Shown here in pieces: positions 1-38,993 of a stretch of 38,993 nt of DNA. Numbering within the stretch: position 1 is the stretch's first letter; every line of letters begins with the position of its first letter. This DNA is from a virus (taxonomy: Duplodnaviria > Caudoviricetes): positions 1-38,993 of the IMG/VR virus record IMGVR_UViG_3300032212_000066, one strand, 5' to 3'. The notes below the pieces were generated by a model. The model searched no databases. It had not been told where the DNA came from and worked only from the letters and a program-made list of their open reading frames with translations. The translations under genes and the position numbers were made by a program.

Positions 1-287
1 CGTGACGCCCAAGGGCTCATGCGTCTGGGTGATGATGCTTTCGGTGCGGTTGTGAACGATGTTGTTCCTGCCAATTTCGCGGCGATCGTTGGCCGTATTA
101 TCGAGGACCCGGCCGAGCAGGTTGCGGTGATCGAGCAGATCGCCCGCGCCGAGGTGCGCAATGCGATCGAGGCAGAGGCGTTGGTTCGCGGTGCCCAGGC
201 CGCCGGTTTTGCCCGGCGTGAGGGCGAGACTGGATCCCTGTTTGGGGACATTCCGACTGAAAGCCTGATCGCCGATCGGGCGCGGAT
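1..287. repeat. Terminal direct repeat (circular overlap), left copy
   Basis: 1-287 matches 38743-38993 base for base except that 127-162 (36 bp) is missing from the right copy; implies a circular or permuted 38,742-bp genome. Confidence 0.97.
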
Positions 288-1668
288 CCTCAGCCGGGCT
301 ATCTCTATCCTTCGCAAGGAAAAGGGTGTATTCACAACGCTCGCGCGTGAGGCTGACCGCATCGAGAATGCGGGCAATCGTCTGGCGCGCGACGCCAACC
401 AGGAAAGGGCAAGCACTGATGCCGCGCTCCTCGAGATCCTCCAAACGCTCGCCCACCGTGCCGGCCCCGTCGCCGACGCCCTCAACGCCCGCGTCCGAGA
501 CGCAAACGGAAACTTCGCCGCCGGAGCCCGCGCCTTCGTCGGAGATATCCGAGATCTCACGGCGTCGGGCGATCTCTCTCGGCTTCTCGATGGCGGAAGC
601 CGACGCGATGTTGACCCTGCAGCGTCGGGTGAACGCGGCGGCGATGCGCCGCTAGGCGCCGAGCCGGCGCCGCCGGAAAATCGACAAGCCAGGCCCGGCC
701 AGCCGGTCCGGCTCCAGGCGTTTCCGCGCCAGGAGCACAAGGCGCTTGAGCTCGAATTCATTTCAAGCCAAGCCGATCGTGTCAGTGTTGATGCGCTCCT
801 CGATGGGGCGGATGGCTTGCGTCTGGAGCTGGGAAGCCTGATCGACCGAGCTTTGCCGGATGGTGTCGAAATGGTGCTCGGGCCGGTCAAGGCCGCGGAT
901 CGGATCGTCCAGAAAATCGAAGATAAGGGCTATGCCGGCGCGGGCCGACTGACCGATGTGGTTCGCGCGGCAGTCCTGCCCCGGTCGGTTGAGGAGGCCG
1001 ACGTTTTTGTTGATGGATTGGCAGCGATCGCGCCGGTCTTTGATGAGGGTGTCGCCTTGAGACCGGGCGGATATGTTGACCGAAAAGTGCTTGTCCGTCT
1101 GGCTGACGGGCGGGTTGCCGAGATACAGCTGACGTCGCCGCAAATGTGGTCAGCCAAACGGGATAGAGGTGACGCGGCGTATCATGACTTTCGGGTCAGT
1201 GAGCCGGGGTCTGACGCGCGCCGCGTCGCGCAGGCCAAAATGGAAGAGATATTTGCTGGAGCCTTGGCCGCGTCAGATCAGTCCTGGGTGGGCGGGATTG
1301 CCGGTAGACCCGGGAATGCGGCTTCAAACTCACCGCGCGATATTTCTTCGCCGGACATTGCCCAAATGGCGGGGTCACGCGCCTCCCAGGCGCCGGATGC
1401 GTCCGAGAATACAAATCCTGCGCGCGGCGACACTTCCACCGCCGGCGTGCGTTCCCAGTCTATAAATCGCATGGGGGATACCTCCGCTTCTGATATAGGT
1501 GATGAGTTTCCCCTTGACAATCCCGAAACCGAAGAATTTCAGACTGGATTGATCTTTGAAGCTGGCGAGGGCCCGCGGCGTGAAACTGTAACTGCGGCAG
1601 ATGTAGAGGCCGAGATTGCTGCAGATGACGCGGCTGTCGAGAGATTGAGGGGCTGCGTTCCAAGATGA
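1..1668 (+). CDS. C-terminal part of a large internal virion (ejection/polyvalent) protein; contains a RelA/SpoT-like nucleotidyltransferase domain at ~730-1260
   Basis: In frame with the ORF starting at 37333 across the junction (38761 corresponds to 19; offset 1428 = 476 codons; total ~1025 aa). Synthetase-like motifs VKxxxRxxxK (886), LTDVVR (949), GGYVD (1066), AEIQL (1117). Lies among ejection-protein genes. Confidence 0.85.
   Translation, partial: RDAQGLMRLGDDAFGAVVNDVVPANFAAIVGRIIEDPAEQVAVIEQIARAEVRNAIEAEALVRGAQAAGFARREGETGSLFGDIPTESLIADRARILSRAISILRKEKGVFTTLAREADRIENAGNRLARDANQERASTDAALLEILQTLAHRAGPVADALNARVRDANGNFAAGARAFVGDIRDLTASGDLSRLLDGGSRRDVDPAASGERGGDAPLGAEPAPPENRQARPGQPVRLQAFPRQEHKALELEFISSQADRVSVDALLDGADGLRLELGSLIDRALPDGVEMVLGPVKAADRIVQKIEDKGYAGAGRLTDVVRAAVLPRSVEEADVFVDGLAAIAPVFDEGVALRPGGYVDRKVLVRLADGRVAEIQLTSPQMWSAKRDRGDAAYHDFRVSEPGSDARRVAQAKMEEIFAGALAASDQSWVGGIAGRPGNAASNSPRDISSPDIAQMAGSRASQAPDASENTNPARGDTSTAGVRSQSINRMGDTSASDIGDEFPLDNPETEEFQTGLIFEAGEGPRRETVTAADVEAEIAADDAAVERLRGCVPR
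419..655 (+). CDS. Possible overprinted +1-frame small protein (78 aa, Pro/Ser/Thr-rich with C-terminal helix)
   Basis: ATG at 419 preceded by AGGAAAGG (401-408); host-frame codon usage switches to CTC/GCC/GGA/CGA over ~421-600. Confidence 0.4.
   Translation: MPRSSRSSKRSPTVPAPSPTPSTPASETQTETSPPEPAPSSEISEISRRRAISLGFSMAEADAMLTLQRRVNAAAMRR
1278..1472 (-). CDS. Nested antisense 64-aa protein; candidate immunity/antitoxin for the adjacent RelA/SpoT-like domain
   Basis: MRFIDWERTPAV...EISRGEFEAAFPGLPAIP is aromatic-rich and looks globular; SD GGAGGT 7 nt before the ATG; own promoter; the sense frame here is low-complexity Ser/Ala/Asn linker. Confidence 0.75.
   Translation of the reverse strand: MRFIDWERTPAVEVSPRAGFVFSDASGAWEARDPAIWAMSGEEISRGEFEAAFPGLPAIPPTQD
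1480..1520 (-). promoter_or_regulatory. sigma70-like promoter and RBS of the nested antisense gene
   Basis: Minus strand TTGTCA (1520-1515), 17-nt spacer, TATATC (1497-1492), then GGAGGT (1485-1480). Confidence 0.7.
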
Positions 1669-4226
1669 GTTTTCGAGATTGTATCAGCAATGCTGAAAAT
1701 ACTGGTGATCTGGATCCGGAGCGTGCCCGCAAGATCCGAGATCTTCTCGATGAAGAAGTCGATGCCGCGCGATCTGAGTTCGGCGAGGATGCCGCGGAGG
1801 CAGAGGGCGCGAGGCGGGCATTCCAGCGCCTTGAAGCGGAGGCTGCGGAAAGTAAGCGCCGGCGGCGCCTGGCGATGGAGCGGGCGCGTGACGTGCGGCG
1901 GCGTGTGCTCCAGCGGCGCACATGGGACGGTAAGGCGGACCCCGCCGCAGCGGTTCCGGATCTGATCGAACACTTTGGGACGTCGCCGGATAGCTCTGTC
2001 TGGAGCCGCTACCGTGAAGTGCTGGGCCGAGCTCACTCGACCATGACTGACGTTGTTTTCACTTTTGAAAGGGATCTCGCGTCGAACACCCGCAATCGTG
2101 CGCAGCTCGATAACATGATCGATGAGCTCTATGGCGCCGATACTGGCGACGTGGCGGCGCGCCAGCTGGGCGAAGCCTGGAAGGAAGCTGCCGAGCAGCT
2201 GCGCCAGCGCTTCAACGCGGCCGGCGGCAATATCGCGTATCGCGATGATTGGGCGCTTCCGCAGGCCTGGGATCCGGTCGCGGTCGGCCGGGCGGGCTTT
2301 GATGCCTGGCGCGATGGGGTGTTGCCGCACCTGGACAGGGCGCGCATGACCGACTTTCTGACCGGGCGGCCGCTGTCGGATGAGCGTCTCGAGCGCATGA
2401 TGCGCGATGCCTACGATGCAATTGTGTCCGATGGCTGGAGCCGGCGGGAAGCCGACATGACCCAGGGCGGATCCAGTCTTGCGAACAGTCGCACGGAAAG
2501 CCGCTTCTTCATTTTCAAGGATGGTGCCGCCTATCGGGCTGTCCAGTCCTCTTACGGTAACTCTGACGCGTTCGGCGCGATGATGGAGCACATCGATCGC
2601 ATGTCACGCGAGATCGCGGCGATGGAGGTGCTCGGCCCCAATCCTGTTGCGATGCTGGGCTTTGCTGAAAAGCTGGCGATGAAGGAGGCGGCCGAGGGGC
2701 GGGCTGAGGCGACGACGCCGTTTGATCAGTTGACGGCCATGTTCGGCCGCTCCTCGGATGGGCCGCAATCACGGGTGAGAAGTCAGGGCCGCCTGGCCAA
2801 GAATATGCTGTCCTTGCATATGGGCGCGGCCTATAGTCCCGTTGATGCCAAGCTCGCGCGCACCGTGGGCTCCGTAACGCAGCTCGCCGTAGCATCGAAG
2901 CTCGGCGCCGCAACGCTGTCTGCGATCTCGGATCCGGTCTTTAAAAAGCTCAATCGCCGGTTCAATGGCCTGCCGGAGACGGGGGCGATCCGTGGAACCC
3001 TGCGCCTGTTCAGTCCGACCAATGCCGAAGACCGCCGTCTGGCTGTTCGGGCTGGCCTGGTCGCAGATGGGGCGGCTTCGGTGATGCAAGGGCAGGCTCG
3101 CTATGTTGGCGAGTTCCAGGCACATGCCTGGACGAAGCGTCTCGCTGATATCACGTTGCGCTTGTCCGGATTGTCGCCGCTGACACAGTTCGGCCGTTGG
3201 AGCTCTGGCGAGGAGTGGGGCGGGTACTTCGCCGATTTTGTCAGAGAAGGCACGCCGCTCGAGGATCTTCCGGCAGATTTCCGCGCAATGCTTGATCGTC
3301 ATGGCCTGGGCGGTGACGCCTGGGACGTGCTGCGCCGGGCCAAGTTGGACGAGCCCAAGCCGGGCGCCGCTTTTCTTCGTGCCAATGCGATCGAGGAAAC
3401 AGATCGGCCAGGCGCAACCGCGCTCGCCCGTCGATACCTCGAGGCTCTGAACACTGAGATGGCGTTTGAGACGCCTTCGGCCAGCTATCGCGGCCAGGCT
3501 TTCCTGACGGGTGAGGCGCGGCCTGGCACGTTCCTGGGAACGATCGCCAGGTCGGTCTCTATGTTCAAGTCTTTCCCTTTCACGGTTTTCTTCCTGGCAA
3601 CGGCTCGCTTGCGTCATTCGATGGTGGCCGGTCTCGGCGCGGGGCGTGGTGCAGGCGTGGCGGCCAGCTATGCGGGGATCTTCGCCAGTCGTTACCTAGT
3701 CTACCTCACGCTCGCCGGCGCTGTCAGTCTGCAGCTCAAGGAGATCTCGAAGGGCCGGGATCCTCGCCCCATGACCAGCGGCAAATTTTGGGGCGCCGCG
3801 GCCATGCAGGGCGGGGGGCTGGGGATCTTTGGCGATTACCTGTTCTCCGACCTGAACCGCTTCGGTGGCGGATTGCCGCAAACCGTCGCCGGCCCGATGT
3901 TGCAGACGGCCGGTGAAGCCCTGGATCTGACCGCGGGCAATGTGGCCCAGCTCGCTCAAGGCGAGGATACCAATGCCGCTGCCGAGGCTGTGAGCTTCGC
4001 ACGAAGAAATACGCCCGGCGCTTCAATCTGGTATCTGCGCCTGGCTACTGAGCGGATGCTGGTCGACGAGCTCGATCGGCTGGCAGATCCCGACGCCGAC
4101 GCCCGCTTTCGGCGGCAGATGCGCCGGTATGAGCGTGACTATGACCAATCCTATTGGTGGCGTCCGGGTGAGCGCTTGCCCGATCGCGCGCCGGATCTGG
4201 GCAATGCGGCGGCCCCGACTGAATAA
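1665..4226 (+). CDS. Large internal virion/ejection protein (853 aa)
   Basis: Long helical Ala/Arg-rich ORF with hydrophobic C-terminal segments, located between the ejection proteins and the tail fibre as in BPP-1/epsilon15-type podoviruses; ATGA overlap with the upstream gene. Confidence 0.75.
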   Translation: MSFRDCISNAENTGDLDPERARKIRDLLDEEVDAARSEFGEDAAEAEGARRAFQRLEAEAAESKRRRRLAMERARDVRRRVLQRRTWDGKADPAAAVPDLIEHFGTSPDSSVWSRYREVLGRAHSTMTDVVFTFERDLASNTRNRAQLDNMIDELYGADTGDVAARQLGEAWKEAAEQLRQRFNAAGGNIAYRDDWALPQAWDPVAVGRAGFDAWRDGVLPHLDRARMTDFLTGRPLSDERLERMMRDAYDAIVSDGWSRREADMTQGGSSLANSRTESRFFIFKDGAAYRAVQSSYGNSDAFGAMMEHIDRMSREIAAMEVLGPNPVAMLGFAEKLAMKEAAEGRAEATTPFDQLTAMFGRSSDGPQSRVRSQGRLAKNMLSLHMGAAYSPVDAKLARTVGSVTQLAVASKLGAATLSAISDPVFKKLNRRFNGLPETGAIRGTLRLFSPTNAEDRRLAVRAGLVADGAASVMQGQARYVGEFQAHAWTKRLADITLRLSGLSPLTQFGRWSSGEEWGGYFADFVREGTPLEDLPADFRAMLDRHGLGGDAWDVLRRAKLDEPKPGAAFLRANAIEETDRPGATALARRYLEALNTEMAFETPSASYRGQAFLTGEARPGTFLGTIARSVSMFKSFPFTVFFLATARLRHSMVAGLGAGRGAGVAASYAGIFASRYLVYLTLAGAVSLQLKEISKGRDPRPMTSGKFWGAAAMQGGGLGIFGDYLFSDLNRFGGGLPQTVAGPMLQTAGEALDLTAGNVAQLAQGEDTNAAAEAVSFARRNTPGASIWYLRLATERMLVDELDRLADPDADARFRRQMRRYERDYDQSYWWRPGERLPDRAPDLGNAAAPTE

Positions 4227-4254
4227 GCGGCTCCGGCCCCGCTACCCATAACCT
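4227..4254 (+). promoter_or_regulatory. Putative late promoter (17-bp motif GCGGCTCCGGCCCCGCT plus -10-like TAACCT)
   Basis: Identical 17-mer at 4227, 23863, 26396 and 29609, each upstream of a morphogenesis gene. Confidence 0.65.
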
Positions 4255-4287
4255 CCGGACTGGATTGTCTAGCGCCGGAGCCCAGTC

Positions 4288-7143
4288 TTGACCCTCGCCG
4301 CCCAGAACACCTGGACCGTCGAAGATACCGATGGCGCAAAAACCGCCTTCGATATCAATTTCAAGGTCTATGACACGACTGCCCTCGAAGTGGTGGTGGT
4401 GGATCCTTCGGATGGCACAGAGACTGTGCAGACGCCGGGCTCTGACTATTCAGTGTCAGGCAGCCCGGGATCCTACCAGGCCGTCTTTGTGACCGCGCCG
4501 GCCGACGCCTTGAAGGTCTCGATCCGGCCGGTCCTCGATGCCAGTCAGTCCGAAGGCTTCGACGATTTTTCGCGCTTCCCTGCGAGCAAAGCGGAGGGCG
4601 CCCTCGATCGTCTGACGCATCTGGTCAAGGCCACGCAGGATTGGCAGTTGCGCGGGATCCGTGTGCCGGCAGACGAGGCCGGGCTCGTTGTTCCGTCGAT
4701 CACCGAGCGCAAGGGCGGCGGCAATGGATCGCTGTGGTATTGGGACGGTGTGACCGGGAAGGCGACAACCGTCTCCTATGACGAGCTTGTTGAGGCGGCC
4801 GGCGCGCTGGTAGGCGCCGAGGCGCTCGCCCAGATCGCGGCCGAGGGCGATAGCGAGCTGTCGCAGATTGCCGCCGAGGGCGATAGCGAGCTGGCCCAGA
4901 TTGCGACGGCCGGGGATAACGAGCTGGCCCAGATTGCGACGGCCGGGGATAACGAGCAGGCCGACATTGCATCGGCTGGCACAACCCAGATCGCGGCCGT
5001 AGGTGCGGCTGGCGATGCAGAGCTTGTGGATATTGGCGCCGCGGGTGATGCGGAAATAGCAGCGGTGGAGGCGGAAGGCGACACGCAGGTTGCCAATGTC
5101 GCGAGCGCGGCCGGCGCCCAGTTCTATGCGGACACCACCGCCGGACTCGCTGCCGTTTCCGAGGGCGAATATTTCATCGTCATGGAGGCAGATGGCGACG
5201 GGAATGATGTGTTCTCGGTGTATCGCGATCTGTCCGGTGTTGCGACGCTGCAAAACTCAATCCCGTCCGTCGAAGTCTATGCTGCCGTGAAGGTGATTGC
5301 GGATCTCAACACTGAGTATCGCGCCGAGATCGACGGGCGAGAAGGCCGGCAAGAAGGCGTGTACTCGGACCCGACAACGGGCGCTTTGTTTCTTGGCCGC
5401 CTACTGCACTGGGCAATCAAGGACGGCTCTGACTATGTTGGCGCCGCTCTGATGGACGACGGGACGTTTTTCGTCCGGGCGTTGCAGGCGGCGGGCGCGA
5501 TCAAGGGCGAAGGCCTGACGCTGACTGAATTGCTCGATGACAATTTTTACTCGTCGTCGGTAACAGACCCGTCTGGCAATACGCAGTTCGGCGTGCGCAA
5601 ATCGAACGGCGCAGTCTATCTCTATGACGGCTCGATCATCGATCCGACCGAAACCAATTATGACTTCGAGATCCGAGACGAAAACGACAACGTCGCCTTT
5701 GGCGTGCAGGGCTCGACCTTGCAGCTGCCAGGCGGATCGATCGACGGCCTGTCGGCGCGCGACGCCAAGAACCTGGCGGACAGTGAGGCGCGGCAATCTG
5801 GCTTTGTCGAATTCGTGCAGCGGCCAACCGCCGCGGATAACTCCATGATCGCATATGGCCAGTCCCTCGCTGCCGGCGCGGAGACATGGCCGTCTTTGTC
5901 CCAGACCAATGTGCCCGGCACTTATATGTATGGCGACCATGTGAACGGCGCGGCGACTGAGCCGGAGTTTGCCGAGATTGGCACGGCTGCGCTCAATCCG
6001 CTGGTCGCCTCCACGCTGGACAACACCACCATTCTCGACAGCGCCGGCGAGGCGGCCCTGACGCCGGGTGATGGCGCGATCGGCGAGCCTCCCATCATTG
6101 GCTGGGTGAATGGTGCGCGCCGTCGCTCCCTGCAGTCCATGGCTGTGGCCAGTGATGACCGCGATTGGATCGCCCTCAACGCGGCCCGTGGCGGCCGGAC
6201 GATCGAGCAGCTTTCCAAGGTAAACACTCAGGACAGCGAGGACTGGTATGCGCGCCTGTTCGACGGCCTGGGCGAAGTGGACGCGCTGACCACGGGGACG
6301 CATGTCTGTTCGGGCCTTCTGTGGATGCAGGGCGAGCACAACTATACCGACAAGGGCGGAAGTTGGGACAAGGCGACATACAAGTCCCTGCTCGGCGATA
6401 TGTTCGACAATCTCACCACGGATATTGCCGCGGCTCTGACCGACCAAGAGCATCCGCCTTGCTTCCTGACCTATCAGACGGGCGCTTCCTACACGCGCGA
6501 CGTGGACAGCGCTGGCGACCAAGGCCTGCATGTGGGCATGGCTCAGCTTGAGCTGGCCAATGAGCGCTCCGATCTGTGGATGGTCGGCCCGGTCTATCCC
6601 TACACCGACAAGGGCGGCCATCTGGACAGCAACGGCTCGCGGTGGTTCGGGCACCAGGTATCGAAAGTCTGGCACCGGATCGTGATGCAGGGGCTGAACT
6701 GGTCGCCGCTTCGCCCTGTCCGAGTGACGAAGACGGGCAATGTTATCCTGATCGATTTCCATGTGCCGGTCGCGCCGCTGGTGTTTGACAGTCCATATGT
6801 TGAAACCACGGCGACAGATTATGACGCCAAGGGCTTCAAGGTCACGACAGCCTCGGGCGCCACCGTCGGCATCACGGTGTCCCTCGCCGGAGCCACGATC
6901 GTTCAGATCGATTGCGCGACCGACCCGGGCGAGGACGGGCTGGTCTGGTACGCCGACAAGACGGTCCATGAAGGCAATGGCTGCCTGCGGGACAGCGACC
7001 CGACCAAGGCTAGCGATCTTTACGAGTATGTGCCCGCGCGCGGCATGTATGCCGGCGCCAATATCGCCGCGCTCGTTGATGAGCGTTATCCCCTGCAAAA
7101 CTGGAGCGTGGCGTTCTGCGTTCCCATGGACTACGAGGACTGA
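4288..7143 (+). CDS. Tail fibre/tailspike with N-terminal podoviral anchor, 11-aa repeat stalk and SGNH (sialate O-acetylesterase-like) domain
   Basis: N-terminal FDINFKVY...DYSVSG and ALDRLT anchor motifs; YGQSLA, WMQGE and DxGGHL SGNH blocks; TTG start after GGAG. Confidence 0.8.
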   Translation: MTLAAQNTWTVEDTDGAKTAFDINFKVYDTTALEVVVVDPSDGTETVQTPGSDYSVSGSPGSYQAVFVTAPADALKVSIRPVLDASQSEGFDDFSRFPASKAEGALDRLTHLVKATQDWQLRGIRVPADEAGLVVPSITERKGGGNGSLWYWDGVTGKATTVSYDELVEAAGALVGAEALAQIAAEGDSELSQIAAEGDSELAQIATAGDNELAQIATAGDNEQADIASAGTTQIAAVGAAGDAELVDIGAAGDAEIAAVEAEGDTQVANVASAAGAQFYADTTAGLAAVSEGEYFIVMEADGDGNDVFSVYRDLSGVATLQNSIPSVEVYAAVKVIADLNTEYRAEIDGREGRQEGVYSDPTTGALFLGRLLHWAIKDGSDYVGAALMDDGTFFVRALQAAGAIKGEGLTLTELLDDNFYSSSVTDPSGNTQFGVRKSNGAVYLYDGSIIDPTETNYDFEIRDENDNVAFGVQGSTLQLPGGSIDGLSARDAKNLADSEARQSGFVEFVQRPTAADNSMIAYGQSLAAGAETWPSLSQTNVPGTYMYGDHVNGAATEPEFAEIGTAALNPLVASTLDNTTILDSAGEAALTPGDGAIGEPPIIGWVNGARRRSLQSMAVASDDRDWIALNAARGGRTIEQLSKVNTQDSEDWYARLFDGLGEVDALTTGTHVCSGLLWMQGEHNYTDKGGSWDKATYKSLLGDMFDNLTTDIAAALTDQEHPPCFLTYQTGASYTRDVDSAGDQGLHVGMAQLELANERSDLWMVGPVYPYTDKGGHLDSNGSRWFGHQVSKVWHRIVMQGLNWSPLRPVRVTKTGNVILIDFHVPVAPLVFDSPYVETTATDYDAKGFKVTTASGATVGITVSLAGATIVQIDCATDPGEDGLVWYADKTVHEGNGCLRDSDPTKASDLYEYVPARGMYAGANIAALVDERYPLQNWSVAFCVPMDYED
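4825..5090 (+). repeat. 33-bp tandem coding repeat (hendecad LAQIAxxGDxE)
   Basis: Units start at 4825, 4858, 4891 and 4924 (last two identical), then degenerate copies. Confidence 0.9.
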
Positions 7144-7146
7144 AAC

Positions 7147-7992
7147 ATGGTTGCGATCGTCATCAATGGCGCCGACTTCTCCGGCTCGAACGCGCCGCGC
7201 TCCGAGCGGTATATCCAAGGCATTTCCGCCACCAATCTGGTCGGCTACTGGCCTCTCATGTCTGGCACGCTGAACTCTGCGGACGCCGGCCCCTATCCGG
7301 ACGTGTCTGGGCTTGGCAATGACCTGACGCTGTATACTGGCCGGACCTCGCCGACGCAGCGCTCATATGGGCTTGAGGTGGCGGACGTGGATGGCGTTGT
7401 GTTCGACAGCCCAATTGCCTCGTCATTGCAGGAGTTCACCTTGCTTGCGGCCGTTACGCCGCTTCTGCCCGGCGGCGAGACTGGGACTTTCGGTACGTTG
7501 TTTGGCGCGACTGAGAATAGCCTTCCGGCGACGGACACTGACAGTCATCCAGGTCATCCGTACCCGGTCCTGAACATCAACGGCCAACAGACCCTTGCCA
7601 GCGGCAGCGATAACGCTGGTATCTTTGACCAGGCCGGCGATGTGCTCGGCACCACGCGCATGGCGATTGCGGACACGTCCGCGCTGCAGGTCGGCAGCAT
7701 TTACGGCTATCGGATCTCCGCGTCGGCGCCGAGCGCGAAGCTGCGGGATTTGGCCGGCAATGCCATCGCCTCGACCGACGCGGGCATTGCCACCTATTTT
7801 GACGGCAGCCAGACTGGCACACTACAGTTTGGCTTCTGGCCCTACCTCACCGGCCGAACTGCGACCACCCCGCAAGCCAAGCTGCACGGCTTCGCGCTCT
7901 ACAACGCGGCCCTGACTGACGCACAGCTCGCCCTGGCAATGGCCGGGATGGCGACGGAGATTTCCGGGCGTGGCGTCACGCTGACTTCGTAG
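7147..7992 (+). CDS. Beta-rich tail-associated protein (ConA/LamG-like), possible receptor-binding partner
   Basis: LVGYWPL...DVSGLGNDLT and FALYNAALTDAQ motifs typical of LamG-like phage proteins; follows the tail fibre. Confidence 0.55.
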   Translation: MVAIVINGADFSGSNAPRSERYIQGISATNLVGYWPLMSGTLNSADAGPYPDVSGLGNDLTLYTGRTSPTQRSYGLEVADVDGVVFDSPIASSLQEFTLLAAVTPLLPGGETGTFGTLFGATENSLPATDTDSHPGHPYPVLNINGQQTLASGSDNAGIFDQAGDVLGTTRMAIADTSALQVGSIYGYRISASAPSAKLRDLAGNAIASTDAGIATYFDGSQTGTLQFGFWPYLTGRTATTPQAKLHGFALYNAALTDAQLALAMAGMATEISGRGVTLTS

Positions 7993-8001
7993 GTGGCTGT
8001 T

Positions 8002-8343
8002 ATGGCGATCGACCCGTCCGAACTGGCGAGAATTGAGCGCGAGAGCATGGAGCGCCATGGTCGCGTGACCGGCCGGGTCCAGGCTGTAGAGGGGCGCATC
8101 AACACGCACGAAGCGGAGTGCGCCCTGCGGTATTCTGCCCTGTTCGACATGACCTCGCAGTCCGCGGCGGAGACAAGTTCACTCAAGCGGGACCTCAAGG
8201 ACTGGCAGGACAAGCGGGACGATGAGCGCAAAGTCTTCGAGCGTCGGCTTTTCTACGTGATCCTCGCCGCGCTGGGCCTGCTGGGCGCTGACGTTGCCAA
8301 CCTGCCCACCATCCTCCAATCGCTGACCGGAGGCGTCCTGTGA
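8002..8343 (+). CDS. Putative holin-like membrane protein
   Basis: Coiled coil plus one C-terminal TM segment (LFYVILAALGLLG); directly precedes the endolysin; RBS AGGTGG. Confidence 0.55.
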   Translation: MAIDPSELARIERESMERHGRVTGRVQAVEGRINTHEAECALRYSALFDMTSQSAAETSSLKRDLKDWQDKRDDERKVFERRLFYVILAALGLLGADVANLPTILQSLTGGVL

Positions 8344-8789
8344 GCAATCTTGAGCTGATCCGCTTCGAGACCGACGATCACGCCACTTTGGGCGAGCTTG
8401 TGCGCGACGGGGTGCGCCTGTGCTACACGCTGGAAAACCGACCGCCCAAAGTCGAGGGCGTCAAGGAGCCGGGCAAGTCCCGCATCCCACCCGGCACCTA
8501 TCCCCTGATCGCCCGCACGATCGGCGGCTTTCATCAGCGCTATACCGAGCGCTGGGACTGGCACGGCCCGATGATCGAAATCCAGCTGGAAGGCTGGGAC
8601 GCGGTGCTTTTCCATTGCGGCAACACCCATCACGACACGGCCGGCTGCGTGCTGCTCGGTGAGAGCTATGGCGACACGGCGGCCGGCCTCACGATCTTCC
8701 GCTCACGCGCGGCCTATGAGGCTGTGTATCCGGTTCTGACCGACGCCGCCATGAGCGGTGGGCGGCTGGTTGTGAGGGGTGCGCCATGA
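8340..8789 (+). CDS. Putative endolysin, DUF5675 / L,D-transpeptidase-like
   Basis: TLGEL..CYTLE..RIPPGTY..FHCGN..DTAGCVLLG motif series; position in lysis cassette. Confidence 0.75.
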   Translation: MSNLELIRFETDDHATLGELVRDGVRLCYTLENRPPKVEGVKEPGKSRIPPGTYPLIARTIGGFHQRYTERWDWHGPMIEIQLEGWDAVLFHCGNTHHDTAGCVLLGESYGDTAAGLTIFRSRAAYEAVYPVLTDAAMSGGRLVVRGAP

Positions 8790-9340
8790 CCGCCCGGGCC
8801 CTCCTCAAGGGCGCCGGTGCCTTGTTTGGCCAACACTGGCCGGTCCTGCTCGCTTCGACGATCGTCAGCGTGTCGATGCTGGTCTTTGTCGTCTGGCCCC
8901 TTGAGGCGGACGTGCGCCGCCTCGGGGGCCAGCTAAAAACAGCCAAGGCCGAACTGAGCGAGGAGCGACGTCGCCATCTGGCGAGCCGTGCCGAACTGTC
9001 GGCCGAACAGGATGCCCGCGCGGACGCTGCCGCCCGCGTGGTGGAGTTGGGGATTGAGAACGCCGCACTGGCCCGCGATCTCGATCGAGCCCAGAGGGTC
9101 GCGCAAACCGCGCGGCAAGAAGCGGCCAGTCAAGCAGAAAGGACGATCAATGAAACCGACCCTGATTGGTCTAGTGTCAGCGTTCCTGGCGCTGTCGCTA
9201 TCGAGTTGTGCCTCGGCCTCGCCGCCATCGCTGGCGCCGGAGACGGAGTACATTACGCGGATTGTGGAGGTTCGGCCGGAGATGACGGTCGACCAGGAGC
9301 AGGCGCCGGCGACGTGCCCGGCCACGCTCGCCGCCAATAA
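8786..9340 (+). CDS. Inner-membrane spanin (Rz-like)
   Basis: N-terminal TM helix, long coiled coil, follows endolysin, overlaps a lipoprotein gene. Confidence 0.7.
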   Translation: MTARALLKGAGALFGQHWPVLLASTIVSVSMLVFVVWPLEADVRRLGGQLKTAKAELSEERRRHLASRAELSAEQDARADAAARVVELGIENAALARDLDRAQRVAQTARQEAASQAERTINETDPDWSSVSVPGAVAIELCLGLAAIAGAGDGVHYADCGGSAGDDGRPGAGAGDVPGHARRQ

Positions 9341-9470
9341 CGGCACTCTGACCGCTGCCTATCTGGCCTGTGCCGTGATCGCGGCCGACAACGCCGGCCA
9401 GGTCGAGAGCTTGCAGAGTCTGATCCTCGGCCGCGAACCCTCCCCGCCTGAACGCGCCTCGCCAGACTGA
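9150..9470 (+). CDS. Outer-membrane lipoprotein spanin (Rz1-like)
   Basis: MKPTLIGLVSAFLALSLSSC signal peptide with lipobox; overlaps i-spanin in another frame; further Cys residues. Confidence 0.75.
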   Translation: MKPTLIGLVSAFLALSLSSCASASPPSLAPETEYITRIVEVRPEMTVDQEQAPATCPATLAANNGTLTAAYLACAVIAADNAGQVESLQSLILGREPSPPERASPD

Positions 9471-9502
9471 CAATAGATCCCGGCACCATGAGTGCCCAAG
9501 AG

Positions 9503-9534
9503 AAAACCCGCCGTAGATCTACGGCGGGTTTTTT
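9503..9534. terminator. Bidirectional intrinsic terminator
   Basis: Perfect 30-bp palindrome AAAACCCGCCGTAGATCTACGGCGGGTTTT (9503-9532) between convergent genes. Confidence 0.9.
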
Positions 9535-9558
9535 CAATCGTTGCCTGGCAGTGAACGG

Positions 9559-9795
9559 TTATGACTGGACGCGCTCGCAGATCACGCCCCGGCCGGCGGG
9601 CTCGTAATGATCATTCACCCGATACCAAGTGGTGTCCGGGTCGGTCTGATCATAGTGGTGCGTCGTCTCGATAATGTGCCCGTTGCAGTCGATCGCGTAG
9701 ACTTCCGGCTCGCTGATTGGTGCGGGCTGACATGCGGCAATCAACAAGGTCGATGCTGTCGCGGCAAGCGTGCGAGGGCGTCGCGCTGCGATCAA
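9559..9795 (-). CDS. Small lipoprotein (moron; possible superinfection exclusion)
   Basis: Basic N-region, hydrophobic stretch and lipobox LIAAC; start uncertain (TTG 9795 or GTG 9849). Confidence 0.55.
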   Translation of the reverse strand: MIAARRPRTLAATASTLLIAACQPAPISEPEVYAIDCNGHIIETTHHYDQTDPDTTWYRVNDHYEPAGRGVICERVQS

Positions 9796-9859
9796 ACCCT
9801 GAACAGAAGTCTCACGTGAGACTTTCAAAATCCGCAGAAAAAGTCTCACAAGGCGCGAT

Positions 9860-9874
9860 GTTCTGGTGGTGTTC
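9860..9874. promoter_or_regulatory. Possible alphaproteobacterial LexA (SOS) box
   Basis: GTTC-TGGTGGT-GTTC matches GTTC-N7-GTTC, upstream of the lipoprotein gene; about one such match is expected by chance in a genome of this size. Confidence 0.4.
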
Positions 9875-9921
9875 CAGTGGCCAATTGGCCGTGATCGCCT
9901 TGTATGATTAGCGCTTGAGAG

Positions 9922-9966
9922 TGGCTCCTCGGGACGGGCTCGAACCGCCGACCCGGTGATTAACAG
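9922..9966 (-). tRNA. 3' half of tRNA-Asn(GTT) = attP core (not a complete tRNA)
   Basis: Minus strand CTGTTAA TCACC GGGTC GGCGG TTCGAGC CCGTC CCGAGGA GCCA gives anticodon loop, T-arm, acceptor strand and CCA; the 5' half is absent. Confidence 0.9.
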
Positions 9967-10026
9967 GCCCGTGGATTGTCTGGCCAGTGGTTCAATTTCA
10001 ATAGGATAGATGGGGGCGTTTCCCGT

Positions 10027-10438
10027 CTTCATCATGTTTTCCTCTCGGTAGTCTCACGGTTATTAGGTGGCAAGGTCTCACGCCCCTCTGCTGGCTCTAT
10101 TGCCGGCTCCCATCCGTTTGGGCCAAGCCGTTTCCATCGGGTGCTGAGTGGCTGAGCGTGTCTTAACTCCACGGTGCCGCCCCCGGGAAAATGTGCGGTG
10201 TGGTAGAGGTGATCCAGTTCCGCCGGCAGGCCGTTTCGTTCAAGCAGATCGATCAATGACATCCACTTTTTGGTGATGGAGGTACCGGCACCCAGGCAGT
10301 CTAGGTATCGGCCACCCCTTGTCGCCATAGCGCAGGCGGTAAGCATGGCTTGGCTCGTCTTGCCGTACGGTCTGTGACTTGTGACCAGGACGACTTTTTG
10401 GGGCAGGCTGCTCGGCTTCATCATGTTTTCCTCTCGGT
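10027..10438. repeat. 23-bp direct repeats (10027-10049 and 10416-10438) bracketing one gene
   Basis: CTTCATCATGTTTTCCTCTCGGT occurs twice; on the minus strand it reads RBS GAGAGG plus ATGATGAAG. Confidence 0.9.
10032..10424 (-). CDS. Hypothetical protein with a P-loop-like motif (resembles a terminase ATPase N-terminal fragment)
   Basis: Good RBS; VVLVTSHRPYGKT and FPGGGTVEL motifs; lower GC than neighbours. Confidence 0.55.
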   Translation of the reverse strand: MMKPSSLPQKVVLVTSHRPYGKTSQAMLTACAMATRGGRYLDCLGAGTSITKKWMSLIDLLERNGLPAELDHLYHTAHFPGGGTVELRHAQPLSTRWKRLGPNGWEPAIEPAEGRETLPPNNRETTERKT

Positions 10439-10478
10439 GGCCCAGCGGTTTGTCCGGCGAGTAGATGGTTGGACTTGC

Positions 10479-11975
10479 CTAGATCTTGAGCCCGGTCGCT
10501 TTGGCCTGGCGCTCGAGGGCGGCGCCGGCCTTGTCCGCGAAGGTGGGGTTTATGACCAGGTAGTGCTTGAGGAGCTTGAGCAGGTTCTCGACGCTGGATC
10601 CATGCCAGGATGCGATCTCAGCCAGGCGTGCCTCGTTCTCGGTGCCCAGCGCCTCGAACAGGCGGGTAACGCCGGTGTCGCGGCTGTCGGCCAGGGTGAG
10701 CGATTTGTTTGCCTGACCGAAGGCGTCCCGTCCCTGGCCGATCAGGCTCGGCTCGAGGCGGCCGGCAAAAGCGCGGGCGCGGATCCAGTGCGAGTTGAGG
10801 CGCTTGAAATAGACTTGCCCCGGCGTCGTGGCGCTCTCGCCCGTGACCTGGCGATAGGGAAGCCGGGCCTCCGTGTCGTAGAAAACAAGCCGCTCGAGGT
10901 CGTCGGCGGGGAGCTGCACATCGAGACCGGAGCGCGCGGCCCGGGCAAGCTCGATCGCTTCGCGGGCCGGCTCGAGGAGCGGGACGTGAACGGGGCGGCC
11001 GGTCTTGGATTGGCGCAGGGTGAAATAGCCGCCGGCGATCTGGTGATCGGTCGCGCTGGCTACATCGTTGACGCGCTGGCATGTCCAAAGTGCAAACAGC
11101 CAGGCGGCGGCGGCGCCGGCTACGGCCGGCGGGATCTCCTCGGCCTCGAGGGCGCGGCCTTCCCGGCGGGCGATCTGCTCTGCCAGGATCTCCGGGCGAG
11201 CCAGGGCGTCGAACATGGCGGCGGCCTCGGCCGGTGTGGCCATGCGCAGGCGGCCGCCAGGCTGGCCAAGGCCGAGCTGGGTGTAGATCTCCGGATGCGG
11301 GAGGGACGCCATTGCTGCGGGGTCCTTGCGGCGCAGCCAGTTGAAAGCGCGGCTGAGGGAGCGCTGCGCGCGGACGGCCGAATGCCACCCGGCTTCCTGG
11401 ATCAGGGTTTCAAAAACCAGTTCCAGATCTGCGCGGGTAATGGCGCGCGGATTGTCGGGGCCGAGTATCGGGCGGAGAAGGGCAAGGCCGCTGCGATAGG
11501 TGGAGACGGTGTGCGCGCCGATCGGGTCGCGCCGGCCGGCTTCGCCACGTTGCTCCTTGAGGACCCGGCCGGCGGCGCAGGCCTCGAGGAATTGATCGAA
11601 CCATTCCGCGGTTGTCCGGGTGCGTGCCTGGGGCCGTGCCGCCGGCCGCGTCTTCTCGATTTGCTGGCGGGTTGCGTCGGCGACCGCCTGGACGGCGCGG
11701 ATCGCGTCTGCAAGATCCAGCGGCGGGCCGTCGACTGTCAGGGCAGCGCAGCCCTCCGGTGCTTCCTGGAAGCCGAGGCCGCGCCAGCCCTCTTTGGTTT
11801 CTGCGATCGGGGATCCAGGAGCGCCGAGCAGGTAGAAGCCCTTGAAGCCGCGCTTGCGGAGCGATGGCCCCGGGACCCAGCGATAACGGGCGGTGCCGTC
11901 CGGAAGCGGGCGGCTGTGTGTGAGGCCGGGGGCCTCGCCTCGTTTCAGTCGAAGGGCCATGCGGCTGGCTTTCAT
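10479..11975 (-). CDS. int: Tyrosine integrase
   Basis: TCQRVND (R), QSKTG (K), LADSRDT (R) and LKHYL (Y) catalytic motifs; near attP and excisionase. Confidence 0.88.
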   Translation of the reverse strand: MKASRMALRLKRGEAPGLTHSRPLPDGTARYRWVPGPSLRKRGFKGFYLLGAPGSPIAETKEGWRGLGFQEAPEGCAALTVDGPPLDLADAIRAVQAVADATRQQIEKTRPAARPQARTRTTAEWFDQFLEACAAGRVLKEQRGEAGRRDPIGAHTVSTYRSGLALLRPILGPDNPRAITRADLELVFETLIQEAGWHSAVRAQRSLSRAFNWLRRKDPAAMASLPHPEIYTQLGLGQPGGRLRMATPAEAAAMFDALARPEILAEQIARREGRALEAEEIPPAVAGAAAAWLFALWTCQRVNDVASATDHQIAGGYFTLRQSKTGRPVHVPLLEPAREAIELARAARSGLDVQLPADDLERLVFYDTEARLPYRQVTGESATTPGQVYFKRLNSHWIRARAFAGRLEPSLIGQGRDAFGQANKSLTLADSRDTGVTRLFEALGTENEARLAEIASWHGSSVENLLKLLKHYLVINPTFADKAGAALERQAKATGLKI

Positions 11976-11991
11976 GCGCGTCGGATCCTTT

Positions 11992-12348
11992 CTAGCGTTG
12001 GTTGATCAAAAGGCGCAAGCGGCCGGCGATCTCGGGCCGAGGCTCGAGCGTGTTCTCGCCGGCCGCTTGCAAGTGGGCAGCCCCGGGTACTGACGGGGAG
12101 GAGGAGGGGGTGTCAGCGCCGGCGTTCGATTGATCGAACCCGCCGGCCTTGTCCCAGGACTGCAGATCACCCAGGCGGTAGAGATTGCGGCGTCGGGGTT
12201 TCGGGAAGGCCGCCCTCTTCCGCTTGGGTGCATCGTTGTAGAATGTCTTCATTGACCCGTACCCCATGCGCGCGGCGACCTCTGGTGTGGTGAGCCAGGT
12301 CTCCGGATCTCCGGCAAAGCCGAGCGTGGGGGCGGCGGGCAGGGTCAT
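11992..12348 (-). CDS. Excisionase/AlpA-like HTH protein
   Basis: WLTTPEVAARMGY...TFY...FPKP...YRLGDLQSW pattern; directly upstream of the integrase. Confidence 0.7.
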   Translation of the reverse strand: MTLPAAPTLGFAGDPETWLTTPEVAARMGYGSMKTFYNDAPKRKRAAFPKPRRRNLYRLGDLQSWDKAGGFDQSNAGADTPSSSPSVPGAAHLQAAGENTLEPRPEIAGRLRLLINQR

Positions 12349-12626
12349 TCCTGGTTCAGCGTCTCGCCGATCTCGTGCTGCAATTTCATCAGCAATCCGG
12401 AGAGCTTGATGTGGTGGGTGAAGTTGTGGGCAATCAGGTGCGTGACAAGGAACGGGTCCTCCTGGTTCGCGCTGATGTCCTCATAGGCAATCGCGTAGTT
12501 GCGCAACATCCCCGCCTGCGCCAGTTTCAAGGCGTCTTCGAGCGCCTCGACGATCTCGGCAACAGGCTCGCGACTGTTCATTGATCGGGCGCGGTCATTG
12601 AGGAAGTGTATCGGTTCATCGCTCAT
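12345..12626 (-). CDS. Hypothetical phage protein
   Basis: ATG at 12626 after GGGGAGGG; IVEALEDALKLAQAG helix; coupled to neighbours. Confidence 0.65.
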   Translation of the reverse strand: MSDEPIHFLNDRARSMNSREPVAEIVEALEDALKLAQAGMLRNYAIAYEDISANQEDPFLVTHLIAHNFTHHIKLSGLLMKLQHEIGETLNQE

Positions 12627-12630
12627 TCCA

Positions 12631-12969
12631 TTACCCTCCCCGGCCCGCACATCGTTGCTGCCGGCTTTCTGAGGGCGACACAACGGGGTGCGAGCCGATG
12701 GCTGCGGGTGGAACTTGTGGGGGCGAAGGCGCGCTGATCAGGGTGCCCTGAAATTCGGCGAGCGCGGCCCAGCGCTCGGCCTCTGGATCCTCGGCGCGCC
12801 AGCCGGGAACATAGACCTTGGCGCCGCAGATCTCGGCGAAGCGGAAAATTGCCCGCTGCCAGGCCTTGTCGTGTCCCATGCCGATCAGGATCTGCCCAGG
12901 CGCCGGGACATGCGAGCGCGAAAAGACGATTGCGCCGGTGTCGAGGATGAGGTGAGCGGCGAGGGTCAT
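12631..12969 (-). CDS. Hypothetical phage protein
   Basis: ATGA coupling with upstream gene, RBS GGGGAGG. Confidence 0.6.
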   Translation of the reverse strand: MTLAAHLILDTGAIVFSRSHVPAPGQILIGMGHDKAWQRAIFRFAEICGAKVYVPGWRAEDPEAERWAALAEFQGTLISAPSPPQVPPAAIGSHPVVSPSESRQQRCAGRGG

Positions 12970-13469
12970 GATGCGGCCTCCCCGTCATCGGCCCGCGCCT
13001 CGTCATCCTGCTTCTTGTGCCAGGCGGTTTCGCCGTGTTGCAGGATGAACTCGAAGTCTTCGACGGGCAGGGTCTCATCCATGGCGCGTTGCCAGAGATC
13101 GAGAGTGCCGTCGCGATCAGGCGGGCCACCTTCCGGGCCGCCCTCCGGGTCGTCGCTGGTGAGCGCGACATAAAGCGCGTGGGCGATGCGGGCATGGCGC
13201 AAAGCCATGTCCGGCATGCACAGAAACGGGCCGTCTTCCACAGGCCAATCGGTCGTGACTTTGGCCGGGTCCGGCTCGCGATCTTCAACCACGGCGCGCT
13301 CGACTTCTGTCAGTTCGCCCGCCCAGCCGGAGAATGTGAATGCTGCATGGCGTCCGGTCAGGCGCTTGAATTCAGCCTCAACAGCGTGTCGCATGGGGAG
13401 GTCGCTGCCGCTTGGCAGCTCGGCCGGCACGGTTGCGCCGATCTTGCATGTCCAGATTTTCTCGCTCAT
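12966..13469 (-). CDS. Hypothetical phage protein
   Basis: ATGA coupling; KIWTCKIG..GSDLPMRHAVE..FSGW motif. Confidence 0.7.
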   Translation of the reverse strand: MSEKIWTCKIGATVPAELPSGSDLPMRHAVEAEFKRLTGRHAAFTFSGWAGELTEVERAVVEDREPDPAKVTTDWPVEDGPFLCMPDMALRHARIAHALYVALTSDDPEGGPEGGPPDRDGTLDLWQRAMDETLPVEDFEFILQHGETAWHKKQDDEARADDGEAAS

Positions 13470-13795
13470 CCCTCGCCCTCCCCGTCATCGGCTCGCGCCC
13501 GGTCGAGGCGTTCAATCTCTGCCAGAAGTAGCGCGGCGGCGCGGACCAGATTGGCGCGCGGATCCTTCGGTTTCCAGTCGCTCCAACTCCAGGGCCACAA
13601 TCCGCGAATACGTTCGCCATCGGGGCGGAAAACCCGCGCGCCAGCGGCGTAACAAGCGGCCGCATCGGCCAGCTCGCCCGCATGGTGCTGATCGTCATGC
13701 TCTTCCGTCCAGCCCTCTCCGGACACTTGGCGTTGCCGCTCTGTCAATACTGCGAGCGCGGCGCCCGATAGCGGGTTCGTGTTGGTGTCGCTCAT
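13466..13795 (-). CDS. Conserved phage early protein
   Basis: ERQRQ..EGWT.EHDD.H..GELA.AAACYA...WPW...WKP...AEIERLDR motif common in proteobacterial phages; RBS GAGGAGG. Confidence 0.8.
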   Translation of the reverse strand: MSDTNTNPLSGAALAVLTERQRQVSGEGWTEEHDDQHHAGELADAAACYAAGARVFRPDGERIRGLWPWSWSDWKPKDPRANLVRAAALLLAEIERLDRARADDGEGEG

Positions 13796-13825
13796 TGGCG
13801 GTTCCTCCTCGTCGTGAGAAACCAC

Positions 13826-13876
13826 TTTCACCATATTGGTGACTAAACTGTCAATAGGTGATCACCAAATTGGTGA
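13826..13876 (-). promoter_or_regulatory. Leftward early promoter with two repressor operators
   Basis: TCACCATATTGGTGA (13828-13842) and TCACCAAATTGGTGA (13862-13876) flank a minus-strand TTGACA (13854-13849). Confidence 0.8.
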
Positions 13877-13952
13877 AAACATGCAGCCTGCCGCGCGAGC
13901 GCGCCTCCCGTTTTACGGGGCGCGTGAGTGCGAGTAGTTGCGGTGGTGGGGC

Positions 13953-14312
13953 TTAGGCTGCGGTGTCGTTCGCCGGCGAGCTTGCGATCGCCTTGAAAGC
14001 GGCGCGCCACTTCTCCTGGTCTTCCCGGGAGAGCGAACGGAATGTTTCAACCAGGTCGGCTTCGCTTTCGGTCAGGCCTTCGCCGGGCTCTGCAACCAAG
14101 TCTCCGATCGAGCATGCCAGCGCTTCGGCGAGTTGTTGTAGCTGGTAGACCCGCAGCCGTTTCGGGTCGGTCTCATAGCGCTGGATGGTTTGAGGGGTGC
14201 TGTCCATTTTCTCGGCCAGCTCCGCCAGGGTGAGGCCGCGCATCATTCGGATCTGTCGAAGATTATGCGGAACGTCCCGGCGTACCGAATTGTATGCCTT
14301 GCTCGAGCTCAT
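13953..14312 (-). CDS. CI-like XRE-family repressor (no S24 peptidase domain)
   Basis: LRQIRMMRGLTLAELAEKM..TPQTIQRYE HTH; divergent from a Cro-like gene. Confidence 0.85.
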   Translation of the reverse strand: MSSSKAYNSVRRDVPHNLRQIRMMRGLTLAELAEKMDSTPQTIQRYETDPKRLRVYQLQQLAEALACSIGDLVAEPGEGLTESEADLVETFRSLSREDQEKWRAAFKAIASSPANDTAA

Positions 14313-14413
14313 GGAACAGATTGTTCCACGCGCCGCGAGGCTGGGCGAGCGCCGGATCGGTGAAAAACCGTCCGTTCCTGGTTGACTGCTATGGCAAATC
14401 ACGCCTCTTAAAT

Positions 14414-14448
14414 ACACCAATCTGGTGATATTGGAACCGAATAGGTGA
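14414..14448. promoter_or_regulatory. Right operator region
   Basis: ACACCAATCTGGTGA (14414-14428) and GAACCGAATAGGTGA (14434-14448) match the left operators. Confidence 0.75.
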
Positions 14449-14456
14449 TTTTCACG

Positions 14457-14792
14457 ATGTCCTCGCATACGTCCTCCGCGCCTCCCACTGCAAATAAGCT
14501 GGATGAATTCCGGCGAAAAAAGGGCTGGACGCTAGCTATTCTTGCCGAGCAGCTGGGCGTGGCCGTGCAATCCGCCAGTCGGTACTGCCTCAGTCTCGAC
14601 GATGAGGACTACCGCTGCCCTAACCCGGAGGTTGCTGCAAAACTGCCTGCAATCACAAACGGTTCTGTCCATGTCGGTATGATGCTACCGGCCCCCGGCC
14701 GGGCCGTTCGCCGGGCGGCGCGCAGGCAGGCCGGGGCCAACCTGACGCCTCGTTCACATAAAATTATTCCGCCCACGGAGCGGCGGCCATGA
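14457..14792 (+). CDS. Cro-like HTH protein
   Basis: KLDEFRRKKGWTLAILAEQLGV...SRY...P.PEV..KL..IT.G.V pattern. Confidence 0.8.
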   Translation: MSSHTSSAPPTANKLDEFRRKKGWTLAILAEQLGVAVQSASRYCLSLDDEDYRCPNPEVAAKLPAITNGSVHVGMMLPAPGRAVRRAARRQAGANLTPRSHKIIPPTERRP

Positions 14793-14935
14793 GTAGCCGT
14801 TCCCAGGCGATGGCAGAGACCTTGGCGCGCATTATCAGGAGCTGCACCTTTCCCGTGCTGGTCCTGATTGCCGTGATCTGCCTGGCGCAATGCGCCGGCA
14901 ATCCGGCGCCAGCCTTTCCGATAGTCCAAGAGTGA
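14789..14935 (+). CDS. Small membrane/lipoprotein-like peptide (48 aa)
   Basis: ATGA overlap with the cro stop; hydrophobic PVLVLIAVICLAQC. Confidence 0.45.
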   Translation: MSSRSQAMAETLARIIRSCTFPVLVLIAVICLAQCAGNPAPAFPIVQE

Positions 14936-14944
14936 GGGACGCAC

Positions 14945-15073
14945 ATGACGACATGCATGATTGAGGTTCTGGCCGCGTTCTTTCTCGGCGCCGTATTTGG
15001 AACTGGCTTCGTGGTCGCCGGCTGTTGGGCATGCTTCCGCGCAGTGGCGAAGCGGTGGGGGGCTTCGTCGTGA
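14945..15073 (+). CDS. Small single-TM peptide (42 aa)
   Basis: RBS GAGGGA; VLAAFFLGAVFGTGFVVAG; GTGA overlap with the next gene. Confidence 0.5.
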   Translation: MTTCMIEVLAAFFLGAVFGTGFVVAGCWACFRAVAKRWGASS

Positions 15074-15879
15074 GTGTTCGACCGATCCGAGCCATATCGG
15101 CGCCAGGGCTCAGGCCGGCCGATATCTGCAAGCGGCCTGAATTGTGCTGGGTTGCCGTCGATCGCCTGGTCGTGAATGAGCGGTATCAGCGCGAGATCTC
15201 CGAGCGATCGGTAACGCTGATCCGGCGCATTGTGCAGAATTGGTCCTGGGATCGTGTTCGGCCGGCGGTCGTGGTGCGCTTGCCCGATGCGACCTTTGAA
15301 GTCCTGGACGGTCAGCACTTGGCTACGGCTGCCGCCACGCATGGCGGGGTCACGGAGATCCCGTGCCTCGTCCTTCCGCCAGTCTCGATCGAGGGAATGG
15401 CGGCGGCCTTCGTCGGTTTGAACCGGGACCGGGTTGGCATGACAAGCCAGCAGGTTTTCCGGGCCGAGCTCGAGGCTGGGGATCCGGTCTGTCTGGCGGT
15501 GCGCGATGGTGTTTTGTCTGGCGGTGGTGAGATCTTGTTGCGGCCGCCGGTGCGCGGTGAGTTCAAGATCGGGCAGACGATCGCGGTTGCCGCCCTCAAG
15601 GCGGTGGCGCGTGCCAAGGGCAAGGCCGGTGTGGCGCGCGTCGTTCGAGCGGGTATCGCGATGCGTCTGTCGCCGATTTCGGCCGCCTACGTCCAGGCTT
15701 TGCAGGCGTTGTTTTGGGCGCGCGAATATGCCGGTGAGCTCGAGGACGGCGCCTACACGGCTGCGGTACTACGGGCCGATCACCTCGCCCTGATCGATCG
15801 CGCAAAGGCGCGGGCCAAGGATCTGAAAATCACGAAGCACGCGGCGTTGTCGCAATTGATTTTCCAGGAGGCGTCATGA
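15070..15879 (+). CDS. ParB-like N-terminal domain protein (DUF6551-like)
   Basis: WVAVDRLVVNERYQR...FEVLDGQH..AA...IPC motif. Confidence 0.75.
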   Translation: MSVRPIRAISAPGLRPADICKRPELCWVAVDRLVVNERYQREISERSVTLIRRIVQNWSWDRVRPAVVVRLPDATFEVLDGQHLATAAATHGGVTEIPCLVLPPVSIEGMAAAFVGLNRDRVGMTSQQVFRAELEAGDPVCLAVRDGVLSGGGEILLRPPVRGEFKIGQTIAVAALKAVARAKGKAGVARVVRAGIAMRLSPISAAYVQALQALFWAREYAGELEDGAYTAAVLRADHLALIDRAKARAKDLKITKHAALSQLIFQEAS

Positions 15880-16283
15880 GCGCTCTCCGTGACGATGAGT
15901 TGGCGGCGCGCTGCGTTGCCCTCGAGGGTGAGAATGACGCCCTGCGCGCCCGGATCCGCGATCTGGAGGCGGAGGTTTACGGCGCCCCGTGGCGTGCCCC
16001 TCCAGAGCTGTGCCTGACCCGATCGGAGGAGAAGCTTTTGGCGGTGCTGGTCGGTCGCGAGCAGGTCGAGAAGCGTTTCCTGTTCAATGAGCTCTATGGC
16101 GACCGCCTCGATGACGTTCCCAACGATAAGATTTTCGACGTTTTCGTCTGCAAGCTGCGAGCGAAAATGAAGCCGTTCGGTCTGGAGATCCAAACTATAT
16201 GGGGGCGCGGCTATACCCTGCCTCCGGAGACCCGCCGGCGTCTTCGCGAAGGGCTGGCCGAGGGTGGTGCCGATGTCAGCTGA
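15876..16283 (+). CDS. Coiled coil plus OmpR/CtrA-type winged-helix DNA-binding protein (no receiver domain)
   Basis: LT..E..LL..L...LYG..D.P..KIFDVFVCKLR.K...IQTIWGRGY closely parallels the CtrA C-terminal domain. Confidence 0.8.
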   Translation: MSALRDDELAARCVALEGENDALRARIRDLEAEVYGAPWRAPPELCLTRSEEKLLAVLVGREQVEKRFLFNELYGDRLDDVPNDKIFDVFVCKLRAKMKPFGLEIQTIWGRGYTLPPETRRRLREGLAEGGADVS

Positions 16284-16572
16284 AACCGCCATATCCAGAT
16301 TGGTGGCGGCGGCCGATCGGGCCACGCTGTCAGATCGGCCGACGCCGGCACACATCGCTGATCTCGATCTGCGAATGACCCAGGCGCTTGCTTGGCTGAC
16401 GGGCTGGGCCGCTGCGCCCCGCAGTCAGCCGGTCGGCTTCCTGTTCATGTCGCTGGTCACCGCCGCTGAGATCTACCTGGAAGATCGGACCGCGGCCAAC
16501 GCCAAGGCGCTCGGCTATATCTGCCGGGCTGCCCACAGGGTTGATGCGATGATGCAAGGGGGTGAGCTGTGA
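16273..16572 (+). CDS. Hypothetical protein
   Basis: Coupled ORF in the early-right operon, RBS GAGGGTGG. Confidence 0.6.
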   Translation: MSAETAISRLVAAADRATLSDRPTPAHIADLDLRMTQALAWLTGWAAAPRSQPVGFLFMSLVTAAEIYLEDRTAANAKALGYICRAAHRVDAMMQGGEL

Positions 16573-16820
16573 GCGCGTCCTTGCTGCCAGTCCCGCAAAT
16601 GCCCGAGGGGGTTCACCGTCATCCGGTCGCGCTGGCTCTGGGTGAGTATTGCGTCGAGCTTCCGCGCAATGTCGCCGAGGGCATCCGCGATCTCCGTTTT
16701 CCTGCGCCTGGCCAGGTTGAAGGCCTGCGCGTGCGCGATGGTGAGTGGATCGATCTGCTCGCTTTCAATGCGCGGATCCAGCCGGCGGCAGATCTGCCGG
16801 ATCTCGAGGAGGTACGCTGA
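16569..16820 (+). CDS. Hypothetical protein
   Basis: GTGA/TGATG coupling on both sides. Confidence 0.55.
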   Translation: MSASLLPVPQMPEGVHRHPVALALGEYCVELPRNVAEGIRDLRFPAPGQVEGLRVRDGEWIDLLAFNARIQPAADLPDLEEVR

Positions 16821-17227
16821 TGGCGGGCGGTCGCTTGGGAACGGTATCGATCGAGCAGGTTTTATCGGCGGGAACGGAGCGGGCGATTTGTCAGCTGCGC
16901 CGATTACAAACTGCGGTGGCGGCGCTCGTTGCGGCCGAGACGGCCCGCCATTACGGCACGCCGGCGTGTGAGGTGTTTGGATTTGGGACCGGGCCGACCC
17001 GGACCCCGAGGGCGGAGAGCCGGCGCGCCAGGGATGCGGCGATCTATGTCCTGCATATTACGCTGGGTTATCCCAAAGCCCAGGCGGCACAGATTTTCAG
17101 CCAGACGTACAAGGATGCCGGGGCAAAGGCTGTGCGGCGGGTCGAGGATGCGCGCGATGAGGATCCGGCGCTCGACCGCTTCCTCGATCGCCTAGACGGG
17201 TTCTTGCGCACCGAGGACCTGCCGTGA
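16820..17227 (+). CDS. DnaA domain IV-like HTH protein
   Basis: RARDAAIYVLH..LG......IF.......AVRRVED.R.ED.ALD..L pattern; RBS GGAGG. Confidence 0.65.
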   Translation: MAGGRLGTVSIEQVLSAGTERAICQLRRLQTAVAALVAAETARHYGTPACEVFGFGTGPTRTPRAESRRARDAAIYVLHITLGYPKAQAAQIFSQTYKDAGAKAVRRVEDARDEDPALDRFLDRLDGFLRTEDLP

Positions 17228-18324
17228 GCAATCCCGGCCCCACTGTTGCCGAGATCAAGGCTGCCGCTTTGTCGCAAGTGCGCGCGATCGCTGATCGCCT
17301 TGCGCCGGACATGGCGACGATCGACGGCCACCGGCGTTGGAGTTTGAACCCGACCCGGCCGGACACGCAGCCCAATTCCTTTTGTGTCGACATTGCCGGA
17401 CCGGCGCCGGGTCGCTTCATGGAGTTTTCCGGTGGCACGGGCGGTGATGTGATCGATTTCGTGTCCTACTGCCTGGGCGGGGAGGGTGGCTATCAATCGC
17501 CCGATCGACGCGGCCAGGCAATTCGCTGGCTCAAGTCCTTCCTGGGGTTTGAGGCGATGGGCGAGGGCGACCGGCAACGGTTCGCAGATCTCGCGCGGCG
17601 TCGAGACGAGCAGCGCGCGAAAACCGAACACCAGGCCAAGGCCAAGCGCGAAAGCAATGCTCGTTTCGCCAAGGAGCTGTGGATTAAGGCGCGACCTTGG
17701 GAGGGGTCCCTGGTTGAGACCTATCTGGTCGAGGCGCGGGGTTTGCCCGTGCGCGATATCGGTTCGCCCCTTCATGCGATCCGGTTCGAGCCAGAGGCGC
17801 TGGACGGGCAGACAGGCGAGATCCTGCCGGCGATGCTCACCGCCTTTACCAATGCGCGCGGCCAGATCCGCGGCGTTCACACGACTTTCCTCGAGGCGGA
17901 TGGTTCGGGAAAGGCCAAGATCGAGCGTGCCAAGCGCTTCCTGGGTGATGTGCGCGGATCCGCAATGCGTCTGCATCGCGGATCCAGCGGCAAGCCGGAG
18001 CGCGATCGGCCTTTGCGCTCGGACGTGCTTGCCATAGCCGAGGGGATCGAGAACGCCCTCTCCTGGTCGTGCCTCTATCCGGATCACCGAACCTTCGCCG
18101 CCGGCGCTGTCGACATGATCCCGTCTGTCCCGATCCCCGAGTGTGCCGATCGCCTGATCATCTTGCGTGACAATGACGCTCCGGACAGTCCGGCGGACAA
18201 GGCTCTCGGCCGGGCATCGATGCGTCTTTGTGAGCGTGCCGGCGGGGTGGGTGTCAGCACGCAGGCACCGCCGCCGGCGTTCAAGGACTTTAACGATTAC
18301 TGGAGGGCGTGCACCGTTGCCTGA
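17224..18324 (+). CDS. DNA primase (Toprim)
   Basis: GDVIDFV, ETYL..RG, GVHTTFL, IAEGIENALS and DND Toprim motifs. Confidence 0.85.
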   Translation: MSNPGPTVAEIKAAALSQVRAIADRLAPDMATIDGHRRWSLNPTRPDTQPNSFCVDIAGPAPGRFMEFSGGTGGDVIDFVSYCLGGEGGYQSPDRRGQAIRWLKSFLGFEAMGEGDRQRFADLARRRDEQRAKTEHQAKAKRESNARFAKELWIKARPWEGSLVETYLVEARGLPVRDIGSPLHAIRFEPEALDGQTGEILPAMLTAFTNARGQIRGVHTTFLEADGSGKAKIERAKRFLGDVRGSAMRLHRGSSGKPERDRPLRSDVLAIAEGIENALSWSCLYPDHRTFAAGAVDMIPSVPIPECADRLIILRDNDAPDSPADKALGRASMRLCERAGGVGVSTQAPPPAFKDFNDYWRACTVA

Positions 18325-20248
18325 CAATGTTAGCCAGCTTTCAGAGCGCGCCGATCGCGCGCGCCGCGGCCTGCCAATGGCCGAGCTCGAGGGTGGGGAT
18401 CTGGAGCGCTCGCTTCGAGCCTTGTCGTCCTGGGATCCAATTTTCAATGATGTTCCGGCCGGTGAGTGGCGGATCTCGGCCGAGCGCGAGGACGGCTTGC
18501 CGGAGGGGGCTCCGATTGAGCCGCTGGGCTGGGATGCTGACGGGTTCTGGTGGCTCTCCGGGCGCGGGCATTTGTTCGCGCTGGGCGAGAATGCGGGCAA
18601 GGGCAATATCGACGCTCTGTTCACGCCCTACGCCAATTTTCCGGTGTGGGCCTGGCCGCGGCGTCAGAAGGTTGGCGACAAGACGGTCGTGAAGGGAAAT
18701 TTTGAAGCCGAGGAGGCACGCAAGGATCTGTTCAAGGCCTGCGCGCACGCCGGTCCCTATGACCCGATGAAGAAGGTTCGTGGTCGCGGCGCCTGGCGTT
18801 CAGGCGAGGGCGGATTGATCTTGCACCTGGGCACTCACTTGATCGTAGATGGATCCTTGATGCGGGCCGGAATTGTGCATGACGAGCGGGCCTATCCGGT
18901 GGGGCCGCCTCTGCCGCCGCCGGCGCAAGATGCATTCGGCCCGGGCGACACTCTACCCGGGGCCGAGATCCTGAACCATTTGCTTTCCTGGAACTGGGCG
19001 CGTGGTGAGGTCGATGCCCGCCTCGAACTTGGCTGGATAGCCTGCGCCATGATTGGCGGGGCGCTGGACTGGCGGCCCTATGTGTTCGCGACGGGCGACG
19101 CCGGGGCCGGCAAGTCAACGCTGGTGAAATACGTCATGCACGTCCTGGGCGGCGAGGATGCCGTTTTGAAGCCCGAGGATGCAACCGAGGCCGGCGTCGC
19201 GCAGACCCTTGGCGTTGACAGTGTGCCGGTCCTGCTGGACGAGGCCGAGAACGAGGCCGACGACAAGCGCGCGGAAAAGCTGATCCGCCTGGCGCGGCGC
19301 GCGGCCAGTGGCAACCAGCGCCTGCGAGGTGGCGCGGACGGTCGCTCAACGCTGTCCGTGATCCGCTCCTGCTTCCATTTCGCGGCAATCAATGCGCCGA
19401 CGATGGGCGACCAGGATCTTTCCCGCATGGCGCTACTGGCGATGCGGCCAATCCCGCAGGGGCGCCGGCGTGTCATGCCCTGGGGCGACTGGCCGTCAGT
19501 TGTTGCGCTTGGGCGAGCCATGCATCGCCAGCTGGTCGACTGGTTCGCGCCGGACCGGGACGGTCTCGCCGGCTTCGATCGTGTCCTGTTGCTGTTTCGG
19601 GCGGGCTTGATCGAGGAGGCGGGCCACGACGAGCGCGGGGCGGACACGTTCGGTTATCTGCTCGCCGGCTATTGGTGCTCGATCGCTGTGCGGGATCCGG
19701 ATCCTGAGGACGTGCTCGAGCTGGTCAAGCCGCTCGACAAGGAGACCCTGGCCGAGTTGGAGAACATCAAGCCCGGGTGGAAAAAATGCCTGGACTTCCT
19801 CTTTGATGCCCGGCCGAAGGCGCTGGAGCGGGCGAGCTGGAAGTCAGTGCGGGCGATCCTGCTTGCCTTCCGGGACGGCACGGATATCGACGCGGACGGA
19901 TACGCGACAACCGAGCAGACCAGCCGGCCGACGCCCCGGAAAATCAATGACGAGCTCGCGAAAGTCGGTTTGCGCTTGAAGTGGAAGCGGGGCGAGGCGC
20001 GGACCTATGAGAATGCGCAGCTATTCGTTGCCAACTCGAACCCGTCTCTGGCGGAGGTTTTCGATCGGACGCGCTGGAGCGTGTCGGATCCCTCGGATCC
20101 CGGCAATTGGCAGTACGCGCTGAGAGGCGGGCCGGGTGAATTCATTTATGCGGCCAAGGCCAGCGGGCGGGAGCCTCGCGGGACGGTGATCAAGATCAGT
20201 GAGGTGATGGGGCCAGCCCGTCGCCGTGATGAGGAGGATGAGGAATGA
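18317..20248 (+). CDS. Replicative P-loop helicase/ATPase
   Basis: Walker A GDAGAGKS, Walker B VLLDEAE, DLSR arginine-finger-like; follows primase; TTG start after GGAGGG. Confidence 0.8.
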   Translation: MPDNVSQLSERADRARRGLPMAELEGGDLERSLRALSSWDPIFNDVPAGEWRISAEREDGLPEGAPIEPLGWDADGFWWLSGRGHLFALGENAGKGNIDALFTPYANFPVWAWPRRQKVGDKTVVKGNFEAEEARKDLFKACAHAGPYDPMKKVRGRGAWRSGEGGLILHLGTHLIVDGSLMRAGIVHDERAYPVGPPLPPPAQDAFGPGDTLPGAEILNHLLSWNWARGEVDARLELGWIACAMIGGALDWRPYVFATGDAGAGKSTLVKYVMHVLGGEDAVLKPEDATEAGVAQTLGVDSVPVLLDEAENEADDKRAEKLIRLARRAASGNQRLRGGADGRSTLSVIRSCFHFAAINAPTMGDQDLSRMALLAMRPIPQGRRRVMPWGDWPSVVALGRAMHRQLVDWFAPDRDGLAGFDRVLLLFRAGLIEEAGHDERGADTFGYLLAGYWCSIAVRDPDPEDVLELVKPLDKETLAELENIKPGWKKCLDFLFDARPKALERASWKSVRAILLAFRDGTDIDADGYATTEQTSRPTPRKINDELAKVGLRLKWKRGEARTYENAQLFVANSNPSLAEVFDRTRWSVSDPSDPGNWQYALRGGPGEFIYAAKASGREPRGTVIKISEVMGPARRRDEEDEE

Positions 20249-20622
20249 CGTGTTTTGTGACGCTCGAGACGGTGGAGCTCGACCCAACAGTCCGGACGCG
20301 GATCCAGCCGCGGGACGAAGTGCAGGAGGTTCTGGTGAACGCCACACAAATCGCCTGGATCGAGCCCTTGCAGGGCAATGACCAAACGCATGTGAGCGTC
20401 GGCATGGCCGACGCTCGGGTTTTCATCGTGGTTTGTGAGGGTGGCGCAACGGCCCTGCAGGCCTTGCTTGCAGATCCTGCGGTGGGGGAGAATGGTGAGC
20501 CCCAGGTGCCGCGTGGCCTGTTCTCATTCTTTCGGCGGCCTGTTCTGTCTGCCGGAGACAGCGCCAAGGAACCGGGCAGGAAACCGTCAGGAAAGCCCCG
20601 CCTCAAGGGCAAGAAGGGCTAA
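20245..20622 (+). CDS. Hypothetical protein
   Basis: ATGA coupling, RBS GAGG; VLVNATQIAWIEP beta motif. Confidence 0.65.
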   Translation: MTCFVTLETVELDPTVRTRIQPRDEVQEVLVNATQIAWIEPLQGNDQTHVSVGMADARVFIVVCEGGATALQALLADPAVGENGEPQVPRGLFSFFRRPVLSAGDSAKEPGRKPSGKPRLKGKKG

Positions 20623-20802
20623 CCTGATCGGTCCGGGGATCTCGACCTCTCCGAGCTCCCAGCGCCGCACTGTGCGGCCGGCATTCTTGCCTTTGAGGCC
20701 CAGCTCGGTCGCAAGCCCGGCCTGGGAAAGGCCGAGCCGCTGGCGTCGCTGTTTGAATTCTTCCGGTGTCATGCCGGGAGCGTTATTCAGCGGCGCGGTC
20801 AT
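20587..20802 (-). CDS. Small XRE HTH regulator (Aca-like), last gene of the leftward operon
   Basis: MTPEEFKQRRQRLGLSQAGLA.ELG...RTVRRWELG...IP. Confidence 0.8.
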   Translation of the reverse strand: MTAPLNNAPGMTPEEFKQRRQRLGLSQAGLATELGLKGKNAGRTVRRWELGEVEIPGPIRLALLALEAGLS

Positions 20803-20804
20803 GG

Positions 20805-21914
20805 TCAAGTCCCGATCGCCTCGAGGACACGGGCGGCCGCATCGCGGCCGGCCGTGTTCAAATGACGCTGCCAGGCGCCCTGACTGGGTGCCCACCGAAA
20901 ACCGTTGCGCTTGAGGATGGCGCGGGTCTCGGCCGCGGGCTTGCCGGGGAAGGCCAGCTGGATCCGCGCGGCCTCGGTGTTTTCGATCCGCTCAACCATT
21001 CCCTCCGTGGTCTCGAGCTCGGCCGGTTCGGCCGCCGGCGTGGCTGCCATGCGCTTGAGCTCGGCCAGGCGCGTCTCTGCCTGGTTCATCCGGGCGCGCA
21101 GGTTTGTGAGCTGGAAGGCCTCGTAAGGGGGGCAGGCGCGGTGTTGCGCCATATAGTGACCCTCGCAGCCCCGGCGGATCCCGTCGACCAGGGCGGGCGT
21201 TAGATCGAGCTCGAGCGCCATGCGCGCGAAGTCTTGCCACTTGTCAGCGTCGGCGATGCCAGGCCGGCCGGCTTTGCGCCAGGCGGCGTTAACAGCCTTC
21301 ATCCGGTCTCCCTCGGCCTTGAGCTCGGCGATCTTCTCCTCGAGCAGGTCGATCGCCTCGGGATTGTTCGAGCGGATCGCTTCGCCCGGCGCGCCGTGCG
21401 GGAAGGCGGCCCGCTTCATCCGCTTCATCACGCCCTGGGTCATTTCCTCAAGGCGGTCATCGCGCCGATCGGCGGCGTTGTTCAGTTTCTCCTGCCGGCG
21501 GACGGGGAAGTTAGACGGGCCGGTCACCATCGCGCTCGCCATGCCTTGATAGGCCCGCATGGCGGCCAGGCTCTCGGCCGCGTGTTTCTCGGCCCAGCTG
21601 TCGAAGACGGGCGCGATGCGCTCGCGGATCACGCTTTCGAGGCCGGTGCAGGCCTGGGCAATGAGTGCGTGCGCGGCCTTCTTCGCCCGATCGTGCCGGG
21701 CCTTCATGCTCTCGAGCTTCATCAGGCTCCAGCGCTCCTGGCGGAATGAGACATTGACGAAGTATTGCGCATAGTCGCCGGCCTTAAAGGTTTTCGCCGG
21801 TGCGTTGAAGTGCTCGAGCGTGACTGTGCGCGCGGCCGTCTCGCTGGGATTGTAGGGCTTGGACGGGCCGAGGATGCTGGCGAGGGTGGCGGGGGCGGTG
21901 GTTTGGTTGGTCAT
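20805..21914 (-). CDS. DUF3560-like protein
   Basis: GPSNFP, I.S.NPEAI..L.EKI, and C-terminal RIQL.FPGKP...R..LK.NGFRW.PS..AWQR motifs; RBS GAGGAG. Confidence 0.7.
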   Translation of the reverse strand: MTNQTTAPATLASILGPSKPYNPSETAARTVTLEHFNAPAKTFKAGDYAQYFVNVSFRQERWSLMKLESMKARHDRAKKAAHALIAQACTGLESVIRERIAPVFDSWAEKHAAESLAAMRAYQGMASAMVTGPSNFPVRRQEKLNNAADRRDDRLEEMTQGVMKRMKRAAFPHGAPGEAIRSNNPEAIDLLEEKIAELKAEGDRMKAVNAAWRKAGRPGIADADKWQDFARMALELDLTPALVDGIRRGCEGHYMAQHRACPPYEAFQLTNLRARMNQAETRLAELKRMAATPAAEPAELETTEGMVERIENTEAARIQLAFPGKPAAETRAILKRNGFRWAPSQGAWQRHLNTAGRDAAARVLEAIGT

Positions 21915-22015
21915 GCAGGTTTCTCCTCTGCGGTGGCGGGCTTGTCGCCCAGGGTGGCCGATGCGGCCGGGGAGCGGGCCGACGCTGGGCGCCGGCCCGA
22001 ACCCGGGCGGCACCG

Positions 22016-22366
22016 CTAGTCGGCGCTGTCGAAGTATTGCGGTTGACCGTTCCAGGCGCGCGCCAGGACCGAGACGGGACCCGGTGTCCGAACAGCGTCA
22101 GGGCTTTTCCGGCTGATGCGGGCCTCCAGCAATCCGGCCGGGCTCGGGTCCATGTAGTCGCCGGCTCGGGGAGTAACGCGGCCGTTCCATCCGGGGTCGC
22201 CGCTGATCTGCTGGCGCTTGAGTTCGCGCAGTTGGAAAATGGTGGATCCGCGCCGGCCGACAATCTCGAAGAATTGGACAATGATCATCGAGTATCCCCA
22301 GTTTGCGACCAGAACGTCGCCGACTTTGCAATCCTTGAGGGCGGGGGTTTTGGTGGTGGTGGTCAT
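22016..22366 (-). CDS. Conserved small mobile-element protein
   Basis: KVGDVLV..WGY....V.FFEIV motif; RBS GGAGG. Confidence 0.7.
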   Translation of the reverse strand: MTTTTKTPALKDCKVGDVLVANWGYSMIIVQFFEIVGRRGSTIFQLRELKRQQISGDPGWNGRVTPRAGDYMDPSPAGLLEARISRKSPDAVRTPGPVSVLARAWNGQPQYFDSAD

Positions 22367-22377
22367 TGGCGTTCCTC

Positions 22378-23223
22378 CTAGAACAACAGTTCGAGCTGTT
22401 GCGCGCTCGGGCGCTGGCGCTTCTCGGCGCCGGGGATGATGTATTGAAGGCCGGCCGGCGTGGCCTCGAGGCTGGGCGTGGGCGTCTCGGGCTGGGCGAG
22501 TTCTTTGATCGGCCGGCGGGTCATGCTCATCGTGTGCCCGACCTTTTCCTCGAGCTCTGCGTATTGCTCGAGGAGGGCCGGCTTGAGTTTTGCGGCTGTC
22601 TGGAGATCTGCCCGGCTGGACATGATGCAGAAGCAGCAGCTGAGGCGGCTCATGCCGGCGGCGTAAGCCTGGTGGGGTTGTTGGCCGGCGCTCTCGATCG
22701 CTGTAAAAACCGCGGCCTCGCTCCATTCAAAGATCGGATACCATTCCCACCATTCCCGGCCGGCCTTACTGTTGCGAAGGTCAAACTTGAGAGGGTTTTT
22801 CCGGGCTCGGCTTGAGCTTTCCTCCGCGCGGATCCCCATGCAGTTGACGATCCGGCCGGCGTGCTCCGGGTGGGCTTTTAGGTAGTTCCGGATCTCGCGG
22901 GCAATCGGGTCGCGCTTTAGGTCGCTTGTACATTGGCGTTGGCTGGGGCTGGGGAACATGCCGCGCCGCTCGACCATTTCAAAGAAGGTCTTGGCGGCCC
23001 GCGCCAGGATCAGGGGCTCTCCTGATGTGGTGGCCTCGATGTGTTCGACCAGGCCGGGCCAGTCGACCCCGGGCAGCTCAGCGTGAATGATCAGCAGTTG
23101 ATGGGTCGGCACGAGGTCCTTGAGGACCAGGTACATGGCTTGACTGTCTTTGCCGGCGGAGTGGTTACAGACAAAGAGCGCGCCTTGCTCAATGAGCTCC
23201 TGGATCTTGGGGGGTGTTTTCAT
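22378..23223 (-). CDS. PAPS-reductase-family (PP-loop, DndC-like) protein
   Basis: SAGKDS, CT..LK..PI, GIRAEES..RA and RLSCCFC motifs; RBS GGGAG. Confidence 0.88.
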   Translation of the reverse strand: MKTPPKIQELIEQGALFVCNHSAGKDSQAMYLVLKDLVPTHQLLIIHAELPGVDWPGLVEHIEATTSGEPLILARAAKTFFEMVERRGMFPSPSQRQCTSDLKRDPIAREIRNYLKAHPEHAGRIVNCMGIRAEESSSRARKNPLKFDLRNSKAGREWWEWYPIFEWSEAAVFTAIESAGQQPHQAYAAGMSRLSCCFCIMSSRADLQTAAKLKPALLEQYAELEEKVGHTMSMTRRPIKELAQPETPTPSLEATPAGLQYIIPGAEKRQRPSAQQLELLF

Positions 23224-23271
23224 CGCCGTGTCTCCCTGGCGTGGGCGGGCAAAAGCCCCTGAGAAGCCGTC

Positions 23272-23299
23272 ACTATATAGGGCATTATGCCCTAGTCAA
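23272..23299 (-). promoter_or_regulatory. Strong sigma70-like promoter with operator palindrome in the spacer
   Basis: Minus strand TTGACT-16 nt-TATAGT; TAGGGCAT-T-ATGCCCTA inverted repeat at 23278-23294. Confidence 0.8.
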
Positions 23300-23599
23300 C
23301 CCCATATCAGAAAAAAAATCATAAGGGCGTGAGCGGCGGGCCGTGCCCCGACCGGCGGAGCCGGGCGGAACAAGGGCAAGGCACGTCCTTTTGCGATCGG
23401 CCGTCAGGCCGGTCGCCTGGCGCGCCGCGCGCGCCCTGACCCAGGAGTGCGGCGCGCGAGCGCTGCGCCGTCTTCTTCTTCCTGGATCCCGGACCCGGGT
23501 GAGGGGAAGTGCCGCTCTCGATCGATTTTGACTTGACAGCCACCGCCCGGACCCGGACCCTCGACGACGAGATCAGACACGCGCCAGAACGCGTTGCGG

Positions 23600-23850
23600 G
23601 GCGCTTGGGGCACCTCGGGTCCGGGGGAGTGCCCCACCTGTAACGGTCTCAAATCAAACGACATTATCCGCCTTGGGGCGGTTGGGGCGCTTGGGGCGGC
23701 AATATCCTCATATGTGCTCCCTCGTGCGCGCGCGCGCAAAAAGTATGCGCCCCATCTGCCCCACCTGCCCCTAGTAGAAATATATATATATCTATCAATA
23801 GGATAGCTTGGGGCTTTCGGTAGGGGAAAATTGGGGCGGTGTGCCCCAAT
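23600..23850. other. Putative replication origin (iterons plus AT-rich core)
   Basis: TTGGGGCG x3 at 9-bp period (23673, 23682, 23691), inverted GCCCCW x3 at 9-bp period (23749, 23758, 23767), more copies at 23605, 23808, 23831, 23843; (AT)n tract ~23778-23800. Confidence 0.6.
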
Positions 23851-23862
23851 GCCGTTGAATTG

Positions 23863-23890
23863 GCGGCTCCGGCCCCGCTCCGGTCAGTCT
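23863..23890 (+). promoter_or_regulatory. Putative late promoter before terS
   Basis: GCGGCTCCGGCCCCGCT, 5 nt, CAGTCT. Confidence 0.65.
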
Positions 23891-23961
23891 CTGCGTCCGC
23901 GTCCCGGTCTGGTTTGTCCTGGTCGGGTCGAGCGGTGATTAAAAACGGGTCGGATACAACC

Positions 23962-24651
23962 ATGCCGAAAAAATCGGGCCTCGAGGGTGCATTCCAGGAT
24001 GACGGTGTGACGCCGGGCGAGAGCCTGGTCGATCGTGAGCCGGACCAGCCTGGTCTCCTCGATGAGGATCTCGAGGCCGAGCGGGATGACGCGCGGGCCA
24101 TGTTCGGGTTCGAGCTCGACCGGTCCAAGGGTGGGCGGCGGCCCGGGTCGCGCAACCGGTCGACCAAGGAGGTCAAGCGGGTACTCCAGGCGCTCGGCTC
24201 GGATCCTGTCATGGCCGCCGGCCGTGTGGTGCGAGGCGGGCCGGGTTTCGTCCTGGGCGCCGGCCTGGCCGAGCTCGAGGAATTCCAGAAGCTGCGGCGC
24301 GACGATGACGGGCGGGTGATTGAGCCGGTCTATGACGCCGAGGGCCAGATCACGGGCTGGACGGTGGCGGCGCCGCCGATCTCGGTAGAAAAGGCCTGGG
24401 GGATCTGGCTGCGCTGCGTCGAGTTCCTGGGCCCCTACGTGCACTCGAAACAGCCGATCGACCTGAACGTCGACCAGCCCGGCCTGGCGATACAGATCAA
24501 CCTGGGCTCGCCTGATGCGGCCGCTTCGCTCGAGGCGGCGACGGCGGGTCGCCGGCGCTGGACGCTCGACCCTGAAAAATCAAGCACTTGCGAGGATGAG
24601 AGCGGCGAAGTCTCACGGGCCGAAAGTCTCACGGATGGCGCAAGTGATTGA
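23962..24651 (+). CDS. Putative terminase small subunit
   Basis: GGRRPGSRNRST and PYVHSKQP motifs; directly upstream of terL. Confidence 0.65.
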   Translation: MPKKSGLEGAFQDDGVTPGESLVDREPDQPGLLDEDLEAERDDARAMFGFELDRSKGGRRPGSRNRSTKEVKRVLQALGSDPVMAAGRVVRGGPGFVLGAGLAELEEFQKLRRDDDGRVIEPVYDAEGQITGWTVAAPPISVEKAWGIWLRCVEFLGPYVHSKQPIDLNVDQPGLAIQINLGSPDAAASLEAATAGRRRWTLDPEKSSTCEDESGEVSRAESLTDGASD

Positions 24652-24880
24652 CCTTGCACGCCTTTCCCGCTCTGCAGCCGGTGATTGGAAGTCACGAGGC
24701 CGCGCGCCTGCGCTTGCGCGCGCGCACCCCCCCGGCCGCGCGCATGGGCACCCCCGCGCGCGCACCCCCGGGTGTCCCGTTGCGGGGGGCTCGCGGAGCC
24801 TTTTTCATCTTTTGCAAGATCTGATCAGATCAGAATGGGGCGCAAAGTTTCCGCGCGTTTCCGGGGTCCGGGGTTTGGGC
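24578..24880. other. Candidate packaging (pac/terminus) region
   Basis: IHF-consensus AATCAAGCACTTG (24578-24590), AAGTCTCACGG x2 (24608, 24624), GCGCGCACCCCC tracts, palindrome GATCTGATCAGATC (24818-24831), at the terS-terL junction. Confidence 0.4.
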
Positions 24881-24881
24881 G

Positions 24882-26450
24882 ATGGCTGACGCGTCTCAGG
24901 CCCTGGCCAATCTCAACGGCTGGGCGCCGCCTGGGCCTGTGGCTGAGGCGTATCTGCATGACTGGAACCCGATCAATCTGATCATGGGGCCGGTCGCAGG
25001 TGGCAAGACGTGGACGAGTTGCATCAAGGCTCTGGAGGTTGCGCGTCTCCAGCATCCGAGCACAAAGGACGGGGTTCGTAAAGCTCGCGTTGTGGCGATC
25101 CGCCAGAATTACCGTCGCATGCATGACACGTTGATCCCGTCCTGGCAGAAGCTGTTTCCGCCAGATGTTCCGGCGCTGGGTGAGTGGTCCGGCAGCAAGG
25201 ACGGGCCGTGCACGCACATCATTCGCCTCAATGATCCGGTCTATGGCCGGATCGAGCTGCAAATGATGTTTCGCGCGTTTGGCGACAATGATCTCGACAG
25301 TTTCGTTCGCGGCTTCGAGCCGACCGCGGTTTACATCAATGAGAGTGATGAGTTGCCGGCGCACTGCCTGGGCCAGCTCTACAAGCGGTGTGGGCGCTTT
25401 CCTGGTCCAGAGGAGCGACCGGACGGAGTTAAGCCCGCCTGGTCGGGCGTCTTCGGCGACTTCAATGCGCCTGATGAGGATAGCTGGGTCTATGAGGATG
25501 TATTCCTCAATCCTCGCGCCGGCGTGACGTGTCGGGTCCAGCCGTCCGGATTGTCGGCGGCGGCTGAGAATGTCCACAATCTCGAGAAGATCCGGCCCGA
25601 TTATTACAAGTCGCTCGCCGCGCAGATGGAAAGCTGGGAAGTGCGGCGGATGATCGAGAACCGGGTCGGCTTCTCGCGCGTTGGCAAGCCGGTCTGGCCA
25701 TCCTATCGCGAGGAGGTGCACGTCGCAGAGGTTCGCGCTGATCGCAATGTGCCCCTCACAATCGGAATGGACAACGGGCTCAAGTTTGCCGCTGCGATTG
25801 GGCAGCTCGGCCAGGCCGGTGGGCTCAAGCTGCTCGGTGAAATGGCCTCTGCCGATGGTGAGGGCTGGACAGCCGAGCGCGCGGCCGAGGAGATCGCAAG
25901 CTATCTTTCGCGAGAGTTCGAGGCGTGGATCGATCCGGACTTGCTCGATTTCGTGGTGGATCCGGCGGCTCGCAACCGGATTGCCGCGCGTAGCGCGCAG
26001 GGCATGGATGATGAGGCGCTTAACTGGATTATCCTGTTCCAGCGCCGTATGACCGAATTGCTCGGGTTCTGCAGCATCCGACTGGCACCCACGAATGCGC
26101 TCGGCGCGCGCATTGGCGCCGTTGAGCAATATCTCGGTCGCTTTGATCGGGCGGGTGATCCTGGTCTGCAGATCCATCCGCGTTGCCAGCTTATTCGTCG
26201 GGCCATGTCCGGTGGCTATCGCATGGTGAAGCGCCAGGGCGCCAACGGTGAGTATCGAACCGAGCCGGACAAAAACCATGCCTCTCACATTGCCGATGCT
26301 GTGCAGTACGCCGCGCTCGGTGTCGGCGGCGCGACAGGGCTCGCCCGGTTGCCCAATGAGGCCAGTCGCGAGGATGCAATCGCGCGCGCCGGTGGGCGGC
26401 TCCGGCCCCGCTCCGGTCAGGCTGGCGCCAAGAACGCGATCCCTCTCTGA
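24882..26450 (+). CDS. terL: Terminase large subunit
   Basis: IMGPVAGGKT Walker A, YINESDE Walker B, DFNAP coupling motif, IGMD and SHIADAVQY nuclease motifs. Confidence 0.92.
   Translation: MADASQALANLNGWAPPGPVAEAYLHDWNPINLIMGPVAGGKTWTSCIKALEVARLQHPSTKDGVRKARVVAIRQNYRRMHDTLIPSWQKLFPPDVPALGEWSGSKDGPCTHIIRLNDPVYGRIELQMMFRAFGDNDLDSFVRGFEPTAVYINESDELPAHCLGQLYKRCGRFPGPEERPDGVKPAWSGVFGDFNAPDEDSWVYEDVFLNPRAGVTCRVQPSGLSAAAENVHNLEKIRPDYYKSLAAQMESWEVRRMIENRVGFSRVGKPVWPSYREEVHVAEVRADRNVPLTIGMDNGLKFAAAIGQLGQAGGLKLLGEMASADGEGWTAERAAEEIASYLSREFEAWIDPDLLDFVVDPAARNRIAARSAQGMDDEALNWIILFQRRMTELLGFCSIRLAPTNALGARIGAVEQYLGRFDRAGDPGLQIHPRCQLIRRAMSGGYRMVKRQGANGEYRTEPDKNHASHIADAVQYAALGVGGATGLARLPNEASREDAIARAGGRLRPRSGQAGAKNAIPL
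26396..26423 (+). promoter_or_regulatory. Putative late promoter within the terL 3' end
   Basis: GCGGCTCCGGCCCCGCT, 5 nt, CAGGCT; shares 26 bp with the copy at 23862. Confidence 0.6.
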
Positions 26451-26465
26451 TTGACGGAGCTCGAT

Positions 26466-26711
26466 GTGGGTAATCTTTTCAAGCCTGATTTGCCACCGCC
26501 GCCTGAGCCGGAGCTTGTGCCGCTGCCGAGCGATGGCAGGCGTGCGACTGACGCCGCGCGGCGCCGGCTTCGGCGCGGTGGGCGACAGTCCACGCTGTTG
26601 ATTGGTGGGCGCCAGGTGCAATCAACTACGGTTGCGCCGGCTGGTGGTGTTCAGGGGGGTACAACGACCGGTGGCCGGGTTGGCACGCTGTTGAGTGGGA
26701 TCCAGCCCTGA
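26466..26711 (+). CDS. Small Pro-rich virion-associated protein preceding portal
   Basis: GTG after GGAG; FKP..PPPP...GRQSTLL...TLL.G pattern typical at this locus. Confidence 0.7.
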   Translation: MGNLFKPDLPPPPEPELVPLPSDGRRATDAARRRLRRGGRQSTLLIGGRQVQSTTVAPAGGVQGGTTTGGRVGTLLSGIQP

Positions 26712-28333
26712 TGGCAACACACTCCATGGGATACGGCGCTTTTGAGCGTGCCGAGCGCCGCTGGGAGGAGCTCAAGGGCGTGCGCCTGCCGATGGAGGAA
26801 AGCTGGCGCGATGTGCGCGATTACGTCCTGCCTCGGACTGAATTCTCGCCGATCGAGCGCGGCGGCCCCCTGGCGCCTCGCAATATCGCAGATGCAACGG
26901 CTGTGATGGCCAATGGTCGCCTGGGGTCGGTTCTGCACGGGTATCTGTTCAGTCCGTTCTCGCCGTTTTTTCGGGCGCGGCTGGCCGATCGCGATCCCAA
27001 TTATGCGGAACGCAAGTGGCTCGAGCTGGTCGAGCGGCGTATGCACCGCTGGCTGACCGGAGCGCGGGCCAGCTTTCGCGTGCAGATGGCGCAAACAATG
27101 GTCAATGCTGGCGCGTTGGGGACGTCCGTTATCTGGACGTTGCAAGCGCGCAAGCGCATGCCGATCACGTCAACCTCGGCCTTGCTGGATACCTGGATCG
27201 ATGCGGATCCGGAGACCGGGCTCACCGACACGCTCTATCGTGTTTTTTCATTGAAGGCCTGGCGGGCCGCCGAGCGCTATGGGTCCGAGGCCCTGATCAA
27301 GATTGCGACCAAGGAGCCGGATCGAAACATTCGCTTCCTGCATACCGTCGAGCCTAACCCGGACGGGGCGGTCGGAGCGCGTGGTCCGGGCAAGCCCTGG
27401 ATCGAGCGGGTGATTGATCTCGAGAGTAAAGAGATCGCCGAGACGAATGGTTATGATGACTTTCCCGCGGCCACCTTGCGGTTCGAGCGCCAGGAGGGAA
27501 GCCCCTACGGGCACGCGCCGGGGATCCAGGTTCTGCCCTGGGCCAAGATGCTCAATGCCCGCGAGGATACGAATTATCGGCAGGAGGAGCTGGCCGGCGA
27601 GCCGCCTCTGCTCGATATGACGGGAGGCATGCTCGACCAGATGGACCGCCGACCGGGCGGGATTACGCCGGTCGACCCGAACAAGGCGGGCCTGTGGGGC
27701 CGCGATCCGCTGCAGGCGATCTATCCGCCCAGCGACTTGCGTGGCAATTACGAGCGCGTGCGGGACCTTCGTGCCCTGATCAAGGAGATGTTCTACATCG
27801 ACTGGATCTCGCCGCGCGAGCACGGCACGCAAACGGCGACCGAGGTCAACGACCGGCGCGACCTGCGCATGAGGGCGATGGCGTCGACGGTTTCAGGCAT
27901 GGAACACGACTTCCAGCAAATCGCAGATCGCTACTATCAGATCCTCGAGCGTGCCGGCGAGATCCCGCCGCCGCCTGCCAGCCTGCACGAGCAGGATCTG
28001 GTATTCGACTTTGTGTCGCCGCTCGCTGAGGCCCAGCGCCGGAGCGAAGTGGAGACATTAATGGGCGGGCTCGAGCTGGTTGCCCAGGCGGCCGGCTTCG
28101 ATCCGATGGCGGCGCGCGCGGTCGATATTGTCGGCGTCACGCGTGAGGCCTGGCGCAAGATCGGGGCCGGTGAAAAGCATTTGCGGCCAGACAGTCAAAT
28201 GGCGGCTGAGCGTGAGGCCGAGCAGCAACGCGCCGAGATGGCAGACGACGCGGCGATCGCGAAGGATGGCGCGGCCGCCATTCGGGACGCTGCGCAGGGT
28301 GCGGCGAGCCTGTCCTCGGCCGGCATGGTTTGA
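26711..28333 (+). CDS. Portal (head-tail connector) protein
   Basis: W......YVLP, PYG..PG, TATEV..R and FVSPLA.AQR motifs of T7/BPP-1-type portals. Confidence 0.92.
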   Translation: MATHSMGYGAFERAERRWEELKGVRLPMEESWRDVRDYVLPRTEFSPIERGGPLAPRNIADATAVMANGRLGSVLHGYLFSPFSPFFRARLADRDPNYAERKWLELVERRMHRWLTGARASFRVQMAQTMVNAGALGTSVIWTLQARKRMPITSTSALLDTWIDADPETGLTDTLYRVFSLKAWRAAERYGSEALIKIATKEPDRNIRFLHTVEPNPDGAVGARGPGKPWIERVIDLESKEIAETNGYDDFPAATLRFERQEGSPYGHAPGIQVLPWAKMLNAREDTNYRQEELAGEPPLLDMTGGMLDQMDRRPGGITPVDPNKAGLWGRDPLQAIYPPSDLRGNYERVRDLRALIKEMFYIDWISPREHGTQTATEVNDRRDLRMRAMASTVSGMEHDFQQIADRYYQILERAGEIPPPPASLHEQDLVFDFVSPLAEAQRRSEVETLMGGLELVAQAAGFDPMAARAVDIVGVTREAWRKIGAGEKHLRPDSQMAAEREAEQQRAEMADDAAIAKDGAAAIRDAAQGAASLSSAGMV

Positions 28334-28335
28334 TC

Positions 28336-28776
28336 ATGGATCGTCCGCGGCAAGTGATCGATGGCTTCATGGCGCGCTTTGCGCGGCGCTGGAAACTGCG
28401 CGGAGATCTGTCCGGCGAGTTCGAGAGCGACCAGGCGCGTCAGCGCGCGTATGAGCGCACGTTTTTCGCCGATCGCGAGAGCGCGCTTGTCCTGGCCGAT
28501 ATCCTGCGCCGGGAAGGTCTGGCCTCGAATACCTTCGTGTTCGGGCCGGATGGCCGCGCGGATCTGACTGCCGCGGCTTACCGTGACGGCCGCCGTGCGA
28601 CGGCTCTGGAAATTCTCAAAATTGCGGGCTCGGATCCTGATGCTCTGGCCCGCGCGCTTGTGTTCGATGACCTCAAGGAGACGCGTGATGACCGAACAAT
28701 TGACCCCGCCGACCGAGACCCCGCCGACCGAGACCCCGCCGACCGGGACCCCGCCGACCGGGACCCCGCCGGTTGA
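28336..28776 (+). CDS. Bbp19-like protein
   Basis: Y..TF......VLADI...AYRDGRR...L.I pattern; follows the portal. Confidence 0.7.
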   Translation: MDRPRQVIDGFMARFARRWKLRGDLSGEFESDQARQRAYERTFFADRESALVLADILRREGLASNTFVFGPDGRADLTAAAYRDGRRATALEILKIAGSDPDALARALVFDDLKETRDDRTIDPADRDPADRDPADRDPADRDPAG

Positions 28777-29608
28777 CAATGGCCCGTCCTGGGCGAAGGA
28801 CGCCGAGATTTCGGCTTTCATGGAGCGCAATGGCTTCGGTGACGATCTCGAGAAGGCGCTCAAATCCGCCGTATCGATGGAAAAGAAGATCGGTGTTCCT
28901 CCGGAGCGCCTGGTCACTTTGCCGGAGCAGGGGCCCGATGCCGATCCGGAGGGCTGGAAAAATGTCATGGCGCGCATGGGCGTGCCGGATGCGGCCGATG
29001 ATTATGCCTTTTCAGCCGTCGCGATGGGCGAGGATGAAGGTGCGGCGCAGATCGAGATCTCGGACGATCAGGCCAAGCTGTTGCGTGAAGGCGCTCACGC
29101 GCTCGGTTTGACGCCTGCACAGGCACAGGGCGTGATCGAGAAGATGTATGCGCCGCTTTACGCCCAATCACTCGAGGCCAGTGCGCGCCAGGCCAGCGAG
29201 GCTGATCAAAAAGCGGCGGCGGCCACTGACGCGCTCAAGCGTGATTGGGGCGCAGCGTTCGACGAAAAGGTCGCGGCGGCTGATCAGGAGCTTGACCAGA
29301 TGGCGCAGGATTTTGACCTGGGCGACGGTTTCCGCGAGGCGCTCGAGCGGACGGGGTTTCATAATGAAGCCTGGTTTGTTCGTCTTCTGTCAGAGCGGTC
29401 TGAGGCGCGCCAAGAGCCCCGCGAATTACCCGGTGCGCGGGGCAATCGGCAATCGGCTGGCAAGCTGACGCCGGCAGAAATGCGGCATGATTTGAATGTC
29501 TTTGACGCCAAGCATGCCGAAGCTCTCGAGCAGGGTTCGCACCCGGACCACAAGTGGGCTGTCGCAGAGCGATTGAAGATCATTGGGTCGGGTGTTGCCA
29601 AGCGCTAG
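28688..29608 (+). CDS. Capsid scaffolding protein
   Basis: Acidic helical protein with GVPD..DDY, GLT.AQAQ, LK.DWG..FD and HPDH motifs; precedes the major capsid protein. Confidence 0.8.
   Translation: MTEQLTPPTETPPTETPPTGTPPTGTPPVDNGPSWAKDAEISAFMERNGFGDDLEKALKSAVSMEKKIGVPPERLVTLPEQGPDADPEGWKNVMARMGVPDAADDYAFSAVAMGEDEGAAQIEISDDQAKLLREGAHALGLTPAQAQGVIEKMYAPLYAQSLEASARQASEADQKAAAATDALKRDWGAAFDEKVAAADQELDQMAQDFDLGDGFREALERTGFHNEAWFVRLLSERSEARQEPRELPGARGNRQSAGKLTPAEMRHDLNVFDAKHAEALEQGSHPDHKWAVAERLKIIGSGVAKR
28702..28771 (+). repeat. 15-bp tandem repeat (4.7 copies) in a gene overlap
   Basis: GACCCCGCCGACCGR units at 28702, 28717, 28732, 28747 and partial 28762; reads DPADR in one frame and TPPTE/G in the other. 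Confidence 0.92.
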
Positions 29609-29636
29609 GCGGCTCCGGCCCCGCTGGCGCTAGCGT
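29609..29636 (+). promoter_or_regulatory. Putative late promoter before the major capsid gene
   Basis: GCGGCTCCGGCCCCGCT, 5 nt, TAGCGT. Confidence 0.65.
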
Positions 29637-29797
29637 TCTAGGCCTCAAGCGGCGCGTGCCGGGGAGTTCGGGTTGATCCGGGTCCGGCAATACGCGCCGC
29701 CGGCCGGGGCGGCCGATAATCGTCCAAGGCGCGGGTCCGGATATGCCGGGGAGTCCAGCCGCTTGGTTTGATCAATCGGGCGGAATGGAGAAGCCCC

Positions 29798-30706
29798 ATG
29801 TCAATTGCAACACTGGAAGATACCTACCGGATCGCGTTCGAGAGCAATCTGCGGATTGACTCGACGCAAAAGGCAAGCCGCCTGTCGATGTGTGTGGATG
29901 CCGAGTTCAATTACTCGGAGAAGGGCGACCGTTTCACCTTCGATTATGTCGGTGGGTCGGACCCGGAGGAAATGACGGATCGCTTCGGTGATCTGCCCGA
30001 AGGCGATATCGATGAGCGCCGCCGGGTGGGTTACTTCAAGCCCTATGATGATGGCAAGCGGCTCGGCGCCAGTTATGACGAGGCGCGCCAGGTGGCGGAT
30101 CCCGCCAACAAGAAAGTCCTGTCCATGAAGCAAGGTCTGGCGCGCTTGCATGATGACCGGATCCTGGCTGCCATGCTGGGGACCGCATATACCGGGCGTG
30201 ATGGCACCTCGAGCATTGCGCTGCCTTCGGCGCAGAAAATTGCCGTCGACAGCCACAAATACAATTCCGCTGGTTCGGGCAATGCGCCGCTGTCGGTCTC
30301 GAAAGTGTACGAGGCCAAGGTTGCTTTTGACCAGGCCGAGGTTGAAGGCGAGCGCTGGATGATCGCCGAGAGCGATCAGATCGCCTGGCTGTTGCAGGAC
30401 GAGAAGCTTTCGAGCGCGGACTACAACACGGTCAAGGCCCTGGTGAAGGGTGAAATTGACGAGTGGGCCGGCTTCAAGTGGCAGCGCTTCGAGCGCATGG
30501 GCACCTATTCCGGTGGCACGCATCGCCGCGCTGCGGCGGTGTGCAAGGATGCCGTCCAGTACCGTTCCCGCGTCCTGTATGCGCCGGACGCCTGGCTCCG
30601 CAAGGACAAGAAACCGCACTGGTACGGGTATTACCAGGTCGACACGGCGGGCTGTCGTGGCGAGGACGTGGGCGTTCTGGAGATCGCCTGCGCGGCGATC
30701 ACCTGA
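29798..30706 (+). CDS. Major capsid protein
   Basis: Q..SRL, R..DD.I..A..G, SADYNTVKALV.GEI..W.GF.W motifs; RBS GGAG; follows scaffold. Confidence 0.9.
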   Translation: MSIATLEDTYRIAFESNLRIDSTQKASRLSMCVDAEFNYSEKGDRFTFDYVGGSDPEEMTDRFGDLPEGDIDERRRVGYFKPYDDGKRLGASYDEARQVADPANKKVLSMKQGLARLHDDRILAAMLGTAYTGRDGTSSIALPSAQKIAVDSHKYNSAGSGNAPLSVSKVYEAKVAFDQAEVEGERWMIAESDQIAWLLQDEKLSSADYNTVKALVKGEIDEWAGFKWQRFERMGTYSGGTHRRAAAVCKDAVQYRSRVLYAPDAWLRKDKKPHWYGYYQVDTAGCRGEDVGVLEIACAAIT

Positions 30707-30711
30707 TTGCT

Positions 30712-30744
30712 GGCGGGCCTGCTCCTCGAGCTGGCCCGCTTTCA
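30712..30744 (+). terminator. Possible hairpin/weak terminator after the capsid gene
   Basis: GCGGGCC...GGCCCGC stem followed by TTT. Confidence 0.45.
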
Positions 30745-30774
30745 GTCTCAATCTGAGTTGAAGAGGAACATATC

Positions 30775-31233
30775 ATGGCTGATCGTGAGGCCACCGAATA
30801 CGCCAAGTATGGCGCCACCCCGCCGACACTGGGCGATCATCGCAAAGTGAACGGTGACGTGCATGTGCTGATCGACAAGGTTGTCGCGGCCGCAAGTGAT
30901 GCCGTCGATGACAAACTCTATGCGTTCAAACTGCGCTCGAATGCGATCATCCTGCCGAGCTCGACGGTTTACCACGAGGCGGCCGGCACCTCCGTTACGG
31001 TGAATATCGGTGACGATAATGATCCGGACGGGATTGCGAGCCTGGTTGATGTGGCTTCGGCCGGCAGCTTCTCCGTTCTCGAGGCGGTCGCCGTTGACGA
31101 CTATGGCAAGGAGCTGTGGGAGCTCCTCGGCTATAGCGAGGATCCCAAGGCGCTGATCGACGTCTATTACACGATCAAGGGCGCGTCGACTGGCGCGGAG
31201 ACCTCCTTCGTTCACGAGATCTATTTCGTCTAA
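30775..31233 (+). CDS. Capsid cement/decoration protein (Bbp16-like)
   Basis: Beta-rich 152 aa directly after the capsid gene; RBS GAGG. Confidence 0.65.
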   Translation: MADREATEYAKYGATPPTLGDHRKVNGDVHVLIDKVVAAASDAVDDKLYAFKLRSNAIILPSSTVYHEAAGTSVTVNIGDDNDPDGIASLVDVASAGSFSVLEAVAVDDYGKELWELLGYSEDPKALIDVYYTIKGASTGAETSFVHEIYFV

Positions 31234-31350
31234 GGGTGGCGCGCGCGTCCCCGGGTTCGCTCGGGTGCGCCGCCCAAAGCCCGGGGTGGGCGTTGTTCAA
31301 GGCTCCGCCCGCCCCGGTAGCTTTCTCGGGCCTTGATCAAGCGAGGTGTC

Positions 31351-31974
31351 ATGTCGTCCTACGATCTCACTGTCGTCAACATGGCTCTCGCGACACTTCA
31401 AAAAGCGCCGGCGGATAGCCTGGAAAACCCGACAAGCTCGTATGAGCGTTGGGCTGTTTTGTTGTTTGACGAGGCGCGCGAGGCGGCCCTGGTCGCCTGG
31501 TGGTTCCCGGAGGTGCGTGCGCGCAAGCTGCTCGAGGCCAGTGCGCGCGAGGCTGATGCGCTGGAGTTCGGTCAAGGCAAGCGCTACCGCGTGCCGGAAG
31601 ACTGTTTGAAGGTCCACCGGGTTGGCAAAACGCAAACGGGTGGCTGGACGCGTGAGGGTGATTTCATCATCACGGAGGCGACGGCCGCGATCCAGGTGCA
31701 TTACTATCGCAATATACCGTCCGAGGATTGCGGCCCGCTCCTGCGTCGTTTGATTGCGGCGCAGTTGGCCGTGGATATCGCTCGAGCTGTTTCGGATAGC
31801 GGCGCCGCGATGGATCGGGCCCAGCGGAGCTATGACCGGGCCTGGGCAGCTGCCGCTGGCGCTGCTGGCGAGCAAGCCGGTTTTGAAAACCAGCGCGATA
31901 TCGGGTCCGAGGAAATGGCGCGGGCAGGTGTTGGTTATGGTCGCTTTAGCGCCGTTGACAGGTCGCGGGGGTAG
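31351..31974 (+). CDS. Tail adaptor (tubular protein A-like)
   Basis: VNMAL..L, YRVPEDCL and LAVDIA motifs; RBS GAGGTG. Confidence 0.75.
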   Translation: MSSYDLTVVNMALATLQKAPADSLENPTSSYERWAVLLFDEAREAALVAWWFPEVRARKLLEASAREADALEFGQGKRYRVPEDCLKVHRVGKTQTGGWTREGDFIITEATAAIQVHYYRNIPSEDCGPLLRRLIAAQLAVDIARAVSDSGAAMDRAQRSYDRAWAAAAGAAGEQAGFENQRDIGSEEMARAGVGYGRFSAVDRSRG

Positions 31975-31976
31975 GC

Positions 31977-34457
31977 ATGACCCAGATCCGCGGTGATCAG
32001 CCCAGCCTCTCGGCCGGCGAATTGTCCGACGATCTTCGCGGACGTGGAGATCTGGCGGCCTATCGTGAGGGCGCGAAGACGCTCGATAATCTGTGGCCGC
32101 GGATCCAGGGCGGCGCGGAAAAGCGCGCCGGTACGCGTGACAGGGGCGCCGTGCCCGACGCATCGAAGCTGTACCGATTGATCACTTTCGCGCGGGGCCG
32201 GGATGATCGCTATATTCTGCAGCTCGGCCCCAACACGCTCAAAATCATCGATCCGGACACCGGGGCATATCTGCAGGCGTCGAGCGTGGATATCGAGCTC
32301 ACAACGCCCTGGGATGCCGATGCGGTGGCCGGGCTGAACTGGGTCCAGTCGGTCGATGTGGTCTATTTCGCCAGCGATGACAGTTCGATTTCGACGCGGA
32401 TCCTGCAGCGGTTTGCGATCGATGACTGGCGCCTGGTCGAGTTCGATCTGACTGACGGCCCATATCTGCCGCTCAATGGGTCCTCAATCACGATTACGCC
32501 GAGCGCGACCGTTGGCGTGGGGATCACATTGTCGGCCAGCGCGGCACTGTTCGAGGCTGGTCATGTGGGGGCTCTGTTCCGGCTCGAGACGGCGCAGTCC
32601 TCTCTTGCGGTGCAGGCCTGGGCGCCTGGCGAAGATGTTGACCCTCTCGATATCATCCAGAATGACGGGCGCGTCTATCAGGCCAATGGTCTCGGATCCA
32701 CAACGCCGGCCGGCCGAGCCGAGCCGATCCATGATGAAGGGATCGCGTCGGATGGCGCCGTTGACTGGGAATATATGCACGATGGGCAAGGTGTCGCCGA
32801 GATCACCGCTGTCGGCAGCTCGACCTCGGCAACCGCTACGGTGTTGCAGGAATTGCCTTCCACCGCTGCCACAAAATATTGGCGCGAGGGCGCGTTCTCC
32901 GGCGTCGCCGGCTGGCCGGCTGTTTGTGCGCTTCACCAGGAGCGGATCTGGTTTTTCAATACGCCCGTTCAACGCGATACAGGCCATGCGAGCCGCTCGT
33001 CGGGCTACTCCGCGACAGGCGCGGATTTCAAGCCGACCACAAAATTCGGCCTGGTGTCGGCTGACGACGCGGTGCAGGCGACTTTCGCGGACAGCGAGGT
33101 CAATGCGATTGTGTGGGCGTTGTCGGCCGATCGTCTCTATGTGGCGAGTGAGGCCGGGATCAAGCAGATTACAGGCCCGTCCGATCGCGAGCCGATCAGC
33201 CCCGGTGGGCGGCTTGCCGATGAGGTCGCCACGACAGGCGCTCGCAAAAGGGTGCGTCCGGTGAAAACCCATGACGCAATCCTGTATCCAAGCGCTGATG
33301 GCGGTGAGCTTCACGAGCTTGTTTTGAATAGTGTCGGCACCCGGGACCTGACTGTCAGGGCGCGCCATGTTGCCGCCTCCTCGATCGCCGAGCTTGCCTT
33401 GTTGAGATACCCGGACAAGCGCGTTTTCCTGCGCCGGGATGATGGCTCGCTCTATGTCCTGCTCTACGAGCGTGGCGAGAATGTCGCAGCATTTGCGCCC
33501 TGCGAGCTTGGTGGCGCTTTCGATGGCGGTGCTCCGATCGTCGAGAGCCTGGCGGTGGTGCCGCAAGCCGATGGCCCTGATGCGCTGTGGATGATCGTGA
33601 AGCGCACGGTGAACGGTGCGACCGTGCGCCGCCGCGAGAGCCTGGAGCGCATCTGGATCCGCGATGAGGCGCTTGTTGAGGCCCAGCACTATTCCGACAG
33701 CTGTGTGATTGTTGATCGCTGGAACGCGGATCCGGCGAAGACGGTCAGTGTCAGTCTCGATGAGCCCGGCGCCGATCGGCCAGGCGATAGCGTGACGGTG
33801 ACGTCAACGGGCCATTCGCTTAACGCGGATGATGAATTGTGGATCCGCAAGACGAGCCTTCCTGCCCGGGCCAGTGATGAGCCCGGTCCGATGCGGATCC
33901 TGATGACGGGCGCGACGGCGGGGACGCTGTTATCGAGCGCCCCGGGCGGCCTGCTTGATGCGACGCTGGATGAATGGGCGCTCGCTGACGCTGATGTTGC
34001 CGGCCTGTCCCATTTGGAGGGCGAAGACGTGGCGGTCCTGGCGGACGGGTTCCCGGTCTCCGGGCTTGCGGTTTCCAGCGGCGCGATCACGCTGCCGGAT
34101 CCAGCCGCCTACATTGTTGTTGGTCTGCCCTATCAGGCGCGCCTGGTGTCATTGCCGATCGAGCCTGGCTCGCGCCTTGGATCCTCGCGCGGCGTGCGCA
34201 AGATGGCCGAGCAATTCGTCATGGTGCTCAAGGACACAATTGGCGGCGTGTTCGGTCAACGCGGCAAAACGCTCGACCCGATCGCAACGCGCGTGTCGGC
34301 TGATGCGCTCGGCCGCGCGCCGGGGCCACGCACGGAGACGGTTTCGAGAAGCGTCGACAGTAGTTACGAGGTCGAGCTCGAATTCGAGTTTCTGCACGAG
34401 CTCCCTACCGCGTGTACGGTTCTGAGCATTGGCGTGAAGGCGGATCTCCATGAGTAG
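31977..34457 (+). CDS. Tail nozzle (tubular protein B-like)
   Basis: GELS...GR.DL..Y, GGA.KR.GT, Q..DV, GWP.....Q.R and LSHLEGE.V...ADG...VGLPY motifs. Confidence 0.85.
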   Translation: MTQIRGDQPSLSAGELSDDLRGRGDLAAYREGAKTLDNLWPRIQGGAEKRAGTRDRGAVPDASKLYRLITFARGRDDRYILQLGPNTLKIIDPDTGAYLQASSVDIELTTPWDADAVAGLNWVQSVDVVYFASDDSSISTRILQRFAIDDWRLVEFDLTDGPYLPLNGSSITITPSATVGVGITLSASAALFEAGHVGALFRLETAQSSLAVQAWAPGEDVDPLDIIQNDGRVYQANGLGSTTPAGRAEPIHDEGIASDGAVDWEYMHDGQGVAEITAVGSSTSATATVLQELPSTAATKYWREGAFSGVAGWPAVCALHQERIWFFNTPVQRDTGHASRSSGYSATGADFKPTTKFGLVSADDAVQATFADSEVNAIVWALSADRLYVASEAGIKQITGPSDREPISPGGRLADEVATTGARKRVRPVKTHDAILYPSADGGELHELVLNSVGTRDLTVRARHVAASSIAELALLRYPDKRVFLRRDDGSLYVLLYERGENVAAFAPCELGGAFDGGAPIVESLAVVPQADGPDALWMIVKRTVNGATVRRRESLERIWIRDEALVEAQHYSDSCVIVDRWNADPAKTVSVSLDEPGADRPGDSVTVTSTGHSLNADDELWIRKTSLPARASDEPGPMRILMTGATAGTLLSSAPGGLLDATLDEWALADADVAGLSHLEGEDVAVLADGFPVSGLAVSSGAITLPDPAAYIVVGLPYQARLVSLPIEPGSRLGSSRGVRKMAEQFVMVLKDTIGGVFGQRGKTLDPIATRVSADALGRAPGPRTETVSRSVDSSYEVELEFEFLHELPTACTVLSIGVKADLHE

Positions 34458-34848
34458 GCTGCGCCCATACCGCGCCGGTGATGCCTGGCTCGTTTCGTTG
34501 CGAGCGGAGCAGGCGGGAGACCGGATGAGCTTCTACGACACGGCCGAGGGGCCGGCGATGACGTTTGAGCGTGACGGCGCAGTCATTGCCTGTGCTGGCC
34601 TGGCGCGTGTGTGGGAGGGGCGCTTTCTCGCATGGGCCCTGTTCTCTGATCTCCAGCCTCGCGATTGGGTCGAGGTTCGCCGGGCCATGCAGCCGGTAAT
34701 CAAGGCCCAACGCGGCCGAATTGAAGCCACGGCCGCCTTTCCTGCGGCCGAGCGCTTTCTGGTCGGCCTTGGTTTTGAAAGGGAGGGGATCATGCGGTCC
34801 TACCATAACGGCCGAGATCACGCGCTTTACGCGCAGGTGAACCCATGA
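34450..34848 (+). CDS. GNAT-like virion assembly protein (T7 gp13-like position)
   Basis: AERFL..LGFEREG.MR.Y...D...YA motif; follows the nozzle. Confidence 0.7.
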   Translation: MSRLRPYRAGDAWLVSLRAEQAGDRMSFYDTAEGPAMTFERDGAVIACAGLARVWEGRFLAWALFSDLQPRDWVEVRRAMQPVIKAQRGRIEATAAFPAAERFLVGLGFEREGIMRSYHNGRDHALYAQVNP

Positions 34849-35285
34849 GCGGCGTCGGCGACATTGTTAGCGGCGTCGGTTCAATGATCGCCGGTGAAAG
34901 CGCCAATGCGATCGCCAGGAACCAGGCCGCTTTCATGGAGGCCGATGCTGCGGTGTCGCGCCAGGTCGGAGCGGCCCAGGCGGATATTGCGCGGCGCGAG
35001 GGCGCGCGCGCGGTTGGTGAAGCCGTGGCGCTGCAAGGCGCGTCCGGCTTTGCAATGGATGGATCTGCGCTGGACGTGATCGCTGAGATTGCCGGGTCTT
35101 ATGACTACCAGGCGCGGGTGGCGCGGTATGAGGCCGGCCGTCAAGCGCTGCGCCTCGAGAATGAGGCTGTGGTCACGCGAGCGGAGGGCAAGATGGCCCG
35201 TACCAGCGGCTATGTGCAGGGCTCCGCCTCATTGCTGACTGGCGCTGAAAAGATGGCGTCAAGCTCGGGTGGCGGAGGAGGTTAG
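34845..35285 (+). CDS. Small internal virion (ejection) protein
   Basis: Gly/Ala-rich with GASG....GSALDV motif. Confidence 0.75.
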   Translation: MSGVGDIVSGVGSMIAGESANAIARNQAAFMEADAAVSRQVGAAQADIARREGARAVGEAVALQGASGFAMDGSALDVIAEIAGSYDYQARVARYEAGRQALRLENEAVVTRAEGKMARTSGYVQGSASLLTGAEKMASSSGGGGG

Positions 35286-35287
35286 GG

Positions 35288-37333
35288 ATGCCAAGGATCA
35301 ACGCGAACCGAGCCGGGGTGCGTGGCCCGCGCCTGATTGGTGTGACGCCAAGCGCGCCGACTGCCCGCAATATGTTGGCGCCGATCGGGCAGGCGATTGA
35401 GGCGATCGCTGACGATCGGCGACGTGAGGCCGAAGAGGAGCGCGAGCGGGCTGACCGGATCGCGGTGGCCCGCGCGGAAAGCGCTTTCCTGCTGAATGTC
35501 GGTCGTGGCCTTGATGAGGCTGCGGAGGGCTATGACGGTGCCACAAACGGCTTCGCTGACAGCCAGGCGGAGCGCTATGACGCGGCGGTTGCCAGCGCCC
35601 TCGAGGCCGCGCCGGAGGGCATTCAGGGGCGCCTCGAGGAGCGTTTCGCTGGCCCCATGAGGGCGCGTCACCTCCTGGCCGCGATGGATATCGAGCGCAG
35701 CAAAACCGGGCGCTATGTCTATCAGGGTTTTCTCGATCACGTCGACGCGAGCGCCAACGCCGTCAATGGCGAGCCGGGCTTTTTCCCGGACGCGCTGGCG
35801 TCGATCGAGGACGCTGTGACGGCCCTGCCGGAGGAATTGCAGGCCGGGGCACGCGACGAAGCGATCGGCCAGGTTTCGCGGTCCTATGCCGAGGCGCGGT
35901 TGAATGCAGATGCGGCCGGTTTCCTGTCCGAGATCGAAGGCGGATCGCTTGATGCGATTTTTCCGGCAGAGGTTCGCCGGTCCTATGCCAGCCAGGCGCA
36001 AGCCGAGATGGATCGGCGGGAGCGGGCGGCCGCTGTCGAGGCGCGCCAGGCGGCGGCTGTCGAGGGGCGTGTGCTGGCGCGGATGCTCGACGATGCCGAG
36101 GACGCGGCCGAGCAGGGATTTTCGCCGGCTATTTCCTTTGAGGCGGTGGCCCAGCGCGCGGCGGCACTCGGCAATGAGGACGGCGCGGATCTCCAGCAGC
36201 GCGCGATCGAGGCCGCGTCGATCGCGCAGATGGGCGAGGAGCTGAGGGTTTTGCCGCTCGCTGATCTGGAGCAAAGGATTGTCGAGGAGCGGAGCCGGAT
36301 CCGCGAGGGCGCAAGTGGCTTTGAGGCGCGCCGGATCGCTGCGGCGGAACGGGTGTTGTCGACAATGCGCAGCGAGCTTTCGTCCGATCCGGTTGCCTAT
36401 GCGCGCCGGACTGGCGTCGGAGATCTGCCGGATCTCGACTTTTCATCGCTTGATGGCCTGGGGGGGAGCCTCGCCGATCGGGTGCCGCGCGCTCAAGCGG
36501 TGGCAGATCATTATGGTGTCGAGCGCCAGATCTTCACGGGTTCAGAGCGTCTTGCCCTGTCGGAAGCGGTATCACGCGGGGATCTGGATCGGGCGTCGGT
36601 CGCGCAATCGATTGTTGCCAGCCTCGGCCGTGACGCGCCCGCGGCGCTGCAGGAGATCGCGCCGGATGAGCCCCTGTTGGCAACGGTCGGCGGATTGATG
36701 ACGGCCGGAGCGCCTACGGCGGCGCGAGATCTGGCTCAGGGCTATCAGTTGCGGGACCAGGAAGGCTTTGCGTCCCGTCTGCCCTCGCGCTCGATCGTGC
36801 AGAGTGCAGCCGCGCCATTGCTAGGCGGGCTTGCTGAGCGTCTGCCAAATACGAGCCTCGAGCTGGTGGAGACAGCCTCTGCGATCTACGAGGCGCGTGC
36901 CTTGCGGACAGGCGTTGTTCAGGACGGCGAGGGGTGGCCCCGCCGTGGTGAGCGCATGTTCGAGCAGGCTTTGCATGAGGCTGCGGGCGCTGTTTTCGTC
37001 GGCGATCGTCGCTTCGGCGGGCTCGAGGAGCATCGTGGCGAAATGGTCATGCTGCCCAATTGGCTCTCGGAGGGGCGCTTGGATGACGTGATGCGCCTGA
37101 TCTCGGAGGGCGAGTTTGGGCCGCCTGGCGCCATGACGGACGCGAGGGGCAGCGAGTTGAGCGCCGGCGTTCTGCGCCGCGCGCGTCTGCAGTCTGTGGG
37201 CGATCAGCGCTATCTTGTCATTCCCGGCCGCGGCGATGGTGTCGCGCTGGATGATGCCGGGGCGCCGTTTGTTCTGGATCTGTCGGCCTATCGCAATGTC
37301 GTCAGTCGTGATTATCCCGATTGGGTGCGCTGA
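35288..37333 (+). CDS. Internal virion (ejection) protein
   Basis: MPRI start, 681-aa helical Ala-rich protein in the ejection-protein cluster. Confidence 0.75.
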   Translation: MPRINANRAGVRGPRLIGVTPSAPTARNMLAPIGQAIEAIADDRRREAEEERERADRIAVARAESAFLLNVGRGLDEAAEGYDGATNGFADSQAERYDAAVASALEAAPEGIQGRLEERFAGPMRARHLLAAMDIERSKTGRYVYQGFLDHVDASANAVNGEPGFFPDALASIEDAVTALPEELQAGARDEAIGQVSRSYAEARLNADAAGFLSEIEGGSLDAIFPAEVRRSYASQAQAEMDRRERAAAVEARQAAAVEGRVLARMLDDAEDAAEQGFSPAISFEAVAQRAAALGNEDGADLQQRAIEAASIAQMGEELRVLPLADLEQRIVEERSRIREGASGFEARRIAAAERVLSTMRSELSSDPVAYARRTGVGDLPDLDFSSLDGLGGSLADRVPRAQAVADHYGVERQIFTGSERLALSEAVSRGDLDRASVAQSIVASLGRDAPAALQEIAPDEPLLATVGGLMTAGAPTAARDLAQGYQLRDQEGFASRLPSRSIVQSAAAPLLGGLAERLPNTSLELVETASAIYEARALRTGVVQDGEGWPRRGERMFEQALHEAAGAVFVGDRRFGGLEEHRGEMVMLPNWLSEGRLDDVMRLISEGEFGPPGAMTDARGSELSAGVLRRARLQSVGDQRYLVIPGRGDGVALDDAGAPFVLDLSAYRNVVSRDYPDWVR

Positions 37334-38993
37334 TGCGGCCGATCTTTGAAACACCGCGCCTTGATGATCTCGAGCCGACCGAAGGCGCCCAGCGTGGTTT
37401 CTTCGGATCTGTCGCTGCAGGCTGGGAGGCGCAACGGTCCTTTGACAACTTCAATTCCGAGGCGTTTCTGCGCGACCGGGTTTGGCGCGATTACATCGAT
37501 GAGATTGAGCTGCGCAGTGGCGACCGCTTGCCGCATCCCGACGACTTTATTCCTGAGATCGATCTGCCAATCATGCTGGGCGCCAGTGATGAGGACGGTG
37601 GGGGTGTCGCGGGCGCGAAGGCGCGGTTTGTCCTGGCGCGCATCGAGGAGCTCCGCGACCAAAACCCTGAGCTGAATATTCCCGGGCCAGAATGGATGGC
37701 TGAGCGGCTGATGGCCGAAGCCGATCGGGTGGAAGTGGAAGAAAGTCGATCTGGCGGGGCCGGTCTTTTTTTCGGGCGGCTCGGCGCAGCTTTCACGGAT
37801 CCTGCAACGATCGTGACCGCGCCGGTCGGAGGTGGGCAGAAAACCGTGTTGCGGGCGGCCGGCGTTGAGGCAGCCGTCAATGGCCTGCTTGAGATGGCCA
37901 ATATCCCGGTTGCAAACCGCTGGCGCGAGGAGCTCGGCGTTGACACGATGACCCTCGAGGAAGGCGCGCAAAGTGTAGCGATCGCAATGGTGGCGGGCGG
38001 CATTCTGGGTGGAGCGGGCCGCTTTGCTGAAACTGAGCTACCGCGGGCGTTCAACCGTTTGTCCAATTCACGTCTGGCGGCTGCGCTGCGGGATCTGTCC
38101 GGTGGGAACCCGGAGCGCCTGGAGCTGGCCGAGGCCCTGGCGCGCGAGGCGGAGGTTGAGGGGCAAAACCCGTTCCCGCCAAGTGGTGCGGATCTTCATG
38201 AGGCGCGCTTGCAGGACGCGATGACGGCGATCACAGAGACGGATGCGGCTCGAGCGGGCGCTGCGATGGAGCGCCTTCTCGAGGACGTGCCGCCGCCGGC
38301 GGCGGGGTCTGCCGCTTTGCCGTCTGGGCTTACTGAAATTGATCCGCGAACGCTCGAGGTCGACGCGGCCCGCTTTCAGTTCAAGGACGGCGGGGACAGT
38401 GAGGGTGTGACCGATCGGCTGGCCGGTGTCAGTGAATGGGATCCGGTGCGTGCGGGGATCTCGCTCGTCTTCGAGCAGGAGGACGGCGCGCGCTTTATCG
38501 TTGATGGGCACCAACGTCGGGGGCTGGCGGCCCGCCTCCTCGAGGAGGATCCGGATGCCAATATTCGATTGACGGCCTTCGTCTACCGCGAGGCCGATGG
38601 ATGGGCGGATGCCGAGATCCGCGCGATCGCGGCGGCGAAGAACCTGGCCGAAGGCACAGGAACGGCGATCGATGCTGCCAAGATCCTGCGCGCGGATCCG
38701 GATCTCCTGGATGGCTCCCTCCCCACGCGCGGAGCGCTGATCCGTGACGCCCAAGGGCTCATGCGTCTGGGTGATGATGCTTTCGGTGCGGTTGTGAACG
38801 ATGTTGTTCCTGCCAATTTCGCGGCGATCGTTGGCCGTATTATCGAGGACCCGGCCGAGCAGGTTGCGGCGATCGAGGCAGAGGCGTTGGTTCGCGGTGC
38901 CCAGGCCGCCGGTTTTGCCCGGCGTGAGGGCGAGACTGGATCCCTGTTTGGGGACATTCCGACTGAAAGCCTGATCGCCGATCGGGCGCGGAT
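37333..38993 (+). CDS. N-terminal part of the junction-spanning ejection/polyvalent protein, with a ParB-like domain
   Basis: TGATG-coupled ATG at 37333, open to the contig end (absent from the ORF track because it has no stop); DAARFQFK...FIVDGHQR (38494)...AAKNLAEG ParB-like motifs. Confidence 0.85.
   Translation, partial: MRPIFETPRLDDLEPTEGAQRGFFGSVAAGWEAQRSFDNFNSEAFLRDRVWRDYIDEIELRSGDRLPHPDDFIPEIDLPIMLGASDEDGGGVAGAKARFVLARIEELRDQNPELNIPGPEWMAERLMAEADRVEVEESRSGGAGLFFGRLGAAFTDPATIVTAPVGGGQKTVLRAAGVEAAVNGLLEMANIPVANRWREELGVDTMTLEEGAQSVAIAMVAGGILGGAGRFAETELPRAFNRLSNSRLAAALRDLSGGNPERLELAEALAREAEVEGQNPFPPSGADLHEARLQDAMTAITETDAARAGAAMERLLEDVPPPAAGSAALPSGLTEIDPRTLEVDAARFQFKDGGDSEGVTDRLAGVSEWDPVRAGISLVFEQEDGARFIVDGHQRRGLAARLLEEDPDANIRLTAFVYREADGWADAEIRAIAAAKNLAEGTGTAIDAAKILRADPDLLDGSLPTRGALIRDAQGLMRLGDDAFGAVVNDVVPANFAAIVGRIIEDPAEQVAAIEAEALVRGAQAAGFARREGETGSLFGDIPTESLIADRAR
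38743..38993. repeat. Terminal direct repeat, right copy (36-bp in-frame deletion variant)
   Basis: Matches 1-126 followed by 163-287. Confidence 0.97.

Follow-up and report, generated by a model that had tools for sequence, protein, structure and literature searches.

The window, that is, the whole stretch of 38,993 nucleotides analysed here, represents the complete circular genome of a temperate podovirus-like phage, with genes for an integrase, a repressor, terminase, portal, capsid and tail proteins and an internal-virion block. The integrase (phrog_1; 10482..11975, minus strand) and the repressor (HTH_3; 13956-14468) mark the phage as temperate. The open reading frame at positions 1-1668 is merely the 3' half of a larger gene, hereafter the carrier gene, which starts at position 37333 and spans the circular join. 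Its 5' half (37333..38742, plus strand, 470 codons) lies in the internal-virion/ejection block and joins position 1 across the circular join; the 3' half (1..1668, plus strand, 555 codons) encodes the end of a ParB-like part, a synthetase domain, a linker and an acidic C-terminal tail. From position 38743 the end of the window duplicates its start with a 36-nt in-frame deletion, so the carrier protein has either 1025 aa or 1013 aa, the latter in its deposited form (P0001). One DNA run, which may be the source sample, supports just the longer of the two versions of the repeat, the one at the window start.

The genes for the portal, capsid and tail proteins and for an 'internal virion protein' (phrog_418) precede the 5' half of the carrier gene, as does a gene for a head protein (phrog_992), and a gene for a virion structural protein (phrog_684, E=5e-162; 1665..4226, plus strand) follows the 3' half. 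The carrier protein has no Pfam match, to PAAR and MuF included. Its orthologue in phage SI2 aligns with it at 34% over residues 9-675, both before and after the synthetase domain, and keeps the C-terminal tail while lacking the domain itself and the small antisense gene described below. From its place in the internal-virion block, the carrier protein is likely packaged and ejected with the DNA. Polyvalent (ejected) proteins are recognized by swappable conflict domains on one polypeptide of the virion block, and this arrangement is seen here in the gene order, in the presence or absence of the domain among orthologues and in the Pfam matches of homologues.

We identified a Tas1/Apk1-like alarmone synthetase (SYNTH) domain at 730..1300 (plus strand) by means of a profile, a fold model and a residue map. 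A profile of 34 domain sequences matched Tas1 (6ox6_A, E=6.7e-22) and SaEAS (8vx3, E=1.5e-8), and the domain model (mean pLDDT 83.7) had Tas1 as its best Foldseek match (6ox6_A, E=2.1e-7); a single-sequence fold of the domain was unusable (pLDDT 38.8). Numbered from position 730, the plus-strand codons K54 (889), D76 (955), R79 (964), Y115 (1072), E131 (1120) and Q133 (1126) align with K305, D327, R330, Y366, E382 and Q384 of a Tas1 orthologue (L152), and K54, D76, R79 and E131 are invariant across the 34 sequences. The RelA/SpoT-like domain of the preliminary description is thus Tas1-like by profile and by fold, with the catalytic residues kept. The window protein has no direct match to Pfam RelA_SpoT, its relatives give weak RelA_SpoT matches, and single-domain word-index and tblastn searches recovered no sequence besides the protein itself. 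Among 1.84 billion proteins searched, 535 domain relatives were recovered (clusters at 50% identity). Pfam matches in 16 of the 30 domain homologues scanned comprise LPD38, ART-PolyVal, ddrB-ParB, Acb1, lysozyme, LPD22 and MuF; some homologues are MuF fusions (P0009, P0031) and others sit on portal proteins (L037, L136).

By analogy to Tas1, the domain most likely pyrophosphorylates nucleotides, yielding (p)ppApp, and its nearest solved relatives include SaEAS, a dual ppGpp/ppApp enzyme. The ATP-site residues of Tas1 include R330, E382, N370 and K353 (PMC12691689). In the window domain N370 is replaced by K119 and K353 has no Lys counterpart, and because these two equivalents are not kept the product of the domain is uncertain. 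The domain is likely a toxic enzyme. In a quick, midpoint-rooted tree it lies on a long branch (2.17).

The domain runs into a Ser/Ala/Thr-rich, predictedly disordered linker (1301..1530, plus strand; pLDDT<60), in agreement with the low-complexity sense linker noted in the preliminary description; across 47 nested loci the sense linker is 20% Ser. The opposite strand of this linker bears a nested gene for a predicted immunity protein of 64 aa (1278..1472, minus strand; ATG at 1472-1470, stop codon at 1280-1278), the last codons of which overlap the final helix of the synthetase domain. The sense frame is open throughout the antisense ORF, and in the modelled stretch disorder is predicted from about residue 195 onward (pLDDT<60). 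A Shine-Dalgarno sequence, GGAGGT (1480..1485, minus strand), lies 7 nt before the ATG and reads in the sense frame as a recurring 'MGDTS' motif. Farther upstream are a -10-like hexamer TATATC (1492..1497, minus strand), 19 nt before the ATG, which is the modal distance, and, beyond a 17-nt spacer, a -35-like hexamer TTGTCA (1515..1520, minus strand). The ORF, its GGAGGT and the TTGTCA-N17-TATATC element were therefore all found where they had been reported.

An open antisense frame is in itself weak evidence, because 21% of the 64-codon windows are open in the same antisense frame of nine sense genes of the window phage; the ORF stands above chance because it is conserved. The combination of GGAGG and ATG occurs at just 15 starts across both strands of the 39-kb window. 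A scan for E. coli-type promoters did not pick up the antisense promoter because it requires T as the last base of the -10 box. The majority of alphaproteobacterial sigma70 promoters lack T at that position (PMC8407463), and the final C of TATATC fits such promoters. No terminator-like fold was detected after the antisense stop codon (z=-0.84).

A catalytic-motif pattern yielded 120 viral loci (80 with flanks) and 26 loci in bacterial genomes, and those with at least 560 nt downstream, 104 with the window included, were kept for counting (43 of 147 were shorter and were dropped). With a family profile trained on 43 of these loci, an antisense family member was found directly behind the domain in 91 of the 104 loci of one synthetase clade, 81 copies being nested and 10 convergent. 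All 91 share the frame seen in the window and are always antisense, either nested or tail-to-tail. The window ORF was left out of the training set and matched the resulting profile at E=2e-11; a second profile, made from seven convergent genes, matched it at E=8e-5. All 25 loci from bacterial genomes that have flank gave a match; almost all carry the label Alphaproteobacteria, and at least five represent the same prophages as rows of the training set. As judged from sequence, then, an antisense gene is nested directly behind an alarmone-synthetase domain in the window and in more than 100 related phage sequences.

The signals in front of the gene recur as well. Among 57 non-redundant family members, 49 start with ATG; a Shine-Dalgarno sequence of five or more nucleotides precedes 40 of the 57 starts versus 8 of 1163 same-frame control windows, and the pattern TTG-N20-TA occurs 4-32 nt upstream of the start in 28 of 57 versus 114 of 11,400 control positions (1%). 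In 18 of these 28 cases the distance to the start is exactly 19 nt. Five others lack a Shine-Dalgarno sequence; in these the -10 box is 6-8 nt from the ATG, a distance that would suit leaderless transcripts.

Where the domain ends its protein, the same small gene is an ordinary convergent, tail-to-tail gene: the 10 convergent copies, the carriers of which include portal proteins, overlap the end of the toxin gene by just 4-103 nt. These forms are scattered among the nested ones on a quick, midpoint-rooted tree. Nested members contain 0.2% Tyr, 0.3% His and 0.5% Gln, versus 3.9, 3.5 and 1.6% in convergent members. Opposite the codons for these residues the sense frame reads stops, Tyr, Trp or Cys, and such a depletion in nested members would be expected if the frame of the carrier gene has to stay open. 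In Aminobacter ciceronei, a separate frame of 533 codons contains two more family copies.

Gene calls are missing for most nested copies in public protein sets, in which the family profile gives just 13 matches. Of 401 genomes sampled from the class, the profile matched two, namely the seed genome and one marginal case with a stop codon, and a metagenome pattern search for close relatives returned the window's own record alone. No family in PDB, Pfam, NCBIfam or PHROG matches this antisense clade or the second one described below. Phage-like loci of this kind are carried by Pleomorphomonas koreensis DSM 23070, Rhodoblastus acidophilus DSM 137, Salipiger marinus DSM 26424 and Aminobacter ciceronei DSM 15910.

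The third codon positions of the sense and antisense frames coincide, and we counted third-position transversions in 25 pairs of related loci, each locus being used once; the window locus, which has no close relative with DNA, is outside these pairs. In the overlap, transversions occurred at 75 of 364 sites that are silent in both frames, at only 11 of 283 sites that change the antisense protein alone (p=7.5e-11) and at 37 of 239 sites that change the sense protein alone (p=0.13). The pattern is reversed in the synthetase domain, with 154 of 708 silent, 109 of 489 antisense-only (p=0.83) and 35 of 750 sense-only sites (p=3e-23). Per-frame analysis, suggested as a check by the preliminary description, thus revealed purifying selection on the antisense frame, whereas no significant third-position constraint on the sense linker was found in the 25 pairs. 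These frame-split counts show that the linker is close to neutral and that the hidden gene is the conserved part. We regard the antisense gene as almost certainly real. Selection on the antisense protein frame is not what a type I toxin-antitoxin system would show, its antitoxin being a non-coding antisense RNA; the antisense transcript may have an added effect at the RNA level.

Orthologues of the carrier gene were collected with a motif of the ParB region. After removal of 40 of 120 loci without flanks and of 23 of the remaining 80 in which the ORF ran off the locus, 57 complete orthologues were left. An antisense gene is present in all 18 that have the domain (12 of the first family, 6 of a second) and in none of the 39 that lack it. 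The second synthetase clade, which lies nearer Tas1 in the quick midpoint-rooted tree, has a same-frame antisense gene with a Shine-Dalgarno sequence in 29 of 31 loci (2 of 33 loci were short and were dropped). End-to-end alignment of the two antisense clades is weak (E=0.009, probability 4.4), and they likely share ancestry. In a Pseudovibrio locus the domain occurs twice in tandem, and a nested gene accompanies each copy.

Two phages (L236 and L229) are 98.5% identical over the compared stretch and differ by a single 702-nt in-frame indel, which is flanked by 7-bp direct repeats and covers the domain and the antisense coding region. The promoter and the Shine-Dalgarno sequence are still present in the shorter phage, L236, from which the cassette is absent, and the indel is therefore read as a deletion. 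This pair bears out the earlier suggestion that the domain and its nested gene can move as one in-frame cassette.

The pairing of the domain with the antisense gene is not absolute, because a family member is absent from 13 of 104 loci, all of one long-branch lineage in which the domain is C-terminal, and from 2 of 31 loci of the second clade, the two being identical. Catalytic motifs are intact in the three loci inspected from the 13-locus lineage, and no family member was found in the 5-kb stretches of 14 of the 15 loci without an antisense gene. The proposal that the ORF, its Shine-Dalgarno sequence and its promoter are conserved only together with the domain thus holds for the orthologues of the carrier gene, but one lineage has the domain without the gene.

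Prediction of the complex between the domain and the small protein, also proposed in the preliminary description, gave an interface with an ipSAE of 0.83 (0.00 for the best of three controls). Of complexes with a solved structure, 116 of 157 attain the ipSAE mark applied, as do 2 of 215 mismatched pairs. At least 90% of contacts recur between runs, with a partner pLDDT of at least 88. Residues 35-43 of the partner are modelled against the domain loop 109-115, which holds Y115, and against residues 151-155. By analogy to Y128 of FaRel2, loop 109-115 would be the acceptor-nucleotide site, which in (pp)pApp synthetases is blocked by proteins of the Tis1 type (PMC11782079). The score of the model may stem from a resemblance to the solved Tas1-Tis1 complex (6ox6). 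The small protein is predicted to act like Tis1, binding and blocking the synthetase, and a role as inhibitor is probable.

Assignment of the small protein to Tis1 (PF24154) by sequence was rejected: 0 of 44 members matched, hhalign probability was 0.16 and 42 of 300 shuffles scored equally high. Weak leads to Tis1 were a value of 0.76 in Atlas and a C-terminal motif of the partner (pairwise E=0.002 and 0.017). It was likewise rejected as a pZFD antitoxin of the ATfaRel2 and CapRel kind, as the YXXY motif is absent, the window protein having no Tyr and nested members 0.2% Tyr.

Taken together, these observations suggest the following model, in which a Tas1-like domain has been inserted in frame in a likely virion-ejected protein, with a small gene overprinted antisense to the linker behind it. 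A domain internal to a polyprotein leaves no downstream slot on the same strand; the reading frame would get round this constraint by reading across a convergent immunity gene, which then serves it as a neutral linker. The virion would eject the domain-bearing protein together with the DNA into the new host cell. The antisense gene would be read from a host sigma70 promoter, independently of late transcription, and so would be expressed in the lysogen and shortly after the DNA enters a cell. Its product would plug the acceptor-nucleotide loop and neutralise the enzyme, as Tis1 does. In this way the producing cell would be shielded during late synthesis and lysogens would be shielded from enzyme injected by kin phages, while injected enzyme would be turned off once the incoming genome is transcribed. 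The components of the model that can be read from sequence (a domain with catalytic residues, a selected antisense gene, Shine-Dalgarno and promoter-like signals, coupling, and gain or loss as one unit) are established at that level, and we consider the full model of an injected toxin with its immunity gene probable.

A broader reading, the parts of which we put forward jointly and with considerable doubt, is infection by poison and antidote. The phage would inject an alarmone toxin, the sole antidote to which is a gene with a host promoter in the co-injected DNA; cells that transcribe the genome and kin lysogens would survive, and those that destroy it by restriction or CRISPR would be poisoned. 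Toxin and backwards immunity gene might then move between virion proteins as one in-frame domain, and some of the 'low-complexity linkers' behind other polyvalent toxin domains might be unannotated immunity genes.

It is conceivable that the pair acts inside the producing cell alone and active enzyme never reaches another cell, the small protein shielding late synthesis and assembly or the pair forming a prophage addiction or abortive-infection switch. Synthetases of the toxSAS type such as CapRel do act as resident defence toxins (PMC11782079), and delivery of MuF-fused Apk2 has not been demonstrated either (PMC10083569). We nevertheless find this unlikely, as the domain recurs on virion parts, namely on portal proteins (L037, L136) and on ejection or polyvalent proteins with ddrB-ParB, LPD38, ART, lysozyme and MuF, and as no PADLOC match was obtained.

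Equally, the antisense gene could be real and its protein no inhibitor, serving instead as a packaging chaperone or an activator, or the convergent transcript could mainly silence the carrier gene in the lysogen. The lack of Tis1 homology by sequence, the lineage that retains an intact-looking domain without the small gene, and the persistence of promoter and Shine-Dalgarno sequence in L236 after loss of the cassette would all be in keeping with such a role. Selection, however, acts on the protein sequence, the predicted interface spans the acceptor-site loop, and in size and one-to-one coupling the protein resembles the structural immunity proteins invariably encoded after Apk2 (PMC10083569), so that this explanation, too, appears improbable. 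That the ORF is unexpressed and simply mirrors the sense linker, in a frame poor in stops, in line with the proportion of windows open by chance and with the 13 profile matches in public sets, from which most nested copies are missing, is very improbable and at the family level largely refuted by antisense-specific purifying selection, by homologous genes where the sense frame has already ended, by the conserved Shine-Dalgarno sequence and promoter spacing, and by the reappearance of stops in the antisense frame on both sides of the ORF.

The preferred model, in which toxicity and immunity are predicted, would show that a toxic enzyme in the middle of a polyprotein can keep its cognate immunity gene, on the other strand of an annotated 'linker'. 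Gene callers mostly overlook this linker-borne gene. Members of the family are candidate inhibitors of phage alarmone synthetases, which form a large group (the 535 clusters), and their overlap with the sense gene is a clear example of coding on both strands where selection can be resolved frame by frame. Cultured alphaproteobacterial carriers bring within experimental reach a question raised in PMC10083569, namely whether alarmone toxins fused to virion proteins are injected and which cells they harm.

A whole gene within another gene is known from Rz1 of phage lambda, which lies inside Rz on the same strand in a shifted frame, with no toxin-immunity logic. The window pair shares the nesting and differs in its use of the opposite strand and in its proposed toxin-immunity logic.

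The closest known system is Tas1/Apk1-Tis1 of Pseudomonas aeruginosa PA14 (PDB 6ox6), the best sequence and fold match of the window domain: the catalytic Lys, Asp, Arg, Glu and Gln align, and in both cases a small partner is placed, here by prediction, on the acceptor site. Tas1 is the C-terminal toxin of a PAAR T6SS carrier, and tis1 is a separate gene downstream on the same strand (PMC10083569, PMC11782079), an arrangement also seen at the locus of the Tas1 orthologue (L152). In contrast, the window domain is internal to a phage protein, and its partner is antisense, nested and equipped with promoter-like signals of its own. Nor does the domain fit the definition of Apk1 and Apk2, an N-terminal PAAR or MuF with a C-terminal toxin (PMC10083569), being internal and lacking PAAR and MuF. 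ATfaRel2 and the pseudo-zinc-finger antitoxin of CapRel are likewise small folded inhibitors of toxSAS enzymes (PMC11782079); they block the donor site via YXXY, whereas the Tyr-less window protein is modelled on the acceptor-site loop.

MuF-fused Apk2 with IapK/BcTis1 and Aph1 is known from temperate phages (PMC12226406, PMC10083569). It shares with the window pair a temperate phage, fusion to a virion protein, a (p)ppApp-type synthetase and a small structural immunity protein, enzyme and immunity being predicted in the window. Apk2 is C-terminal on MuF and is followed by its immunity genes, whereas in the window the carrier is an internal-virion protein of a podovirus and the immunity candidate is encoded antisense to it; the window proteins that were scanned included no identified hydrolase (Aph1).

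RelA/SpoT domains and DdrB-like ParB domains have been described in phage polyvalent proteins by Iyer et al. 2017 (PMC5512222), with a proposed effect on host transcription and translation. LPD38, ART-PolyVal and ddrB-ParB in homologues of the window domain fit such proteins. The cases in PMC5512222 are from Spirochaetes and epsilonproteobacteria, whereas the present loci are alphaproteobacterial and have a nested partner gene; the main text of that paper contains none of the terms 'antisense', 'opposite strand' and 'overlap', and 'antisense' is likewise absent from the main texts of PMC12691689, PMC11782079 and PMC10083569. We found no nested antisense immunity gene in a body of literature with few subscription papers and with supplements outside its scope. 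Of the architecture that the preliminary description had held to be undescribed, RelA/SpoT domains in polyvalent proteins were already known (PMC5512222), but the nested antisense immunity gene was not encountered. Virion-fused alarmone toxins with small immunity genes were known before, and in those the immunity genes come after a C-terminal toxin (PMC10083569, PMC12226406); what is apparently undescribed is the two-strand architecture of an in-frame cassette.

The alarmone synthetase domain and the antisense gene for its candidate immunity partner together form a cassette in the virion gene. At locus L236, the antisense promoter and Shine-Dalgarno sequence are still present after loss of this cassette, and the leftover is an orphan convergent promoter within the virion gene. 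Loci L006, L016, L052 and L065 and nine related loci form one lineage that carries an intact-looking C-terminal synthetase on a protein of ~470-490 aa; no partner gene was detectable in the locus sequences examined. The synthetase domain is found at the C-terminus of a phage portal protein, with a convergent partner gene, at L037 (530-2776) and L136 (3297-5273). Separately, an in-frame TGA interrupts a Tis1-family gene at L158 (G1019).

Additional copies of the immunity candidate were also identified. L225 encodes a tandem pair of antisense family copies behind the domain, within a single host ORF; the start of the second copy is recognisable, but no domain directly precedes it. Aminobacter ciceronei (L145/L028) has two additional copies of the immunity-candidate domain on the opposite strand, starting from the catalytic motif ~1.65-2.2 kb further downstream. 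Both copies are located at the C-terminus of a distinct 533-codon reading frame whose N-terminal part is hydrophobic, and they may form a fused immunity array.

In the window, plus-strand positions 1514-1519 read TTGACA without mismatch, and this hexamer overlaps the -35 box of the minus strand; a promoter scan found no -10 to match it. Positions 38743-38993 repeat 1-287 (terminal redundancy), the end copy having a 36-nt in-frame deletion, and it is the longer version, with two substitutions, that the one public run contains. The tail-fibre gene contains tandem 33-nt, ELAQIATAGDN-like repeats (4860-4960). The minus-strand protein encoded at 22381-23223 matches the PADLOC BrxP/SspD/DndC models, can be read as PAPS-reductase-like, and may be the product of a DNA-modification gene.

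Follow-up and report, generated by a model that had tools for sequence, protein, structure and literature searches.

The DNA analysed here (the window; 38,993 nucleotides, IMG/VR record IMGVR_UViG_3300032212_000066) belongs to a temperate podophage and carries, split over the two ends of the contig, a gene encoding a 1025-aa protein. The gene occupies the slot of the epsilon15 ejection protein gp16, between gp15-like and gp17-like genes and downstream of the tail tube genes, and its neighbours match epsilon15 gp12, gp14 and gp17 (Table 1). When compared to other members of the slot, the protein matched p18 of Vibrio phage VP2 and SI2 orf8 (E 4e-76), while the match to epsilon15 gp16 was not significant (E 0.059); VP2 p18 itself matches the internal virion protein family phrog_342 (E 2.2e-10). 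Unlike epsilon15 gp16 and VP2 p18, the window protein additionally encompasses a ParB-like and a synthetase domain. An earlier interpretation made from the letters of the window (the sequence-only reading) had proposed an ejection setting and a polyvalent layout, and both are borne out by the gp16-slot position and by the presence of multiple effector domains, unrelated to one another, in a single late protein. Pfam gave nothing for either half of the 1025-aa frame, and the gp15-like, gp17-like, scaffold and ParB-like sequences had no matches in the PDB.

Table 1 Features of the ejection-protein locus, in window coordinates.
Feature	Position	Strand	Basis or remark
gp14-like internal virion protein gene	34845..35285	+	upstream ejection cluster
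gp15-slot protein gene	35288..37333	+	upstream ejection cluster
First 470 codons of the 1025-aa gp16-slot ejection protein gene	37333..38742	+	continues at base 1
Final 555 codons with stop, 1025-aa gene	1..1668	+	translation
N-terminal Gly/Ala-rich ejection-protein domain	37333..38292	+	homologue of Vibrio phage VP2 p18, profile E 3e-19
ParB/Srx-like domain, DGHQR at 38503-38517 (aa 391-395)	38323..38712	+	assignment is a lead
Helical scaffold domain after ParB, from 38713	1..576	+	contains 127-162, missing in end copy
Exchangeable cassette	656..1535	+	left edge 655/656 from contigs; right edge approximate, protein alignment
Tas1/Apk1-like alarmone synthetase domain (aa 704-903)	700..1299	+	profile and fold matches
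Predicted immunity protein gene, nested antisense, 64 aa	1278..1472	-	conservation, ribosome site, complex model
Shine-Dalgarno GGAGGT	1480..1485	-	7 bases ahead of nested ATG
Promoter-like site TTGTCA-17-TATATC for nested gene	1492..1520	-	fails strict scan
Conserved acidic C-terminal tail, only Cys C1022 (1654-1656)	1536..1668	+	conservation
epsilon15 gp17-like virion protein gene	1665..4226	+	only Cys is C6 (1680-1682)

The sequence-only reading had placed the frame across the contig junction, and translation indeed gave a stop-free ORF over both parts. Continuity across the junction was confirmed by a 38,243-base contig from the isolate run X3, which spans it and is exactly colinear with the window there (window 38993 at base 28464, window 600 at base 28777). 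The contig ends overlap, bases 1-287 corresponding to 38743-38993, and 36 bases (127-162) are missing from the end copy, with imperfect repeats flanking the gap; the joint chosen in that reading is therefore the right one. These bases are present in contigs of both run X1, possibly the source, and run X3, the X3 contigs showing four synonymous changes within the segment, and the 12 residues encoded are kept in 5/5 close orthologues aligned. P0004, a 1013-aa database entry that derives from a different assembly and is called as a single gene, carries the deletion along with H393R, and a single-sequence AlphaFold model of it was unusable (pLDDT 39.5). Judged from these contigs, the deletion reflects either a misassembly or an infrequent variant; that it is a functional allele was considered and ruled out, since it is seen in neither X1 nor X3.

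The ParB-like domain described earlier was upheld with respect to its DGHQR motif, the residues of which are kept in 134-136 of 138 alignment rows. The ParB label is a lead: Atlas returned ParB_N for the orthologue P0008 (0.93, 121 shared features), while the region gave no match in Pfam or the PDB, PF18763 (DdrB-like ParB) gave none for the window (E<=0.1) or orthologues (E<=0.05), and hhalign against the genome's own ParB-like gene gave a probability of 0.1. A 'portal' match of this region to phrog_21 was set aside, as the real portal lies at 26711.

All RelA/SpoT nucleotidyltransferase motifs listed in the sequence-only reading were found in the synthetase domain (K767..R771..K775, D789VVR, G827Y828xD830, E844IQ, G860DAAY864), the key residues being K767, D789, R792, Y828, K832, E844, Q846 and Y864. 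The domain was modelled with a pLDDT of 96.9 as a SYNTH fold whose top-ranking structural matches were all RSH synthetases. Tas1 was the best match (Foldseek E 4.4e-8; VIA Z 14.9, rmsd 3.1, 164 aligned), followed by SaEAS and RelP (Z 13.6). Similarly, a family profile was most similar to Tas1 (E 2.8e-21) and then to SaEAS (E 1.7e-6), with no match to RelP, RelQ or Rel up to E 1. K767, K775, D789, R792, Y828, E844 and Q846 align to Tas1, leaving the catalytic residues intact. The family comprises 533 clusters at E<=0.001, which, together with the modelled fold, places its motifs beyond chance; no Pfam model covers this subfamily (PF04607 was matched by 0/42 members) and no cultured phage record holds a member at E<=0.01, though members may already figure in the sequence lists of PMC5512222 or PMC12691689. 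The window retains 24/26 columns conserved at >=80% and differs from the family majority at W821, W848, H861, L863 and Y888. The distal His was correctly noted as replaced in GDAAY, and because residue 861 is variable across the family (His, the majority, in 113/162, Thr in 14, Gln in 11, Asp in 8 and Glu in 8) this is not a sign of decay.

The domain is predicted, from its sequence and modelled fold, to be a (p)ppApp maker of the Tas1/Apk1 kind. The earlier proposal of alarmone synthesis or tRNA pyrophosphorylation holds for the RelA/SpoT-type fold and is narrowed to this kind of enzyme, with a nucleotide favoured over tRNA as the predicted substrate; the suggested bias of lysis versus lysogeny is neither supported nor contradicted. 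A possible but considerably less probable reading keeps the same cassette and antidote (below) and has the enzyme make (p)ppGpp or both alarmones, whereby host transcription would be reprogrammed and ATP not drained. Apk1-like enzymes do include makers of ppGpp (VpEAS, AaEAS) and of both alarmones (SaEAS, the second profile match)(PMC12691689), and the family's Syn3 signature, GYxDRK (D in 160, R in 145 and K in 153 of 162), is neither the GxN of Apk nor the SxH of RSH enzymes (PMC12226406). Against it, Tas1 is closest by both sequence and fold, the RSH SxH motif is missing, and PF04607 is unmatched.

The synthetase lies within an exchangeable cassette. Two close relatives diverge from the window at base 655 into an apparent Zeta-kinase cassette, an identity that rests on 30-base loose contig ends translated by hand against the protein P0011. 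Among 65 orthologues, 28 encode Apk, 24 Zeta, 2 another domain and 11 none, the empty ones including the nearest tree neighbours of the window (P0007 and P0008); as 11/65 are empty, the cassette is dispensable. The slot has been repeatedly refilled by cytoplasm-acting enzymes (Apk, Zeta, PBECR, ART, GNAT), and periplasm-acting lysozymes occupy the same slot region in other phages. No loci were recovered when the synthetase alone, the N-terminal half (genomes) or P0011 (metagenomes) served as query. The sequence-only reading did not mention the exchange of the cassette, nor the nested gene and the Cys pair described below.

Behind the synthetase, the opposite strand encodes a 64-aa protein. The nested ORF was found in 28/29 Apk loci and in 10/11 Apk clusters at 60% identity, and a strict ribosome-site test found it in 25/28 Apk loci versus 0/68 non-Apk loci (0/25 Zeta, 0/11 empty, 0/2 other, 0/30 without ParB) and 0/78 gp17 windows, where the locus counts include many near-copies. 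An antisense profile built without the window's ORF ranked it first among 736 six-frame segments (E 1.9e-5), whereas a sense-frame profile from the same DNA did not recover the sense linker. A promoter-like site, by a pattern defined after inspection of the sequences, was present in 19/26 versus 1/37, and a strict promoter scan found none in the window. The nested ORF is almost certainly a real gene.

That the window domain has decayed to inactivity, the antisense ORF being a shadow of the sense frame, is highly improbable. Several non-majority residues in the window would agree with it, and an open antisense frame comes cheaply given the shared third codon positions, which also make codon counts (176/81 versus 177/80) unable to separate the frames. 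The catalytic residues are intact, however, the ribosome and promoter-like sites are restricted to Apk cassettes, protein-level similarity is seen in the antisense frame, and the complex model is specific.

In this model the nested protein sits on the synthetase with a score of 0.90, compared to 0.00 for the best of three controls, a mark reached by 116/157 solved pairs and 2/215 mismatched pairs; runs agreed in >=98% of contacts, with a partner pLDDT of >=90. The interface includes residues 822-828 (the Y828 loop), K832 and Y864, and the donor-site and catalytic residues K767, D789, R792 and E844 are not listed in it. According to the model, the nested product would very probably plug the acceptor loop, although the pass may reflect memory of the solved Tas1-Tis1 pair. 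Acceptor-site blocking is a mark of (pp)pApp synthetases (PMC11782079), and a nucleotide acceptor is favoured over tRNA because the putative immunity protein is placed on the acceptor loop. Pyrophosphorylation of the tRNA CCA end, as by FaRel2, PhRel and CapRel, is accordingly very unlikely: these toxins share the fold (CapRel Z 10.8, FaRel-type 8pu1 Z 7.2), but their pZFD antitoxins, with YXXY, block the donor site (PMC11782079), whereas the nested protein is modelled at the acceptor loop and, with zero Tyr, lacks this tRNA toxSAS feature.

The closest known system is Tas1/Apk1-Tis1 of the Pseudomonas aeruginosa T6SS (PDB 6OX6), with which the domain shares the catalytic D, R, E and Q and the acceptor-loop Tyr, and in which a small partner likewise binds the acceptor site, as predicted here by modelling. 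The carrier differs, being a PAAR protein for Tas1/Apk1 and a phage ejection protein here, as does Syn3 (GxN versus DRK), and the predicted immunity gene is nested antisense, its product giving no sequence match to Tis1 or Pfam. Neither PAAR (Apk1) nor MuF (Apk2) was matched by Pfam at the N-terminus, which is VP2 p18-like. The Apk2-IapK-Aph1 MuF toxins (PMC10083569, PMC12226406) also combine a toxin on a temperate-phage virion protein, a variable slot and cognate immunity; here, in contrast, there is no MuF, the toxin is internal, before a Cys tail, and the predicted immunity gene is overprinted rather than downstream. No Aph1-type hydrolase or HD family member was found among the ORFs scanned. 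Polyvalent proteins similarly place ParB-like and RelA/SpoT domains in one mosaic, late virion-associated protein (Iyer et al. 2017, PMC5512222). The part of that paper drawn on here describes DdrB-ParB, for which the present ParB-like domain lacks the PF18763 match, assigns RelA/SpoT to prophages of spirochaetes and epsilonproteobacteria, and mentions neither an immunity gene nor Apk/Zeta exchange. In the literature searched, no nested or antisense immunity gene was found described in such proteins.

The C-terminal tail would link the toxin to the ejection machinery. C1022 has a counterpart in Cys6 of the next, gp17-like ejection protein in 97/101 loci, fused giants have no Cys of the pair, and at least 100 residues follow the synthetase in 98/99 Cys-tailed family members. 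One locus (L005) is an exception: it combines the Cys tail, the Apk domain and the nested ORF, yet its complete record lacks a gp17 match. The same layout, with one Cys 3-7 residues before the C-terminal end and one in the next protein at residue 5-6, each the only Cys of its protein, is seen in gp27/gp26 of cyanopodophage A4 and gp16/gp17 of epsilon15, which share the gene slot of the window pair. In A4, a disulfide between gp27 C1715 and gp26 C5, encoded in a four-gene ejection cluster, has been solved in the 5-copy ring of the pre-ejectosome (PMC12002296); a search for homology between the window pair and the A4 proteins detected none at the sequence level. From their co-conservation and this analogy, C1022 and C6 are predicted to be disulfide partners, and apart from A4 no description of such a disulfide was found in the literature searched.

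The toxin and antidote could alternatively be a selfish or lysogen-acting passenger in a tolerant loop, the toxin acting when expressed intracellularly (to maintain the prophage or fend off other phages), with its injection being incidental or stopping short of the cytoplasm. The 11/65 empty orthologues, P0007 and P0008 among them, and the lysozymes in the same slot region of other phages speak for this, but it is rather unlikely, given that no own start was found for the toxin domain, which invariably shares one reading frame with the virion protein and Cys tail, and that the slot is repeatedly refilled by cytoplasm-acting enzymes.

The preferred reading, to which we assign a probability of roughly 0.6, is an ejection protein with a swappable cassette, consisting of a predicted (p)ppApp synthetase and, antisense behind it, a predicted immunity gene. 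A few copies would in all likelihood be packaged beside the gp17-like protein, latched by the C1022-C6 disulfide, and the enzyme would probably enter the cytoplasm on infection. No protease site or route into the cytoplasm was found. Self-processing by an MPTase is common, though not universal, among polyvalent proteins. In the cytoplasm, the synthetase would pyrophosphorylate adenosine nucleotides to (p)ppApp, toxic to the host, the acceptor being more probably ATP/ADP than GTP or both, with tRNA improbable. A promoter of its own would drive the nested gene separately from the late operon. The nested product would guard the virion-building cell and the lysogen, and in a newly infected cell end a brief ATP drain after DNA entry and expression. 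Nesting would allow toxin and antidote to be swapped as a single block, leaving the translationally coupled structural operon intact.

The purpose of toxin-virion protein fusions in temperate phages is an open question (PMC10083569, PMC12226406), and these near-identical phages, which are set apart by the cassette alone (Apk, Zeta or empty), offer a clean test with a likely antidote in the form of a separable 64-aa gene. The system also points to immunity genes that are mostly overlooked by annotation, and long S/T/P-rich 'linkers' behind phage toxin domains may be antisense genes. The C-terminal and N-terminal Cys pair provides a simple marker for this type of ejectosome. More tentatively, the whole could form a widespread infection lever, in which a few molecules of an ATP-draining synthetase are injected, its sole antidote is overprinted antisense and the payload toggles between Apk and Zeta. 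If so, a cell destroying the incoming DNA by restriction or CRISPR would be poisoned, whether a cell is cured would depend on its accepting that DNA or being lysogenic for a phage with a matching cassette, and Apk and Zeta-type payloads would each have a hidden antidote, with the carrier fixed in the ejection core by the terminal disulfide.

The gene runs as one stop-free frame of 1025 aa through positions 37333–38742 and then 1–1668, as the sequence-only reading had proposed. Circular continuity was likewise confirmed by a contig from the isolate run X3 (38,243 bases; 223 differences from the window over 3,602 bases), which is colinear across the junction (window positions 38993 and 600 at contig positions 28464 and 28777). 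The two ends of the contig share an overlap of 287/251 bases, with 36 bases missing from the end copy; these bases are present in contigs of both sequencing runs, X1 and X3, and the 12 residues encoded by them are kept in all five close orthologues aligned. The database protein P0004 (1013 aa) corresponds to the deleted form with an additional H393R substitution in the ParB motif. The deletion is flanked by imperfect 9-base repeats and was seen in neither X1 nor X3. The record is a circular, complete virus of 38.7 kb encoding an integrase, a repressor, terminase, portal, capsid, two tail tube genes, internal virion genes and a tail fibre, and the phage is temperate and short-tailed. The run best matching the window is a microbial mat metagenome, possibly its source. 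For the gp17-like gene, the closest genome match comes from a Maricaulis assembly (49%), so that the host is probably alphaproteobacterial. A PAPS-reductase-family gene and its downstream neighbour without known function possibly form a DNA-modification module.

The gene is flanked by gp15-slot and gp17-like genes and follows gp12- and gp14-like genes, which is the position of gp16 in epsilon15. Its N-terminal profile matched p18 of Vibrio phage VP2, from the same slot (E 3e-19), and gave no significant match to epsilon15 gp16; passages on ejection proteins in three papers do not directly address the gp16 slot (PMC8954989, PMC5850374, PMC4802629). Locus L001 (HQ332136.1), which is named Dunaliella viridis virus SI2 and looks bacterial-podophage-like, shares this ejection cluster but has nothing in the cassette slot.

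The model of the synthetase domain (aa 704–903; pLDDT 96.9) matched Tas1 first, followed by SaEAS, RelP and RelQ, in agreement with the RelA/SpoT-type fold proposed earlier. The family profile matched Tas1 (E 2.8e-21) and SaSAS (E 1.7e-6) and no other RSH enzyme up to E 1. The domain has 533 relatives at 50% clustering; among the 150 listed, the N-terminal domain is shared by 86 (one in reversed controls) and the ParB domain by 41. Of the 26 columns that are conserved at ≥80% across 162 domains, the window retains 24, a figure biased towards agreement because these domains were collected by searching with the window. The distal histidine is indeed replaced (GDAAY); the GHxLY histidine is present in 113 of 162 domains and is missing from the two closest relatives as well. 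The Syn3 motif of the family, GYxDRK, differs from both the GxN of Apk and the SxH of RSH enzymes (PMC12226406). Three orthologues (database proteins P0020, P0022 and P0027) carry a different, PF04607-matching RelA/SpoT domain ahead of the ParB domain, which is a second independent acquisition.

The synthetase lies in an exchangeable cassette. A minor X1 contig (depth 9 vs 30) and the X3 phage both diverge from the window at base 655, almost letter for letter alike, and by hand translation continue like the database protein P0011, which has a ~90% identical scaffold and a Zeta-toxin domain before it returns to the same C-terminal tail. In 65 ParB-bearing orthologues the slot is occupied by Apk (28) or Zeta (24), is empty (11) or has other content (2), Apk and Zeta never occurring together; further orthologues carry PBECR, ART, GNAT or lysozyme domains. 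The cassette differs between near-identical scaffolds, and the starred branches of a quick scaffold tree (68 rows) force at least eight changes for Apk and at least nine for Zeta. The literature surveyed on related questions makes no mention of an Apk/Zeta exchange. X1 contigs over 35200–38993 and 600–655 (depth 6–9) belong to a second related phage from the same sample (~86% identity), apparently with a Zeta cassette. Nine of the 24 Zeta cassettes, forming one close group (L013:7622, L016–L020, L035, L040, L046), have a 61–67-aa ORF with a ribosome site behind the Zeta domain (+ strand, +1 sense frame), possibly a hidden antitoxin.

Features of the ejection gene and its surroundings
Feature	Position	Strand	Remark
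Nested ORF, 64 aa	1472–1278	−	within S/T/P-rich stretch behind synthetase
Ribosome site GGAGGT	7 bases upstream of nested ORF	−	
Promoter-like TTGTCA-17-TATATC	upstream of GGAGGT	−	
ParB-like domain	aa 331–459		DGHQR in 134–136 of 138 rows; Atlas lead to ParB_N
C1022	1654–1656		sole Cys of 1025-aa protein
C6	1680–1682		sole Cys of next protein
36-base deletion	127–162; 38868–38869		
PAPS-reductase-family gene and neighbour	22019–23223	−	before terminase
Stand-alone ParB-like gene	15025–15876	+	early region

The Apk cassette also contains a candidate immunity gene in antisense. Of 29 Apk loci, 28 have a same-phase ORF of 64–86 aa and the remaining one is almost without linker; the ORF is present in 10 of 11 Apk-domain clusters (60% identity, window included). 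With a strict ribosome site it occurs in 25/28 Apk loci vs 0/68 genes of other slot classes and 0/78 gp17 windows. A profile of 18 nested ORFs, built without the window's own, ranked the latter first of 736 segments (E 1.9e-5; next 0.003), and the sense linker was missed by a profile made from the sense frame of this DNA. Promoter-like sites of at least 9/12 were seen in 19/26 Apk loci vs 1/37 Zeta or empty ones, with a pattern chosen after inspection; a strict promoter scan of the window found none. In seven close pairs the changing/silent codon ratio was lowest in the nested region (0.29; synthetase 0.39, tail 0.86), a measure that cannot separate the two frames because they share third positions. 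Ten homologues already exist as gene calls in other records, one of them a Phycobacter hypothetical protein, and the nested protein matched neither Tis1 nor Pfam.

The modelled complex of synthetase and nested protein scored 0.90 (best control 0.00), where the score mark was reached by 116/157 solved and 2/215 mismatched pairs; contacts agreed at ≥98% and partner pLDDT was ≥90. The model supports the predicted binding of the synthetase by the nested protein, and may reflect memorisation of the Tas1–Tis1 pair. The predicted contact surface comprises residues 778–783, 822–828, K832 and Y864, donor-site and catalytic residues not being listed in it. Tis1-like partners that block the acceptor site accompany (pp)pApp synthesis, and pZFD partners that block the donor site accompany tRNA targets (PMC11782079), and mainly for this reason a nucleotide acceptor is preferred for the modelled enzyme; the acceptor does not follow from sequence by itself, since related exported enzymes produce either ppGpp or both alarmones (PMC12691689).

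Phage polyvalent proteins are documented carriers of both ParB and RelA/SpoT domains (PMC5512222), as the sequence-only reading noted. For the ParB-like domain itself, the nearly invariant DGHQR and an Atlas score of 0.93 to ParB_N, resting on only 121 shared features, stand against a lack of Pfam, PDB or profile–profile support. The stand-alone ParB-like gene has no detectable likeness to it.

Both single cysteines, C1022 and C6, are kept in 97 of 101 loci retrieved with the gp17 alignment (107 in all; six left out as no upstream frame was found, or as cut or fused). Of the 76 synthetase matches listed that have the N-terminal domain and are shorter than 1800 aa, 74 have a cysteine within the last 15 residues, vs a total of four cysteines elsewhere in 87,356 residues. 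The single-cysteine arrangement recurs in epsilon15, VP2, BcepC6B and SI2, and the fused giants examined have no cysteine. Within the capsid of cyanophage A4 lies a five-copy ring in which gp27 (1717 aa) is joined through its sole cysteine, C1715, to C5 of gp26 by a disulfide (PMC12002296), the only such disulfide described in the open-access literature searched. The likeness lies in cysteine placement, sequence homology to the A4 proteins not being detected, and virion packaging and a C1022–C6 latch are thus suggested by analogy. The pair of a C-terminal gp16-slot cysteine and gp17-slot Cys5/6 was noted in L001, L009–L011, L012–L116 and L119, in epsilon15-, VP2- and BcepC6B-type phages. A4 gp27 (L119:20116–25269) matches a PHROG named ParB-like nuclease at the C-terminus, shows ParB-like and ART-like motifs by eye, and may carry cargo too. 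A 1506-aa orthologue (L005:357–4877) has the Apk domain, a nested antisense ORF (4639–4397) and the terminal cysteine; its complete record yielded no gp17-like gene.

Most likely, the locus encodes a packaged and ejected ATP-consuming synthetase that is then silenced by the nested gene, where we infer all steps beyond sequence and model. The MuF-borne Apk2 toxins have downstream immunity genes (PMC10083569), whereas the candidate here lies antisense inside the toxin gene; in the open-access literature listings searched, no virion toxin gene with an immunity gene overprinted in this way came up. The protein would be packaged in a few copies and ejected with the DNA, the synthetase would consume ATP in the new host, and expression of the nested gene from a promoter of its own would silence it and also protect lysogens and virion-building cells. 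As Apk1 turns over ~180,000 times per minute (PMC12691689), a few copies could matter if the window enzyme is similar, and the ATP pulse may weaken host defence, punish DNA-destroying cells or shift the lysis–lysogeny choice.
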